A DNA stretch of 64,000 nt from an uncultured Rhodospirillales bacterium. GTDB taxonomy: Bacteria > Pseudomonadota > Alphaproteobacteria > RF32 > CAG-239. The stretch is taken from assembly GCA_902763185.1 (NCBI GenBank), contig CACWQT010000009.1, positions 442 to 64,441 on the forward strand, given 5' to 3'. The translations under genes and the position numbers were made by a program. Shown piece after piece: positions 1-64,000 of this stretch. The notes beneath the pieces are model-generated. The model did no database searches. It was given only the letters and a program-made list of their open reading frames with translations, and was not told where the DNA came from. Each line of letters starts with the position of its first letter. The stretch's first letter is position 1.

Positions 1-555
1 GCCAAGCTTGAAAAAGAGTATCCGTTTATGAAGAACATCTTTATTAAAGGGGCTAAACTGGAATTACCCAAAAAATTTCAAAGAAAACGCATTATGACTT
101 TCCGTATTGATAACGACGACGGTATGCCGGAGGACTTTATCGCTAAGCTTAAAGAGATTTATGACAGCAAAAATCCGTATTATAATGATGTGGCGTTTTC
201 AATACCTAAAATGCGTAAGCTCGCTCACATCGGTGAAGATGAGTTTCAAACCAATGATTCGCTGTTTATCTCGAATTCTATGGGCTTGGCTTATTTCTCT
301 ACCGAGGGTAAAAATGTGATGGATTGCGGAAACCACCGCCTTGTGCCATATCACTACCGCATGATGTGCATTGATGGCATGGGCGGTTTGCAGATTATCA
401 ACGGCACGAATGTCGCCAACAACTTCCGCAAGCCGCACTACAAGCAAACTGAGCCGTCGTATTACACGACAAATCAAATGTGCGAACTACTGAAATCCGA
501 GGGCTATCCGGAATTAGATATTCAAGATATTCCTATTCTGCCTGAACCGTGCTGA
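1..555 (+). CDS. Putative rhamnosyltransferase/GT-A family protein, 5'-truncated by the window edge
   Basis: Frame is open from base 1 (AKLEKEYPF-MKN...). TFRIDNDDG...DFI and C-terminal IINGTNVAN resemble the Rhamno_transf-type RxDxDD and HGxN motifs. Confidence 0.5.
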   Translation, partial: AKLEKEYPFMKNIFIKGAKLELPKKFQRKRIMTFRIDNDDGMPEDFIAKLKEIYDSKNPYYNDVAFSIPKMRKLAHIGEDEFQTNDSLFISNSMGLAYFSTEGKNVMDCGNHRLVPYHYRMMCIDGMGGLQIINGTNVANNFRKPHYKQTEPSYYTTNQMCELLKSEGYPELDIQDIPILPEPC

Positions 556-889
556 TAAAAGCATAATATATTAACAAAATTCCTCAAGCTCGCTCGGGAG
601 ATTTTTTCTTTTATATGCTGAAATGCGCGTATTAGCTAAGCAAGAATGTAATCTTTGAGAAAATGTCGGGGTATTCGCTTTTTACAAATTTTGCCGTTAC
701 GAATAGTTTTTTCTTGCTTTTTGTGGAAATTTGTTTAGTATCTTGCTTGCAAATCACATTATGAAGATATAATTAGAAATTGGTTCTTTGTTTTAAGCAA
801 AGAATACATATATCAGTAATCATTTAATTTAACTTTTAATGCAAGCCGGAGAGAACCTCTGCTCGTTAAAGTCGAGAAACAACTGCATT

Positions 890-1552
890 ATGAGACGTAA
901 AATTGTTGACATCTACAAAGCGTTACGCCATTTCAACGTAACGGCTGAGGAAGTGCGAGACATTGCCGAAGGCTATCGCTACTGGATTGCCAATCCTTTC
1001 GAGAGCCAGCCGCCTTTCAACACAGTCTACTTATTGGATGGCAAGATGTATTCTTTACCGTATCCTGACGGTCTCTTAAAAGATCAATTTGTCGGCATCG
1101 AGATTGGATGCATTGTCTATCTGAATCAATACATCTGCGGTGTTACGCAAGATGTATTGGGAACGAGTACCGCCACTATCAAAAATCGTCTTGCCAAGAA
1201 GTTTGAAGCGCTCAACCAATTTAAGTTGAGATTGCCAACTCGCTATGAAGCCAAAGTTTTGGCAGAAAAGACGGAAGGTAACACGAAATTGGTTGGGATT
1301 GTTTTCAACAAGTATGGCAATGTATGGATTACGCCTAATCCTGACCATCCGGAAAGGAGTTTTGCAACAGTCAGAGAACGTGGTGCCCGTCCGCATAAGC
1401 CGTCTGAGAATACACGGGCAACCTTGTATCTGGTGACCGATCCTGATGATGAGCAAATCTTCTATGGCGAAGTTAATGAGTATGGCGTTCCGACACCGGA
1501 GACTCAGGATGTTTATACCAAACTTGGTTGGTCAAACATTAAAACGTTATAG
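890..1552 (+). CDS. Hypothetical protein with a possible divergent DUF1566/Lcl-like RLPT motif
   Basis: Long ORF (track 839..1552), likely ATG at 890. Contains LRLPTRYE and a later W. Confidence 0.6.
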   Translation: MRRKIVDIYKALRHFNVTAEEVRDIAEGYRYWIANPFESQPPFNTVYLLDGKMYSLPYPDGLLKDQFVGIEIGCIVYLNQYICGVTQDVLGTSTATIKNRLAKKFEALNQFKLRLPTRYEAKVLAEKTEGNTKLVGIVFNKYGNVWITPNPDHPERSFATVRERGARPHKPSENTRATLYLVTDPDDEQIFYGEVNEYGVPTPETQDVYTKLGWSNIKTL

Positions 1553-1554
1553 CT

Positions 1555-2088
1555 ATGGGAAAGATTAAAAATTTCTTCAGTAAGTGGTTTGATGAAGAAG
1601 TTGGGTTGTGTATTCTCCTCTTTCTTGTTATCGCCGCGGTCATAATCGGCGTTGAGAGCTTGCTCTTTTGGATTGGCGGATTGTTCCCGTCAGTTCCGAA
1701 CTTAGGTCTTACGATTGATGCCGTTCTCTTTATGTTACTTGTTTTACCCGCTTTTATCGGGGCAGGATTGACTAATCATAGGGGAAATGGCAACATCCTT
1801 GTGGGATTGCTGGCAATCATGGGAATTTATATTTCCGTAGTCTGGTATTTCCACGCAGGCATCTTGGTCGGATGTATTGTTCTGCTTTATTTAGCTATCT
1901 GGCGGTTGCACAAAAGCGGTGCTGACACGTTGTGGCTTGGTTGCGGAGCATACAGCTATGTGTGCTATGGTATCGGTGCATACTGTGCGATGATTTTCAA
2001 CGGGTTTGAGCCGGCGATTAACATCTCAGGTATCGTTACACTCTCGGTTGCGGCAATATGTATCTTGTTTATACCTGCGAGTGAATGA
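1555..2088 (+). CDS. Hypothetical integral membrane protein (about 6 TM)
   Basis: 177 aa with repeated hydrophobic segments, starting 2 bp after the upstream stop. Confidence 0.7.
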   Translation: MGKIKNFFSKWFDEEVGLCILLFLVIAAVIIGVESLLFWIGGLFPSVPNLGLTIDAVLFMLLVLPAFIGAGLTNHRGNGNILVGLLAIMGIYISVVWYFHAGILVGCIVLLYLAIWRLHKSGADTLWLGCGAYSYVCYGIGAYCAMIFNGFEPAINISGIVTLSVAAICILFIPASE

Positions 2089-2105
2089 ACGTTAAACATT
2101 AAAAC

Positions 2106-2195
2106 ATGGACACAGTAGTAATTATTCTTATTATAGTACTTGCTATTTTTGCTATAGCGCTTATGGCGCGATGGATGGCCTACAAGCTTCCATAA
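2106..2195 (+). CDS. Small single-TM peptide (29 aa, MDTVVIILIIVLAIFAIALMARWMAYKLP)
   Basis: Translated by hand. Hydrophobic, and preceded by the same AAACATTAAAAC motif as the 1555 gene. Confidence 0.45.
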   Translation: MDTVVIILIIVLAIFAIALMARWMAYKLP

Positions 2196-2232
2196 CGGCT
2201 GATGCTTTTGATTACGATGTATAAACTTTAAG

Positions 2233-2271
2233 AAAATCCGCTTGGGGCTAACAACCTCAAGCGGATTTTTT
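2233..2271. terminator. Intrinsic (bidirectional) terminator
   Basis: AAAATCCGCTTGGGG-loop-CCTCAAGCGGATTTTTT. Confidence 0.75.
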
Positions 2272-2337
2272 AACGAAAATTTATTTTTTAATGCTGCATA
2301 ATCACCAATGTAATCAGGACTATTTTATGGTGAACTA

Positions 2338-2724
2338 ATGGAGACAAGAAAATTTATTGCAGCGGAGAAAAAGCGTTCAGGAAAGTGTAATTGTGCGCAA
2401 GCGGTGACTACAACATATTGTGATAAGTGCGGTATTGATGAAAAGCAAGCGATGAATATCGGCCATGCATTTGCTGTCGGTATGGGTAATATGGAAGGAA
2501 CTTGCGGAGCAATTGTCGGTGCCGGAGTGGTCTTAGGATTGGTTGAAAAGGATAAAATCAAATCGCAAAAAGGTATGCGGCAAATTATGGAAAAATTTCA
2601 AACCAGAAATTGTGCAACACAGTGTAAATTGTTGAAAGGTATCGGGACAGGATGTGTGCTGAGAGAATGTCCGGATTGTGTGGCAGATGCATGTGAATTT
2701 TTAGAAGAATTGATTGATGATTAA
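2338..2724 (+). CDS. C_GCAxxG_C_C family putative redox protein
   Basis: NCAQAV, GTCGAIVGA and C-terminal Cys motifs. Confidence 0.85.
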   Translation: METRKFIAAEKKRSGKCNCAQAVTTTYCDKCGIDEKQAMNIGHAFAVGMGNMEGTCGAIVGAGVVLGLVEKDKIKSQKGMRQIMEKFQTRNCATQCKLLKGIGTGCVLRECPDCVADACEFLEELIDD

Positions 2725-2800
2725 AAGTTAATGCTATTTTAAGAGAATCGGATATATCCTACAGCAATGTTTAGGATAAAAATATAAAAAGGAGTGAGAT

Positions 2801-3565
2801 ATGGCTGATACATATACAATCAATGGCAAAAAATATACAGTAGAAGTCAAAGGCGACAGAACATCTACCACGCAGACCTTAGTCATTAACGGGCAAGAAA
2901 TTAAATTGGCACCTGCTAAAGACAGAAACGGTAAATCGTCAATGAATATGCAAATTCCAATGCCGAACAAGGAAGAATATAATGGTCCTTATATGGATGA
3001 AATTTATGCGGTAATGGCTGAGCGTAAAGCTAGGGGCGTTGCAACCAGAGCTGAGGAGTTGGCTGTTTATCAGCAAGATTATAATAATATGTTGAAAGCA
3101 GAATTTTTGGCGCGTGGCGAATCTGAACTAGATGCCGAGCAACAAAAACTTACGTTAACGGCAAAACAGCTTGAAGGTAAGGAAGCACTCCCTGATCTTA
3201 AAAAGAGATTTCCTTGGGCTTATGTTGGAAAAATGAGTGTCGCAAAAGATACAGCAGCTCAGTTGTGGGATAAAGAAGCCAGATTTCGGATGGAATGCCG
3301 TCGTCAATTGATTGAAGTTAAAAAGGACACAATGTTTGATGATATGCGTCGTATCGGCAATAAGAATGTTATTGTGGATCAGTTAGCGTTGCAAAGAAAG
3401 GCTTCCGATGCAAGAGGGAAAATCGGTGGTGAAATCGTTTTGGATAAAGATACAGAGCGTTTGATTGTTGCGGCAGAAAAGAAAAAGACGAAATCCAAGG
3501 CTGCGCCGAAACGCACCAAGCAAACCGAAATGCCGGATATGTCCGCAAATTATGATCGTGCATAA
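2801..3565 (+). CDS. Hypothetical protein
   Basis: 254 aa ORF with AAGGAG RBS and a downstream terminator. Confidence 0.75.
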   Translation: MADTYTINGKKYTVEVKGDRTSTTQTLVINGQEIKLAPAKDRNGKSSMNMQIPMPNKEEYNGPYMDEIYAVMAERKARGVATRAEELAVYQQDYNNMLKAEFLARGESELDAEQQKLTLTAKQLEGKEALPDLKKRFPWAYVGKMSVAKDTAAQLWDKEARFRMECRRQLIEVKKDTMFDDMRRIGNKNVIVDQLALQRKASDARGKIGGEIVLDKDTERLIVAAEKKKTKSKAAPKRTKQTEMPDMSANYDRA

Positions 3566-3590
3566 TTAAAGATAGTGTTGGCGCGATGAG

Positions 3591-3626
3591 AATCCTTGAG
3601 ACTTGTAAGTTTCAGGGATTTTTTTT
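3591..3626. terminator. Intrinsic terminator between convergent genes
   Basis: AATCCTTGAGACTT/AAGTTTCAGGGATT hairpin followed by a T-run. Confidence 0.7.
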
Positions 3627-4062
3627 ATAACTCTTTTACCATGCGGATAAAGTTAACGCCTTTTTCTTCAAACAAATCACTGTCTTGGGAGAATCCGAGT
3701 TTTTCATAAAATCCGACAACAGAGAGCATCGCGTGCATAACGATACGCGAGTAACCGATTTTTTTAGCCACAGATTCGGCATATTCTATCAACTTTTTAC
3801 CGATACCTTCGCCTTGGTGCACGACGTCTACGGCAACTTGCATGACGCGAATTTCTTCATCATCAATCGGGGCTAGAATCAGACCGCCGATAAGTTCACC
3901 GGTGCTGTTATCTATACAACCGATATGCAAGAAATTTGCTTCTTCTTCACGATACGAATCTAAGAACTTTAATCCTAAAGGCTGTAATAAAATCTTATAG
4001 CGCAAATCTAACAGCTCTTTATAGCGACTTGAGCCAAATTCTACATCAATACACTTAATCAT
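3625..4062 (-). CDS. GNAT family N-acetyltransferase (YjcF/ElaA-like)
   Basis: QVAV..HQGEGIGKKL acetyl-CoA motif and FYEKLGF. Start placed at MIKCIDV behind a GGAGG RBS. Confidence 0.88.
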   Translation of the reverse strand: MIKCIDVEFGSSRYKELLDLRYKILLQPLGLKFLDSYREEEANFLHIGCIDNSTGELIGGLILAPIDDEEIRVMQVAVDVVHQGEGIGKKLIEYAESVAKKIGYSRIVMHAMLSVVGFYEKLGFSQDSDLFEEKGVNFIRMVKEL

Positions 4063-4212
4063 AACAGCCTCCCAATTAAAGCAAAATAATTTTATGTTAT
4101 ACATTAAAGCATATTTTTGAGAGAGTTGCAATAGTAAAGTGTAAAATCTGTTGCGTTGTTCTAAAATATGCTTTATGAGTGTAGCTATATTTAATGTATC
4201 AGGAAGAAATTA

Positions 4213-6015
4213 ATGCAAGATTTAGCAAAAATCAGAAACTTTGCCATTATTGCGCATATTGACCATGGAAAGTCAACCATTGCGGATAGAATTATTGAGC
4301 GGTGCGGCGGTTTGGAGAGCCGAGAGATGACCGAGCAGGTGCTTGATTCTATGGATATTGAACGCGAACGTGGAATTACGATTAAAGCGCAGACGGTTAG
4401 GCTTAAATATAAAGCAAAAAACGGGGAAGATTATTTGCTTAACTTGATTGATACACCGGGACACGTGGATTTTTCATACGAAGTGTCGCGGTCTTTGGCC
4501 GCTTGCGAAGGCTCGGTTTTGGTGGTAGATGCAACGCAAGGGGTAGAGGCGCAGACGCTTGCTAATGTGTATTTGGCAATAGATAACGACCATGAAATCG
4601 TGCCGGCACTTAATAAAGTTGATTTGCCATCAGCAGATGTGGAAAAAGTTAAGCAACAGATAGAAGATGTTATCGGAATCGATGCAAGTGAGGCGGTTGA
4701 AACTTCCGGCAAAACGGGGTTTGGTATTGATAATTTATTAGAGGCGATTGTTCATAAATTGCCGGCACCACAAGGAGATAAAGACGCACCGCTTAAAGCT
4801 TTGTTGATTGACAGTTGGTATGACTCGTATCTTGGAGTAGTGATATTGCTTCGGATAAAAGACGGGAGTTTAAGGAAAAAGCAGGTCATCCGGATGATGA
4901 GCAATAATGCAACGTATTCTATTGATAAGATTGGTGTGTTCACGCCCAAAATGCAAGATGTGGAAGAACTCTCTGCCGGTGAGGTCGGGTTTATTACCGC
5001 CAGTATTAAAAGTGTGGGGGATTGCCAAATCGGTGATACGATTACGGATAATAAGAGACCTTGTGATAAGCCACTTGCTGGATTTAAGCCTTCGGTGCCG
5101 GTGGTGTTCTGTTCTATCTTTCCGGTGGACAGCAGTCAATATGAAGCGCTTAAGGATGCGCTTGCCAAATTAAAACTGAATGATGCGAGTATTGATTATC
5201 AAAATGAAAATTCGGCGGCTTTGGGATTGGGATTCCGTTGCGGTTTCTTAGGATTGTTACATATGGAGATTATCCAAGAACGAATCGGTCGTGAATTTGA
5301 TTTGGATATTATAACCACAGCGCCCTCGGTTGCTTATAAAATCAATATGACAAACGGCACGGTGATAACGCTTCATAATCCGGCGGATATGCCTGATTTG
5401 TCAACGGTATCTTCAATTGAAGAACCAATGGTCAGAGCTACAATATTAGTGCCGGATAATTATTTGGGTGCGGTGTTAAAACTCTGCACGGAGCGTCGCG
5501 GTGTGCAGAAGGAATTAACTTATGTCGGGTCTCGGGCAATGGTGGTTTATCAGATACCGCTTAATGAAATCGTATTTGATTTTTATGACAGGCTTAAGTC
5601 TATTACCAGCGGATATGCCAGTTTTGATTATGAATTGACGGATTATGAGGTGTCTGATTTGGTTAAGGTTCAGATACTTATTAATGAAGAGCCGGTGGAT
5701 GCGCTAGCTTTCTTGTGTCACAGAAGCGAGGCCGAATCGCGCGGACGACAGATTTGCGAGCGGTTAAAAGATTTGATACCGAGGCATTTGTTTAAGATAC
5801 CGATACAAGCGGCAATCGGTGGCAGAGTGGTCGCGCGTGAAACGATTTCTGCGATGCGTAAAGATGTGACGGCAAAGTGTTATGGCGGTGATGTGACGCG
5901 TAAACGGAAGCTTTTGGATAAGCAGAAAAAAGGTAAGCAACGGATGCGCCAATTCGGCAAAGTGGAAGTGCCGCAATCGGCGTTTATTGAAGCGCTTAGA
6001 ATCGGTGATGACTAA
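4213..6015 (+). CDS. lepA: Elongation factor 4
   Basis: [38 protein letters not shown]. Confidence 0.98.
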
Positions 6016-6752
6016 TCCGCAGCTTCAACTTTAAATCGTTTAATTGAAGTGGCCTTAGCTAGAATTTTATCTTGTTCATAGTCGTTAGGCATTGTTTTTT
6101 GGCGATATAAGGTGCGCAAGGCAATGCCATATTTTCCAAAAGCTTGTTTGAATTTTGGTTCATCAGAATTTGGGTAAGGGATTTCCGAAAGCATAGCGTT
6201 GATTGTTTTTTCTTTTTTTTGTTCTGCTTCATCTGAAAAGGCCGGGGCGATAACAAAATCATCGTCATCATCAATATTATATTGTGCGGCTTTTTCTTTT
6301 ATCCGGTTTAGTTCTTCTTCTGAAAGTTGCGGTGTTGTAGGTGTTTCAACGACAGGTGCAAGGGGAGTGTCAGTTGTTTCTGCTGTATTGATGATAGGCG
6401 AGTCCTCTTTTATGGTATTGGCTTGTTGTTTTGTCGCGATTGTGGTTTTCTTATCTTTAATTTGAGGCACTGGTTTAGCGTCAGCTATTTCTTTTAGTGG
6501 TTTCTTAGTGACAGGACGCGTAAGTTTCTCTGTAGCTTTAATTTTATTTTTTGAGGGTGGAGTTTGGGTATTATTGACACGTGTTTTTTTATAGCGAGGC
6601 TGTATGGAATCCAAGTTGTTTATAGCGGTGTTTTCTTGGTAGGCGCTACCAGGAACAAAAAAAGCATATTGCCTTTCAATGTTATCAGCAGATGATTGAT
6701 GATATATAAAAAAACTGGACAAGACCAGACAGATGATGTAAAAATATCGCAT
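6012..6752 (-). CDS. Hypothetical exported protein
   Basis: N-terminal signal-like segment and a low-complexity K/T/P-rich middle. Confidence 0.7.
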
Positions 6753-6794
6753 AAACGTCTCCTATGGTGACATCGGTTTTGGGAGTTATTATAA

Positions 6795-7529
6795 ATGAGA
6801 AAAGTTTTTTTTGCATTAATTTTTGTTTTCTTTATGCAATGCAGTAGCGCAAAGGCGGATGATTTGAGCACATATCGTCAAGAGTGTTTAGACTTTATCT
6901 CGCGTCCTAAAGTTGAGGTTTTCGGTTCCTATGGGAATTTGCGGTATAATTATGATAAGGACTCCACTTATTTAACGCAAGAACAAGAAAAAAAGATCAA
7001 AGCATATTCCTCTGAAGATGCACAAATAGAGCTGAAGGTTCTCGGGTTAACTAAGATGCAGGACACGGTTGATTTTAAGGCTGAATTTACACAATTAGCA
7101 TTAAATAAAGGATATGTTTGCCTTTATCCGGAGAGTATTCAAGTCAGTATAGATTATTATTTACCGACAATTTATATTGCCAGTGAGCTAGAAAAAGGAA
7201 CATGTCTTTATGATGTTACACTTCGCCATGAGCGGACACATGCACAAATATATATAGAAGCGCTGGATTACTTTTTGCCACGGTTAAAAAAATATGCTGA
7301 TGCATTGTTTGATAATATCGGTGTTAAAGTTATCACTAAGGGAGAATCGGTTGATAATGCTATGGCTGATTTGAGTAAGTCATATCATGATGCGGTGCAA
7401 AAAAGAATTGATGCTTGGTATAAAGCAGTTGAAAAAGAGCAGCTAAAGATGGATACGATTGACCAGTATAAACTTGAAAGTCGCATTTGTCAGGAAATTG
7501 AAGCAGCAGAAAACGCTGAAGAATTTTAG
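6795..7529 (+). CDS. Hypothetical secreted protein with HExxH motif (possible Zn peptidase-like)
   Basis: Signal peptide ending AKA and LRHERTH. Confidence 0.65.
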   Translation: MRKVFFALIFVFFMQCSSAKADDLSTYRQECLDFISRPKVEVFGSYGNLRYNYDKDSTYLTQEQEKKIKAYSSEDAQIELKVLGLTKMQDTVDFKAEFTQLALNKGYVCLYPESIQVSIDYYLPTIYIASELEKGTCLYDVTLRHERTHAQIYIEALDYFLPRLKKYADALFDNIGVKVITKGESVDNAMADLSKSYHDAVQKRIDAWYKAVEKEQLKMDTIDQYKLESRICQEIEAAENAEEF

Positions 7530-8212
7530 CAATTAAAATCTTCTTTTAAGCCCATAATACACTCTTCTATCCCTTTATAGGCGCTATCTATAAAATCCAT
7601 GTCTTTGGCTGAGTTGTTTTTGTAATAAATGCGAACGGTAGTCATACCGATTTTTTTAGCATATTCTAAATTGGAATAGCTGTCGTCAACAAAAATACAA
7701 TCTTGCGGAGTTAATCCTATTTTTTTACAAAGTTTGGCATAGACATCGGAGCTTTCATTCTTTTTATATACGTCAAAATCCTCTACAGAATAGAACCTGT
7801 CTTTAAAAAATTCGTAAATGCCGATGTGTTTTAAGATTTGTTCGCAAATATCGCGTGAAGATGTTGAAAATACATATTGCGGGCAATTAATACTCTTTAA
7901 TTTGTTTAGGAGGTTATCGTAAGGTTTAATCATAGAAATTAAGCTACTCTTATAATTATGGTAGGATTTGTATAAATCTTTGTGCGGAATTCCGTATTCT
8001 TTGGCAAAAATTTCCAGTCCGTCACGATAAATCTCATACGACTCTTTTACTTTTTGGGTCGCGGAATCAAAGTCCAGCGGTAAATTAAATTCTTTTATGG
8101 CGGCAAAGGCGGTTGCCTCATTTAATTTGTTTTTATAATCTTGTGTTTCAAAATATAGGGTATTGTCTAAATCCCATATAATACTTTTTGCCAATTTATT
8201 TCTCCATATCAT
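7526..8212 (-). CDS. HAD family hydrolase (pyrimidine 5'-nucleotidase-like)
   Basis: IIWDLDNTLY motif I and IFVDDSYSNL motif IV. Confidence 0.88.
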   Translation of the reverse strand: MIWRNKLAKSIIWDLDNTLYFETQDYKNKLNEATAFAAIKEFNLPLDFDSATQKVKESYEIYRDGLEIFAKEYGIPHKDLYKSYHNYKSSLISMIKPYDNLLNKLKSINCPQYVFSTSSRDICEQILKHIGIYEFFKDRFYSVEDFDVYKKNESSDVYAKLCKKIGLTPQDCIFVDDSYSNLEYAKKIGMTTVRIYYKNNSAKDMDFIDSAYKGIEECIMGLKEDFNC

Positions 8213-8475
8213 TTATTCGCGAGGTATCATAAAGTGATATAATGAGAAGGTCAATATTTATGTCAAAAAAAGTCGAATTCTTTTTATTTTAAAAGTTGTG
8301 AGTAAAAGTAAATTAAATTTTGCCCCCCCTTTATGGGCTATTTAAAAAATTTTTTTTGTTTTATTTTTAGAGGGATATGTTTTTTATGTGCAAAAATCAG
8401 GGGAGGTGACTTGTAAAAATTAAGTAAAAATTTTAAGGTATTTTTCAGTCGGATGGTTGAGGCAAAAAAAATTTT

Positions 8476-8524
8476 TCACAATATCTTGTATGTCTTTACC
8501 ATTTTTTAACACAATATCTTGTAT
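8476..8524 (+). promoter_or_regulatory. Tandem NrdR boxes
   Basis: CACAATATCTTGTAT at 8477-8491 and 8510-8524 (33 bp apart), directly upstream of nrdD. Matches the NrdR consensus acaCwAtATaTwGtg. Confidence 0.85.
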
Positions 8525-8631
8525 TGTGCGACTCACAGCGAAAAACTTGGTCAAACAAAAATGATACGGTTGAACGATTAAAAAAAGAAGGGTTGGGCAA
8601 CCGAAAAATGAGAAGAAGGGAAGAATAAAAA

Positions 8632-10692
8632 ATGGCAAATAATGAGTTGCAAATGCCGATGGGAAAAAAATATAAAATGCCGTTTAAGAGCATCACAAAA
8701 AGAGATGGAACATTAGCGGATTTTGACAGTGAGAAAATATATAATGCCATTTCACGCGCAGGTGAGAGCACAGCAGAATTTGATGCAAATGACGCATGGC
8801 TTTTGACAGCTCAGGTGATGAAAATTTTATCACATAAATTTGACGAATCCTTACCTTCGGTTGAAGATATCCAAGATGTTGTAGAGCAAGTTTTAATTTC
8901 TGAAAACTATTTCCAAACCGCAAAGGCTTATATTTTGTATCGTGATAAGCGTAACAGAATGCGTGGTGATGGTAAGACCGTTATTGATGTTGAAAGCTCG
9001 GTTAACGAGTATTTGGAGAATTTGGACTGGCGTATTAAGGAAAATGCCAACCAAGGTTATTCTAACGGCGGTTTGATTCTTAATGTTGCCGGCAAGGTTA
9101 CGGCTAACTACTGGCTTTCTCACGTTTATCCGGCAGAAGTTGGTGAAGCACATAGAAACGGTGATATTCATATTCATGATTTGAGTATGTTAGCTGCATA
9201 TTGTGCCGGTTGGTCTTTAAAGAATCTGTTGCGTGAAGGTTTTAACGGTGTTCCGGGGAAAGTTGAAGCAGGTGCACCGAAGCATTTAAGTTCTGCTGTT
9301 GGGCAAATGGTTAACTTTATGGGGACACTTCAAAATGAGTGGGCCGGTGCGCAGGCCTTTTCTTCGGTTGATACCTATTTAGCTCCGTATATTCGTAAAG
9401 ATCATTTGACATACGAGCAAGTTGAACAAAGTATGCAAGAGTTAATTTATAACTTAAATGTTCCTTCTCGTTGGGGGTCTCAGACGCCGTTTACAAACTT
9501 TACGTTTGACTGGGTATGTCCGGAAGATTTACGTGAGCAAAAGCCGATTATCGGTGGTGTTGAACAAGATTTCACCTATGGCGATTTAGGAGAAGAGATG
9601 GCAATGATTAACAAAGCTTACATCAATGTTATGATGGGTGGCGATGTTAAAGGGCGTCCGTTTACTTTCCCAATTCCGACATATAATATGACATGGGATT
9701 TTCCGTGGGAAGATAAAAATACGGAATTACTGTTTGAAATGACAGCAAAATACGGTTTACCTTATTTCCAGAATTTCTTGAATTCTTCATTGAAACCAGG
9801 GCAAATCCGCTCAATGTGTTGTCGTTTGCAACTTGATTTAAGAGAGCTGTTAGCTCGTGGTAATGGTCTTTTCGGTTCAGCTGAGCAAACCGGTTCGGTT
9901 GGTGTTGTGACCATTAACTGCGCACGTTTAGGTTATGTTTATAAAGGCGATGAAGCTGGATTGTTTGCCAGAGTTGATGAACTAATGAATATTTCAAGGA
10001 CTTCGCTTGAAATTAAGAGAAAAGTTATTCAGCGCCTGATAGATAACGGTTTGTTCCCGTTCACAAAGAGATATTTGGGAACTTTAAGAAACCATTTTTC
10101 GACCATTGGTGTTAATGGTATGAATGAGATGATTAGAAACTTCACTAACGATGAGCACAATATCGCGGATGCATGGGGACAGGCATTTGCCGAAAAATTC
10201 TTAGACTTTGTGCGGGATCGTTTGGTTAAGTTTCAAGAAGAAACTGGACATATGTATAATTTAGAGGCGACTCCGGCAGAAGGTGCAACAACTCGTTTTG
10301 CCAGAGAAGATAAAAAGCGCTATATGGGGATTATCCAAGCAGGAACTCCGGATGCGCCGTTCTATACAAACTCTTCTCAGTTGCCGGTTGGTTATACAGA
10401 TGATCCGTTTGAAGCTTTAGATTTGCAAGCAAAATTGCAATCTAAATATACGGGCGGTACGGTGCTTCACTTGTTTATGAATCAACGTATTTCGTCTGCA
10501 AAGGTTTGCCGTGATTTCGTTAAGAAGGTATTAGCTAATTACCGTCTGCCGTATATCACGATTACGCCGACATTTTCCGTATGTCCTAAACACGGATATA
10601 TTGCCGGTGAGCATGAATTCTGCCCGATTTGCGATAGAGAAAAGAAAGCGGAGAAGGCGAAAAATCTTGCAAAAATGCAAAAAGTGGTGTAA
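8632..10692 (+). CDS. nrdD: Anaerobic (class III) ribonucleoside-triphosphate reductase with ATP cone, lacking the C-terminal glycyl-radical segment
   Basis: ATP cone (ITKRDG), HIHDL, SMCCRL, ATPAEG and CPKHGY..CPIC zinc site. No RxxGY motif. Confidence 0.95.
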   Translation: MANNELQMPMGKKYKMPFKSITKRDGTLADFDSEKIYNAISRAGESTAEFDANDAWLLTAQVMKILSHKFDESLPSVEDIQDVVEQVLISENYFQTAKAYILYRDKRNRMRGDGKTVIDVESSVNEYLENLDWRIKENANQGYSNGGLILNVAGKVTANYWLSHVYPAEVGEAHRNGDIHIHDLSMLAAYCAGWSLKNLLREGFNGVPGKVEAGAPKHLSSAVGQMVNFMGTLQNEWAGAQAFSSVDTYLAPYIRKDHLTYEQVEQSMQELIYNLNVPSRWGSQTPFTNFTFDWVCPEDLREQKPIIGGVEQDFTYGDLGEEMAMINKAYINVMMGGDVKGRPFTFPIPTYNMTWDFPWEDKNTELLFEMTAKYGLPYFQNFLNSSLKPGQIRSMCCRLQLDLRELLARGNGLFGSAEQTGSVGVVTINCARLGYVYKGDEAGLFARVDELMNISRTSLEIKRKVIQRLIDNGLFPFTKRYLGTLRNHFSTIGVNGMNEMIRNFTNDEHNIADAWGQAFAEKFLDFVRDRLVKFQEETGHMYNLEATPAEGATTRFAREDKKRYMGIIQAGTPDAPFYTNSSQLPVGYTDDPFEALDLQAKLQSKYTGGTVLHLFMNQRISSAKVCRDFVKKVLANYRLPYITITPTFSVCPKHGYIAGEHEFCPICDREKKAEKAKNLAKMQKVV

Positions 10693-10719
10693 TATATTAT
10701 AACTGTGAAAGGGAGAACA

Positions 10720-10950
10720 ATGAGCAATATTATTAATATTGAAGATGTTAAATTAGACGATTCTGAAAGACAACCTTGCGAAGTATATACCAGAGTTATG
10801 GGATATATTCGTCCGACTACAGAATTCAACGTTGGTAAAAAGGGCGAATTCAATTCCAGAGTATGCTTCTGCGAAGATAAAGCTGTTATGGGTTGCGAAG
10901 CACGTGAGTGTGTTTGCAAGACTGAAACAATGGCATTGGCAGCAGAATAA
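10720..10950 (+). CDS. Stand-alone glycyl-radical subunit of the split class III RNR
   Basis: CEVYTRVMGYIRP glycyl-radical motif, with its own GGGAGA RBS before ATG 10720. Confidence 0.88.
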   Translation: MSNIINIEDVKLDDSERQPCEVYTRVMGYIRPTTEFNVGKKGEFNSRVCFCEDKAVMGCEARECVCKTETMALAAE

Positions 10951-10985
10951 AATTTATTTTAATTTAGTAACTTTTTGGTTGTTAA

Positions 10986-11687
10986 ATGAGCTTAATTAGA
11001 ATCGGCGGTATTGAGAGATTCAGTATCGTCGATTTTCCAAATCAGATGGCCGCTGTTGTTTTTATGCAGGGGTGTCCGTGGCGGTGTCCTTTTTGTCATA
11101 ATGCACATTTGCAAGACGTTAATGCCGAAACTAATATTTCTTGGAATAAATTTGTAGATTTTCTTAAACAGAGAAAAGGGGTATTAGATGCCGTGGTTTT
11201 CTCCGGCGGAGAGCCTTTGGTGCAACAAGGTCTTAAAGATGCTATTGAGGAAGTCAAAGATTTGGGTTATAAGATAGGGCTCCATACCGGCGGCTATTTA
11301 CCGGAGCATTTTAAGGCTGTTTTAGAGCTTGTAGATTGGGTCGGATTTGACATTAAAGCTCCTTTAGAAGCTACCCGTTATAAAGAGATAACAGGGGGCA
11401 TTGCAGATGTTAAAAAAGTTAAAGAGTGTTTGCAAATTTTATGCGACTCCCAAAAAGATTTTGAGTGTCGGACAACATGTGATCCGCGCTTTTTAAGCAT
11501 TGAAGACATATATACGATCGCCGATACATTAAAAGGTATGGGGGTTAAAGAATATTACTTACAAAAATATCGGCGGATTCCAAGTGACACGGATACCAGT
11601 GAAGGGCAATGCTTGGCATTGGTTGAAAATGATGAGCTTAATGAATATTTGAAAAACACGTTTGATATTTTTGATGTTCGGAAATAG
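10986..11687 (+). CDS. nrdG: Anaerobic RNR activating radical-SAM enzyme
   Basis: GCPWRCPFCHN (CxxxCxxC) and FSGGEP, adjacent to nrdD. Confidence 0.93.
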   Translation: MSLIRIGGIERFSIVDFPNQMAAVVFMQGCPWRCPFCHNAHLQDVNAETNISWNKFVDFLKQRKGVLDAVVFSGGEPLVQQGLKDAIEEVKDLGYKIGLHTGGYLPEHFKAVLELVDWVGFDIKAPLEATRYKEITGGIADVKKVKECLQILCDSQKDFECRTTCDPRFLSIEDIYTIADTLKGMGVKEYYLQKYRRIPSDTDTSEGQCLALVENDELNEYLKNTFDIFDVRK

Positions 11688-11822
11688 TAAATCTTTTTAA
11701 GTAAAAGGAGCTTTCTATTATTTGTAGATGGCTCTTTTTTGTTGATAACCTTGCAATTTGCGGGATTTTTTGTTTGCTAAAAAATATGGGTGTGCTATAT
11801 AGTTAAAAGATAAGTAATTTAA

Positions 11823-14279
<2,457 letters not shown>

Positions 14280-14300
14280 GGTAAATTATAGTTTCAAAAT

Positions 14301-14326
14301 AAAAGGGCGCTTTGGGCGCCCTTTTT
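14301..14326. terminator. Bidirectional terminator after gyrB
   Basis: AAAAGGGCGC-TTTGG-GCGCCCTTTTT. Confidence 0.8.
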
Positions 14327-14342
14327 GATGTGATAAAGATTA

Positions 14343-14717
14343 TCAATAAATGGATCTTTTAACAAAGAAATAAACCATTCCTAAAACTAAAGCAAAACAG
14401 ATAAAAGCTAAAAATTTGCTCTTTTCATAATTTTTATATGTCTTCCACATACCGATTACACAAATCGCCGAATATGCTATTAAAGTTAAAAATAATGCAG
14501 TATAGCAACAAAAATACGGTAAAGTGGTTGCATTATTGTGAACAAAAGAAAAACTTGACACAGCAACGCTTAAAAAGCTTTTATCATAGTTAACGGATTG
14601 TAACAGTTTTATGTGGAATAAGTTGGTTAAGAAACCAATGACTGTTAATCCTAAAACAGAGAACTTCCAAAAAGCCTCAGATAAAGAGCATTGTCCATAA
14701 AAAAAACGTCCAAGCAT
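14343..14717 (-). CDS. Hypothetical membrane protein (3 TM)
   Basis: Hydrophobic segments and AGGAG RBS. Confidence 0.7.
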   Translation of the reverse strand: MLGRFFYGQCSLSEAFWKFSVLGLTVIGFLTNLFHIKLLQSVNYDKSFLSVAVSSFSFVHNNATTLPYFCCYTALFLTLIAYSAICVIGMWKTYKNYEKSKFLAFICFALVLGMVYFFVKRSIY

Positions 14718-14745
14718 GATTTACTCCTTAAATTGTAGGGTTGTA

Positions 14746-16473
14746 TTAAAAGTAACTTACAATATTTTTGTATTTCTTCAAGCCTAATTTTTTCTTGGTT
14801 GCGGAAATATATTCGTGCAGTTCATTCCATTCCGTGTTTGCTTCAATATAGCGACGGGCTTTTTCGGGCGATTTTGATAGTTGAATATCTATCACTTTGG
14901 TTAAAAGCTCATAAATTGTCGGGCTTATTTTTTCAAACACGATGTGGAGCAACTTATTTTCATCAAAGAAAATTGCGCCGGTTTTGAGTAAGGCATTGAA
15001 TTCAATTAAATCAACAATTTTATAAGTTTCAGTCGGGAATATCGGTTTTGCCGGCAGCAACAATCGTTTGGTAATCCACGAAGTGTAGATTTTCTTTAGC
15101 TGCTCTTCGGTGATAATCCCTTGTTTAACATACTCCGGCATAAAGGATATAGATACCGAATCGGCTTTGTTTTCTTCAATAATTGATTTGCAAATGCCGG
15201 GGGAATTTTGGTATTCGCTGGTCGGGCCTAAAGTATGACCGTTTTCATGACCGATAACAAAAATGTGATCTGCATCCAAGTCATAGTATTTATGAAAATC
15301 AGGATGAAGAAAAGTGTTTAAATATTTTTGCGTTCTTTTGGTATCTTGGCTTAAGCGGACTTGGCGGTGATATACATTGCGTCTGCCGCCGCCGGTTTTA
15401 ACAGCCAATTTATCATTGTTGGGTAGGTTTTGTGCAACGGTTATTCCGCCACGGCATTGAGCATAATCTCCGGTTAATGCGGCTAAATCAACATCAACCA
15501 TATTTTGGTTAAGTTTTTTGGTAGAACTGATAGATTGTGTATATTTATTAGCAAAAGGCATTAAGCTACTTAGTTTGGGCATTGTATCCTTAAAGCTCAG
15601 CAATAGTTTAGTGCCTTCTTGATTAACAATGCCGACGCGCGCACCAAGCATATCTTTGGCGATGACTTCAATGTTATGTTGGCGGATAAGTGCGGTTAGT
15701 TCTTTATTTTCCCAAACAGTCGGCGTTAATTCGTCATCATAATTTTCACGGCTTATAGTAAATTCCAACGGGGTGTCTTGCATCATGGCCCAGTGTTTGT
15801 CCGCAAGCATGTCCATGTCCAGATTATTTTGTAAGAGAGCTTGCGCCTGCCAAGATAAAAATTCTTTGAATAAGTCATTGGTGCAATAGTGGGCGGCAAC
15901 TTCAAGTTCATTTGCCATTTCTGAAAATTCGTCTTTAAAGTATTCGGTATAGTCAATGGCTTTTAGTTTGTTTTTATCACGTCTGACCATAGTGCGCGCA
16001 GAAAGAATCTGGGCGATTTCTTTAATTTCCCCTGCCTTGAACATTTTTAATAGAATTTGATGAAATTCCGTAACGCTTAAATCTTCAGGATAAAAGTTTT
16101 TGCCAGCAGGCGTAGTTAAACCCTTAAATACGGTAATCGGTTCATGGTCAATACCGTTAAGTCCGGCAACACCGTTTAGGGAATTAAATAATTTAAGAGA
16201 TAGTGTTGCGCGTTCATCACCGGCTTTTGAGGCGTCAATCAAAGCCTGTTTTTGAGCTAAATTTAGGGAATTGTCTTGCTCCAACGCAACATTATTTAAT
16301 ATCTGTGCGGCTTTAACCAAATGCTTTAGTGCTTTTTTATCTCCTTCATCTAAGGCAATATAAGCCGGAAACTTTTTAGAGATGAGCGTGATTTTGCTTG
16401 TTTCTTTGCCGGTCATCTTTTTTAGTTCTTTTATGGAGTAATTTAATTTGTAACCGTTATATGTCTTCATCAT
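14746..16473 (-). CDS. Peptidase M49 (dipeptidyl-peptidase III-like, HExxH type)
   Basis: GKNFYP, AQNLPN, GHENGHTLGP, EENKAD. Confidence 0.8.
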   Translation of the reverse strand: MMKTYNGYKLNYSIKELKKMTGKETSKITLISKKFPAYIALDEGDKKALKHLVKAAQILNNVALEQDNSLNLAQKQALIDASKAGDERATLSLKLFNSLNGVAGLNGIDHEPITVFKGLTTPAGKNFYPEDLSVTEFHQILLKMFKAGEIKEIAQILSARTMVRRDKNKLKAIDYTEYFKDEFSEMANELEVAAHYCTNDLFKEFLSWQAQALLQNNLDMDMLADKHWAMMQDTPLEFTISRENYDDELTPTVWENKELTALIRQHNIEVIAKDMLGARVGIVNQEGTKLLLSFKDTMPKLSSLMPFANKYTQSISSTKKLNQNMVDVDLAALTGDYAQCRGGITVAQNLPNNDKLAVKTGGGRRNVYHRQVRLSQDTKRTQKYLNTFLHPDFHKYYDLDADHIFVIGHENGHTLGPTSEYQNSPGICKSIIEENKADSVSISFMPEYVKQGIITEEQLKKIYTSWITKRLLLPAKPIFPTETYKIVDLIEFNALLKTGAIFFDENKLLHIVFEKISPTIYELLTKVIDIQLSKSPEKARRYIEANTEWNELHEYISATKKKLGLKKYKNIVSYF

Positions 16474-17536
16474 GGGTAATCTCCTTTATTTTGATTTTAT
16501 AAAAATACATATCAGGTGCATCAAACAGCGGATTGATGCCTGTTTTTTCTTTTAGTATATAAAACGCTTTCAGAGGGTTGTCCAGTAATTTAATATCTTC
16601 AGGAAGTAAAAGAGCGTTGCGGCTCTGATATACAAAACGAAGCCCTTCGTCTTTATTAAATCGGGTAGCGGTTTGAGGTGTCGTTTTCATATCGGAAGTT
16701 AAAAGGTAGACTTTATTTATAGTGTCTTCTTTGGGTAAATCAGCTTTGGCATTGATTATGTTTTGCTTGAGCGAAACGGTTGTATCAAGCGCGCAAGATA
16801 AATTGTTTTCTTTTGTTTTCAGGCACAAACGGATGTTTTGTAAAAAGAGGTTTTGGCTTGTAAAAGGCGGTTCTTTATTTAAGAAAACAAAATCTTTTAG
16901 GATGCGTTCATGTGTTGAGATAAATGATTGCAAATTTTGGCTTTCTTCTTCCAATGTATTTTCGGGGCGCGGTAATGGGGGAAAGGTATTTTTTATAAAA
17001 TTCTTAAGGGCGGGAATTTCTTGTATTTTTTTAGTGTGTTTGTAGTTTAGAGTGCGTGGAAAGAGCTTGTTTTTTATAATATGCTGAGCGGCAATTTTTG
17101 TGTCGTTTGCTATAATAACATCAGGTGCGTTTGCGGTGGAATTAAATTCAGCTTGCGGCAGAAAAATTTTTATGAGGTTTCGCAGAGAATCGTTTTCACT
17201 TATGTTTGGCGCAAGGATAATGTTGTATTTTTGTTGTGGTAGTTTTGATAAGGCTAAAGCAATGGTGGTTGCATTTTCCTGATTAAATGTTTGGGGAATA
17301 ATAAGGGCAGCGGTATTATTTTTTTTATCGGTAAAGAGGTAAACAATATCGGCGTTGTTATACCATAAATTGAGATGCTTGATTGATTGGTAATCTGTAA
17401 GAGATTGGTCAGAATGGTTAAGAGAGGTGTTAAATTGCCATAAATTGAGGGTAATAAAAAACAGACTAAACAGGATAAGGAGCAATCTTCTTATCTTTTT
17501 TTGTCTTTCCTTTTTTTTATCTACATAGATGAGCAT
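16457..17536 (-). CDS. Membrane-anchored protein with a degenerate C-terminal AMMECR1-like domain
   Basis: N-terminal TM. DEGLRF..RNALLLPE..LKEKTGI resembles the AMMECR1 GLxL..xLPxV..LKxKAG pattern. Confidence 0.5.
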   Translation of the reverse strand: MLIYVDKKKERQKKIRRLLLILFSLFFITLNLWQFNTSLNHSDQSLTDYQSIKHLNLWYNNADIVYLFTDKKNNTAALIIPQTFNQENATTIALALSKLPQQKYNIILAPNISENDSLRNLIKIFLPQAEFNSTANAPDVIIANDTKIAAQHIIKNKLFPRTLNYKHTKKIQEIPALKNFIKNTFPPLPRPENTLEEESQNLQSFISTHERILKDFVFLNKEPPFTSQNLFLQNIRLCLKTKENNLSCALDTTVSLKQNIINAKADLPKEDTINKVYLLTSDMKTTPQTATRFNKDEGLRFVYQSRNALLLPEDIKLLDNPLKAFYILKEKTGINPLFDAPDMYFYKIKIKEITHDEDI

Positions 17537-17539
17537 TTT

Positions 17540-18172
17540 CTACCTCTTGGGGCATTTGATGCCACATTTTTCCATATTGGCGCGAGATAATTTTATAATT
17601 GCGTTTTCTAAATCAGTGAGAATCGGTTCATCTATTTCTTTGATAAGGGGTTTCTTCTGGGAGGCCATTTTATAATATTGTGCGCCGTTTTCACATAATT
17701 TCCAATAGCGCACATCTCCGTCTTTATACTGATTGGCTTGTAAGTTTGCTTCTAATTTATCAAGGGCAGAGATGATTTTTGCCTCTATGGTTTTCTTTTT
17801 TTCATATTCTTGGTAAAGAGCATAAATTTTTTTGTTTAACGGAAAAGGGAGCAATCCTTTCAGTTCGTTTATTGCCAAAGTTTCTTTTTTTTGTTTTTCA
17901 ACTTTTAATTCCGGATGTGTGAGCTGATTTGCAGCAGTATAGTCTCCGGTTTTCCCTTCGGCGATGTCATGAACGAGGGCCAGCTCCAACATTTTGGTAT
18001 AGTTAACCGGTGTTTTCAGATATGGGGCGATGAGCATTACTAAAAAGGAAAGCTTGAAAATATGCATGGCATCATTTTCTTCAGAGCCATCAAAAAGCAG
18101 TAAATCTCTCTTAACGACACAAACTTCTTCTAATGCTCGCATAAAATTGATAATTTTATCAATTCTTTTCAT
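17540..18172 (-). CDS. HD-domain phosphohydrolase (YfbR/HDDC2-like)
   Basis: ENDAMH, ALVHDIAE..TGD, ALDKLE. Confidence 0.88.
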   Translation of the reverse strand: MKRIDKIINFMRALEEVCVVKRDLLLFDGSEENDAMHIFKLSFLVMLIAPYLKTPVNYTKMLELALVHDIAEGKTGDYTAANQLTHPELKVEKQKKETLAINELKGLLPFPLNKKIYALYQEYEKKKTIEAKIISALDKLEANLQANQYKDGDVRYWKLCENGAQYYKMASQKKPLIKEIDEPILTDLENAIIKLSRANMEKCGIKCPKR

Positions 18173-18191
18173 CGCTTTCCTTTAGATTTGA

Positions 18192-19484
18192 TTATTTTGC
18201 ATTTTTGCCGATAAACTTTTTACCACCCATATATGGTTGCAAAGCCGTAGGAATTGCGATAGAACCATCGGCTTGTAAATTGTTTTCCAAAAAGGCAATT
18301 AACATACGCGGCGGTGCAACAACCGTATTATTTAGCGTGTATGCAAAATACTTTTTGCCATTTTTACCGGCAACGCGAATTTTCAATCGGCGTGCCTGCG
18401 CATCACCTAAAGTGGAGCAAGAGCCTACTTCAAAATATTTCTTTTGTCGTGGCGACCATGCTTCTACATCGCATGATTTGACTTTTAAATCAGCTAAATC
18501 ACCAGAGCAGCACTCTAAAGTGCGTACCGGAATGTCTAATGTGCGGAAGAAATCAACGGTATTTTGCCATAATTTATTATACCATGTCATGTGGTCTTCC
18601 GGTTTGCAAATAACAATCATTTCCTGCTTTTCAAATTGGTGAATCCGATATACACCGCGTTCTTCTATGCCGTGAGCACCTTTTTCTTTGCGAAAACATG
18701 GTGAGTAACTGGTTAAGGTATAGGGCAATTCTTCTTCGGGGATAATTTGGTCAATAAATTTACCAATCATTGAGTGCTCTGATGTGCCGATTAAATATAA
18801 GTCTTCGCCTTCAATCTTATACATCATTGCATCCATTTCGGCAAAGCTCATTACACCGTCAACGACTTGAGAACGTATCATATAAGGGGGCACACAATAT
18901 GTGAAGCCTCTGTCAATCATAAAATCTCTGGCGTAGGATAGAACTGCCGAGTGTAAACGAGCTATATCGCCTTTTAGGTAATAGAAACCGTTTCCGGCAA
19001 CACGACGTGCGCTATCCAGGTCAATACCATTTAAGGATTCCATTATTTCGGTATGATAGGGAACGGTAAAATCAGGAACTTTGGGCTCACCAAAACGCTC
19101 TATTTCTACGTTTTCAGAATCATCTTTGCCCACAGGAACGGATGCGTCAATGATGTTGGGAATAATCATCATACGCTGTTTAATTTCATCTTGCAGCTTT
19201 TCCTGAGATGCTTCAAGTTCTATTATTCTATCACCAATTTTTTGGCTTTCTGCTTTAATGGCTTCTGCTTCATCTTTCTTATTTGCGCTCATCAGTGCAC
19301 CGATTTGTTTGGATATGTTGGTTCTTTGAGCGCGCAAAGCCTCTATTTCGGTAATGGCGGCACGATTTTTTTTATCTAAATCAATTACTTCATCAACTAA
19401 AGGTAATTTTTTATTTTGGAATTTCTTTTTTATATTTTCTCGAACAATATCGGGATTTTCCCGTATTAACTTTATATCTATCAT
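18192..19484 (-). CDS. serS: Serine--tRNA ligase (Clostridia-like type)
   Basis: GTSEH, CFRKE, RIHQFEK, EVGSCS, TLNNT. Start placed at MIDIKLIREN. Confidence 0.97.
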   Translation of the reverse strand: MIDIKLIRENPDIVRENIKKKFQNKKLPLVDEVIDLDKKNRAAITEIEALRAQRTNISKQIGALMSANKKDEAEAIKAESQKIGDRIIELEASQEKLQDEIKQRMMIIPNIIDASVPVGKDDSENVEIERFGEPKVPDFTVPYHTEIMESLNGIDLDSARRVAGNGFYYLKGDIARLHSAVLSYARDFMIDRGFTYCVPPYMIRSQVVDGVMSFAEMDAMMYKIEGEDLYLIGTSEHSMIGKFIDQIIPEEELPYTLTSYSPCFRKEKGAHGIEERGVYRIHQFEKQEMIVICKPEDHMTWYNKLWQNTVDFFRTLDIPVRTLECCSGDLADLKVKSCDVEAWSPRQKKYFEVGSCSTLGDAQARRLKIRVAGKNGKKYFAYTLNNTVVAPPRMLIAFLENNLQADGSIAIPTALQPYMGGKKFIGKNAK

Positions 19485-19580
19485 ATAGCCGCTCCTTTTA
19501 CTCAATTAATTGTTTCATAATTGATACACTAAATAAAATTAAAAACAATAGAAAAGTGCAAGACAAGCACAAACAAAGAG

Positions 19581-19982
19581 CTATTTGTTTTTGCTTCGGA
19601 GTGCTTTTTCGCGTGCTTTCTGAGCCTTTTCGGAAATGGTCTCTTTTTTAGTTTGTGCTTTTGGAGCTGACGGCTGTTCATTTTTTAGGGCGGCAGCATA
19701 AGTGCGAATGATTTCGCTTTCGTCACCAGTTGTTTCGGTGTATTTAATTTCACAAACATAGAGTTGTTTAATTTTGCTTAATTTATGGATGGCTTCTACA
19801 TCAAGTCCGGCAACAAGTATAATATCTTCTTTGGTGCGATTAAGTTTTAATACGCCGCCTAATTGGTTTAGTGAAAAAGTAGCGTTACGAGGTGCCGGTT
19901 CTTTGGCGTAGATTAATATCATTATTTCGCCTTTATTGTTTTCCACTAGTTCATATACATCACGCGGAGAAATTTTGCTCAT
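19581..19982 (-). CDS. Hypothetical protein
   Basis: 133 aa ORF with AAGGA RBS. Confidence 0.7.
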   Translation of the reverse strand: MSKISPRDVYELVENNKGEIMILIYAKEPAPRNATFSLNQLGGVLKLNRTKEDIILVAGLDVEAIHKLSKIKQLYVCEIKYTETTGDESEIIRTYAAALKNEQPSAPKAQTKKETISEKAQKAREKALRSKNK

Positions 19983-20128
19983 GATCTTTTCCTTAGTTTG
20001 CTCTAATTTCTTTAGAGAGTAAGGGATAATTATTTAAGAATCCGTTTAATTTGGTAAAAATAATATTTCAGAGTGATGAAAAAGAGATAACTTGCCAGAA
20101 AAAGCACTTTAAAATATCAAATAATGTC

Positions 20129-20158
20129 TTGACATCTAGTGATAAAAACATTTATATA
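20129..20158 (+). promoter_or_regulatory. Sigma70-like promoter for secE-nusG
   Basis: TTGACA-N17/18-(T)TATATA. Confidence 0.55.
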
Positions 20159-20226
20159 TTCCTAACGTTTAACGGCAATTAAACTTTGATTGCCTCTCGT
20201 GTAATTTTATTTAAATGGTTAGAGTT

Positions 20227-20418
20227 ATGGTGAAAACAAGTCCGATACAATTTTTTAGGCAAGTTAAACAAGAAGTTAAAAAGGTTACATGGCCTTCAAA
20301 AAAAGATGTTATGCGTGCAACGATTATGGTTATGATAATTGTAGCTATCGCGTCAACGTTATTCTTTTTTGTAGATATGTTTTTCGGCGCCATAGTCAGT
20401 GCCATATTCAAATATTAG
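20227..20418 (+). CDS. secE: Preprotein translocase subunit SecE
   Basis: FFRQVKQEVKKVTWPS plus one TM, upstream of nusG. Confidence 0.95.
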   Translation: MVKTSPIQFFRQVKQEVKKVTWPSKKDVMRATIMVMIIVAIASTLFFFVDMFFGAIVSAIFKY

Positions 20419-20428
20419 GAGTTTTTAG

Positions 20429-20962
20429 ATGACTGCACGTTGGTATGTTGTTAATGTTTATTCCGGCTCAGAGAAAAAAGTTGCGGAATCTATTCGTGAA
20501 CAGGCTGTTTTGAAAAAAATGGATGATCGCATTTTAGAGGTCTTGGTACCGACAGAACAAGTTGTTGAAGTGCGCAAAGGGCAGAAAGTCAATGCAGAAC
20601 ATAAGTTCTTTCCGGGATATATTTTGGTTAAAATGGAAATGAGTGAAGATGCTTGGCATGTGGTTAAAGATACGCCTCGTGTCAGCGGCTTTTTGGGTAG
20701 CCATAACAAACCGCAACCGATTACCGAACGTGAAGTTAAGCGTATTATGGAACAAATTGAAGAGGGAATTGAACGTCCGACAACACAAGTTTACTTTGAG
20801 GTAGGCGAGCAAGTTCGGGTTAATGATGGTCCGTTTGCTTCGTTTGTCGGTGTGGTTGAAGAAGTAGATACCGAGAAATCTCGTTTGAAGGTTTCTGTTT
20901 CTATTTTCGGGCGTTATACACCGGTTGATTTGGAATTTAATCAAGTAGAAAAAGTATCTTAA
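20429..20962 (+). CDS. nusG: Transcription termination/antitermination factor NusG
   Basis: WYVVNVYSGSE, FFPGY and KOW motif GPFASF. Confidence 0.98.
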   Translation: MTARWYVVNVYSGSEKKVAESIREQAVLKKMDDRILEVLVPTEQVVEVRKGQKVNAEHKFFPGYILVKMEMSEDAWHVVKDTPRVSGFLGSHNKPQPITEREVKRIMEQIEEGIERPTTQVYFEVGEQVRVNDGPFASFVGVVEEVDTEKSRLKVSVSIFGRYTPVDLEFNQVEKVS

Positions 20963-20986
20963 TTTCTTGATTGATAAGTTAAAAAT

Positions 20987-21011
20987 AAGGACGTCGTTAG
21001 GCGTCCTTTTT
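20987..21011 (+). terminator. Terminator after nusG, overlapping the 3' end of the convergent HD gene
   Basis: AAGGACGTC-GTTA-GGCGTCCTTTTT. Confidence 0.7.
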
Positions 21012-21809
21012 GTTTAGAATAAATTGGGTTATTTCCTGTTTAAATATTTTAGCATCAGACTTTTTCCAATAAGGGGAGAAAAATCTGAACAATTTTTCAA
21101 TAATTCCCAGTTTTTCCAAAAAAGTAAAAGAGCTTTGATAATTTACATCGTATATCCAAGCCATAATCAACAGAGCGTGGTCGGCAAAACTATGGATATC
21201 AGTTTTGTTAACGGAACGGTGCGCCATAAAATCTGTTAACGCTTTCGGTGTGATTGTTTTGTTATAGGGGGTAGCAAAATTATGCGGAACAAAAAAGACA
21301 CATTTCATTTGTGAAAAGTTTGTTGCTAGCAAATTGAAATTAGCAATTTTGTCGGCGTCACGGACTAAAAAGGCTATTTTTTGAATATGTTTTTGTTCGG
21401 TGGAAGATAGTTGTTGATAATCTTTATCTTCATATAGCCTTTCAATTAAATGTCCGTGGTGTTTGATGGGAAGTGTTACATCATTTTTGTTGAATAGGGG
21501 GTGATGAGCTAAAAATTCTGCACCGGCAACCCCATGGTCTATGCGATTACCCTTTTCTATTTCCAGTATTTCAGCGAACCGACTGACATCATGGAGCAAA
21601 ACAATAGCTTGGTAGTAACTGATTTCTTCTTTTGTGCATTTTGCAAAATACGGCTCGTGTCTTAAAATATATGTTCCGGCGCCTAAAACCTGATAGGAAT
21701 GTTTTATCTTTTCGTCCATAAAAGCTTTTTGATAGTCGGTGTGTGCCAAAGCGTATTTTTCTTGGTATTCGTGGTCTAGGATTTTTTTTGCTTCAATTAA
21801 ATAGGTCAT
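20997..21809 (-). CDS. HD-domain protein
   Basis: KIKHS, LLHDVSRF, DHG, VRDADK. Confidence 0.85.
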   Translation of the reverse strand: MTYLIEAKKILDHEYQEKYALAHTDYQKAFMDEKIKHSYQVLGAGTYILRHEPYFAKCTKEEISYYQAIVLLHDVSRFAEILEIEKGNRIDHGVAGAEFLAHHPLFNKNDVTLPIKHHGHLIERLYEDKDYQQLSSTEQKHIQKIAFLVRDADKIANFNLLATNFSQMKCVFFVPHNFATPYNKTITPKALTDFMAHRSVNKTDIHSFADHALLIMAWIYDVNYQSSFTFLEKLGIIEKLFRFFSPYWKKSDAKIFKQEITQFILNKKDA

Positions 21810-21863
21810 TTCTTCCTCTGATTTGTTTATAAAGAGTATAGTTCAAGAGGATAAATAAAACGT

Positions 21864-21897
21864 AAAAAAAGGAATTTCTTTTTAGAAATTCCTTTTT
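21864..21897. terminator. Terminator after rpsU
   Basis: AAAAAGGAATTTCT/AGAAATTCCTTTTT hairpin. Confidence 0.7.
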
Positions 21898-21917
21898 GAG
21901 TATCTATTAAATTCTTA

Positions 21918-22124
21918 TTAGAATCCTTCAGTATCTAAGCGCTTACGCAACTGTTTTCTGGATCTTCTGATAGCCTCAGCCTTGCGACGGGTCTTCTTTT
22001 CAGAATTCTTTTCATGACAACGGCGGAGCTTCATTTCACGGAAGATACCTTCACGTTGCATCTTCTTCTTTAATATTTTCAAAGATTGCGCTACGTCATT
22101 ACCAATAACAGTAACTTGAACCAC
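21918..22124 (-). CDS. rpsU: 30S ribosomal protein S21
   Basis: [18 protein letters not shown] start with GAGGTG RBS. Confidence 0.95.
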
Positions 22125-22219
22125 TTAAATCACCTCTTTTCTTGTATCTAATTGTTAAAAGCTGGAGTCTTTATATCATACTTTTTTTAGATTGCAACAG
22201 AAAAACGCAAAAAAATTGT

Positions 22220-22564
22220 TTAGCTTTTGCGAAACTCTGCAACGCTGTTCCACATCTTTTCCAAATTATAAAATTCACGAACTTCAGGGCAAAAAATATG
22301 CACGATAACGTCAAAAGCATCAATTAAAACCCAATTTGCTTTTTCTTCACCTTCTGAAGAATTCGGATAACCGTTGTTTTTAAGTTCGGTTTTGAGTTTA
22401 TCGGCTAATGATGCAACATGGCGGTTAGATGTGCCGGAAGCAATAACCATAAAGTTTGCAATAGATGTTTTGCCTTTAAGGTCAATGGTGACAATATCTT
22501 GGGCTTTGTTATCGTCCAAAGTTTTTTCAATGAGTTCTAGTAATTTTTGGTCTGTATTCATCAT
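22220..22564 (-). CDS. rsfS: Ribosome silencing factor
   Basis: DDNKAQDI, IASGTSNRH, WVLID, FYNLEKMW. Confidence 0.95.
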   Translation of the reverse strand: MMNTDQKLLELIEKTLDDNKAQDIVTIDLKGKTSIANFMVIASGTSNRHVASLADKLKTELKNNGYPNSSEGEEKANWVLIDAFDVIVHIFCPEVREFYNLEKMWNSVAEFRKS

Positions 22565-22573
22565 TACTCCTTT

Positions 22574-23695
<1,122 letters not shown>

Positions 23696-23709
23696 TTATG
23701 CTTGTCAGA

Positions 23710-23967
23710 CTATTCTGCCGGAACAACAGAAACATAAGTTCTGTCATCGGCTTTGGTCTTGAATGCAACTTTACCTTCTGCTGTAGCAAAAATGGTGTGA
23801 TCTTTACCCATACCAACATTTTCGCCGGGGTGGAATTTTGTTCCGCGTTGACGAATAATGATGTTGCCGGAGATTACAGATTCACCGCCAAACTTCTTTA
23901 CACCTAAACGACGTCCGATAGAGTCGCGTCCGTTTGATGAGCTACCGCCTGATTTCTTATGTGCCAT
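23710..23967 (-). CDS. rpmA: 50S ribosomal protein L27
   Basis: [16 protein letters not shown]. Confidence 0.98.
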
Positions 23968-23987
23968 TTCTAATAACTCCTATTTTA

Positions 23988-24287
23988 TTACTTACACAAA
24001 TCGGTAATTTTTACGATTGTGATGTTTTGTCTGTGTCCGTTTTTACGACGGTAATTTTGTCTTCTCTTTTTCTTGAAAACAATAACTTTAGCGTCTTTTG
24101 CTTGTTTAACAATGGTTCCTTTAACGCTTGCACCTGCTATAAACGGAGTGCCAACGGTCTCATCCATTGCTAAAACCTCGTTAAAAATTACTTCACTTCC
24201 AGCGTCACCAGCAATCTTTTCGATTTTGATAACATCGTTTGATGTCACTTTGTATTGCTTGCCGCCTGTTTTAATTACTGCATACAT
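23988..24287 (-). CDS. rplU: 50S ribosomal protein L21
   Basis: MYAVIKTGGKQYKV...GHRQ. Confidence 0.97.
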   Translation of the reverse strand: MYAVIKTGGKQYKVTSNDVIKIEKIAGDAGSEVIFNEVLAMDETVGTPFIAGASVKGTIVKQAKDAKVIVFKKKRRQNYRRKNGHRQNITIVKITDLCK

Positions 24288-24381
24288 TTTTTCCACCTGT
24301 TTTGTTGATTTAAACATAACTTTTTCGTGCAATATACAGAAGTTTTTTCAAGAGTCAATAAGAATCTGTTAAAATTTTAAA

Positions 24382-24927
24382 TTAATTTAGTTTTTGTTGT
24401 TCTTTTAAGCGACGAAACAGGCGCGGCTGCATAAAACGTCCTTGCCAAAGACCGCGTCTGTGTTGTTTAGCTTCGGTTTGTTCTTGGCGGTAAGGCGTTT
24501 CTAAATAGGTTATGGCGTGACCGCTTAAAACCATTTCGCGGTTGATATCTGTGTTTCCGACATAGCAAGTGCATAAGTCGCGGTCATATTGGTCTTTTTT
24601 ATGGATACGGCAGGTGATTTGTTGATTGCTGATGAGGCCTTGCAGGTATTTAGCAGAAGTTATGCCGCAAGGATAAATTTTTTTGTGTTTGTCTTTACAC
24701 TGTTGAACATATTCCGGTGCATCAATGCCCATTAAACGAATGCGGTGGCTGCCTATTTCCAAACTATCTCCATCAATAACTTTGGCCGGGGTTAATGCGG
24801 TGGTTTTAATTTCATTTGTTGAGATCTCTTCTGCCGTACAGGTAAAAAAGGCACATGCCAGTATCAGAAGTAACAGAAAAAACAGGCTGTTATTTAGTGT
24901 GTATATTTTTGACAATTTTCTTCCCAA
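24382..24927 (-). CDS. Thermonuclease (SNase) family secreted nuclease
   Basis: VIDGDSL, IRLMGIDAPE, DQYDR, GLW. Confidence 0.9.
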   Translation of the reverse strand: MGRKLSKIYTLNNSLFFLLLLILACAFFTCTAEEISTNEIKTTALTPAKVIDGDSLEIGSHRIRLMGIDAPEYVQQCKDKHKKIYPCGITSAKYLQGLISNQQITCRIHKKDQYDRDLCTCYVGNTDINREMVLSGHAITYLETPYRQEQTEAKQHRRGLWQGRFMQPRLFRRLKEQQKLN

Positions 24928-24993
24928 TCACGTTGTTTATATGTAGTCTCTTAAGTAAAGTATATACTCACATTTAATTAAAGGTTAGTTAGC

Positions 24994-26094
24994 GTGCAAA
25001 AAATATTTTTTAAATCGTTGATGGTTATCGGCTTAGTAGGCAGTGTGGCGTCTTGTAACGCGCCATGGTTAGAAGGACAAGCCGGTGAAGAATATGTTTA
25101 TGAAGAAGATGTAACTCTTGCTTCTTACGAGGATACATATGTAGAGCCAATTGAGCCTGCTCCGGTGTTTAATGAAACGCCGACTGAGGCTGCAAAAGTT
25201 TATAATAAGCGTGTTCCGCCGCTTAATACGGTAATTGTCTGCAGAGATAAGCAGTGTGCTCCGGCAGAGCTTTCGATGTCTAAAGAATATATCTTTAATT
25301 CTTTGGCTCAGTTGATAGATAATAATTTGGATGAAACGGCATTGTTGTGTGAGGCCAATGCACAGGCACATGTCTGCGTTAATCCGTATTTAACAGTTCC
25401 GGCAAAAGTCGGTGTTACGCCCGCATATGTCTATTTTGACGGTGTAAAATTGGTTGATGGTTCAAGCGTTAAAGGCAAAACGGCTCTTAATCTGGCGCTT
25501 GCCTATAATTTGAGCTATAACGGACAGACGCCGACGGTTTGCAAACCGGATAACTCTATTTTGTATGTTAAAGGTAATAATGACATAGTCTTGAATGGTA
25601 ACGGATTTAAGTGCGAGATGACAAGTGTCGGCACCACGACTATTCGCATTATGTTTAATATTGATTACATCGATGTGGATTACGGATATATAGGTGGATA
25701 CTACTCTATCGGGTTGTCCGGTCCTGCTAATGGCGGTGGTTCGGGTTATGGTATGATTCGTCTTGTTAAAGAAGTTAAACCATTAAAGCCGGTTGTTGGT
25801 TCAAAACAACCAGAAGTTAAGGAAGCGGTTGCGCCGAGTCAGCCTGTAGCAGTGGTTCAGCCTTGTGTCGGTGTTCAACCATGTTATCAACCGGTTCCAG
25901 TGGTTCAGCCGGTTGCCGTAGCTCCCAAAATGCCAACGGTTGATGTTCATGTAAATGTTTCTACATCTGATCAACCAACGGTTGCGCCAAAGGCTGTGTA
26001 TGAAGCAACTGATACTCATACGGTTGTTCATCCAAGTGGATCAAATCAACCAAGTCCTGTTTATGTAGACGATTTAGATGACTATATGAAATAG
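24994..26094 (+). CDS. Hypothetical lipoprotein
   Basis: Lipobox VASC, Cys-containing core and Pro/Val-rich tail. Confidence 0.75.
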   Translation: MQKIFFKSLMVIGLVGSVASCNAPWLEGQAGEEYVYEEDVTLASYEDTYVEPIEPAPVFNETPTEAAKVYNKRVPPLNTVIVCRDKQCAPAELSMSKEYIFNSLAQLIDNNLDETALLCEANAQAHVCVNPYLTVPAKVGVTPAYVYFDGVKLVDGSSVKGKTALNLALAYNLSYNGQTPTVCKPDNSILYVKGNNDIVLNGNGFKCEMTSVGTTTIRIMFNIDYIDVDYGYIGGYYSIGLSGPANGGGSGYGMIRLVKEVKPLKPVVGSKQPEVKEAVAPSQPVAVVQPCVGVQPCYQPVPVVQPVAVAPKMPTVDVHVNVSTSDQPTVAPKAVYEATDTHTVVHPSGSNQPSPVYVDDLDDYMK

Positions 26095-26135
26095 ACTTGA
26101 CATTTTGGTTTTTATGTGGAAATTTATTTATATCA

Positions 26136-26168
26136 AAAAGCTTCAGATAATTGTTTGAGGCTTTTTTT
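26136..26168 (+). terminator. Intrinsic terminator
   Basis: AAAAAGCTTCAGA...TTTGAGGCTTTTTTT. Confidence 0.6.
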
Positions 26169-26194
26169 GGTGAGGCATTAAAGGATAAAATAAA

Positions 26195-26854
26195 ATGGAT
26201 AAAAAGTTTGTTATCTCGCTAATCGGTGCCCCTGCATCAGGAAAGGGGTATATTGCATCATCTTTGGTCAATGAATTACAAACAAAATATCATATGGCAG
26301 CCAATGATATCAAAGATATTTCGGTAGGCGAGATGATCCGTCGAGAAAAGAAAGCGAATACGCCGTTGGGCCAAGAGTTAGCGGCAAATATGAAAGAGGG
26401 CGGATTGGCACCGGATCGTATTGTTAATAAGATGTTATTGAAAGCACTTGATGAAGTTAATGCCAAAGTGCTTATTTTGGATGGATATCCGCGCACGGTC
26501 GGGCAAGTAAAGACCTTTGATAAGTTGATGGAAAATTACAGCAGTGCGGTTATTTTCCGCGATACACCCAAAGAACTTATTTTAGAACGCGTTAAAAATC
26601 GTCGAATTTGCGAAAAGTGCGGTAAAGCGCATGATGTCGGAGACGGCATTTGCACAGATTGCGGTGGTAAATTGGTCATGCGAAAAGATGATAGCGTTTT
26701 ACCGGAGCGCTTGGCTGAATATGAGGAGATGACAAAGCCTGCGGTAATAGAGCTTAAAAATGAAGGCAAAAATTTCTTTTGGTATGAAGGAACGGCAGAA
26801 GGCGAAGATATTGCCGAATCTTTTTTGAAAGCAAATGAAAAATATTTAGCTTAA
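26195..26854 (+). CDS. Adenylate kinase family protein with Zn-lid
   Basis: GAPASGKG, LDGYPRT, CEKC...CTDC lid and RKDD. Confidence 0.85.
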   Translation: MDKKFVISLIGAPASGKGYIASSLVNELQTKYHMAANDIKDISVGEMIRREKKANTPLGQELAANMKEGGLAPDRIVNKMLLKALDEVNAKVLILDGYPRTVGQVKTFDKLMENYSSAVIFRDTPKELILERVKNRRICEKCGKAHDVGDGICTDCGGKLVMRKDDSVLPERLAEYEEMTKPAVIELKNEGKNFFWYEGTAEGEDIAESFLKANEKYLA

Positions 26855-26864
26855 GATTTTTTAT

Positions 26865-27353
26865 TTAGGCGGCGTGGTTGCCAAATGATGCGCGGAGGTT
26901 GCTATGCGTAATGGCAATTGCTAAAGCGTCAGATGAATCATTGTTTTTTGGCGCACAACCTGGGAGCAAAATCTTTACCATAGTTTCAACTTGTTTCTTA
27001 TCAGCTCTGCCGACGCCGGTTAAGGCTTTTTTGATTTTGTTCGGTTCGTATTCATAAAGCGGAATGTTATAAAGTGCGGGCATTAAGAATACTACGCCTC
27101 TTGCCATACTTAATTTTAATGAAGTTTCAGGGTTCTCATTTAAGAAGGTAATTTCAATAGAGGCTTCATCCGGTTTGTAAGTTTCAATCACTTTGGTAAG
27201 TTCGTTAAAAATCGTATGCAGCCTTTGGGATAAGCCGTCTTTGGCTTTAGTTGCAATAAAACCGTCTGCCACATAAGACAGACGGTTTCCATTGACATCA
27301 ATTATGCCCCAACCGGTAGATGATATACTCGGGTCAAGACCTAAAATCCGCAT
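26865..27353 (-). CDS. ruvC: Holliday junction resolvase
   Basis: ILGLDPS, TGWG, DALAIAITH, downstream of yebC. Confidence 0.95.
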   Translation of the reverse strand: MRILGLDPSISSTGWGIIDVNGNRLSYVADGFIATKAKDGLSQRLHTIFNELTKVIETYKPDEASIEITFLNENPETSLKLSMARGVVFLMPALYNIPLYEYEPNKIKKALTGVGRADKKQVETMVKILLPGCAPKNNDSSDALAIAITHSNLRASFGNHAA

Positions 27354-28108
27354 TATTCAGCCTCTAGTTCTGCCATAATGTTTTCGGCGATATCGGCATT
27401 GTGATAAACGTGCTGAACGTCTTCATCTTCTTCTAATGCGTCAATAAATTCCAAGAACTTCTTGGCGGTTTCCAAGTCCGTAATTTCTGTTTTTACGGTC
27501 GGTTTCCAATCAAGACGTGAAGCAGAAGGTGTGCCGAATTTCTTTTCCAAAGCGTCAGTTACGGCTGACAAATCATCCGGCAATGTTTCAATGGCGTGAA
27601 TATCATCTTCGGAAATTACCTCGTTGGCGCCTGCCTCTAAAGCTTCTTCAAACATCTTGTCGGCGTCTGCCACAGCTATCGGGTATTCAATGTAACCGAT
27701 ACGTTCAAAGTTAAATGATACAGAGCCGGTTTCCCCCATGGTTCCGCCACGTTTACCGAAAATGGCGCGGACATTACTTGCCGTGCGGTTCTTGTTATCA
27801 GTTAAAGCCTCAACAATTACGGCAACTTTGTTTGGTGAGAAACCTTCATAACGCATGGTGGTAAAATCTGCACCGCCGGCAACTTGAGTTGCTTTGGCAA
27901 TAGCGCGCTCAATGTTATCTTTCGGCATACTTTCGGCGCGTGCGGCTTGAATAGCTAACCTTAAACGAGGGTTTTTATCCGGTTCCGGTAAGCCGCTTTT
28001 GGCAGCAACGGTAATTTCACGAGCAAGTTTAGCAAATACGCGTGCCTTTTTGGCATCTTGTGCGCCTTTACGATACATAATATTTTTAAATTGGGAGTGT
28101 CCTGACAT
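27353..28108 (-). CDS. yebC: YebC/PmpR family protein
   Basis: MSGHSQFKNIMYRKG, TDNKNRT, DVQHVYHN. Confidence 0.95.
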   Translation of the reverse strand: MSGHSQFKNIMYRKGAQDAKKARVFAKLAREITVAAKSGLPEPDKNPRLRLAIQAARAESMPKDNIERAIAKATQVAGGADFTTMRYEGFSPNKVAVIVEALTDNKNRTASNVRAIFGKRGGTMGETGSVSFNFERIGYIEYPIAVADADKMFEEALEAGANEVISEDDIHAIETLPDDLSAVTDALEKKFGTPSASRLDWKPTVKTEITDLETAKKFLEFIDALEEDEDVQHVYHNADIAENIMAELEAE

Positions 28109-28196
28109 TTAGCATCTCCATAAATTATAGGTTAACGTTTTTCTTTTCTATAATGCCAAGATTGAAATAGCGCAAGTTTTTTTTATATTTTTTTGA

Positions 28197-29006
28197 TTAA
28201 AAATTTGATTCTGAAACAAGCGTTGTGTCATCAAGCAAGAAAGCCGGTGTGCTTTTGCCAAAGATTTTATATTTGCGGGCTAAATCAAGGGCTTTTTTAT
28301 CTTGCTTATGTTCGGCGTGCTTTTTCGCGTATTTTGAAACTCTCGGTTTTGATGTTTCAGCACTTTCGGGCATTTGCGGCTCGTTTTTAATATCTTCAGT
28401 CAGTTCGCTTTCTTTGTTTTTATCAATTTTGATTTCGGCCGGCGTTTTTAAGATTTTGTTTAGGATGTCTTGCGTTTCTTTGGAGCGGCGGGTGGTAAAT
28501 ACGATGTTTTGCTTATTTGCCGGAAGTTGTTCCAAAACTTTTTCAAGATTTTCAAGCTGGCGATTTTTCTTAATCAGGTTGATATCGTCTACCACTAAAA
28601 TATTGATGTTTGAAATGTCCAAATTATTTTCAGCAATATTTTCCAACAACAAAGACGGAGAGGCGATAATCACATTTGCTTCCAAAGTTGAGGCGGAGTC
28701 ATTATTCTCATCATTGATTTCATGATATTTGTTAAAAATGGCGAATTTATCGGAAATGTTGACCGACTCCTTAGAATCGGCGGTGATGATGAGGATATTC
28801 TGTCCCTCATTTTTAGAGATGATGTCAATTAAAGGGAAGATATAAGCACAAGTTTTACCGCAAACCGCCGGTGCAATAGTGAAGATGTCTTTTCCCTCAA
28901 GGATAGAAGGGATAACATCTTTTTGAACAGTAGTCGGCTCTTGATAACCCAAATCTTCAATGGCATGTATGGTTTTTTCATCCAGTCCTAAATCTCTAAA
29001 ACTCAT
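28197..29006 (-). CDS. Degenerate DEAD-box helicase, N-terminal (RecA1) domain only
   Basis: Q motif FRDLGL..GYQEPTTVQ and motif I APAVCGKT. Motif II reads DDIN and there is no helicase-C domain. Confidence 0.75.
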   Translation of the reverse strand: MSFRDLGLDEKTIHAIEDLGYQEPTTVQKDVIPSILEGKDIFTIAPAVCGKTCAYIFPLIDIISKNEGQNILIITADSKESVNISDKFAIFNKYHEINDENNDSASTLEANVIIASPSLLLENIAENNLDISNINILVVDDINLIKKNRQLENLEKVLEQLPANKQNIVFTTRRSKETQDILNKILKTPAEIKIDKNKESELTEDIKNEPQMPESAETSKPRVSKYAKKHAEHKQDKKALDLARKYKIFGKSTPAFLLDDTTLVSESNF

Positions 29007-29086
29007 CTTTTTTTCCTAAAATTGTCATTTATTTTGTTGGATAATAGCTCTTTTTGTTAGAGAGTCAAGGGGGATGTGGGAATGCC

Positions 29087-29131
29087 AACAAAAAACCGTT
29101 GCCAACACATAGTCAGCAACGGTTCTTTGTT
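29087..29131. terminator. Terminator of orphan gene
   Basis: AACAAAAAACCGTTGC...GCAACGGTTCTTTGTT. Confidence 0.7.
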
Positions 29132-29145
29132 AAAGGGTTAGAGGT

Positions 29146-29661
29146 TTAGGCGTTCGTTTTGGCATTCAGCTTACTCATTGGTGGCACGTTCTTTGCGTCT
29201 AAGAGCTTGCTGAAGTGGTTGTCACCAACAGATTCAAAAAACTGTGCCATGTAACGCAACGCACGGAAGAGTAATCTGGTATCTTCTCTTATGTTCAAGT
29301 GGCGGTGTGATCCATTCCACAAATCAACAAGTTGAGGATTGAGTGTTTCCAAATACTCATCAATATCCTGCTCATCCGTAACCAATTGGTCTTCCAAGTC
29401 ATCTGAGTAGCCTTCAAAAGTTTCCAGTATCGGCTGATAATCTTCAGCTTTTTTACCGGGCATAAAATTATCAACATCATCAGAGGCATTAGGATTCTTA
29501 ATCCAACTAATCCAATCCTTGGCAACCATGTAAGCATACATGGTGTCTTCAATGGTTGAAGGAATGTCGCGAGATACAAGCAGATACATCATGTTAAGAG
29601 CCAGCGATAAGTTTTCATCATTGTCGCGAGCTTGTAATAATAAAAGTCTTGTTTGTTCCAT
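29146..29661 (-). CDS. Hypothetical acidic protein (orphan)
   Basis: 171 aa ORF with its own TTGACT-N17-TAACTT promoter-like site and terminator. Confidence 0.7.
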   Translation of the reverse strand: MEQTRLLLLQARDNDENLSLALNMMYLLVSRDIPSTIEDTMYAYMVAKDWISWIKNPNASDDVDNFMPGKKAEDYQPILETFEGYSDDLEDQLVTDEQDIDEYLETLNPQLVDLWNGSHRHLNIREDTRLLFRALRYMAQFFESVGDNHFSKLLDAKNVPPMSKLNAKTNA

Positions 29662-29848
29662 AATTAAAATTTTAATTTATTAATATATCAGTAATTTACA
29701 TTATAATTTTTTAATGCGCTCAAGTTAAGTGCTTTTAAGTGATGAGTCAAGATATTTTGTGTTTGCAGCATTAATATCAAAAATATATTTGTGCTTTAAA
29801 ATCTTTATGTTATAACGAGTTCTAAGTTAACAGAGAATCTTAGATAAA

Positions 29849-31174
29849 ATGGAAGAGACGTTATTTTCAGCACGGGTAAAAAGACCGTTGGCAGACAGAC
29901 TCCGCCCGACAAAGCTTGAAGAAGTGGTTGGGCAGGAGCAGGTCTTGGGTGAAGATTCGCCTTTGGGGCGGATGCTTCAAACCGGTCGTATATCTTCGTT
30001 TATTTTATGGGGACCTCCGGGGTGCGGTAAGACAACGATTGCAAGGCTCATTGCCGAATATACGAATCTTTATTTTGAGCAAATATCAGCGGTGTTTTCA
30101 GGTGTTGCAGATTTGAAACGCGTGTTTCAATATGCCGAGGAAAGGCGTAAAACACAAGGCAAAGGCACATTGTTATTCGTGGATGAAATTCACCGTTTTA
30201 ACAAGTCGCAACAAGACGGCTTTTTGCCTTATGTTGAGAACGGCACGGTGGTGCTTGTGGGGGCAACAACGGAGAATCCATCTTTTGAGCTGAATGCTGC
30301 GCTTTTATCGCGTTGTCAGGTGTTTGTGTTAAACAGGCTGACGGCGGAGAATTTTGAAGAACTTTTACAGCGCGCTGAGCGTGAGGAAGGGCAAAAACTT
30401 CCGGTTGATGATGAAGCGCGTGAGTTGATGAAAACGGTTGCGGATGGCGATGGACGGTATATTTTAAACATTGCTGAGAGTGTGTGGGCGTTTGCTAAGC
30501 CAAATGAGATTTTTGATAAAGATAAATTGATGAAGATAATTCGCTCGCGCGCGCCTGTTTATGATAAAGGGCGTGACGGTCATTATAATCTTATCTCGGC
30601 GGTGCATAAGTCTTTGCGCGGTTCTGATGTGGATGCGGCACTTTATTGGGCGGGACGAATGCTTGTTTCAGGTGAGGATCCGCGGTATTTACTCAGGCGT
30701 TTGGTTCGGTTTTCCATAGAAGATGTATCGTTGGCGGATCCCAATGCCGTGGTGCAGGCAATTGCTTGTGCCGATACATATGAACGTTTAGGGTCGCCCG
30801 AAGGGGATTTGGCGATTATGCAGTTGGTGGCGTATTTGGCAACCGCGCCCAAGTCGGCGGCCGTATATAAAGCAATGCATAAAGTATTTGATGCGGCACG
30901 AGAAACAGGTTCGCTTATGCCGCCGAAACATATTTTAAATGCACCGACAAAGTTGATGAAAAGTCTCGGCTATCATGACGGTTATATCTATGATCAAGAT
31001 TTGGAAGATGGTTTTTCTGGGCAAGATTATTTTCCCGAAGAAATGGGACGGCGACGGTTTTATAACCCCGTGGATAGAGGATTTGAGCGCGAGATTAAGA
31101 AGCGGATAGACTATTTTGATAAGCTCAGAGCAGAAAAGCAACGCGAGCGGAAGAAAAACGAAGATAAAGATTAA
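29849..31174 (+). CDS. rarA: Replication-associated recombination AAA+ ATPase
   Basis: PLADRLRP, GPPGCGKT, DEIHRF, GATTENP, HKSLRGSD. Confidence 0.96.
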   Translation: MEETLFSARVKRPLADRLRPTKLEEVVGQEQVLGEDSPLGRMLQTGRISSFILWGPPGCGKTTIARLIAEYTNLYFEQISAVFSGVADLKRVFQYAEERRKTQGKGTLLFVDEIHRFNKSQQDGFLPYVENGTVVLVGATTENPSFELNAALLSRCQVFVLNRLTAENFEELLQRAEREEGQKLPVDDEARELMKTVADGDGRYILNIAESVWAFAKPNEIFDKDKLMKIIRSRAPVYDKGRDGHYNLISAVHKSLRGSDVDAALYWAGRMLVSGEDPRYLLRRLVRFSIEDVSLADPNAVVQAIACADTYERLGSPEGDLAIMQLVAYLATAPKSAAVYKAMHKVFDAARETGSLMPPKHILNAPTKLMKSLGYHDGYIYDQDLEDGFSGQDYFPEEMGRRRFYNPVDRGFEREIKKRIDYFDKLRAEKQRERKKNEDKD

Positions 31175-31219
31175 TCGGTGAAGTTAGCAAATATTATTAT
31201 AAATTAAATCTTATTAGGT

Positions 31220-31477
31220 ATGGCAGATATCAAGTTAATTGCAGAGGCTTTAGTCGGGCTTACTTCTAAAGAAGTTAAAGAATTGGCAGAGCGCCTTAAG
31301 GAAGAGTATGGCATAGAATCCGTGTATGTGCTGAAGAAGCCTGATTTTAATCCGCGTGGCTTGTATGCAAAGCAGGTGTCAGTGCAGGTAAAAGACATTA
31401 TTCCGCAAAAAGGGAAAATGTTTGTTCCTAAAAAAATAGGAAAACCTTGCAAGCCTTATGTTTCTCGTCGGAAATAA
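31220..31477 (+). CDS. Ribosomal L7/L12 N-terminal-domain protein with a basic tail
   Basis: [33 protein letters not shown] resembles the Bacteroidetes L12 NTD. No hinge or CTD follows. Confidence 0.7.
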   Translation: [85 protein letters not shown]

Positions 31478-31510
31478 AAAAAAGGCCTTCCAAATGGTAG
31501 GCCTTTTTTT
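31476..31510. terminator. Bidirectional terminator
   Basis: A7-GGCCTTCCA-AA-TGGTAGGCC-T7. Confidence 0.75.
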
Positions 31511-32084
31511 AGACATCAGAGATTTCAGTTGCCTTGGGCATTCTCTTGTTTTTGTGCAGAGTAGGCGGAACAATGGCTCTGGTATCTGCACCTGTATCCA
31601 TATTCTCGTCAGCACTTTCATCAACATCTGAGCTTTCCCAGACTTTTTTGTCCTGTTTATAGATACCCCACTCACGGGCACCACTGATGGTCAAGAGAAT
31701 ACTCAAGGCAGAGAGAAGTCCGCTCCACTCCACTTCTCCAATATTGAAGAAAGGATGTATACAGCAGTTATTAAATAAACCGCCGACGATACACCAACCG
31801 ATAGTGGGAATCCACACCTTGTTGGTCAGAATACCCTTAGATGCGGTCTTTTTGCTCTCTTCTACGACCTCGCCGAGATATCTGTATTTTCTCAGGACAA
31901 CGTCGCGTGCACCTCCTAATCCTAACATGATTGCTAAGGTTAGAATCAAATTTGTCCAATCAACCGGATCACCACCGTGAAGCCACGGAAGCAATATGCA
32001 GTTGTTGAAAAAGCCAAACGCCAAGACTGCGCCGGCAGCCGGAACCCATAAACGGGTTTTCTTAATTCTTATATTCATAGGCAT
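31509..32084 (-). CDS. Membrane protein with two tandem GTA_holin_3TM-like repeats
   Basis: WVPAAG..NNCILLP..DW..MLGLGGAR is repeated as WIPTIGW..NNCCIHP..EW..LTISGAR. Confidence 0.65.
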   Translation of the reverse strand: MPMNIRIKKTRLWVPAAGAVLAFGFFNNCILLPWLHGGDPVDWTNLILTLAIMLGLGGARDVVLRKYRYLGEVVEESKKTASKGILTNKVWIPTIGWCIVGGLFNNCCIHPFFNIGEVEWSGLLSALSILLTISGAREWGIYKQDKKVWESSDVDESADENMDTGADTRAIVPPTLHKNKRMPKATEISDV

Positions 32085-32212
32085 AATTTATATGTTTCGT
32101 TTGTGTTTTTAGACGATAATTTTGTTTTTGTCAATATTTTTAATAAATAAATCTTGTCAAATCTGTTTTTGTGCATTAAGCTCTTGGCAAAATTTGTTTG
32201 AAAGATAATAGT

Positions 32213-33142
32213 ATGTCTGGTGTTGAACTGATTAAAATTAAAGCCGCAGATGACGGTATTCGCCTTAATCGATGGTTTTTGAAGTATTATCCGGGGCTGA
32301 GTTTAGGACGATTGCAAAAGCTTTTGCGCACTAAGCAAATTAAAGTTGATGGGGCGAGGGCTGAAAGCAATACGCGCCTTTGTGCAGGACAAGAAATCAG
32401 AGTGCCGCCGCTTGATAATGAGAAAAAAACACTCGTTCATAATGTATTATCCGCAAAAGATGAGCAATATGCGTTGAGTTTGGTGATTTATAAAGACGAG
32501 AATATTATTGTTTTAAATAAGCCGTCCGGTCTTGCCGTTCAGGGCGGAACAAATACTTTAAGGCATGTTGACGGAATGCTTGAGGCACTTAAATTCGGTA
32601 ATGAAGAGAAACCCAAATTAGTGCATCGGATTGATAAAGATACAAGCGGTATTTTGGTTTTGGCAAGAAATCGTAAAATGGCAGACGTGTTAACAAAAGG
32701 GTTTAGAGAACATACACTGCAAAAAACATATTTAGCGTTGACACGTGGTGTGCCAAGGAAAGATAAAGGTGAAATTAAAGCGCCGTTAGAAAAAGTGGGC
32801 GAACGCGTGCAGGTTGTAGAATCCGGTAAGCCTGCACTGACACAATATGAAGTGTTGGATAACGTCGGTGATAAGTATGCGCTTGTTTCTGCCAGTCCTT
32901 TAACCGGACGTACTCATCAAATCCGCGCGCATTTGGAATATTTAGGCACACCGATTTACGGAGATGATAAATATTTTGGTGAGGAACGGTGTAAAAATAG
33001 TTTGATTGCTCATAAATTACACTTGCATGCTTATAAAATTGATTTATCTTCAATATATGGGCGTAAAATGGAAGTTTTAGCCAAATTACCGGACTATTTT
33101 AAGGAAAGTTTGAATACCCTCGGGTTAAATTTTAAGGAGTAA
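32213..33142 (+). CDS. rluC: RluA family 23S rRNA pseudouridine synthase (RluC-like)
   Basis: S4 domain, NKPSGL, VHRIDKDTSG, TGRTHQIR, LHLHA. Confidence 0.9.
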   Translation: MSGVELIKIKAADDGIRLNRWFLKYYPGLSLGRLQKLLRTKQIKVDGARAESNTRLCAGQEIRVPPLDNEKKTLVHNVLSAKDEQYALSLVIYKDENIIVLNKPSGLAVQGGTNTLRHVDGMLEALKFGNEEKPKLVHRIDKDTSGILVLARNRKMADVLTKGFREHTLQKTYLALTRGVPRKDKGEIKAPLEKVGERVQVVESGKPALTQYEVLDNVGDKYALVSASPLTGRTHQIRAHLEYLGTPIYGDDKYFGEERCKNSLIAHKLHLHAYKIDLSSIYGRKMEVLAKLPDYFKESLNTLGLNFKE

Positions 33143-33149
33143 AACCGAT

Positions 33150-35270
33150 ATGAAAAAGTTGTTAAAAGTTGTTTTGATTACACTTTTTAGTTTGTTTTTG
33201 ATTGTATGCGTAGCAGGATATGTTATCTTGTCTAGGGTTGATCTCAATCAATATAAGGGAAAGATTAGCCAAATTGTTTATGATGCCACAGGCAGACAAC
33301 TTGGTATCGGTGAAATTAAAATTAAACCGTCTTTCAGCCCAACGGTTGAGTTAAGTCAGGTTACATTTTCTAATGCAACGTGGAGCAAAGAGCCGTTAAT
33401 GGCTGCTGTCGGTGCGGTTGATGTGAGTGTGGAATTGTTGCCACTAATACATAAAAGTATTGTAATTAAGCGGTTTCTGATTTCTGATGCCGTGGTTAAT
33501 CTTGAGGAAAATAAAGACGGTTCCGCTAACTGGGTTTTTGAGACAAAAGAAAAAGAAGAGCAACCCAAAACTAACGAAAAAACGTCTTTTAATTTTAGTT
33601 TAATCAGTGTTGCTGAAGCGGCAGAAATTGCGAAATCTGAGACATCTGAAAATAATATTCTCTCGTCTATGATAATTAAAGAAGTGGCTCTAGATAATGT
33701 TAAAATTAACTATACCGATAAAACTGCCAAGAAACAGTCCTATGATATAGAAACTTTACGGTTAGATGAAAATGATGATAAGAATATTGATTTCATTTTT
33801 AAGGTTAATGACGGGCTTTATGCCGGTGAAGGTACGGTTGGTGCATTAACCTTACTTAACACTGATAAGGCTTATCCGGTTAAAGCCGATTTGGAAGTAA
33901 TGGGGATTAAGATTACAACGGATTTAGCGTTGTATCATGTCTTAAAAGATATCAGCTTTGCCGGAAATATCGGCGCTAAAGGATTTCTTGGCAAAGACAG
34001 TGGCTATAACGAATCGGCAGAGGTGCAAGTTAAAGGCGATTTGAAAGAAATAGCTGCGGTTATTAAGAGTATTCAAATGGCCGGAAACGTTATTACCGGC
34101 GATGTGATTGCTAAGCTTGATGGTCAAGTACCGTCTGTGAAGGCTGTGTTAAGTTCTGATAAAATTGATATAGCCTCTTTTGCAAAATCACAAAAATCAG
34201 CATGGGCAATTTCTTTGATAAGTGAAGCAAAAGCTACAACTTTGGTTCCGGCAGAAGTTATTCCTTATGATGCTTTGTCAGCAGTCAATGCTGATGCAGA
34301 TATCAGTGTTGCTAAAATTGTTAACAACAATGCAACACTCTTAAATAATCTAAAAGTCAATGCAAAAGTTAATAACGGCGTGGCTGTTTTAAAAGTTTTG
34401 CAGGGACAGTTGGCTAAGGGAAATATTAAAGCTGATGCGACATTGTCTGCAAAAAATAAAACTTTAGCACTTAATGCGGATATGGTTAAGGTTAATTTGT
34501 TAGAATTGATGAATGTTCTTGATGCTCAAAGTGATATGTTTCGGGTTGTTAACGGCGGGGATACTGATTTGTATATCAGATTAAACGGAGCGGGAAATAC
34601 ATATGCTCAGGTGGTTGACAGTCTTTCCGGACAGATTGCTTTGATTGTTGATAAATCTGCATTACATTTGGGTAATATCGGAATGATGAAAGGCGATATT
34701 ATTTCTCAATTGCTTAATACACTTAAAATTACGAAAGGTAATGACGATTTGAATTTGGCTTGTGCCGTGGTTCGGGCAGATGTTAAAGACGGTTTAGCTA
34801 AATTTCCGAACGGCATTGTAGTTAATGCTGATAAATTTACCGTGGTTGCCAACGGTGATGTCAATTTGAAGAATGATAAATTAGGCTTAAGTGTTAAACC
34901 TTTCGGTGGCAAATTGACAGATACAAATATTGCTAAAGCACTTTCTTCTTTGGTAAAAATTACGGGGACATTGCAAAAGCCAACAGTCGGTATTGATACT
35001 GCAAATGTGGTTAAAAATGTGGTTGGTGCAACGATGACCGGTCCGGTTTATTTAGGAGCACAAATGGCTATGGAAAATGATAGTTCACCGTGTTATACCG
35101 CATTGAAAAATACCGGTTATGAAGATAGGTTCCCTAAGTCTGATAACCTTGTAAAATCAACAACCGATGATGCGGGTAAAGTTTTAGGTGATAGTGTTGA
35201 TATGGTTAAGGATACGGCAAAAGGATTGTTGAATATGTTTTCAGGTAAAAAGAAAAAAGATGGACAATAA
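33150..35270 (+). CDS. AsmA family protein
   Basis: N-terminal TM, DLNQYK..I..ATGR, GSANW and a beta-rich body. Confidence 0.88.
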   Translation: MKKLLKVVLITLFSLFLIVCVAGYVILSRVDLNQYKGKISQIVYDATGRQLGIGEIKIKPSFSPTVELSQVTFSNATWSKEPLMAAVGAVDVSVELLPLIHKSIVIKRFLISDAVVNLEENKDGSANWVFETKEKEEQPKTNEKTSFNFSLISVAEAAEIAKSETSENNILSSMIIKEVALDNVKINYTDKTAKKQSYDIETLRLDENDDKNIDFIFKVNDGLYAGEGTVGALTLLNTDKAYPVKADLEVMGIKITTDLALYHVLKDISFAGNIGAKGFLGKDSGYNESAEVQVKGDLKEIAAVIKSIQMAGNVITGDVIAKLDGQVPSVKAVLSSDKIDIASFAKSQKSAWAISLISEAKATTLVPAEVIPYDALSAVNADADISVAKIVNNNATLLNNLKVNAKVNNGVAVLKVLQGQLAKGNIKADATLSAKNKTLALNADMVKVNLLELMNVLDAQSDMFRVVNGGDTDLYIRLNGAGNTYAQVVDSLSGQIALIVDKSALHLGNIGMMKGDIISQLLNTLKITKGNDDLNLACAVVRADVKDGLAKFPNGIVVNADKFTVVANGDVNLKNDKLGLSVKPFGGKLTDTNIAKALSSLVKITGTLQKPTVGIDTANVVKNVVGATMTGPVYLGAQMAMENDSSPCYTALKNTGYEDRFPKSDNLVKSTTDDAGKVLGDSVDMVKDTAKGLLNMFSGKKKKDGQ

Positions 35271-35739
35271 AAGTCGTTTTACGTTATCCGATGTCAAAAA
35301 AGGCGAGTTGGTAAATCAGCTCGTCTCTTTTGCATCAACGGATACATTGTTGTTTTTGCCAAATGATAAAACAGTTATATCGGCACTTCAATCCTTAAAC
35401 GATGTTTTAAATACAGTGTATGTATTATCGCAAGGGATAGAAGTTTTACCACAAAATGTGCAACAAAATAACAGGGTTAAGCAATATTTAGAAAAACTCT
35501 CATCAGATGATGTGGTGTTTGTCTATCAAGTTGGTAAACAATTGCGTTCAGTTTTGCTTGCAATTTTGTTGAGAAGCAAAATCCTTAATTTGAGGCAGGT
35601 TTTTGATCTAGCTTTTTATGAGGAGCTTTGTCAGCAAAAAGATTGGGGAAAGACTGAAGAAATTGTTAAAAGGCAAAATGACATATGGAAAAAATTAACA
35701 GAGCTTTGTGAACAATATGATAAGAGAAGTATATCTTAA
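35260..35739 (+). CDS. Truncated/divergent ATP12-like F1 chaperone
   Basis: TDTLLF, S.LLA and EE..Q...WG motifs, in the position expected near rluC in alphaproteobacteria. Confidence 0.55.
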   Translation: MDNKSRFTLSDVKKGELVNQLVSFASTDTLLFLPNDKTVISALQSLNDVLNTVYVLSQGIEVLPQNVQQNNRVKQYLEKLSSDDVVFVYQVGKQLRSVLLAILLRSKILNLRQVFDLAFYEELCQQKDWGKTEEIVKRQNDIWKKLTELCEQYDKRSIS

Positions 35740-36007
35740 AATAGACGGACGTGTACAAGGTATCGGATTTCGGCGTTGGGCAGTCAATGAAGCTCAGCGT
35801 ATCGGGGGTATTTCCGGTTGGGTCAGAAATGAAGATGACGGCAGTGTAGAAATTTTAATGCGAGGAGAAGAAGATAGCATCAATGAAATGATTAAATCTT
35901 GTTATCAGGGGCCGATGTTTGCCAGAGTTGATAAAATTTCTTTTCTGCCCAAAATCACTAATTATTTTTTGCCAGCTATAACAGAGGGACGGTTTATTCG
36001 TATCTAA
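35717..36007 (+). CDS. acyP: Acylphosphatase
   Basis: GRVQGIGFR, GWVRN.DDGSVE, GP..ARV. Confidence 0.93.
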   Translation: MIREVYLKIDGRVQGIGFRRWAVNEAQRIGGISGWVRNEDDGSVEILMRGEEDSINEMIKSCYQGPMFARVDKISFLPKITNYFLPAITEGRFIRI

Positions 36008-36079
36008 TCCAAAGGATAATTGTTTTAAGTCAAAACAGAGTATATTTATTTTTCGGTTCAATTTTTCAGGAGAATAAAT

Positions 36080-36358
36080 ATGCGTGTTGATAAAACAGTT
36101 GAAAATGCTCATGAGTGCCAATGTTTAAATTGTCCGTCATATACCAAGACCTGTAAGATAAAGAATAATATGCATACGCCATTAGATGTGGCAGAGCGGA
36201 TAGATAATGATGAACATTGGGAATTATTGTTTTGTGCGATGGATAAAAGTAATTGTATTCATGAAAATCGCGGTTGCAAATGTATGGATTGTCCGGTGCA
36301 TAAAAAATATGCGCTCAATAATGAGGATTATTGCCTGCATACTGGTGGTGTATATTAA
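36080..36358 (+). CDS. DUF2769-like Cys-rich protein
   Basis: CQCLNCPSY, LFC...KS.CI...GCKC..CPV...Y.L...YC. Confidence 0.7.
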   Translation: MRVDKTVENAHECQCLNCPSYTKTCKIKNNMHTPLDVAERIDNDEHWELLFCAMDKSNCIHENRGCKCMDCPVHKKYALNNEDYCLHTGGVY

Positions 36359-36376
36359 TATTGCGGCGTTTAATTC

Positions 36377-37042
36377 ATGCAAGGTAAAACAGTGGTTCAA
36401 AAAAACAGCGCGGAAAAGCATTTTTTGCGCCTATATCGGATGGTCAGAGAGCGAGAAGCATATCTTTCCGATGAGGCAAAAATAGTGCAATATAGCGCTG
36501 TTCTCCGCTATTTCATGAGATTTCTGCAATTAAAAGAGCCATATTCGGAAACGGTTTGCTCTGTTTTGTATCAAATAGATTTGAGGTTAGGCGATATATA
36601 TTGTAATGATGCATTGCACGGGCAAAATAACGGCAGATATTTTTTGGCGGCAGAGTATTACAATCAGGCGCTTTTATATGCAAAAAAGCCTGAGGAGAAA
36701 AACAGAATCTTGAGTGCACTGAAAAATATTTATTTGTATCTTGATGATGAAGATGCTTTGGTCAGATTAGAAAAAGCAAGAGCAGAAAATTATGATGCAG
36801 AAGATAAATTTTCGGTTTATGTCAGGCTTGCGCAAAATACTGAGAATCCCTATATTAAAGCAGAGTTTCTGGCAAAAGCTCTTGATTTTGTGACTTATCA
36901 GGATAAAAATTTTTATGCTAAGTATCAGGATACTCTTGACGTTTGCAGTCGGTTGACTGTATTGTATGAGCTGACTGGAGAAAAAAATAAAGCAACCAGG
37001 GTTAGCCAGTTGCGTGAAAAAACATTAAAACTATTGAATTAG
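36377..37042 (+). CDS. Hypothetical helical (TPR-like) protein
   Basis: LGDIY and AAEYYNQAL patterns. Confidence 0.6.
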   Translation: MQGKTVVQKNSAEKHFLRLYRMVREREAYLSDEAKIVQYSAVLRYFMRFLQLKEPYSETVCSVLYQIDLRLGDIYCNDALHGQNNGRYFLAAEYYNQALLYAKKPEEKNRILSALKNIYLYLDDEDALVRLEKARAENYDAEDKFSVYVRLAQNTENPYIKAEFLAKALDFVTYQDKNFYAKYQDTLDVCSRLTVLYELTGEKNKATRVSQLREKTLKLLN

Positions 37043-37051
37043 GAGAGAACT

Positions 37052-37987
37052 ATGGCACTTTATACGGCTGATTTGCTGATTTTAGGTTCCGGACCTGCCG
37101 GATATACCGCAGGGATTTACGCGGCGCGCGCCGGTATCAGCGTGATGATTGTTTCGGGTAATCAAGAGGGCGGTCAGCTGACGATGACAAATAGTATTGA
37201 GAATTTCCCCGGTTTTGAGGAAATCAGCGGTTTTGAACTGATGGATAAAATGAAACAACAAGCCATTAAACTCGGTGTGCAGTTTGTTACCGACCATATT
37301 GTTGAAGTTGATTTTGCGCACAGACCGTTTATTTGCAGTTCTGAAAACGGGCATTCATATAAAGCGCGCGCGGTAATTGTGGCAACCGGCTCTTCAGCAA
37401 AATGGCTTAATTTGGCATCTGAAAAGAAATACTTGGGCTATGGTGTGTCGGCGTGTGCAACTTGTGACGGGTTCTTTTATCGCGGACGGACGGTTGCGGT
37501 TATCGGTGGGGGAAATTCAGCGGTGGCTGAAGCACTTTACTTGGCAACGCTTGCTGAAAAAGTTTATTTAATTCATCGTCGGCATCAGCTCCGTGCTGAT
37601 AAAGTTTTGCAGGACAGAGTATTGGCGAATCGCAAAATTGAGGTGTTGTGGGATACTGTTGTGGAAGATATTTTAGGTGTTGATGAACCCAAGAAAGTTA
37701 CCGGTTTAAAAATCAGAAATGTTAATACCGATGCGTGCAAAGAAATCAATGCCGAAGGTATATTTGTTGCGGTTGGGCACCAGCCGAATACGGAAATTTT
37801 TAAGGGCAATCTTATTTTAGACAGTAAAGGATATATTGTTACTCAAGAAAAGAGTTCTGCCACCGGAATTGAAGGTGTGTTTGCTGCGGGCGATGTTATG
37901 GATCCGAAGTATAAGCAAGCTGTCATTTCTGCCGGTAGCGGTGCTAAGGCAGCAATGGATGCCGTAGAGTATTTGGATGAGCACTAA
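37052..37987 (+). CDS. trxB: Thioredoxin-disulfide reductase
   Basis: GSGPAG, CATCDG, GGGNSA, FAAGD. Confidence 0.97.
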   Translation: MALYTADLLILGSGPAGYTAGIYAARAGISVMIVSGNQEGGQLTMTNSIENFPGFEEISGFELMDKMKQQAIKLGVQFVTDHIVEVDFAHRPFICSSENGHSYKARAVIVATGSSAKWLNLASEKKYLGYGVSACATCDGFFYRGRTVAVIGGGNSAVAEALYLATLAEKVYLIHRRHQLRADKVLQDRVLANRKIEVLWDTVVEDILGVDEPKKVTGLKIRNVNTDACKEINAEGIFVAVGHQPNTEIFKGNLILDSKGYIVTQEKSSATGIEGVFAAGDVMDPKYKQAVISAGSGAKAAMDAVEYLDEH

Positions 37988-39363
37988 TTAACTTTGATTT
38001 CGTATAGGCAATAAGCTCTGTTAAGGTAGTGCTTTAGGGTAAATATCAGATTAGTATTGTAATAGTTTTGTTCTCCGCACGTACGGAAAAGCAAGGTGTT
38101 TGGGTATTTTTTGATATAATCAGCAATGTCTTTAGGTTGAATGGCTTTTTGGAACCATATTAAAAAGCGTTGAAAGGATTGAAAATCGCTAAAATCGGTC
38201 ATTTGCTGATTTAGAAGCGTGATGTTGTTGTTTAAATATGGGCGGATAATGTTGGCATCAAATTGTTCAAATAAAATAACTTTTGCAGGATTGTTCTGAT
38301 ATAATCGGTTTAAGGCCAAAGCGCTTTCTTTGAGGTTATTTTGGTAGTTTTGCAAATATTTGGTTTTATAAGATGAGTATGGGTTAAAAATCAATGCAAA
38401 GCTCATAAGCGTCAACGGGAGAAGATAGAGTTTTTTTGTATTGTGAGGCGTGGATACTAAAGACAGCCAATAAGAAGCAATCAGACTGATGTAGAGAAAG
38501 TGATGTTGTTGGATGCCTCCTTGATAGATACAAGTGTAAAGAAATAATTGCAATCCGGTGGTTATCATTAAAAATAAGGCGGAAATATAAGATTTTTGTT
38601 TGATTTGCAGGTATAAAGCAGAAAGTATCAGCAAACAAAACAGTGGTGCATTTAAGGGATAAAAGGCTTTGTTCAATCCGGCATAAAGTGTGTTAAATGT
38701 CGGGGTGGCTGTGGCGGTAGCACTGTCATAACCATAAAACTGTAAGAGGAGTAGCACCAATTCCAATAAACCAAAATTTAGGGTAATAAAAAGCGGTATA
38801 AAATTTTTGGTCTGGGCAATTTTAATGGTTTCACAGAAGAAGAACAGTCCTAAAGGTAAAGCCATAAATAAACCCAGGAGATGTGTGTTTGCCAATAAAA
38901 TAATGCAAGAGAGGTATAGAATCTGATGCTTGTGGCGCTCTTTATAGAGGGATAGCGTGGCAAATAAAAAGAGTATGGTTAAGGTATAGTTACGGGCAAA
39001 ATTGGAATATAATTGTAAAAATGGTGCGGATAGGGTAATGAGATATTTGAGGTAAGTGGGAAAGAGGGCAAACCGATAAAAGATAAAGAATGCCACTAGG
39101 AATAATATCAAATTTAATGCATAGAGTGAATAAGGATAGATAAAATCCGTTTTGGCAAATGGCATTAAAAGATAATACCACAAAAACGGATGTCCCTCAG
39201 TTTTGGTTATCTCAAAAATTTGTAAGGGTGATAAATATTTGGCAATGTTCCAAGCGTGTGATTCATCAAATTGTGGCGGACAATTCCAATTAAAGTAGAT
39301 ACTAGCCAAAGCTAATAAACTCAATCCTACAAGATAAATATGATTACGCCTTAAGAAATCCAT
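37984..39363 (-). CDS. Multi-TM protein, GT-C glycosyltransferase-like
   Basis: DE..AW, EGHPFLWY, ARNY and many TMs. Confidence 0.6.
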   Translation of the reverse strand: MDFLRRNHIYLVGLSLLALASIYFNWNCPPQFDESHAWNIAKYLSPLQIFEITKTEGHPFLWYYLLMPFAKTDFIYPYSLYALNLILFLVAFFIFYRFALFPTYLKYLITLSAPFLQLYSNFARNYTLTILFLFATLSLYKERHKHQILYLSCIILLANTHLLGLFMALPLGLFFFCETIKIAQTKNFIPLFITLNFGLLELVLLLLQFYGYDSATATATPTFNTLYAGLNKAFYPLNAPLFCLLILSALYLQIKQKSYISALFLMITTGLQLFLYTCIYQGGIQQHHFLYISLIASYWLSLVSTPHNTKKLYLLPLTLMSFALIFNPYSSYKTKYLQNYQNNLKESALALNRLYQNNPAKVILFEQFDANIIRPYLNNNITLLNQQMTDFSDFQSFQRFLIWFQKAIQPKDIADYIKKYPNTLLFRTCGEQNYYNTNLIFTLKHYLNRAYCLYEIKVN

Positions 39364-39365
39364 GG

Positions 39366-40478
39366 CTAAACATTAAATAAGAAATTCATCAAATCACCGT
39401 CTTGGACAATATAGTCTTTACCCTCGGAGCGGATTTTGCCGGCTTCTTTACAGCCTTGTTCGCCGTTATATTTAATGTAATCGTCATAAGATATGGTTTC
39501 GGCACGGATAAAACCGCGTTCAAAATCCGAGTGGATTATGCCGGCACATTGCGGTGCTTTAGAGCCTTTTAAGAAAGTCCAAGCGCGGACCTCCTTCGGG
39601 CCGGCGGTAAAATATGTTTCTAAGCCTAAAAGTGCATAACCGGCTTTAATGATTTTGGTAAGACCGGTTTCGGTTAAGCCTAAAGCTGCTAAAAATTCTT
39701 GTTTTTCTTCATCGCTCTCCAATTGTGCAACTTCTGATTCTATTTCAGCAGAAATGATAATCGCTTTGGCATTTTCTTTTTGGGCTTTTTCAAAAACTTT
39801 TTTAGAAAAGTCATTGCCGTTTGCGGCACTTTCTTCGTCTACGTTGCAGACATAAAGCACCGGTTTAGAAGTTAAAAGTTGGAGCATTTGATATTGTTTC
39901 CAATCATCCTTATTCTCCGGTGAAGGTGCGGCAGTGCGTGCCGGCTTGCCGGTTTTCAAGGCATCTATAATCGGCTCCATGACACGCGCGCGAACAGCGG
40001 CCTCTTTATCTCCGCCGGTTTGTGCACGCTTCTTGGTTTGTTCAAAACGCTTTTCTAAAGATTCCAAATCGGCAATCATCAATTCGGTCTCAACAATTTC
40101 AGCATCGCGAATCGGGTCAACCGAACCTTCAACGTGCGTGATGTTGCTATCTTCAAAACAGCGTAAAACATGTATAATTGCGTCTGTCTCACGAATGTTG
40201 GCTAAAAATTGGTTGCCTAAACCTTCGCCTTTGCTGGCGCCTTTTACGAGTCCGGCAATATCTACAAATTCCAGTTGGGTCGGGACAATGTTTTTGGGGT
40301 GGACAATATCTGCTAATTTTTGCAAGCGTTCATCCGGCACGGCTACGCGACCGGTGTTCGGTTCAATGGTGCAGAACGGAAAGTTTGCCGCTTGGGCAGC
40401 GATAGTTTGTGTTAGTGCGTTAAAAAGTGTGGATTTGCCAACGTTTGGAAGACCAACAATACCACAATTAAACCCCAT
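39366..40478 (-). CDS. ychF: Ribosome-binding ATPase YchF
   Basis: GIVGLPNVGKST, DIAGLVKGAS, IHSDFERGFIRAE. Confidence 0.98.
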   Translation of the reverse strand: MGFNCGIVGLPNVGKSTLFNALTQTIAAQAANFPFCTIEPNTGRVAVPDERLQKLADIVHPKNIVPTQLEFVDIAGLVKGASKGEGLGNQFLANIRETDAIIHVLRCFEDSNITHVEGSVDPIRDAEIVETELMIADLESLEKRFEQTKKRAQTGGDKEAAVRARVMEPIIDALKTGKPARTAAPSPENKDDWKQYQMLQLLTSKPVLYVCNVDEESAANGNDFSKKVFEKAQKENAKAIIISAEIESEVAQLESDEEKQEFLAALGLTETGLTKIIKAGYALLGLETYFTAGPKEVRAWTFLKGSKAPQCAGIIHSDFERGFIRAETISYDDYIKYNGEQGCKEAGKIRSEGKDYIVQDGDLMNFLFNV

Positions 40479-40568
40479 TTTATTGCTCCTTTATTTTAAT
40501 TTATTCTATATGGGCGGTTATAGGCGATATTTTGTTTAATTGCAACATAAATAAAGTGTAATGGATAA

Positions 40569-40600
40569 GAAAAAGGCCTACCACGTGAGTGGTAAGCCTG
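40569..40600 (-). terminator. Terminator of orphan gene
   Basis: AGGCCTACCAC-GTGA-GTGGTAAGCCT, with an A-run on the plus strand (U-run on minus). Confidence 0.6.
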
Positions 40601-40604
40601 TCAT

Positions 40605-41135
40605 TCAAACGAAGAAACCCATAGGCGGCTGGGGAGCATACAGCCTTTGGTAAATCTTTGGATACTGCTTCTCAATTTTCCTCTTAGCATAATCTGTCCA
40701 CTCTAAGCCTCCGAATGACAGTTGCTTGATGAGGGGTTCGCTATCCATTGCTAACCAAATGTGCTCCTGCTCAATGGTATGAGCGTTCTTGTAAATGTTA
40801 GCGATGACCTTTGCATAGACTTCCAACAAACTGGAATTTTTGCAGATTGTGGCCATTGCTCTCCATGAGAGATGCATATCCGGTATGTGGGCAATAAAAC
40901 CCGCATCTTGCTCCGGATGCATGCGGTCAATATTAGCAAGAACTGCTTTCAGCATGCATTCGCGCTCATCTGTTAGCGCAGGGTTTTCATTTTTCTTCTT
41001 GGCGGCAAGTTGCGGATTTTTGGGTAGCATTGCCTTTAATTCCTTTACTGCTTGCTCAAGAAGTTCTTCTTTTGTTGGGAGCGGCGCTTCTCTTTTGCGC
41101 TTCTGCTCCAAGATGTCCTTTGCGAAACTCTTCAT
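40605..41135 (-). CDS. Hypothetical protein (orphan between pth and ychF)
   Basis: 176 aa ORF with an A/T-rich leader. Confidence 0.7.
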   Translation of the reverse strand: MKSFAKDILEQKRKREAPLPTKEELLEQAVKELKAMLPKNPQLAAKKKNENPALTDERECMLKAVLANIDRMHPEQDAGFIAHIPDMHLSWRAMATICKNSSLLEVYAKVIANIYKNAHTIEQEHIWLAMDSEPLIKQLSFGGLEWTDYAKRKIEKQYPKIYQRLYAPQPPMGFFV

Positions 41136-41178
41136 AATTTTTAATAATTAAATGACCTAAAAATAAGTTAAAAAACTT

Positions 41179-41751
41179 CTATTTGGTATTATGCATACCA
41201 ACAAGGTTGGAATAGTGTGCAACGCCTTTTTTAATTAGTTCGTTAATTGTTGAAGCCACAAAATCCAACTTTTCTTCTAAAACTTCCATTTCCTTTTTCG
41301 AAAAACGAGAAAGGACAAAACTTATAGTATCTGTGTGGTGTTCTTGGGGTGATCCGGCCCCGATACGGATGCGATTATACTCTAAACCTAGGTGAGAGTC
41401 AATATTTTTTATGCCATTATGTCCGCCGGCCGAACCTCCGATTTTTGCTTTGATTTTACCTAAAACCAAGTCTTTGTCATCGTGAATAACGATAATGTTT
41501 TCAGTTGGGATTTTATAAAAAGAGGCGACTTTGGCAACCGAATTGCCGGAAAGGTTCATAAATGTTTGCGGTTTTAAGAGGAGAACTTTTTCGCCGTCTA
41601 TATTACCCTCTGCCAGCAAGCCGTCAAACTTTGCTTTATAGGGTGAAAAATTATAGCGGCTGTGGATTAAATCAGCCGCCATAAAACCAATGTTGTGGCG
41701 GGTTAATGCATATTCCTCACCGGGATTACCAAGACCGACCACCAAATACAT
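41179..41751 (-). CDS. pth: Peptidyl-tRNA hydrolase
   Basis: GLGNPG, TRHNIGF, KPQTFMNLSG, GGHNG. Confidence 0.97.
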   Translation of the reverse strand: MYLVVGLGNPGEEYALTRHNIGFMAADLIHSRYNFSPYKAKFDGLLAEGNIDGEKVLLLKPQTFMNLSGNSVAKVASFYKIPTENIIVIHDDKDLVLGKIKAKIGGSAGGHNGIKNIDSHLGLEYNRIRIGAGSPQEHHTDTISFVLSRFSKKEMEVLEEKLDFVASTINELIKKGVAHYSNLVGMHNTK

Positions 41752-41766
41752 ATTCAGTCACCTGAA

Positions 41767-42057
41767 TTACTTGCGCATAAAGTCAACGTGTATCGGCATA
41801 TCCGATACAGGGTCAAACTGAACATCTTTGCAAACAACTTTCTCGCTCTTTTTATCTAAAGCGATAGTGATTACAGATTTGTAGAAATCAGCCAAATCTA
41901 AAGCCTTTTCCAACTCTACCGGATGCAAACTGATGTTTACAGCATCTTTTTTGCCGCCATAAATAACAGCAGGGATACGGCCTTCTCTACGACATTGACG
42001 AGCTGCCCCCTTACCTGCTTTTTCACGCAAAACTGCATTAAATGTAATTTCTGACAT
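41767..42057 (-). CDS. rplY: 50S ribosomal protein L25 (short, single-domain)
   Basis: GKGAAR..RR.G.IPAVIYG, VQFDPV..PIHVDF. Confidence 0.95.
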   Translation of the reverse strand: MSEITFNAVLREKAGKGAARQCRREGRIPAVIYGGKKDAVNISLHPVELEKALDLADFYKSVITIALDKKSEKVVCKDVQFDPVSDMPIHVDFMRK

Positions 42058-42123
42058 GTTTTTATTCCTTATTTCAAATTAAAAAACCGCCGATAACCTC
42101 CAGGGGTGCTATCAGCGGATAAA

Positions 42124-42152
42124 CTTATAGGTCTTGTTTTAATAAGAGTCAA
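42124..42152 (-). promoter_or_regulatory. Sigma70 promoter of rplY
   Basis: Minus strand TTGACT-N17-TATAAG. Confidence 0.65.
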
Positions 42153-42160
42153 GTTTTTAT

Positions 42161-42970
42161 TTAAGCATTTTTAGGGCTTTTTTGCACCTTTTGCTCATAG
42201 GCTTTTTTATCACGTAAAAAGCTTAGGCAAGAAAAAGGAATGCTTAGCGCATATAATGCGGTTAAAATACCTAATGTCAGCGAAGTTTGCGTAAATAAGA
42301 AATGTGCAACAATCGCAACAAAAACCAATAGTGGTATCACCATTGAAGGTTTAATTTTGGCTTTTTTAAGGGAAAGCGTCGGAATCCGACTGGTTTCCAA
42401 GTAAAATACGATGCACATCCAAATACTGCAAAAGACGTGAGTTCTTAAAAAGGGTTTGGTTTCGGCTAAGTCAAAGCCCAGCAATATCGGCATAATCACC
42501 ATGGCGGCGGCGGCAGGTGCGGGAACGCCGGTAAAATAATGTGACCAATATGGCGGAACGGTTTCATCTTCAAGCATGGTATTAAAGCGGGCTAAACGAA
42601 GGGCCATACCCATTGCAAAAAGCAGGCAGAAGAACCAACCGATTTTTTTCAAATCAAACAAGCACCATTGATACATCAGTATTGCGGGTGCTACGCCAAA
42701 GCTGATGAAATCGCTTAGAGAATCGAGTTCAGCGCCGAATTTTGATGAGGCTTTTAGCATACGTGCGACTCGGCCGTCAAGGCCGTCAAAAAGAGCCGCT
42801 AAAAAAATAAAGAGAACCGCTCTGGTCCAGTTTTCACTGATTGCGTACCGGATGGATGTCATTCCCGAACATAGCGCCAGCATGGTCACAATGTTGGGTA
42901 CAAGTTTACGAAAAGGCATTTCCGCAAACTTATCGGTAGAAAATTCTACCCCTAATTCTGTTTTTTTCAT
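42161..42970 (-). CDS. pssA: CDP-diacylglycerol--serine O-phosphatidyltransferase
   Basis: DGLDGRVAR...FGAELDSLSD, RLARFN, FTGVP. Start placed at MKKTELG. Confidence 0.92.
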   Translation of the reverse strand: MKKTELGVEFSTDKFAEMPFRKLVPNIVTMLALCSGMTSIRYAISENWTRAVLFIFLAALFDGLDGRVARMLKASSKFGAELDSLSDFISFGVAPAILMYQWCLFDLKKIGWFFCLLFAMGMALRLARFNTMLEDETVPPYWSHYFTGVPAPAAAAMVIMPILLGFDLAETKPFLRTHVFCSIWMCIVFYLETSRIPTLSLKKAKIKPSMVIPLLVFVAIVAHFLFTQTSLTLGILTALYALSIPFSCLSFLRDKKAYEQKVQKSPKNA

Positions 42971-43161
42971 CAAATTACCTTTCTTAAATAAGGCATATAC
43001 CGAAACGCAGTTTCTGCCGTATATGCCATTGTTTTTTAAGCTGTTAACGGTGCGCTGCACGGCGTTAACGGTTGAATTTTACTCAAGGCTTAAAAAAAAT
43101 ACAAGTTTTATGTTGCAATTATAATTTTTTGTTTGTATAAGGTTTTCTGTTGATTGATTTT

Positions 43162-43248
43162 GCGCTTGTGGCGGAACTGGTAGACGCTGCAGACTTAAAA
43201 TCTGTTGGGAGCAATCCCGTGCCGGTTCGATTCCGGCCTAGCGCACCA
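43162..43248 (+). tRNA. tRNA-Leu (anticodon TAA)
   Basis: 87-nt cloverleaf: GCGCTTG/CTAGCGC acceptor, GCAGA-CTTAAAA-TCTGT anticodon arm, long variable arm, GGTTCGA, encoded CCA. Confidence 0.96.
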
Positions 43249-43286
43249 ATAAAAAAACAGGGATTTATTCCCTGTTTTTTTATTGG
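43246..43286. terminator. Terminator hairpin after the tRNA
   Basis: Perfect 18-bp stem CCAATAAAAAAACAGGGA/TCCCTGTTTTTTTATTGG. Confidence 0.8.
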
Positions 43287-43645
43287 TAGGATAAACAGTA
43301 TATCGAAGCGGCACGGGTGCCGGTTCGAACCGTAGCTCGCAGGCGGATATCAGACGCCGATTGCCGAAAGACAAGCGAGCAAGGTCGGCGTTAAGAAAAC
43401 TTTTGAAGAAAGTTTTTAGTCATTCCGGCCTAGCGCACCAATAAAAAAAGAGAGCCGTTAAGGTTCTCTTTTTTTATTGGTATAATAGATTGATAAGCGA
43501 ATTGATACGGTGTTGGTTCGATTACCAGCGAAAGGCAGACGATGGTATGTCGGTCAGCGAAGCCGATGAGTGCCCTTGTGACGAAGTCACTCCGGTCTAA
43601 CGTATCAATAAAAAAACACGGTAAGAGGTATCTTACCGTGTTCTT
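43249..43645 (+). repeat. tRNA-linked tandem repeat array (units of 192 and 167 bp, plus a final hairpin)
   Basis: 28-bp exact repeat at 43230-43257 and 43422-43449, a degenerate third copy at 43589-43616, each followed by a hairpin. Confidence 0.88.
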
Positions 43646-43667
43646 GAATTAAAATGTCAAACTTCTT

Positions 43668-43997
43668 TTAGCTATTAACATTGTATGCATTAGTGAGCAT
43701 AGCCTCTCCTTCAATGTATTGGTTAATTGTCACTAAAAGGGCTTTGACACTATCATTCGGAACGATCTTGCAGATATCCATGGGTAAGGTTAAATTGTGC
43801 ATTCTCTGTAGCTCAATGAGGACGTTGGTTAATCGGATGTTACCCATGTTCAGATCACGAATAAAATCATAATTAAGCAACTGTTCATCAGAAGCGTCTT
43901 GCAGGTTTTTAGCTGCACAATCGTTCCCATTGTTGACATACATGATTGCATGTCGCAGGTCTTTAATAGTAATTGTTTGCTTCATCATAATATACAT
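43668..43997 (-). CDS. Acyl-carrier-protein-like protein lacking the conserved Ser
   Basis: FIRDLNMGNIRLTNVLIELQRMHNLTLP..SV..L aligns by eye with ACP F..DLGxDSL...E.E..F.I.IP...TV..L. Confidence 0.5.
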   Translation of the reverse strand: MYIMMKQTITIKDLRHAIMYVNNGNDCAAKNLQDASDEQLLNYDFIRDLNMGNIRLTNVLIELQRMHNLTLPMDICKIVPNDSVKALLVTINQYIEGEAMLTNAYNVNS

Positions 43998-44128
43998 TTT
44001 AATTTATAAAATCCGGTGGAAGTTATATCTGTTTATTTGTTCTGTCAAATCATTTTTTTTGATTTTGTTGCAAAATAATAAATATGGAGTAATATAATGA
44101 TGTATGACAAAAGCGAAAGATAAAGCTG

Positions 44129-45109
44129 TTGAGATATTTTAGATATTTAATTTTCATCTTAATGTGTTTAATGGGAAGGTCTAGTTATGCAGATAGCTAT
44201 CTCGTAAATACATCTGTGTTAAATTTGCGTACATGTGCCAGTATTAATTGTCGAATTAAGGGAAAATTATTGGCTGGAGATACGGTACAAGTTGAAGAGC
44301 AATATGATTCATGGTCTAAGGTTTCTACGAAATATGGAGCAGGATATGTAGTTTCTCGTTCTATTAAAATTAAAAATGGAAAGTATGTCGAGAATACATA
44401 TTTATTTTTGTTTTTGAGTGTTCTTGTTCTTTTATCTATTATCTTTTTTATATACAAGATTATAAAATATAAACAAGAATTGAAGAAAAATAAAGAATTG
44501 ATACAAACAGTTACAAGTCTTGATAGAGGTGAGCCAGCAGAATTGGATTTGATTTTAAAGTTATTGAAATCAGGTTTTTCTCCGAATTTTCTTTTTCATG
44601 ATTTATATGTAACTAAAAAAAATGGTAATTTTTCCCAAATAGATTTGGTTATGTTAACGGATGTGGGGCTTATTGTTTTTGAAGTTAAAGACTATAATGG
44701 TTGGATTTATGGAAGAGGAAATGAAAGTAAATGGACAAAAGTTTTAGCGTATGGTCGTAGTAAGTATAGATTTTATAATCCAATAATACAAAATCAGAAT
44801 CATATAGATGAATTAAAAAAGATAATAGAAGAAGATATACCTTTTTATTCTGTTATTGTTTTTTATGGAAATTGCAAATTAAAAGATGTTAGTTTTATTC
44901 CTAAAAGGACTTTTGTTACTAAAGGGTATAGTGTATTATATGCGTTAGATAGTATTTTTAGCGAAGCCAAAAAAATTGAATATACTGATAAAGATAGAAT
45001 CATTAAACTTTTATCTGATGCCGTTAATAAAGGTAATGATTTTAATGTATCGAGACAACATATCGATAATATTAGAGATATGTTGGGGACTGATAGGATA
45101 TTTCAATAA
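44129..45109 (+). CDS. Signal peptide-SH3b-TM-NERD nuclease domain protein
   Basis: LNLR...W.KV....GYV (SH3b), a hydrophobic TM, then QIDLV....GLIVFEVKDYNGWIYG and FYNPI.QN..H (NERD). Confidence 0.85.
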   Translation: MRYFRYLIFILMCLMGRSSYADSYLVNTSVLNLRTCASINCRIKGKLLAGDTVQVEEQYDSWSKVSTKYGAGYVVSRSIKIKNGKYVENTYLFLFLSVLVLLSIIFFIYKIIKYKQELKKNKELIQTVTSLDRGEPAELDLILKLLKSGFSPNFLFHDLYVTKKNGNFSQIDLVMLTDVGLIVFEVKDYNGWIYGRGNESKWTKVLAYGRSKYRFYNPIIQNQNHIDELKKIIEEDIPFYSVIVFYGNCKLKDVSFIPKRTFVTKGYSVLYALDSIFSEAKKIEYTDKDRIIKLLSDAVNKGNDFNVSRQHIDNIRDMLGTDRIFQ

Positions 45110-45148
45110 AGAATATAATATATATGCTTTTTATAGGTGAGAGTTTAT

Positions 45149-45481
45149 ATGCATAAAATGAACGTTAAAGAAAAATACTATAATATGCTTAAATCAGGCC
45201 AAAAGACGATAGAACTTCGGCTGTTTGATGAAAAGCGGCAGAGTATCGAAATCGGGGATGTTATAGAATTTACCAATGCAGATAATGTGTCTGATAAGTT
45301 TTTAGCGGAAGTGGTTAATTTACATCGAACCGGTGATTTTGCGACCTTATGCCACAAGATTAGTTGTCATCAGGCAGGTTTTGAAACAAATGAAGAATTG
45401 ATAAGCTGTTTGGCAGAATTTTATACGCCGGAAAAACAAAAGCACTTTGGCGTGTTGGGGATTGAAATTAAGCGAGTGTAG
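45149..45481 (+). CDS. ASCH domain protein
   Basis: SGQKTIELRLFDEKR..I.IGD.IEF and GVLGIEI. Confidence 0.9.
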   Translation: MHKMNVKEKYYNMLKSGQKTIELRLFDEKRQSIEIGDVIEFTNADNVSDKFLAEVVNLHRTGDFATLCHKISCHQAGFETNEELISCLAEFYTPEKQKHFGVLGIEIKRV

Positions 45482-45485
45482 GACA

Positions 45486-46280
45486 ATGAAGTTAAAAATA
45501 ATTTTTGCCAATGTTATCCAAGGGATGATTCATATCGGTTATAATGATAAGCAAGAGAATCTGTTTGCCGGCTTTCATCCGGAGAAGTATGTGGCGTATT
45601 TTGCGCAAGAAAAGCCGGATATTTTGTGTATGGCAGAGTGCTTGCTTGATGAGCCTTATGGTCAAAGTCAGTTTGTTAATGATATATCTAAGGCGTGTGG
45701 GTTACCTTATTATAAGAATCTTGTTGGTGAAAAGGCGTTTTTTGTTAAAGATAAATATTACGGACTTTCTATTTGTTCTAAATTTCCGATAGAAGATTAT
45801 GAGGTTTTAAAATTGGCAAATCCCAGAATAGAGACTATTCGTCCGAACGGTGATTATTGGGTGATGCATGATAAATATATTCAAAAAGCCGGTTTACGCC
45901 TTAGTTCAGATACAAAAATTCAGCTTATTAACACGCACATGTTTCCGTTTCAGCATTTTAATAAGCATTTTTGGGATGAGGAATTTTCTGATTATCGGCG
46001 GCAATGGGCGGAAATGTTAATGCCAAATGAGCGCCAATCCGTGCTTGTCGGAGATTTTAATACAGTAGGTATTTCTATTGAAAAGGCTTTTCCTGAGCTT
46101 GAAGTCGGGCAAAAACTGCAATCTTTGGTTAATTACGATGGTAAAAAGTATCAGCCGAAATATCCATACGATACGCAGATTGAGTATGTGCTGGCGACAA
46201 AAGATTTTAAACTTTTGAGCGCTAAAGAAGAAATGCTTTATTCTGACCACCCGTTTTTGGTTGCTGAAGTTGAGGTTTGA
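45486..46280 (+). CDS. Endonuclease/exonuclease/phosphatase (EEP) family protein
   Basis: PDILCMAE, INTH, GDFN, SDHP. Confidence 0.88.
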   Translation: MKLKIIFANVIQGMIHIGYNDKQENLFAGFHPEKYVAYFAQEKPDILCMAECLLDEPYGQSQFVNDISKACGLPYYKNLVGEKAFFVKDKYYGLSICSKFPIEDYEVLKLANPRIETIRPNGDYWVMHDKYIQKAGLRLSSDTKIQLINTHMFPFQHFNKHFWDEEFSDYRRQWAEMLMPNERQSVLVGDFNTVGISIEKAFPELEVGQKLQSLVNYDGKKYQPKYPYDTQIEYVLATKDFKLLSAKEEMLYSDHPFLVAEVEV

Positions 46281-46281
46281 T

Positions 46282-46776
46282 TTATCTTTCTTTTATGTAT
46301 AAATCACAATAGCAATAACAACCTTTTTGAGCATAAATACATTCCGAGCAAGAGCGGTTGTGTGGGTATTTAAATTTCATTCTCTCTTTTATCAGGCAGT
46401 GCATACCAAGATGTTTCATGACCGAAGACAAGTTTATCTCTTTTTTGTCTTTGAGGCGCCAACAGCTGCAATAAAGCGGTTTATAATCTTTCGGTAATTC
46501 TGCTTCCGCTTTTTGAAGCATTGTTACAATCAATCCTTTTTTGCGGTGTTTAATGTTAGTGCATGTCCAAGTTATTTCATAGCCGTTATATTCCGATTTT
46601 TTAATCGGCAAGATTCCTGTTGCTGCGACAATTTTATTATTATACTCGGCTATCTGGTAGCGATTTTTGGTCGGATTTAATGCCCCGTTGTTTATGGCAA
46701 ATAAACCAAAATTTTCTTTGAATAATTTTTCTAATTCAGCTTTGTCGGCAGGAGTGCTTTTTCTAAATATATACAT
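46282..46776 (-). CDS. GNAT family acetyltransferase with a Cys-rich C-terminus
   Basis: EITWTCT...HRKKGL and C-terminal CSEC...CYCYCD. Confidence 0.75.
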   Translation of the reverse strand: MYIFRKSTPADKAELEKLFKENFGLFAINNGALNPTKNRYQIAEYNNKIVAATGILPIKKSEYNGYEITWTCTNIKHRKKGLIVTMLQKAEAELPKDYKPLYCSCWRLKDKKEINLSSVMKHLGMHCLIKERMKFKYPHNRSCSECIYAQKGCYCYCDLYIKER

Positions 46777-46786
46777 GATAATTCTC

Positions 46787-47506
46787 TTATAAATGCTTTT
46801 TGAGCTCATATTCATAAATGGTTTCCATAGGTTTAAAACCAAGCTTTTTATAGATGATTAAACCTAATTTGGAGGCGGTTAAAAGGAATTTGGTGCGTTT
46901 ATTGGTTATTTCATGATTAAGGGTTTGTGCGGTGATTTCTCTTCCAAAGCCTTGTTTTCTATGTTTTTCAATTACACCAATCCAGTAAACGGCAGAATAT
47001 CCGCCGCCGCGAATGACTTGAGATACCCCGACAGGTGTTTTACCTTTATAAAAGATAAAATAGGTGGCGTATTTTTTTCCTAAATCGGTCTTAAATGATT
47101 CATAAATCGAATCAGTATCCCAGCTGTCGTATATTTTTGAGGCTATTCTTCCCCATAATCTTAGGTCTTCTTTCGTTTTGACAGTTTGAAAAGTTAATCT
47201 TTTTGTGGTGGCAAAAGGCGTCTTTTGCTCTAAGCCGTAAACAATTGCTTTTTCGACGAACTTTAATTCAGTCGGATATTTTTTATGTAAATTTTCTACT
47301 GAAGAGAGTAATGCGGTTCTATAGTCCTGTGTTTCTGTTAAAATGTTTTTTAAGGTGGTTTTGTTTATTTTATCAGAATAAGTCGGATTAAGACCGCCTC
47401 GGGCGATAGGAAAAGCCCACTTTACATACATCACGTTATTTTTGGTGGAACAGGCGTTTTTTCTTTTAACGCTGACTTCGTATAAATTTTCCATATATTT
47501 TAACAT
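46787..47506 (-). CDS. GNAT family acetyltransferase
   Basis: IGV...HRKQGFG and G..IYKKLGF. GGAGG RBS before ATG 47506. Confidence 0.85.
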   Translation of the reverse strand: MLKYMENLYEVSVKRKNACSTKNNVMYVKWAFPIARGGLNPTYSDKINKTTLKNILTETQDYRTALLSSVENLHKKYPTELKFVEKAIVYGLEQKTPFATTKRLTFQTVKTKEDLRLWGRIASKIYDSWDTDSIYESFKTDLGKKYATYFIFYKGKTPVGVSQVIRGGGYSAVYWIGVIEKHRKQGFGREITAQTLNHEITNKRTKFLLTASKLGLIIYKKLGFKPMETIYEYELKKHL

Positions 47507-47573
47507 AAGTGCCTCCGATAATATTATGTGAAAGCATACTTGTTTTTTCTTAAATTTGTGTAAAAAAAACCGG

Positions 47574-48113
47574 CTATGTAGCCGGTTTTTTGGGTGGGTA
47601 AGGATAAGTTTCAAGCCATTGTAAATCGTATTTCTCAAAAACTTTCCTTGCATTTTGCATTAATCGGTCATCGCTCCAGTTTTGTTGTTTCGCTGTTCTT
47701 AAGAGGGCTATCACCGCTTTTTCTTGGGTCCCATCCAGATGGACAGGTAAAGCCTTTACCGTTTGCTTGGCTAATATTACTGATTGCGGATTACCGGTTA
47801 ATAGCGGGTGATACGGCGGTAAGCCTTTCCCCTCATAGAGACGCCGATATGCACAACTTGGCGGCAAAAGCTCTAAATTCTCTTCTAACAGTTGCAAATT
47901 TACCTTTTTGCACTCGCTGTCAGTTAATTCAAAGCGTTTGTTGTAGCATGAACAAATACCCTTTTTTAGATCAAAATACTTACATATTCGGTTAGAAAAG
48001 TGAATTACCCCGTTATCGGAGTATTTGAGCATGCAACATTTTCCGCACTTTAAGCAAATTTGTTCCCATTGCTCGTCTGTGAGTTCAGAGAGCGGTTTTT
48101 CATAAAAATTCAT
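47574..48113 (-). CDS. YcgN/UPF0260 cysteine-cluster protein
   Basis: WEQICLKCGKCC, LPPSCAYR, HPLLTG. Confidence 0.88.
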   Translation of the reverse strand: MNFYEKPLSELTDEQWEQICLKCGKCCMLKYSDNGVIHFSNRICKYFDLKKGICSCYNKRFELTDSECKKVNLQLLEENLELLPPSCAYRRLYEGKGLPPYHPLLTGNPQSVILAKQTVKALPVHLDGTQEKAVIALLRTAKQQNWSDDRLMQNARKVFEKYDLQWLETYPYPPKKPAT

Positions 48114-48251
48114 AAGCCAGAATGATTTGTTAAATTAGCTTCTTTATAGCATGTTTGTGCATAAAATCAAGAGCCTTTATCAGAAAAATGTTTGACAGTT
48201 TTGGCAGTGTGCAGTATAGGTAGTATGTTTTAATAATTTTGTGAGGGAAAA

Positions 48252-48560
48252 ATGAAAAAGACTTTATTTTGCTTGTTAGCACTATTTGTGCTTAGTGGTT
48301 GTGAAACTGTTTCTAAATACAGCACGGCCAATGCCGGTGATTCGGTAAAAACGAGAATGCGCGCTTGCTTGGTCAGCGAAGCAACTGCTAAATTCCAAGC
48401 CGGAACACTGTTCTCTAAAGGAATTTCTGCGATGTCTGATGAGTTGGTCTCAACTTGTATGCAAAAGCTTGCTTTGCAGTCAGCCGGTATCAGCCAAGAA
48501 TCGCAATCGACAGCGGCGACGATTATACAGAATTTGCAAAATTTCGGCACCGCCCAATAA
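48252..48560 (+). CDS. Hypothetical lipoprotein
   Basis: Lipobox LSGC. Confidence 0.75.
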   Translation: MKKTLFCLLALFVLSGCETVSKYSTANAGDSVKTRMRACLVSEATAKFQAGTLFSKGISAMSDELVSTCMQKLALQSAGISQESQSTAATIIQNLQNFGTAQ

Positions 48561-48670
48561 GGAGGCTTGTATAGCACCGGTCATAAAAGCGTCGGCGCTC
48601 GCTTATTTACTCATTTTGTAAATCGCGCTCGCGGCGTCACTTTTAGCACCGGCACTCTCCAAGCCTATTG
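48555..48670. repeat. RPE-like imperfect palindromic element (about 115 bp)
   Basis: Nested arms AGGCTTG/CAAGCCT, CCGGT/ACCGG, TAAAAG/CTTTTA and central ATTTAC/GTAAAT flanked by GCGCTCGC. Confidence 0.65.
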
Positions 48671-48700
48671 TAAAATCGCTCTTATGTAAGAGCGATTTTT
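48671..48700. terminator. Bidirectional terminator
   Basis: AAAATCGCTCTTA/TAAGAGCGATTTT hairpin. Confidence 0.75.
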
Positions 48701-48703
48701 AGT

Positions 48704-49117
48704 TTAAATTTTCTCTTTATGTTGTTTCAGAAAGTTCTCATTAGGGAGCATTAAAGGGGAGGGCAATTTATCCATATCGAACCATCGCCATTCGGCGCAT
48801 TTATCAGGTTCCATTACTCTGGGTGTGCCGCTGAATTTATGGCAAGACATGTGCAATGTGATGTAATGTTTGTTGCTTTCTTTGAAAAAATCGTTAGTAA
48901 CGCCGGCAAAGCTTATGTCTTTGGTTTCAATTTGTAGTCCTGTTTCTTCTTTGGCTTCGCGAACAGCTGCTTGTTCGTTTGTTTCGCCAAATTCCATATG
49001 CCCGCCGGGCGGACACCACGTGCCTGTTGCGTGTGTGCTTTTTCTTAGGCCCAGAAGGACCTGGTTCTTTTCATTAAAAATGTATAATCCGACACCGACT
49101 TTGACAACTTTTTCCAT
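48704..49117 (-). CDS. Nudix hydrolase (NUDT15/MutT-like)
   Basis: GGHMEFGET..QAAVREAKEETG Nudix box and EPDKC..W.W. Confidence 0.92.
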   Translation of the reverse strand: MEKVVKVGVGLYIFNEKNQVLLGLRKSTHATGTWCPPGGHMEFGETNEQAAVREAKEETGLQIETKDISFAGVTNDFFKESNKHYITLHMSCHKFSGTPRVMEPDKCAEWRWFDMDKLPSPLMLPNENFLKQHKEKI

Positions 49118-49251
49118 GATTTTCTCCGTTTTCTTTAGTGTTATCGCTTTTAAGTTTATTTTGCAAGGGCTTTTAAGCTTGTGTAAAAGCAAATTATAAT
49201 ACTGCTTTTTTGTTTTTTGCTGTTACACTTAAAGCATAATGTTATGATGAG

Positions 49252-50190
49252 GTGTTGATGAAGAGTTTAAGGAAAATTTTTTATAAAATGCTGTTTAAGT
49301 TTTTAGAGAAAAATAAGCTTAAGCGTAAGCAGATGTATATTTGTTTGTCAGAAGTCGGAATTAAAAAATATAAAAAGCTGGCGGCTTTAAGCGCTCGTGA
49401 AACAGCTGAGAAAAAAGAATTTCCGTATTTTATTTCTATTGCATGTATTATTAAGAACGAGGGGCCATACTTAAAAGAGTGGATAGAATATCATAAACTT
49501 ATCGGTGTGGAACATTTTTATGTGTATGATAACGAAAGTGATGATAATACCAAAGAAATTCTTAAGCCTTATATTGACAGAGGTCTTATTACCTATTTGT
49601 TCTTTCCGGGTCGTGATATGCAGGATATTGCGTATGAACATTGTTCCAAGCATTTCGGTCATGAAACGAAGTGGTTGGCCGTGCTTGATTTAGATGAATT
49701 TATTGTCTTAAAACAAAGTAAGAATTTAAAAGAGTTTATGGCAGAATTTTCTGATTGCAGCCAGCTAAGTATTCATTGGATGATGTATGGAAGTTCCGAG
49801 CATAAGAAAATGCCGGTTGGCGGTGTGTTGGCCAATTTTAAGGCGCACGAGGCAAAGCCGATGTTTTCGCCTAAATCAATATTTAATCCGCGAACAGTTA
49901 CTGCTTGGGGATCTCATTATATGTGGGTATGCGGTAAATGGGTTAATGAAAATAAAGAAGAGTTTGGAAAAGACAGGATATCTTGTCCGACAGCAAAAGT
50001 GCAAGTTAATCATTACATGATTAAATCATGGGAAGAGTTTTATAATCGAAAAGTTGCCCGAGGGCGTGCAGATTATTATACGTTTGGGGACGATTTGAAA
50101 GCTTATTTTGATCGTTTTGATAAAAATGAAGTAGCAGATGATTTGATGATGCCCTATGTGAACGAACTTAAAAGTAAAGGTGTGTTATAA
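49252..50190 (+). CDS. Glycosyltransferase family 92 / GT2-like
   Basis: IKNEGPYLKEWIEYH, YDNESDD, DLDEFI, NHY. Confidence 0.85.
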   Translation: MLMKSLRKIFYKMLFKFLEKNKLKRKQMYICLSEVGIKKYKKLAALSARETAEKKEFPYFISIACIIKNEGPYLKEWIEYHKLIGVEHFYVYDNESDDNTKEILKPYIDRGLITYLFFPGRDMQDIAYEHCSKHFGHETKWLAVLDLDEFIVLKQSKNLKEFMAEFSDCSQLSIHWMMYGSSEHKKMPVGGVLANFKAHEAKPMFSPKSIFNPRTVTAWGSHYMWVCGKWVNENKEEFGKDRISCPTAKVQVNHYMIKSWEEFYNRKVARGRADYYTFGDDLKAYFDRFDKNEVADDLMMPYVNELKSKGVL

Positions 50191-50969
50191 TGCGGTGTTT
50201 CAAGCTTTTTTTTGCGATTTTATTGTTAACTGGTTGTGTAACATATCAGCATATTGATGTCCCACACAGTTTTCGCTCACAAAGGCTTGATACCGGTAAG
50301 TTTGTTATTTCTGCATGGGTAAAGGAACAGAATCCTTCGGCTCCGGTTAAGATTTATATAGAGGGCGATGGCGGTTCTTTTGATGCCTACGGTCAGCCGA
50401 CGCGTGATCCGACACCAAGGGGGATTTTAGTCAGAGATTTGGCATTTAGGGATTATAATCCGAATGTCGCGTATCTGGCACGTCCGTGTCAGTTTAATAA
50501 AGAAGGTATATGCCAACAAAAGTATTGGACAACCGCTCGTTTTGCACCGGAAGTGATTGATGCTATGTATTTGGCCGTAAAGGAAGTTGCCAAAGGACGT
50601 GAGATTATTTTAATCGGCTTTTCGGGCGGTGGGCAGGTGGCAGGTCTTATTGCTGCAACTAAACCCGATTTGCATATTAAAAAAGTAATAACTATCGGCG
50701 GTAATCTTGACCATAGGACATGGACAGCTTATCATAATGTTCCGGAGTTAAGTGAATCTCTCAGTTTAACCGATTATTTGGATACTTTTTGTGCGATACC
50801 GCAACGACATTATGTCGGGCAACAGGATACGGTTATTCCGCCAACACTGATGATAAAGTCTCTCAAACAGTGTTATGTGCATGCAACCGATGTTTTCAGT
50901 GTGGTCGGTGATGCCTCACATGATAAAGGTTGGGAGAGTATTTATCCTGCCATTTGGGCAACAAGATAA
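50190..50969 (+). CDS. Alpha/beta hydrolase lipoprotein
   Basis: Lipobox LTGC, IYIEGDG, YLARPCQ, GFSGGG nucleophile motif. Confidence 0.85.
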   Translation: MRCFKLFFAILLLTGCVTYQHIDVPHSFRSQRLDTGKFVISAWVKEQNPSAPVKIYIEGDGGSFDAYGQPTRDPTPRGILVRDLAFRDYNPNVAYLARPCQFNKEGICQQKYWTTARFAPEVIDAMYLAVKEVAKGREIILIGFSGGGQVAGLIAATKPDLHIKKVITIGGNLDHRTWTAYHNVPELSESLSLTDYLDTFCAIPQRHYVGQQDTVIPPTLMIKSLKQCYVHATDVFSVVGDASHDKGWESIYPAIWATR

Positions 50970-50972
50970 TAA

Positions 50973-52877
50973 TTATTCACCTTGTTCAGGTTCTTCTTCA
51001 GGATTATGGCCTTTGAGGTTTTCTAAAAATTGGTTTTCTATCTTTAAGTATTGATCTAAAAGCCAACGAGAGCGGGATACAAAGAAAATTGTTAGCAGTA
51101 ATAGCGCAAAAGTTAAGCGTGGGTTTTCGCTCAAAAATTTATGTACCACAGTGACGATAAAGAATGATGATACCAAAATCCTAAAACTGGTGAGGATAAT
51201 CAATGGCAAGCGGTTGGCTTTTTTGGCCATCCAAAGTTTGTAATAGATTTTTGACGTGGGTGTTTTGTTATTAAAAAAATTGCGGATTTGTCCGGTTTTT
51301 TCATCAATGGCAGAGTAGGCTGCTTTAACAGCGGCAGTGGCTCGTGACGGCTCTTTATCATTATTTTCGGAGCGGGGTTTGGTCGGTAGCCATGTTTGCA
51401 GTTTATCTTTGATAAATTTGGTGGTGATGATATCCCAACCAAGCAGAGCTTTTAAGAATGGTGCCATAAACAAAAAGGTTAAAGCTGTCATCAGAATATT
51501 GGCAGGAATTCGATAAGGGATGATTGTTCGGATATAGGGGCGAATGGCTAAAGCCAGAGCAATAATGCTGTATAAAATAACCGAAAAGAGGGTTAATTGT
51601 AAAAGGTAGTTCTTAAATAAGGCACTCCATAAACGCTCTTCATTGTGGGTTACGGTGGCGGCAGAGGCGTATTTGTTGATATAAGCAATCCAGCTTTGGG
51701 GCAGATGTTTGCTTAAGAATTTATAAGCCGGATCAGCAGACTTTATCATCATCGGGGTGATAAAGGTGGTGATAACGGATACGGCAACGATTATCGGATA
51801 AACTTTGTCGGACAACACGCCGATACTCATGCCTAATGATGCAATAATAAAGGCAAATTCACCGACTTGTGCCAGTGAAAAAGCACCGGAAATGGCGGTT
51901 TTTAAGTTTTGTCCGGAGGCAACAAAGCCGAGGCTTGCAAAGGTCACAACGCCTACCAATACAATAACGGTAATCACAAATATCGGTTTGGCATAAATGA
52001 TAAACATCATCGGGTCAACCATCATGCCGACGGATACAAAGAATACCGCACCGAAGAAATCTTTTAACGGACGGATGGTCTTTTCGATGCGTCCGATAAG
52101 CTCACTTTCAGATAAAATTGAGCCCATTAAAAATGCGCCTAATGCAGAGGAAAATCCTGATGAGGTGGCAAGCAATACCATACCAAAGCACAAGCTTATT
52201 GTGATTAAGAGGAGCATTTCATCAGTTAGAAGCGGTGCAACTTTGCTTAAAAATGTCGGCACCAAATATATACCGGTTACAAAACATAAGATGAGGAAAA
52301 AGATGAGTTTTAAGACACTAAGCCCCAGTTCAGAGCCGTTAATGGAATTTCCCATGGCAATGGTCGGGAGTAACACCAACATTAAAATTCCCATTAAATC
52401 TTCCACAATCAAGACGCCGAAAACAATATCGGTAAATTTTTGTTTTTTGATGTTTAAATCGTTAAAGGCTTTAATGATGATGGTGGTGGATGACATGGAT
52501 ATCATAGAACCTAGGAAAAAGCTGTCTATGGTTGACCAACCGAGAAGAAGTCCTGTGTTATAGCCAACAAACAACATGAAGAGGATGTTGGCGTTAGCGG
52601 TTATCATTGCCGCTTTGCCGACGTTTAGCATTTTCTTAAAGCTGAATTCCAAACCTAAACCGAACAGCAAGAATATAATACCGATGTCTGCCCATAAGGT
52701 CAAATCTTCCTTATTGCTGACGGTCGGAAACATATTAAAATATGGGCCGGCCAAGATACCGGCAAGCACATAGCCCAGTACTAACGGTTGTTTGAATTTT
52801 TTGCATAAAAGCGTTGTAATACCGGCATAGATGGTGATTAACGTCAAGTCAACAATAAGCGAATTGATTGCATGCAT
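50973..52877 (-). CDS. CPA2 family cation:proton antiporter
   Basis: GLGLEFS, SSTTIIIK, FFVSVG, QVGEFAF. Confidence 0.92.
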   Translation of the reverse strand: MHAINSLIVDLTLITIYAGITTLLCKKFKQPLVLGYVLAGILAGPYFNMFPTVSNKEDLTLWADIGIIFLLFGLGLEFSFKKMLNVGKAAMITANANILFMLFVGYNTGLLLGWSTIDSFFLGSMISMSSTTIIIKAFNDLNIKKQKFTDIVFGVLIVEDLMGILMLVLLPTIAMGNSINGSELGLSVLKLIFFLILCFVTGIYLVPTFLSKVAPLLTDEMLLLITISLCFGMVLLATSSGFSSALGAFLMGSILSESELIGRIEKTIRPLKDFFGAVFFVSVGMMVDPMMFIIYAKPIFVITVIVLVGVVTFASLGFVASGQNLKTAISGAFSLAQVGEFAFIIASLGMSIGVLSDKVYPIIVAVSVITTFITPMMIKSADPAYKFLSKHLPQSWIAYINKYASAATVTHNEERLWSALFKNYLLQLTLFSVILYSIIALALAIRPYIRTIIPYRIPANILMTALTFLFMAPFLKALLGWDIITTKFIKDKLQTWLPTKPRSENNDKEPSRATAAVKAAYSAIDEKTGQIRNFFNNKTPTSKIYYKLWMAKKANRLPLIILTSFRILVSSFFIVTVVHKFLSENPRLTFALLLLTIFFVSRSRWLLDQYLKIENQFLENLKGHNPEEEPEQGE

Positions 52878-52970
52878 AAGCTTTGTCCAAAAATGAGATG
52901 TTTGTTTGAAATATAGCGAGAACTTAGCAGAGATAAGGTTTAAGTTTGGTTAATGAAAGAGGGTGTTTTG

Positions 52971-54146
52971 CTAATTTTCTAAAATAAATTCATTGTTTTG
53001 CAGGTGACTAAAATATTCTGTGCCGCCATTATCCCAGCGGATTTTGAGGCGGTTTTGGGGAAGAAATTCAAACTTACCGCAATTGCGATATTCGTTGTTA
53101 AAGCTACAAATCCGCCCGTCTTTTTGGTCAATGAAAATATCCTCGAATCGAGGTGTTTTTAGGGTGATAAAAGGTGCATTCTCCGGCGGGGTGAAAAAGT
53201 TTGAGGCCAGCGCAAACGGAAATTCTTTTATTCGTAAGCCTCGGTGTTTTGCCTGATAGCGGAAATAGATCGTAAACAACCGTTCAGCGAGGTAGGCAAA
53301 TGCTAACTTCTGCTCTGTATCACGAGCATTCACCTCATCTTTTATCTCCTCATAAAGCGGGAATAATATGCTAAAGAGCCATGTCGCATAGTCATTTAAG
53401 ATCTCACGGCGGGTGATGAACATATTGGTCGGGTAAAAGCCCTCATTACCGTTTAGAGTTTCAACGGCAAAATCATACATTTCGGGATATTTCTGTTTGA
53501 TAATCTCTAAAGCCTTATCTAAGTCAGAAATTACGTGCTCTTTGGCATATTGTTGATAAGCTGTTAACGGCTCTTCGTCTTTAGTGAGGTTAATCGGCTC
53601 GGAGAGCAAGATATCATGGGTGGCAAACCAGGGGAGAATGTATTTTTTCTCCATCTCTAAGTCGTGCAGAAATTCTTTTGCGAATCCTTTAAGGTGGTTT
53701 AAGCCCAAATGCCTAAAGCGCATGGAGGGAAATTCCACCATCGGGTAATGCGCGTTGTTATTGATACATAAAAAACGGCGATAATGGAACATTCCCACAA
53801 AGGGCGCAGTGGTATTTTTCCATATCCAATAAAGCGCAGTGATTTCAGCAAAGCTGCGGTTTAGCTCAGAGATGTTATCGCCGGTGTCATCACCAATCAT
53901 ATTGTTTTTTAACCACGTAATCTCTTCTTCCTTAAATGTGCCTTGGCGCGAGGGCGTGGCGGCAATTTTTCTCCCGCCCTGAATGGGCGTAAAAATGTTG
54001 GTTTTAATCAATGGTGCCGGCTTATAATACACAACGTAAATATTGAGGTAATCGGTTTTATAGATAAAGAGGGTATAAATGGCTCCAAGCAAAATAAAAA
54101 CAGCAAATACAATGGTGATTGAAAATATGTATTTGCTGTTTGTCAT
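52971..54146 (-). CDS. DUF4422 glycosyltransferase-like protein
   Basis: DDTGDNIS.LN..FAE.TALYWIWKN, HYRRF, YLAERL. Confidence 0.85.
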   Translation of the reverse strand: MTNSKYIFSITIVFAVFILLGAIYTLFIYKTDYLNIYVVYYKPAPLIKTNIFTPIQGGRKIAATPSRQGTFKEEEITWLKNNMIGDDTGDNISELNRSFAEITALYWIWKNTTAPFVGMFHYRRFLCINNNAHYPMVEFPSMRFRHLGLNHLKGFAKEFLHDLEMEKKYILPWFATHDILLSEPINLTKDEEPLTAYQQYAKEHVISDLDKALEIIKQKYPEMYDFAVETLNGNEGFYPTNMFITRREILNDYATWLFSILFPLYEEIKDEVNARDTEQKLAFAYLAERLFTIYFRYQAKHRGLRIKEFPFALASNFFTPPENAPFITLKTPRFEDIFIDQKDGRICSFNNEYRNCGKFEFLPQNRLKIRWDNGGTEYFSHLQNNEFILEN

Positions 54147-54161
54147 AAACTTAATGCTATA

Positions 54162-54374
54162 TTAGGCGATTATGTTCGGGTTGATGATATTTTCCAGCTT
54201 TTGGATTTTGGTTTTAACGTTTTTATTTTGTTTGTTTAGTTGCTGAGCTTGGAAAAAATCTATCATTTGTTTGTTTTTCACCAATTTTGCAATATCTGAT
54301 TTGACACGTCTTTCCTCAAGCTTTAGCTCGCATAGCTGGACTTGAAGTTTGTTGAAAGAACTAATGTTAGTCAT
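54162..54374 (-). CDS. DUF465/YdcH-like small coiled-coil protein
   Basis: Coiled coil ending in PNIIA (alphaproteobacterial PDIIA-type C-terminus). Confidence 0.6.
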   Translation of the reverse strand: MTNISSFNKLQVQLCELKLEERRVKSDIAKLVKNKQMIDFFQAQQLNKQNKNVKTKIQKLENIINPNIIA

Positions 54375-54585
54375 CGTATTGTTGCTCCTTAAAGTTTGCG
54401 GTTAATTCCGCGATTCCTTCTTTTCACGCGCATTATACTACAATTTTGGTAAAATTGCAAGCGTTTTCGCACAAAAAACTTGAAAAAAATAGTGATAAAA
54501 GCAAAAATATGCTGGTAAATTTTTATTTATCAGGTATCTATGTGAAATACAAGAATGAATTTATGAAAAAATAGGAATTATAAGT

Positions 54586-55671
54586 ATGACAGAAATCAAA
54601 AAAATCGGTATTTTAACAAGTGGCGGCGATTGCGCCGGTCTTAATGCAGTCGTCTCATCAGTTGTCAGCTCGGCTGCAAAGTTTGGTTGGGAAGTTTACG
54701 GTATTCATAACGGCACAGACGGTTTAACCGAATCACCTCTTTCGTATGAAGTGTTGACCGAAAATAATTTTGCGGATACGCCGTGGCCGCGGATTGCCGG
54801 ATCGTATCTCGGCTCGCTTAATAAGGGCGTTAAAATGGAATCGCAAAAAGTGGTTTCCGAGCGTTTTGGTAAAGGCGTTGCCGAGCTTGGTTTAGATGCC
54901 GTTGTTGTGGTTGGCGGTGACGGTAGTATGAACATTGTCAGCAACTACTGCCATAATGCCGGCGTTAAAATGGTCGGTATTCCGAAGACAATTGATAATG
55001 ACACACCATTAACACAATATTCTGTCGGTTTTAACTCTGCTTGTGAAGTTTGTGTGGAGGCAATAGACGCTCTTTGGAAAACGGCTCGTTCGCATCAACG
55101 TGCGCTTATTTTAGAGGTTATGGGGCGTGATGCCGGACATTTGGCTATGCACTCTGCTGTTGCCGGTTTTGCCGATGTTTGCTTGGTTCCGGAAATCCCT
55201 TATACCATTGACGGTATTGTTAACAAATTAAAGAGCATTAAAGCTCGTGGGCGCAACCATGCTATTATCGTTGTTTCCGAAGGTGTTCGCACCGAAACCG
55301 GTGAAATGGTTTCTAATACCACAAATCTTATCGGCGAAAAAATCAATGGCGGTATCGGTGAATATTTAAGCGCCGCGCTTAATGCTAAATATTCCGGTTT
55401 CCAAACCCGTGTGACCAAGCTCGGTCACGTTCAACGTGCCGGTGATCCGACTGCTTTTGACCGCGCATTGGCTTGTGCTTTCGGTGCACGTGCGGTGGAA
55501 CTCCTTAAAGAAGGTCATACAGATGTTATGGTCGCTCTTGAGGGGGATCAAATTCAAACATATTCCCTTTCTGATGTTGTTGCTTGCGGCACTACAAAGC
55601 TTGATGCTAATAGTGTGTATGTGAGAGCGGCAGTGGAGATGGGTATGTATGTCGGTGAAATAAAACGGTAA
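54586..55671 (+). CDS. pfkA: 6-phosphofructokinase (mixed-substrate group, probably ATP-dependent)
   Basis: TSGGD, GGDGS, PKTIDND, EVMGR, LGHVQR. Confidence 0.93.
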   Translation: MTEIKKIGILTSGGDCAGLNAVVSSVVSSAAKFGWEVYGIHNGTDGLTESPLSYEVLTENNFADTPWPRIAGSYLGSLNKGVKMESQKVVSERFGKGVAELGLDAVVVVGGDGSMNIVSNYCHNAGVKMVGIPKTIDNDTPLTQYSVGFNSACEVCVEAIDALWKTARSHQRALILEVMGRDAGHLAMHSAVAGFADVCLVPEIPYTIDGIVNKLKSIKARGRNHAIIVVSEGVRTETGEMVSNTTNLIGEKINGGIGEYLSAALNAKYSGFQTRVTKLGHVQRAGDPTAFDRALACAFGARAVELLKEGHTDVMVALEGDQIQTYSLSDVVACGTTKLDANSVYVRAAVEMGMYVGEIKR

Positions 55672-55789
55672 ATTTTGGCTCCTAGAGCGGTCTTTACGGG
55701 ACAAACAAAATTCATGTAGGTCTATCTACACTAAAATTTTGTTTGCCCTTAAGCCCATCTCTATTAGCTCAAAATTTCCTCGTTTTATT
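55659..55789. repeat. 131-bp imperfect palindromic element overlapping the pfkA stop codon
   Basis: AATAAAACG/CGTTTTATT, AAATTTTG/CAAAATTT, TAGAG/CTCTA, CAAACAAAATT/AATTTTGTTTG, TGTAG/CTACA. Confidence 0.75.
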
Positions 55790-55990
55790 GTGTTGGGACT
55801 TGAGTTAGATATTAGCTTCTATCCATCTCAAATTTTCCGCCTCTATTACACGAAGGACTTCTGCAGTTATTTCGCAAAATTTTCCACCTTAAAAGGCGTC
55901 GGAACGTGGGGATTTGTGTCTTTAAAGTAGGTTATCTATTTTTATTTAGATTTTCCATTTATTAAGTCAAATTTTTTTATGATACTTCTC

Positions 55991-56024
55991 TTGACAAATA
56001 GCCTATAAGGGATAAGGCTATATA
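55991..56024 (+). promoter_or_regulatory. Promoter with overlapping inverted repeat (candidate metal-sensor operator)
   Basis: TTGACA at 55991 and ATAGCCT-N10-AGGCTAT at 55998-56021. Confidence 0.55.
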
Positions 56025-56048
56025 TAGTTATTTTTTAGGAGAAATGAT

Positions 56049-56234
56049 ATGGCTAGAAATTGTAATAATCCTGATTGTCATTGTGAAAACTGCCAATGCG
56101 GTGATAATTGTCAGTGTGGCAAAAACGGTAAAGAATGTTGTTGTGGTGAAAAGTGCAAAGGCGAAACTAAGCATAAAGAAAATTGCCGTTCATCAGAAAA
56201 ATCCCAACATAAATGTTGTTGTCATAAAAAGTAA
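56049..56234 (+). CDS. Metallothionein-like Cys-rich protein
   Basis: 61 aa with 15 Cys and 4 His (CxC and CCC clusters). AGGAG RBS. Directly upstream of a CDF transporter. Confidence 0.75.
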   Translation: MARNCNNPDCHCENCQCGDNCQCGKNGKECCCGEKCKGETKHKENCRSSEKSQHKCCCHKK

Positions 56235-56255
56235 TCTCTTTTAAGGGCTGATTTT

Positions 56256-57152
56256 ATGGCAGAGCACGCACACATTGCACATCACCATCATCATGAAGTG
56301 GATGAAAAGTCGGTTAAGCTTTTACTGATTTCGTTTATTATTAATATAGGGCTTTCGGTGGTGGAGCTTGTGGGCGGTGTTTTATCTGCCAGTGTGGCGC
56401 TAATCGGTGATGCGCTTCATAATACATCAGATGCTTTTTCTATCTTGATAGCGATAATTGCGTTTAAGATCGGCAACCGCAAGGCGACGGCAAAATATAC
56501 CTTTGGGTTTAAGCGTGCGGAGATTATCGGTGGTTTTGTTAATCTCATCTTACTCTTTATTTCGGGGGGCTATCTCTTAGTTGAGGGGGTGTTGCGCATA
56601 ATTCAGCCGGAGCCTATCAGCGGATTGACAATAATTATTGTTTCGGTGTTGGCATTGGTTGTGGATTTAGCAACGGCAAAAATATCTCATCATCATGCCG
56701 GTCATAATACCAATATGAAAATGGTGTTTTTGCATAACTTGGCTGATGCGTTTGGCTCAATCGGCGTGATTGTTTCGGGGCTTGCCGTGATGTTATTTGA
56801 TGTTTATCGGGTAGATGGCGCGGTTGCTATCGGTATTGCTCTTTATATGATTGTGCAGGCGATTATTTCTTTTCCGGATATTGTGCATATTTTGATGAAT
56901 GCGGCGCCCGATGATGTGGATTTGGCGATGTTAGAAAAAGAAATCCTGAAAATCAAAGGGGTAAAAGGGGTGCATCATATACATTTGTGGCGTGTGAATG
57001 AGCATGAAAGTTCTTTAGAGTGCCATATTGAGGCTTGTAAAGGCAGGGATTTGTTGGTTGAGGTCAAAACCTTGCTTGCCGAGCAATTTAACATTATGCA
57101 TAGCACTATAGAGGTTGAAAGCGATTGCGCTGACGGTGATTGCGAATTGTGA
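56256..57152 (+). CDS. Cation diffusion facilitator (CzcD/ZitB-like)
   Basis: His-rich N-terminus, DALHN.SD, TFG..RAE, H..AD..GS, HHIHLW. Confidence 0.93.
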   Translation: MAEHAHIAHHHHHEVDEKSVKLLLISFIINIGLSVVELVGGVLSASVALIGDALHNTSDAFSILIAIIAFKIGNRKATAKYTFGFKRAEIIGGFVNLILLFISGGYLLVEGVLRIIQPEPISGLTIIIVSVLALVVDLATAKISHHHAGHNTNMKMVFLHNLADAFGSIGVIVSGLAVMLFDVYRVDGAVAIGIALYMIVQAIISFPDIVHILMNAAPDDVDLAMLEKEILKIKGVKGVHHIHLWRVNEHESSLECHIEACKGRDLLVEVKTLLAEQFNIMHSTIEVESDCADGDCEL

Positions 57153-57217
57153 TCGCAGGTTAAATCTTTTTTAATTTAAAGCAGATAGACTTTCTTTACT
57201 GAAAGGAAAGACCTATT

Positions 57218-58981
57218 ATGCAATCTCAACCGTTTCCCAAAACAGCGTGGAAGTATTTGTTAAAAGAGTGTATCGCTCCGTTTAAGTGGGCGTTTGCGAT
57301 GTGTTTGCTCTTGGTATTCGCCGAAACAGGTGTTTATAATTTGCTAAATTGGCTGTTCGGGCGGTTGGTAGAGAGCATTAAACAAGGCGCAACATCGGAG
57401 GCTTTACATCAGGTTTTGTGGTTGGTCGGGTTTATTGTTCTAGCCGATGTTATCAATATCTTTTTACCAAAACAGGCATTGATGTATCGGCAAAAAGAGC
57501 TTTATTTTCCGATGCAAGAGCGTATTTATACTCGGGCGCTTTCATATATTTTCGGACATTCGGTCAATTATATCATTAACAAACAAACCGGAACATTGTT
57601 GGCTAAAACCAATCAGATTAATAACTTGCAACCAACATTTTCATGCATTATTACGCAATTTTGGTCTATCATAAGCGATATCGGCACTAAGATTGTTTTG
57701 CTTATGATGATTAATGTTTGGCTTGGTTGTCTGTTTGTATTTTGCGCCGGAGTGGTTGCCATTGTTAACTATTATGCCAATAAAACGAGTGATCGGCTTC
57801 ATAATATGCAAGGTAAATCTGAATCACTGTATACCGGTTGGCTTGTTGATGCGATTGCCAATATTCGTTTGGTTAAGCAATTTAATCGTTTGGATTACGA
57901 AAAAAAGCGCTTATCAATATTATTGCAACAGTATATCCGGCTTAAAGCCAAAACAATGTTAGTGTGGTTTAGCTCTTATACGGCGGTGGGGTGTTTTGTG
58001 CATTTATGTTCCGTTACGATGTTGACTTTTGCGGTTTATTTATGGAGTAAAGCGTTAATCAATGTTGGTGATATAGTATTTATATTGCTTACCTTAAACG
58101 GCGGTTTTATGTGGATGATGGGATTGTGTGATGATTACCGCAGGCTTGCTAATAACCTTTCGTATATTCAAGCAGGGCTTGAGCCATTTTATACGCCGCA
58201 TGAGATAGAAAATGATTCTAATGCCAAAGTTCTTAGAGTTAAAAAAGCAGAGATTGAGTTTAAGAATGTCGGGTTTGCTTATCCGGAGCAGAAAAGGATT
58301 TTTGATAAGTTTAATCTAAAAATAAAAGACGGTGAAAAGGTCGGTATTGTCGGTTTATCCGGTAACGGTAAAACGACGCTGATTAACCTGTTGCAACGTG
58401 CCTATGATATTGATGAGGGGCAAATTTTAATTGATGGGCAGGATATTAAGACTGTGACACAAACAAGTCTGCACCAAAATTTGGCGATTATACCGCAGGA
58501 AACGGTGTTATTCCACCGTAGCTTAAAAGATAATATCGGCTATGGGGTAATGGCAACGGATAAACAAATCAAACGAGCGGCAAAGATTGCTTGTGCCGAT
58601 GACTTTATCAGGGCAACACCGGAAGGATATGACTCTATGGTTGGTGACAGAGGGTGTAAGCTTTCAGGCGGTGAGCGGCAACGGATTGCCATCGCCAGAG
58701 CAGTGTTGCGTAATCGTCCGATACTTATTTTAGATGAGGCGACGTCTTCACTTGATAGCGAATCAGAAAGTATTGTTGCTCAAGCGATTGATAATCTTAT
58801 GGGCAAGCAAACAGTGATTGCCATTGCGCACCGGCTTTCTACCTTAAAGAATATGGACAGGATTATTTATCTTGAAGAGGGAAAAGTTGCCGAATCCGGC
58901 ACATTTGATGAGTTGGCGCGTAAGAAAAACGGTAAATTTGCTAAATTATGGCAACTGCAACAGTTGGAGAAAAGGGACTAG
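57218..58981 (+). CDS. ABC exporter, fused TMD-NBD
   Basis: 6 TM, GLSGNGKT, LSGGERQR, DEATS. Confidence 0.93.
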   Translation: MQSQPFPKTAWKYLLKECIAPFKWAFAMCLLLVFAETGVYNLLNWLFGRLVESIKQGATSEALHQVLWLVGFIVLADVINIFLPKQALMYRQKELYFPMQERIYTRALSYIFGHSVNYIINKQTGTLLAKTNQINNLQPTFSCIITQFWSIISDIGTKIVLLMMINVWLGCLFVFCAGVVAIVNYYANKTSDRLHNMQGKSESLYTGWLVDAIANIRLVKQFNRLDYEKKRLSILLQQYIRLKAKTMLVWFSSYTAVGCFVHLCSVTMLTFAVYLWSKALINVGDIVFILLTLNGGFMWMMGLCDDYRRLANNLSYIQAGLEPFYTPHEIENDSNAKVLRVKKAEIEFKNVGFAYPEQKRIFDKFNLKIKDGEKVGIVGLSGNGKTTLINLLQRAYDIDEGQILIDGQDIKTVTQTSLHQNLAIIPQETVLFHRSLKDNIGYGVMATDKQIKRAAKIACADDFIRATPEGYDSMVGDRGCKLSGGERQRIAIARAVLRNRPILILDEATSSLDSESESIVAQAIDNLMGKQTVIAIAHRLSTLKNMDRIIYLEEGKVAESGTFDELARKKNGKFAKLWQLQQLEKRD

Positions 58982-58984
58982 ACG

Positions 58985-60757
58985 ATGAAATTGTTTGAGA
59001 ACATACCTGATATGCGAAAAGTTCCCGAAAATCCGTTGCTGTTTATTTGGGAAGCGTTGTATGGCGTCCGTAAATGGGCGTTTGTCGGTGTGGCGTTGGC
59101 ATTCGGTTTGCAACTGATGAAAGTCTATGTGACGGTGTTTTTCTCAAAGATGATTGATTATTTTGCAAATATTACGCCGGAGGAATTTGCCTGGTCTAAA
59201 ATGTGGTGGTTTTTGGCGCTTATTTTTGCTTCTTATATCGGGCAATCGGTATTTCGTATGGTGCGTGAGCTGATAGAGGCTAATAATGTCAGAAACTTTA
59301 TGGATGCTAAAATTAAACTTTTTGCGGTGGATTATTTGGCACGGCATTCAGAGAACTATTTTTCATCACAAAAAACCGGTCAGCTTTCGCAAAAAGTTAT
59401 CAATTGTGCCTTAAATGCAACAGTTGTGCATGAACATATTTCAATGTTGTATAGCAAAATATTTTTGATTTTGATTGATTTTTTCTATGTCGGCTGCGTC
59501 AGTCTGTGGTTTTTATTGTTAGTTGTTATTTTCGGCTCAATATCATCATTTGCCTCATATAAAGCAAGTTTGAAATATCGTGATATAAACGAAAAAGTTG
59601 ATAATTTATTTGATGATTTTAACGGCGTGGTAGCAGATAGTATCAGTAATGCGCTTAATGTCAAAGCAAACGGTAGTGAGACGTATGAGCTATCGTTTGT
59701 GAAAAAAGCATTTATAAGGTGCCGAGATGCACGTTTTATTGCTATAGATAAATTTCAAAATAGTATTCGTATTCAGCATACATTGCTCTGTTTGTTTGAA
59801 GTTGCGTCGTTGTTGTTAATGGTTAAACTTTGGTATAACGGAAAAATCGGTGTTGGTGATGTTACCTTGGTTTTGATGTTGATGAATACGATAATGAGCG
59901 GTTTTTCTGCTATATTAGGGAACGTATGCACAATCAATAAGATGATAGGATCTCTGCAAGCATCAATGGCACCGTTTGTGGTCAAACATGAGATTAAAGA
60001 CGTGCCCAATGCTAAAAAGTTAAAGTTGAACGGTGGCGCGATAGAATTTAAGAATGTTAAGTTCGGTTATGATAAGAAGAAAGTGTTTAACAATTTATCG
60101 CTAAAGATTAAAGCCGGTGAAAAGGTCGGTTTGGTCGGTGTTTCGGGAAGCGGTAAGAGCACATTGATAAACTTATTGCAAAGGGCGTATGATATAGAAG
60201 GCGGTGAAATTTTGATAGACGGGCAGGTGATTTCTAAGGTTAAACAAGGCAGTCTGCATGATGCGATTTCGCTTATTCCGCAAGATACAGCGCTGTTTCA
60301 CCGCACAGTCAGTCAGAATATTGCTTATGGAGATTTGCACGCTAAGCAAAGTGAAATTGAAACGGCGGCTAAAAAAGCCTATGCGGATGAGTTTATTAAA
60401 GGTTTACCTAAAGGATATCAAACCAAAGTCGGGGAAAAGGGGGTTAAACTTTCGGGCGGACAACGTCAGCGCGTGGCAATTGCGCGTGCGATATTAAAAG
60501 ATAGTCCGATCTTGATTTTGGATGAGGCAACCTCGGCACTTGATAGTGAGGCGGAAAAATATATTCAAAAAGCAATGAAGAATTTGATAAAAGATAAAAC
60601 CGTGATTGCCATAGCACACCGTCTTTCCACTTTAAAAGAAATGGATCGGATTATTGTCTTAGATAAAGGAAAGATTGTTGAAGAGGGAACAATGAAGGAG
60701 TTGTTGGCACGTGGTGGAGAATTTCAGCATTTATGGGAAATTCAAAATAAGGAGTAA
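58985..60757 (+). CDS. ABC exporter, fused TMD-NBD (tandem paralog)
   Basis: 6 TM, GVSGSGKS, LSGGQRQR, DEATS. Confidence 0.93.
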   Translation: MKLFENIPDMRKVPENPLLFIWEALYGVRKWAFVGVALAFGLQLMKVYVTVFFSKMIDYFANITPEEFAWSKMWWFLALIFASYIGQSVFRMVRELIEANNVRNFMDAKIKLFAVDYLARHSENYFSSQKTGQLSQKVINCALNATVVHEHISMLYSKIFLILIDFFYVGCVSLWFLLLVVIFGSISSFASYKASLKYRDINEKVDNLFDDFNGVVADSISNALNVKANGSETYELSFVKKAFIRCRDARFIAIDKFQNSIRIQHTLLCLFEVASLLLMVKLWYNGKIGVGDVTLVLMLMNTIMSGFSAILGNVCTINKMIGSLQASMAPFVVKHEIKDVPNAKKLKLNGGAIEFKNVKFGYDKKKVFNNLSLKIKAGEKVGLVGVSGSGKSTLINLLQRAYDIEGGEILIDGQVISKVKQGSLHDAISLIPQDTALFHRTVSQNIAYGDLHAKQSEIETAAKKAYADEFIKGLPKGYQTKVGEKGVKLSGGQRQRVAIARAILKDSPILILDEATSALDSEAEKYIQKAMKNLIKDKTVIAIAHRLSTLKEMDRIIVLDKGKIVEEGTMKELLARGGEFQHLWEIQNKE

Positions 60758-60763
60758 TCATTT

Positions 60764-61261
60764 ATGCGGTTATATCACTATGCACCAAAAGAAAATACGG
60801 TCTTAAGAGACGGATTGCTTTCTATATCTAAAGGACCTCGTGATTTGAAGGCTTATGCGCATCGTGCCGGAACGGAGAAAAGGGAGGATATATTAGCTTG
60901 GCTTGATAAAACTTTTGCCGGTCGCAGTCGGGCAATTTCGTGTTTAACCGAGCCGATAAAATGGCAGGGTAATGATGCGGTGTTAAAAGCAATTGTTGAC
61001 CGCTCAACATTGTTTTCATTTGAGCTTGACGGTTTGCTCAAAGACGATTTGGTTGAGGCGATTTGGTGTAAAAGCGGCTCTGATGTTGGAGGGTATAATG
61101 AACGGTTTTATCAAGTTAATCCAAATGAAATAGATTTATCACCACTCTCTTGGGAAAAGGTGGATGCCTCTCGTGATTTGCTTTATGCGGTGGTGAGGCA
61201 CTATCTCATTGTCTTAAAAGACGGCTATATCCCACCAGAATATTTGAGAGAAGAATTATAG
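60764..61261 (+). CDS. Hypothetical protein, possible ADP-ribosyltransferase-like fold
   Basis: LYHY.......DGLLS at the N-terminus and G.IPPEYL at the C-terminus. AGGAG RBS. Confidence 0.55.
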   Translation: MRLYHYAPKENTVLRDGLLSISKGPRDLKAYAHRAGTEKREDILAWLDKTFAGRSRAISCLTEPIKWQGNDAVLKAIVDRSTLFSFELDGLLKDDLVEAIWCKSGSDVGGYNERFYQVNPNEIDLSPLSWEKVDASRDLLYAVVRHYLIVLKDGYIPPEYLREEL

Positions 61262-61269
61262 TATTGAAT

Positions 61270-61296
61270 AAAAAAGCCGTCCTTTCGGGCGGCTTA
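61270..61296. terminator. Terminator after pnp
   Basis: AAAAAGCCGTCC-TTTC-GGGCGGCTT. Confidence 0.75.
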
Positions 61297-61319
61297 ATTT
61301 GTTTTTCAAGTTATGAGCT

Positions 61320-63434
61320 TTAAGCGTCTTCACCTGTTTCTTGGTTAACACGTTTGGCAGAGAGTTTAATCTTGCCACGGTTATCAGTGCCTAAGCACTT
61401 AACCCAAATGCTGTCACCTTCTTTATAGAAATCACAAACAGAAGCAATGCGCTCGTTTTTGATTTCGGAGATGTGAACTAAGCCTTCGGTTGTGCCTAAG
61501 AAACGAACAAATGCACCAAAGTCCATAATTTTGGTGATAACACCATGATAGTTTTTGCCGTCTTCAGGAACAGCAACGATACCATTGATGATTTCAAGCG
61601 CGGCGTCCGCGTCTTTCTTATCAACGGCGGCAACATTTACCGTCCCGTCATCATCAATATCAATCTTGGTGTTAGTCTTTTCAATAATATCACGAATGAC
61701 TTTACCGCCGGTGCCGATGACTTCGCGGATTTTATCTACCGGAATTTTGATAGATATAATACGCGGTGCGCGCGGTGAAATCTCTGCACGCGGTGCCGGT
61801 AAGGCTTTTGCCATTTCACCTAAGATATGAATACGTCCTTCATGTGCTTGAGCAAGAGCGTTTTTCATAATCTCTTTGGTGATAGATGTGATTTTAATAT
61901 CCATTTGAAGTGCGGTTACACCGTCAGAAGTTCCGGCTACCTTAAAGTCCATATCGCCTAAGTGGTCTTCATCACCTAAAATATCGGTTAAGATAGCTAC
62001 ACGGCCATCATCTTCTTTAATCAAGCCCATAGCGATACCGGCAACAGGCTTTCTTAACGGTACACCGGCATCCATTAAGGAAAGCACGGAACCGCAGACG
62101 GTTGCCATAGAAGATGAACCGTTTGATTCCATAATATCCGATACAACACGAACGGTGTATGGAAATTCTGATTTTTCTTTAGGCATCATCGGGTGAATAG
62201 CACGCCATGCTAATTTGCCGTGACCGATTTCACGACGCCCCGGAGAACCTAAACGACCACATTCACCAACCGAGAACGGTGGGAAGTTGTAGTTTAACAT
62301 AAAGTCTTGACGAGCTTCGTCCATTAAACCGTCAATGATTTGTGCATCTTCGCCGGTGCCTAAGGTGGTTACAACCAAGGCTTGAGTTTCACCGCGGGTG
62401 AATAATGCTGAACCATGTGTGGTCGGCAATATATCAACTTCGCAAGTAATCGGGCGAACGGTTTTGGTGTCACGTCCGTCAATACGCTTACCGGTGGTTA
62501 ATACCTTTTCACGCATAACAGAGTGCATTAACTTCTCGATAGCATCTAAAGAATAACGAACTTCCAATTCATTTTCAGGGTCAATGGTGGCATTAACTTC
62601 TGCAGCCAATTCACCTAAACGTGTGCTACGCTTTTGTTTATCAACCTCGTTGAATGCTTCTTCATATTTGGCGCGGAAATCTTTTTCTATGCGAGCATAA
62701 AGTGCATCAAACTCCGGCGGAAATACAGGTGCCTCCCATGGTTCTTTACCTGCTTCGGCTTTTAATTCGTTAATCATATCAATGATTTTTTGGAAGCTGT
62801 CAAAACCAAACATAACTGCGTTTAACATTGTTTCTTCAGAAAGCTCGTTTGCTTCCGATTCAACCATTAATACACCGTCTTTGGTACCGGCAACGGTTAA
62901 TTCCAATTCAGAATTTTTCAACTCTTCAACTGTCGGATTCAAAACGTATTCTTTGTTGATGTAACCAACTTTGGCGGCACCAATCGGGCCTAAGAACGGA
63001 ATACCGGATACGGCCAAGGCGGCAGAAGCGGCAATCATCGCCAAAATATCGGAATCGGTTTTTTTATCATGTGCAACAGTGGTGCAGATGATTTGAACTT
63101 CGTTTTTGAAAGCATCAGGAAACAGCGGGCGGATTGGTCTGTCTATAAGACGAGAAACCAATACTTCGTGTTCGGAAGGCTTGCCTTCGCGTTTCATAAA
63201 GCCACCGGGGATTTTACCTGTGGCATAATATTTTTCCTGATAGTTAACAGTTAAAGGGAAAAAATCCTGGTCTGCTTTTACTTCTTTTGCAGCAACAACC
63301 GTGGCAATAACAACTGTGTTACCATAAGTTGCCTGAACGGCTCCTGTTGCTTGTTTTGCGATTTTACCTGTTTCTAAAACTAATTTGCGGCCGCCCCATT
63401 CTATTTCTTTGCGGCACACGTTCCAATTGACCAT
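61320..63434 (-). CDS. pnp: Polyribonucleotide nucleotidyltransferase
   Basis: [27 protein letters not shown] and S1 domains. Confidence 0.98.
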
Positions 63435-63490
63435 ATTTTTTACCTTTCCTTACTATATTCCTCACCTAAGCATTATGCCTAGGATTTTGC

Positions 63491-63520
63491 AAATAGCGGA
63501 GCCCCATTGCCCCGCTATTT
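63491..63520 (-). terminator. Hairpin between rpsO and pnp (terminator or processing site)
   Basis: AAATAGCGG...CCGCTATTT. Confidence 0.5.
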
Positions 63521-63534
63521 GTTTCAAACATCTC

Positions 63535-63804
63535 TTACTTACGTAAATCTAACTTCTTAATCAATGTTTGATATCTTTCTTCACTTGTTGCCTTTAAGTG
63601 GTCAAGCAAGTGACGACGGCGCGAAACCATTTTCATTAAACCCAAACGAGAGTGTAAATCTTTTGAGTGGGTGTTAAAGTGCTCAATCAAATTGTTGATT
63701 CTGTGAGTCCAAATAGCAATTTGAACTTCCGGAGAACCGGTATCACCAGGTTTTGCACCAAATTCAGCAATAATTTCTTGTTTTTTTTCATTTGTAATCG
63801 ACAT
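63535..63804 (-). CDS. rpsO: 30S ribosomal protein S15
   Basis: [10 protein letters not shown] and H.KD.HSR.GL. Confidence 0.98.
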
Positions 63805-63827
63805 CTTATTTTCCTTTTCTTTTGTTG

Positions 63828-64000
63828 TTAAATATTAAATACCCGAATCGGCTTTAAAGTGTTATCTTCAAGCTCAACCAGGGCGATAAGCTTATCATTA
63901 TAGCAGGCGGCATTGAGTTTGTTTTTGATATTAAATCTATCAGAATCAATGGTTTGCCCACTTTTTAGCTTAAGAGCTTCCGCTTCTGTCAAAGCGATAA
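63828..64000 (-). CDS. truB: tRNA pseudouridine(55) synthase, 3' part only (window edge)
   Basis: Hand translation ...EALKLKSGQ...LKPIRVFNI*, in the conserved truB-rpsO-pnp order. Confidence 0.8.

Follow-up and report, generated by a model that had tools for sequence, protein, structure and literature searches.

The closest described counterparts of the array reported here are the tRNA-linked repeats (TLRs), known in Escherichia coli since 1978 and without a known function according to the excerpted text of PMC8144298, which counts 22 copies at ten loci, all of them closing with 18-19 bp that repeat the 3' terminus of the tRNA or rRNA before them. TLRs are defined there by a place directly behind a tRNA or rRNA gene in the orientation of its operon, by one to five units per locus and by transcription together with that gene, followed by processing to a discrete RNA. 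Those of K-12 include the 178-bp tyrT repeats and the rtT RNA (Egan and Landy, 1978; Bosl and Kersten, 1991; Rudd, 1999; as cited in the excerpts of PMC8144298 and PMC3318445), and a claim linking rtT to the stringent response was later withdrawn (PMC8144298). The rRNA-linked TLRs are described as transcribed by terminator read-through and then processed, and among them RrA, RrB and RrF lie between the dual terminators of E. coli rrn operons, linked to 5S rRNA, and bind Hfq and CsrA in vitro via GGA motifs (PMC8144298). The upstream stable RNA is the source of their copied 3' end, which has been proposed to act as a processing guide, and a similar 18 bp is copied in these 5S rRNA-linked repeats although no T-loop is involved (PMC8144298). 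An origin for TLRs is proposed neither in the excerpts of PMC8144298 nor in the literature searched.

The units described here, like the TLRs of E. coli, stand behind a same-strand tRNA, one to several per locus and at many tRNA loci, and their last 18-19 nt correspond to the tRNA 3' end (19/19 in the tRNA-proximal unit 1 of the present array, decayed to 14/19 in the distal unit 2). The host is an uncultured gut alphaproteobacterium rather than an enterobacterium, and whereas RrA, RrB and RrF are linked to 5S rRNA, the units here are linked to tRNA. The window, that is, the whole stretch of 64,000 nucleotides that was analysed, contains on its plus strand the tRNA-Leu(taa) gene that anchors the array (43162-43248; ARAGORN; Rfam tRNA 55.1 bits; T-arm 43217-43235). 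A repeat search finds the tRNA 3' end three times, starting at 43230, 43422 and 43589 with a spacing of 192 and 167 bp, and the T-arm 5' half three times as well, at 43214, 43312 and 43505. Behind the tRNA, palindrome 1 (43245-43287) is a terminator-like hairpin with A7/T7 tracts, the 19-nt arms of which are 100% complementary and extend into ACCA. It is followed by the T-arm pair of unit 1 (43303-43328), detected by the repeat search and as a hairpin of the minimum-free-energy (MFE) structure, in which an inverted T-arm (43303-43314) faces the T-arm 5' half in direct copy, together with the T-loop as far as A58 (43317-43328); the inverted T-arm at 43302-43317 pairs to 94% with 43216-43231, and the pair contains one G-G mismatch, shared with 5/7 related units of other genera. 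The 93-nt insert X1 (43329-43421) is a diverged member of a structured-insert family, with helices P0, P1 and P2, an A/U-rich last hairpin and relatives in other genera, and unit 1 closes with direct repeat 1 (43422-43449), 28 nt that comprise an exact copy of the tRNA from A58 to CCA and ATAAAAAAA.

Unit 2 follows the same plan. Palindrome 2 (43437-43481), again terminator-like, is an inverted repeat with 20-nt arms at 95%, and is followed by a decayed inverted T-arm with the direct T-arm 5' half (43498-43520; direct-repeat copy 43505-43523, 79%), by insert X2 (43514-43588), a canonical family member by covariance model R1 and nhmmer with a three-way junction P0/P1/P2, P3 and a short P4, and by direct repeat 2 (43589-43616), a decayed copy of the tRNA 3' end that again continues into ATAAAAAAA. 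Palindrome 3 (43612-43645, minus strand) is a terminator-like site that ends the converging downstream gene, is conserved in the nearest species (G002) and forms the outer boundary of the array. The terminator scan called this minus-strand site alone, and palindromes 1 and 2 are terminator-like by eye only, because their A/T tracts pair into the stems. The sequence-only reading had described two units of 192 and 167 bp with a common architecture and T-arm pairs at 43303-43328 and 43498-43520, and its repeats, hairpins and coordinates are all correct. Its finer comparison of the two copies is likewise confirmed by the repeat search: the proximal copy of the tRNA 3' end matches at 30 of 31 positions, 28 of them exact from A58 (the last 19 nt of the tRNA and 9 further bases), and the distal copy matches at 14/19 over the tRNA part, all five differences being transitions. 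The stems of the three palindromes differ from one another, that of palindrome 2 being unlike palindrome 1 and resembling the tRNA-proximal hairpin of G002; unit 1 is therefore not a local duplicate.

The same layout recurs throughout the genome, an assembly of 1.58 Mb with 39.6% G+C and 40 tRNAs that is 100% complete by marker genes. (Its tmRNA gene, G000:C2:88126-88443, is marked by an ARAGORN asterisk, taken to denote a permuted gene, and has the tag ANDNFAPVAVAA, as in Alphaproteobacteria.) A copy of the tRNA's own last 20 nt lies within 1.2 kb downstream of 12 of the 40 tRNAs, as judged by a scan that allowed up to 5 mismatches and left out tRNA-Ala(ggc), whose match is the next tRNA gene. 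The trailers have a common order of tRNA, A/T-tract hairpin, short spacer, inverted T-arm, T-arm 5' half, insert and A58-to-CCA, and the T-arm 5' half ends within the T-loop at position 57/58. With an nhmmer profile of ten inserts, all 16 matches in the genome, one of them weak (E 0.75), fall behind same-strand tRNAs, at 11 tRNA genes with one or two units each, and this placement excludes chance. Other insert types occupy the same layout in Leu unit 1 and behind tRNA-Lys(ttt), tRNA-Thr(ggt) and tRNA-Phe. Behind tRNA-Phe (G000:C11:95957-96440, L039), in an array that has a run of N, stands another insert family, unrelated to the first, which is about 370 nt long and has a terminator of its own; it shares the inverted T-arm layout but is placed after T-loop position 60, and a related sequence lies behind tRNA-Ala(cgc) (G000:C26:2100-2690, L040). 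Further, a GTGCG-NNN-CGCAC hairpin and then ..CATAAT stand after the outermost 3'-end copy in several arrays (L033, Ser_tga; L035, Pro_cgg; L039, Phe; L061), and a related GGCAGCGCC hairpin occupies the loop between the T-arm copies of some units.

Model R1, built from 13 insert copies, matches 30/36 genomes of the genus. In a sample of the order, 143 of 151 genomes match, with 1,056 matches in total, 0 to 21 per genome and a highest copy density of 21 in 1.5 Mb; by rank, these comprise 142/149 genomes of the family, 19/20 genera and 0/1 of the sister family, and eight of the 151 genomes have no R1 match though at least 98% complete. Among 149 other families of the class, sampled as one genome per family, two match. 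One of the two is genuine, a unit of about 270 nt behind tRNA-Ser(gga) in a genome of another family (L118, G289), which starts with an inverted T-arm and has an X-like core near its end; this kind of unit therefore extends past the family, in a more complex form. The other, a weak match in G240, falls in a GC-rich stretch without a tRNA and is probably false. At 23 of 29 loci from the genus, the insert stands close behind a same-strand tRNA; another four loci are truncated at the end of a contig, and at the remaining two no tRNA is present within 1.5 kb. The flanks correspond in each case to the tRNA upstream, and the junction lies at the same place of the T-loop behind at least 15 different tRNA species. 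The architecture that the sequence-only reading had proposed to seek at other tRNAs and in other genomes is found at 11 tRNAs here and in 143/151 genomes.

The insert, which had been called structured on sight, bears the marks of a conserved fold. When 66 copies are aligned to R1, 86% of the cells of a 17-pair structure are paired and 14 of the 17 pairs show changes on both sides, with 127 such cells; 0/500 shuffles reach any of these measures and slid controls give at most 15 double-change cells against the 127, in an alignment that was fitted to P1-P3 and thus favours those helices. The structural covariation that the sequence-only reading had named as a test of its interpretation is in this way upheld. 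P0, P1 and P2 form a three-way junction that is followed by P3 and P4. Helix P0, which is absent from the model, has tandem G-A as its inner two pairs in most copies and Watson-Crick pairs in others (TC/GA, GC/GC, AT/AT), and its outer pair switches from G-C to A-U; in X1 this helix covaries by eye, with GCTCGC/GCGAGC against GTTCGC/GCGAAC. P4 is a covarying closing stem (GACC/GGTC, GATT/AATC, GACG/CGTC, GGC/GCC; alignment, by eye), and the AGTC at which both inserts end, earlier read as a motif, is instead its 3' strand. Nor are the two inserts unrelated, as had been thought: both follow the P0/P1/P2 plan, X2 matching R1 at 43514-43582 with 73.2 bits (nhmmer E 3.7e-18) and a unit-1-type copy scoring 18.9 bits. 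Pair 47-77 is G-U in 53/61 copies, and the fold therefore belongs to the tRNA-sense strand. An outer helix between the copied T-stem/acceptor strand and its upstream inverse is present in the MFE structure of 5/13 units (L049, L051, L058, L065, L073). Single-sequence folding gives z-scores that are not decisive: -2.8 for unit 1, on both strands, and -0.66 for unit 2, no better than shuffles. The decayed T-arm copies of unit 2 had been noted as still pairable with G.U; however, this is no evidence of selection, as most of the transitions in unit 2 are C to T on this strand, a one-strand bias by which G-U pairing is kept automatically.

Rfam has no family for the insert, and searches of positions 42000-45000 (E up to 10) and of two further loci (E up to 5) gave no match on the units. 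The possibility of a hammerhead or another small ribozyme of known type, raised by CTGATGAG and the GTC|A end, was considered and set aside: no Rfam hammerhead match was obtained, and CTGATGA occurs in some copies only, inside hairpin P2, whereas a hammerhead has CUGANGA and GAAA cores amid three stems and is cleaved after NUH. In both tandem tRNA-Leu(taa) units of another genome (L087, G105), a 24-nt A/T hairpin lies in the copied acceptor strand, between GGCCT and AGCGC, and is a second-order insertion within the repeat.

The likeness to the enterobacterial tyrT repeats, which had been drawn from their size and layout, proves to be closer than that, as the E. coli repeats have the same inner layout and a 19-nt 3' end. 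On the tRNA strand, the tyrT/tyrV repeat runs from an inverse of the T-stem/acceptor through a piece of inverted T-arm and the T-arm 5' half with T-loop to an insert and A58-to-CCA, and the last repeat of the lysT operon has the same order, with the terminator repeated after the unit (by eye). The sharing thus covers inverted T-arm, T-arm 5' half with T-loop, insert and A58-to-CCA, and the annotated end of the rttR RNA is exactly the copied CCA of the repeat. The outer helix of the Rfam RtT family also pairs the copied T-stem strand with its inverse, as here, and the inserts of both start alike, with GAC.AC...AGCGA.AG. RtT (RF00391) matches the tyrT/tyrV trailer four times (133-137 bits) and 16 places behind several tRNAs in K-12, 13 of them above the cut-off; on the units here (42000-45000, E up to 10, gathering threshold 45 bits) it has no match, so that common descent with the E. 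coli repeats is at most plausible. Conversely, of the 14 RtT places in those E. coli loci that were searched, R1 recovers eight, in the corresponding position and weakly (9-15 bits): four copies are at tyrT, three at serT and one at proK, with 0/6 in the lysT and valU loci, and the tyrT repeats align to R1 without hairpin P1. The architecture is shared with the E. coli TLRs and common descent of the inserts is plausible; the insert family is a new, very large family within the known TLR class. Copies per Mb are higher here than in E. coli, and some arrays here enclose small genes. Functional RNA from a tRNA trailer has a precedent in 3'ETS-leuZ, where leuZ is likewise a tRNA-Leu(UAA); unlike the units here, 3'ETS-leuZ is not known to repeat the tRNA 3' end, to be built of repeats or to resemble the insert. 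The name denotes a 3' external transcribed spacer RNA in the excerpts of PMC8144298.

Transcription of the array is hinted at by one metatranscriptome contig of 236 nt with 1 difference (43177-43412), which begins within the tRNA, crosses palindrome 1 and stops in X1, at the U-run of its last hairpin; coming from a single run, without ends or strand and with DNA carry-over possible, it hints at read-through. Run X7 has no cover at 43038-43176 and beyond 43412, where absence carries no weight. Further, an extended -10-like motif, TGGTATAAT, can be read on the unit 2 side at 43478-43486, with TGGTAGGAT as its unit 1 counterpart at 43284-43292, and tRNA-Leu(taa) units of other genera have conserved TGGTATGAT. 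In the window and at L084, L085, L088 and L095, TGGT, the mirror of ACCA, comes from the palindrome's right arm and together with a following ATGAT or ATAAT gives the extended -10-like motif; G002, whose remnant has no unit, keeps this combination as well. The idea that each unit has its own promoter was nevertheless rejected: the -10-like motif of the tRNA-Leu(taa) units was not seen at most other tRNAs, no promoter between hairpin and unit is consistent across tRNAs by eye, and a scan of the locus yields no full sigma-70 site. Expression would accordingly depend on read-through of strong-looking hairpins. The option of tRNA-mimic small RNAs, which the sequence-only reading had offered as its second choice, fits this contig together with what is known of E. 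coli TLRs (excerpts of PMC8144298).

Comparison with other strains and species makes the turnover of units visible. In all 19 relatives with a readable locus, the upstream gene and the tRNA are shared, and in 0/19 is the tRNA 3' end repeated behind the tRNA. G002, the nearest species (81% identity), retains by eye a palindrome-2-like hairpin, TGGTATGAT, a short remnant of the insert end and a decayed acceptor copy, with palindrome 3 and the same downstream gene next in line. In another study, a DNA contig carries unit 1 with 2 differences, skips 192 nt and resumes in palindrome 3, and its strain is therefore without unit 2; two further runs contain unit 1, and a joint from 43438 to 43926 in run X5, with only 24 letters on one side, was left unused. 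Unit number thus varies between strains, as the earlier reading had thought worth comparing; with the recurrence of the architecture and the structural covariation, all three tests that it had named for itself speak for it. Some part of unit 1 is matched in 24/201 genomes, with 0/23 matches among genomes of its own genus and 89, 87 and 84% identity in three other genera. These copies at 84-89% identity are always behind tRNA-Leu(taa), as are 7/9 of the loci that were checked, one of the seven having the same linker with the other insert type. Transfer of unit 1 between genera appears likely from these identities rather than proven, because a structured RNA under selection could retain the same 84-89%. 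Insert cores do not follow tRNA identity: the tRNA-Glu copies in this genome share 95-97% identity with one that stands behind tRNA-Pro(ggg) in a different species.

These comparisons demonstrate that units are gained, lost and exchanged as cassettes, the newer one adjoining the tRNA. The age gradient away from the tRNA that had been proposed is consistent with addition next to the tRNA; however, gene conversion of the nearest copy gives the same picture. A cassette-like layout is also seen in four arrays that enclose small genes between two units (L038, G000:C2:57677-58447; L032, C7:73759-75530; L035, C18:31823-32900; L037, C4:11003-11990), the enclosed open reading frames being a 100-aa lipoprotein-like one and others of 261 aa, 135 aa and 119 aa, the last with a signal peptide. 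The idea that they are parts of an autonomous element was dropped, since by eye none of these small frames has recombinase-like features.

Taken together, the data favour, with a probability of roughly 0.6, the view that the array behind tRNA-Leu is a two-unit TLR array and a read-through trailer RNA module; read-through trailer RNA is the most likely nature of the units. In this model, RNA polymerase would read through the hairpin behind tRNA-Leu, and the inverted T-arm would pair with the direct copy into a unit helix beyond which the acceptor 3' strand with CCA would remain as a tail resembling that of a tRNA, the structured insert branching from the T-arm helix at T-loop position 57/58. 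The tRNA maturation enzymes may then cut and trim the trailer where the tRNA 3' end is copied, such that the level of the resulting small RNA would follow tRNA transcription and the tRNA-like end may serve processing and stability. The repeated 3' ends may provide homology for unequal crossing-over and deletion, and tRNA and repeat could act as two homology arms for recombining the DNA of a relative, a route that may place new units beside the tRNA without a dedicated recombinase. Several observations count against the trailer-RNA model. Unit 2 is in decay and has a fold no more stable than those of shuffled sequences, and the eight near-complete genomes of 151 that have no copy show the RNA to be dispensable. 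The cores are unlinked to tRNA identity, so that a plain RNA gene needs gene conversion, and the model leaves unexplained how flanks specific for a new tRNA, the inverted copy included, are first acquired, for which reason an active mechanism of insertion at the T-loop keeps some, if low, probability.

Such a mechanism was the main proposal of the sequence-only reading and is, in our estimate, an unlikely alternative. It holds that the units are non-autonomous mobile inserts which enter T-loop position 57/58 site-specifically, as folded single-stranded DNA or as RNA, by means of an enzyme encoded elsewhere or in other strains, the copied tRNA parts being the integration footprint. The common T-loop junction behind at least 15 tRNA species is what such elements would leave, as are cores that do not track tRNA identity, the tRNA-Leu(taa) linker that comes with either insert type, the two internally deleted copies (Arg_cct, Pro_tgg) that retain both insert ends and the other insert families set in the same layout (Phe, Thr, Lys_ttt). 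Unit presence that differs between strains, nearest relatives of unit 1 in other genera and a copy number of 0 to 21 per genome, as for selfish repeats, agree with it as well. However, the claim of a dedicated mechanism at the T-loop finds no transposase, reverse transcriptase or HUH enzyme in the genome to carry it: this complete genome has no match to reverse transcriptase, IS110, Y1 HUH (PF01797), TnpB (PF07282) or rve, and none to Y2 HUH either, where the zero says little since the Y2 profile control matched in no genome. Tyrosine recombinases are represented in it by two Xer-like genes and by two integrases of islands, the latter beside other tRNAs, tRNA-Gly(ccc) and tRNA-Gln(ttg), and its one resolvase is not next to any tRNA gene; IS200/IS605 miniature elements, which have matching hairpins at either end, do not fit, as there is no Y1 or TnpB and the hairpin before the insert is tRNA-specific. 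In addition, an insert that jumps leaves the tRNA-specific sequence on both sides and the inverted copy unaccounted for, and the 18 bp copied in 5S rRNA-linked E. coli TLRs involve no T-loop (excerpts of PMC8144298).

A broader variant, which we rate as rather improbable, would see TLR modules as self-propagating cassettes of Alpha- and Gammaproteobacteria that use the 3' end of a stable RNA as target and homology arm, the split T-arm and inverted copy being the footprint of insertion at 57/58 by an unrecognised enzyme or by the folded insert itself. If this were true, arrays would grow beside the tRNA and, though lacking an integrase, could take up small genes in the manner of integrons. The arrays are indeed like integron arrays (attI/attC) in being polar, in having structured, covarying sites, in containing small genes at times and in keeping the newest unit beside the anchor; unlike integrons, they have no integron integrase beside them, are spread over many tRNAs and have tRNA-specific sites.

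A further alternative is that the repeats are functionless by-products of replication slippage or snap-back at the T-arm and terminator hairpins, in which a forward-inverted-forward triplication of the tRNA 3' end was later amplified through unequal crossing-over. The forward, inverted and forward order around the terminator loop and around the short loop between the T-arm copies would be expected from this, the repeat spans the whole terminator and spacer in many loci (L053, L059, L062, L068, L073), old copies decay with a C-to-T bias and some genomes carry none. We nonetheless hold this very unlikely, because it does not account for an insert whose sequence and covarying structure are kept in 19/20 genera, or for three hairpin stems that differ, unit 1 being no local duplicate.

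Decayed att scars of deleted integrase islands once present in tRNA-Leu are extremely improbable: tRNA 3' ends are classical integration sites and the genome has two such islands, but the attR of the tRNA-Gly(ccc) island consists of a T-stem-to-CCA repeat and integrase arm repeats, with no inverted T-arm and no insert, the units are not a 3' part-only repeat with integrase and arm sites, and one conserved structured insert stands behind 11 tRNAs here and in 143/151 genomes. As the sequence-only reading had noted, there is no integrase near the array, where no PF00589 match was found. The tRNA-Gly(ccc) island itself (G000:C8:3300-5260; G000:C10:23500-23830, L045) has its integrase gene directly behind the tRNA and GTGTGATGCA arm-type repeats at both ends, and its attR, which repeats the last part of the tRNA over 16-17 nt, is located on a different contig.

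The excerpted TLR description of PMC8144298 makes no mention of the T-arm 5' half, of the inverted copy that goes with it or of a junction at 57/58, features to which the present data point. Where E. coli gives 22 TLR copies, more than 1,000 are now available in 151 genomes of another class of bacteria, enough to derive a covarying structure; gain, loss and exchange of units between strains and genera can be seen, and cores are shown to move relative to tRNA-specific flanks. Many copies, visible turnover and moving cores together make the old puzzle of the TLRs testable, by comparative genomics and by the mapping of RNA ends.
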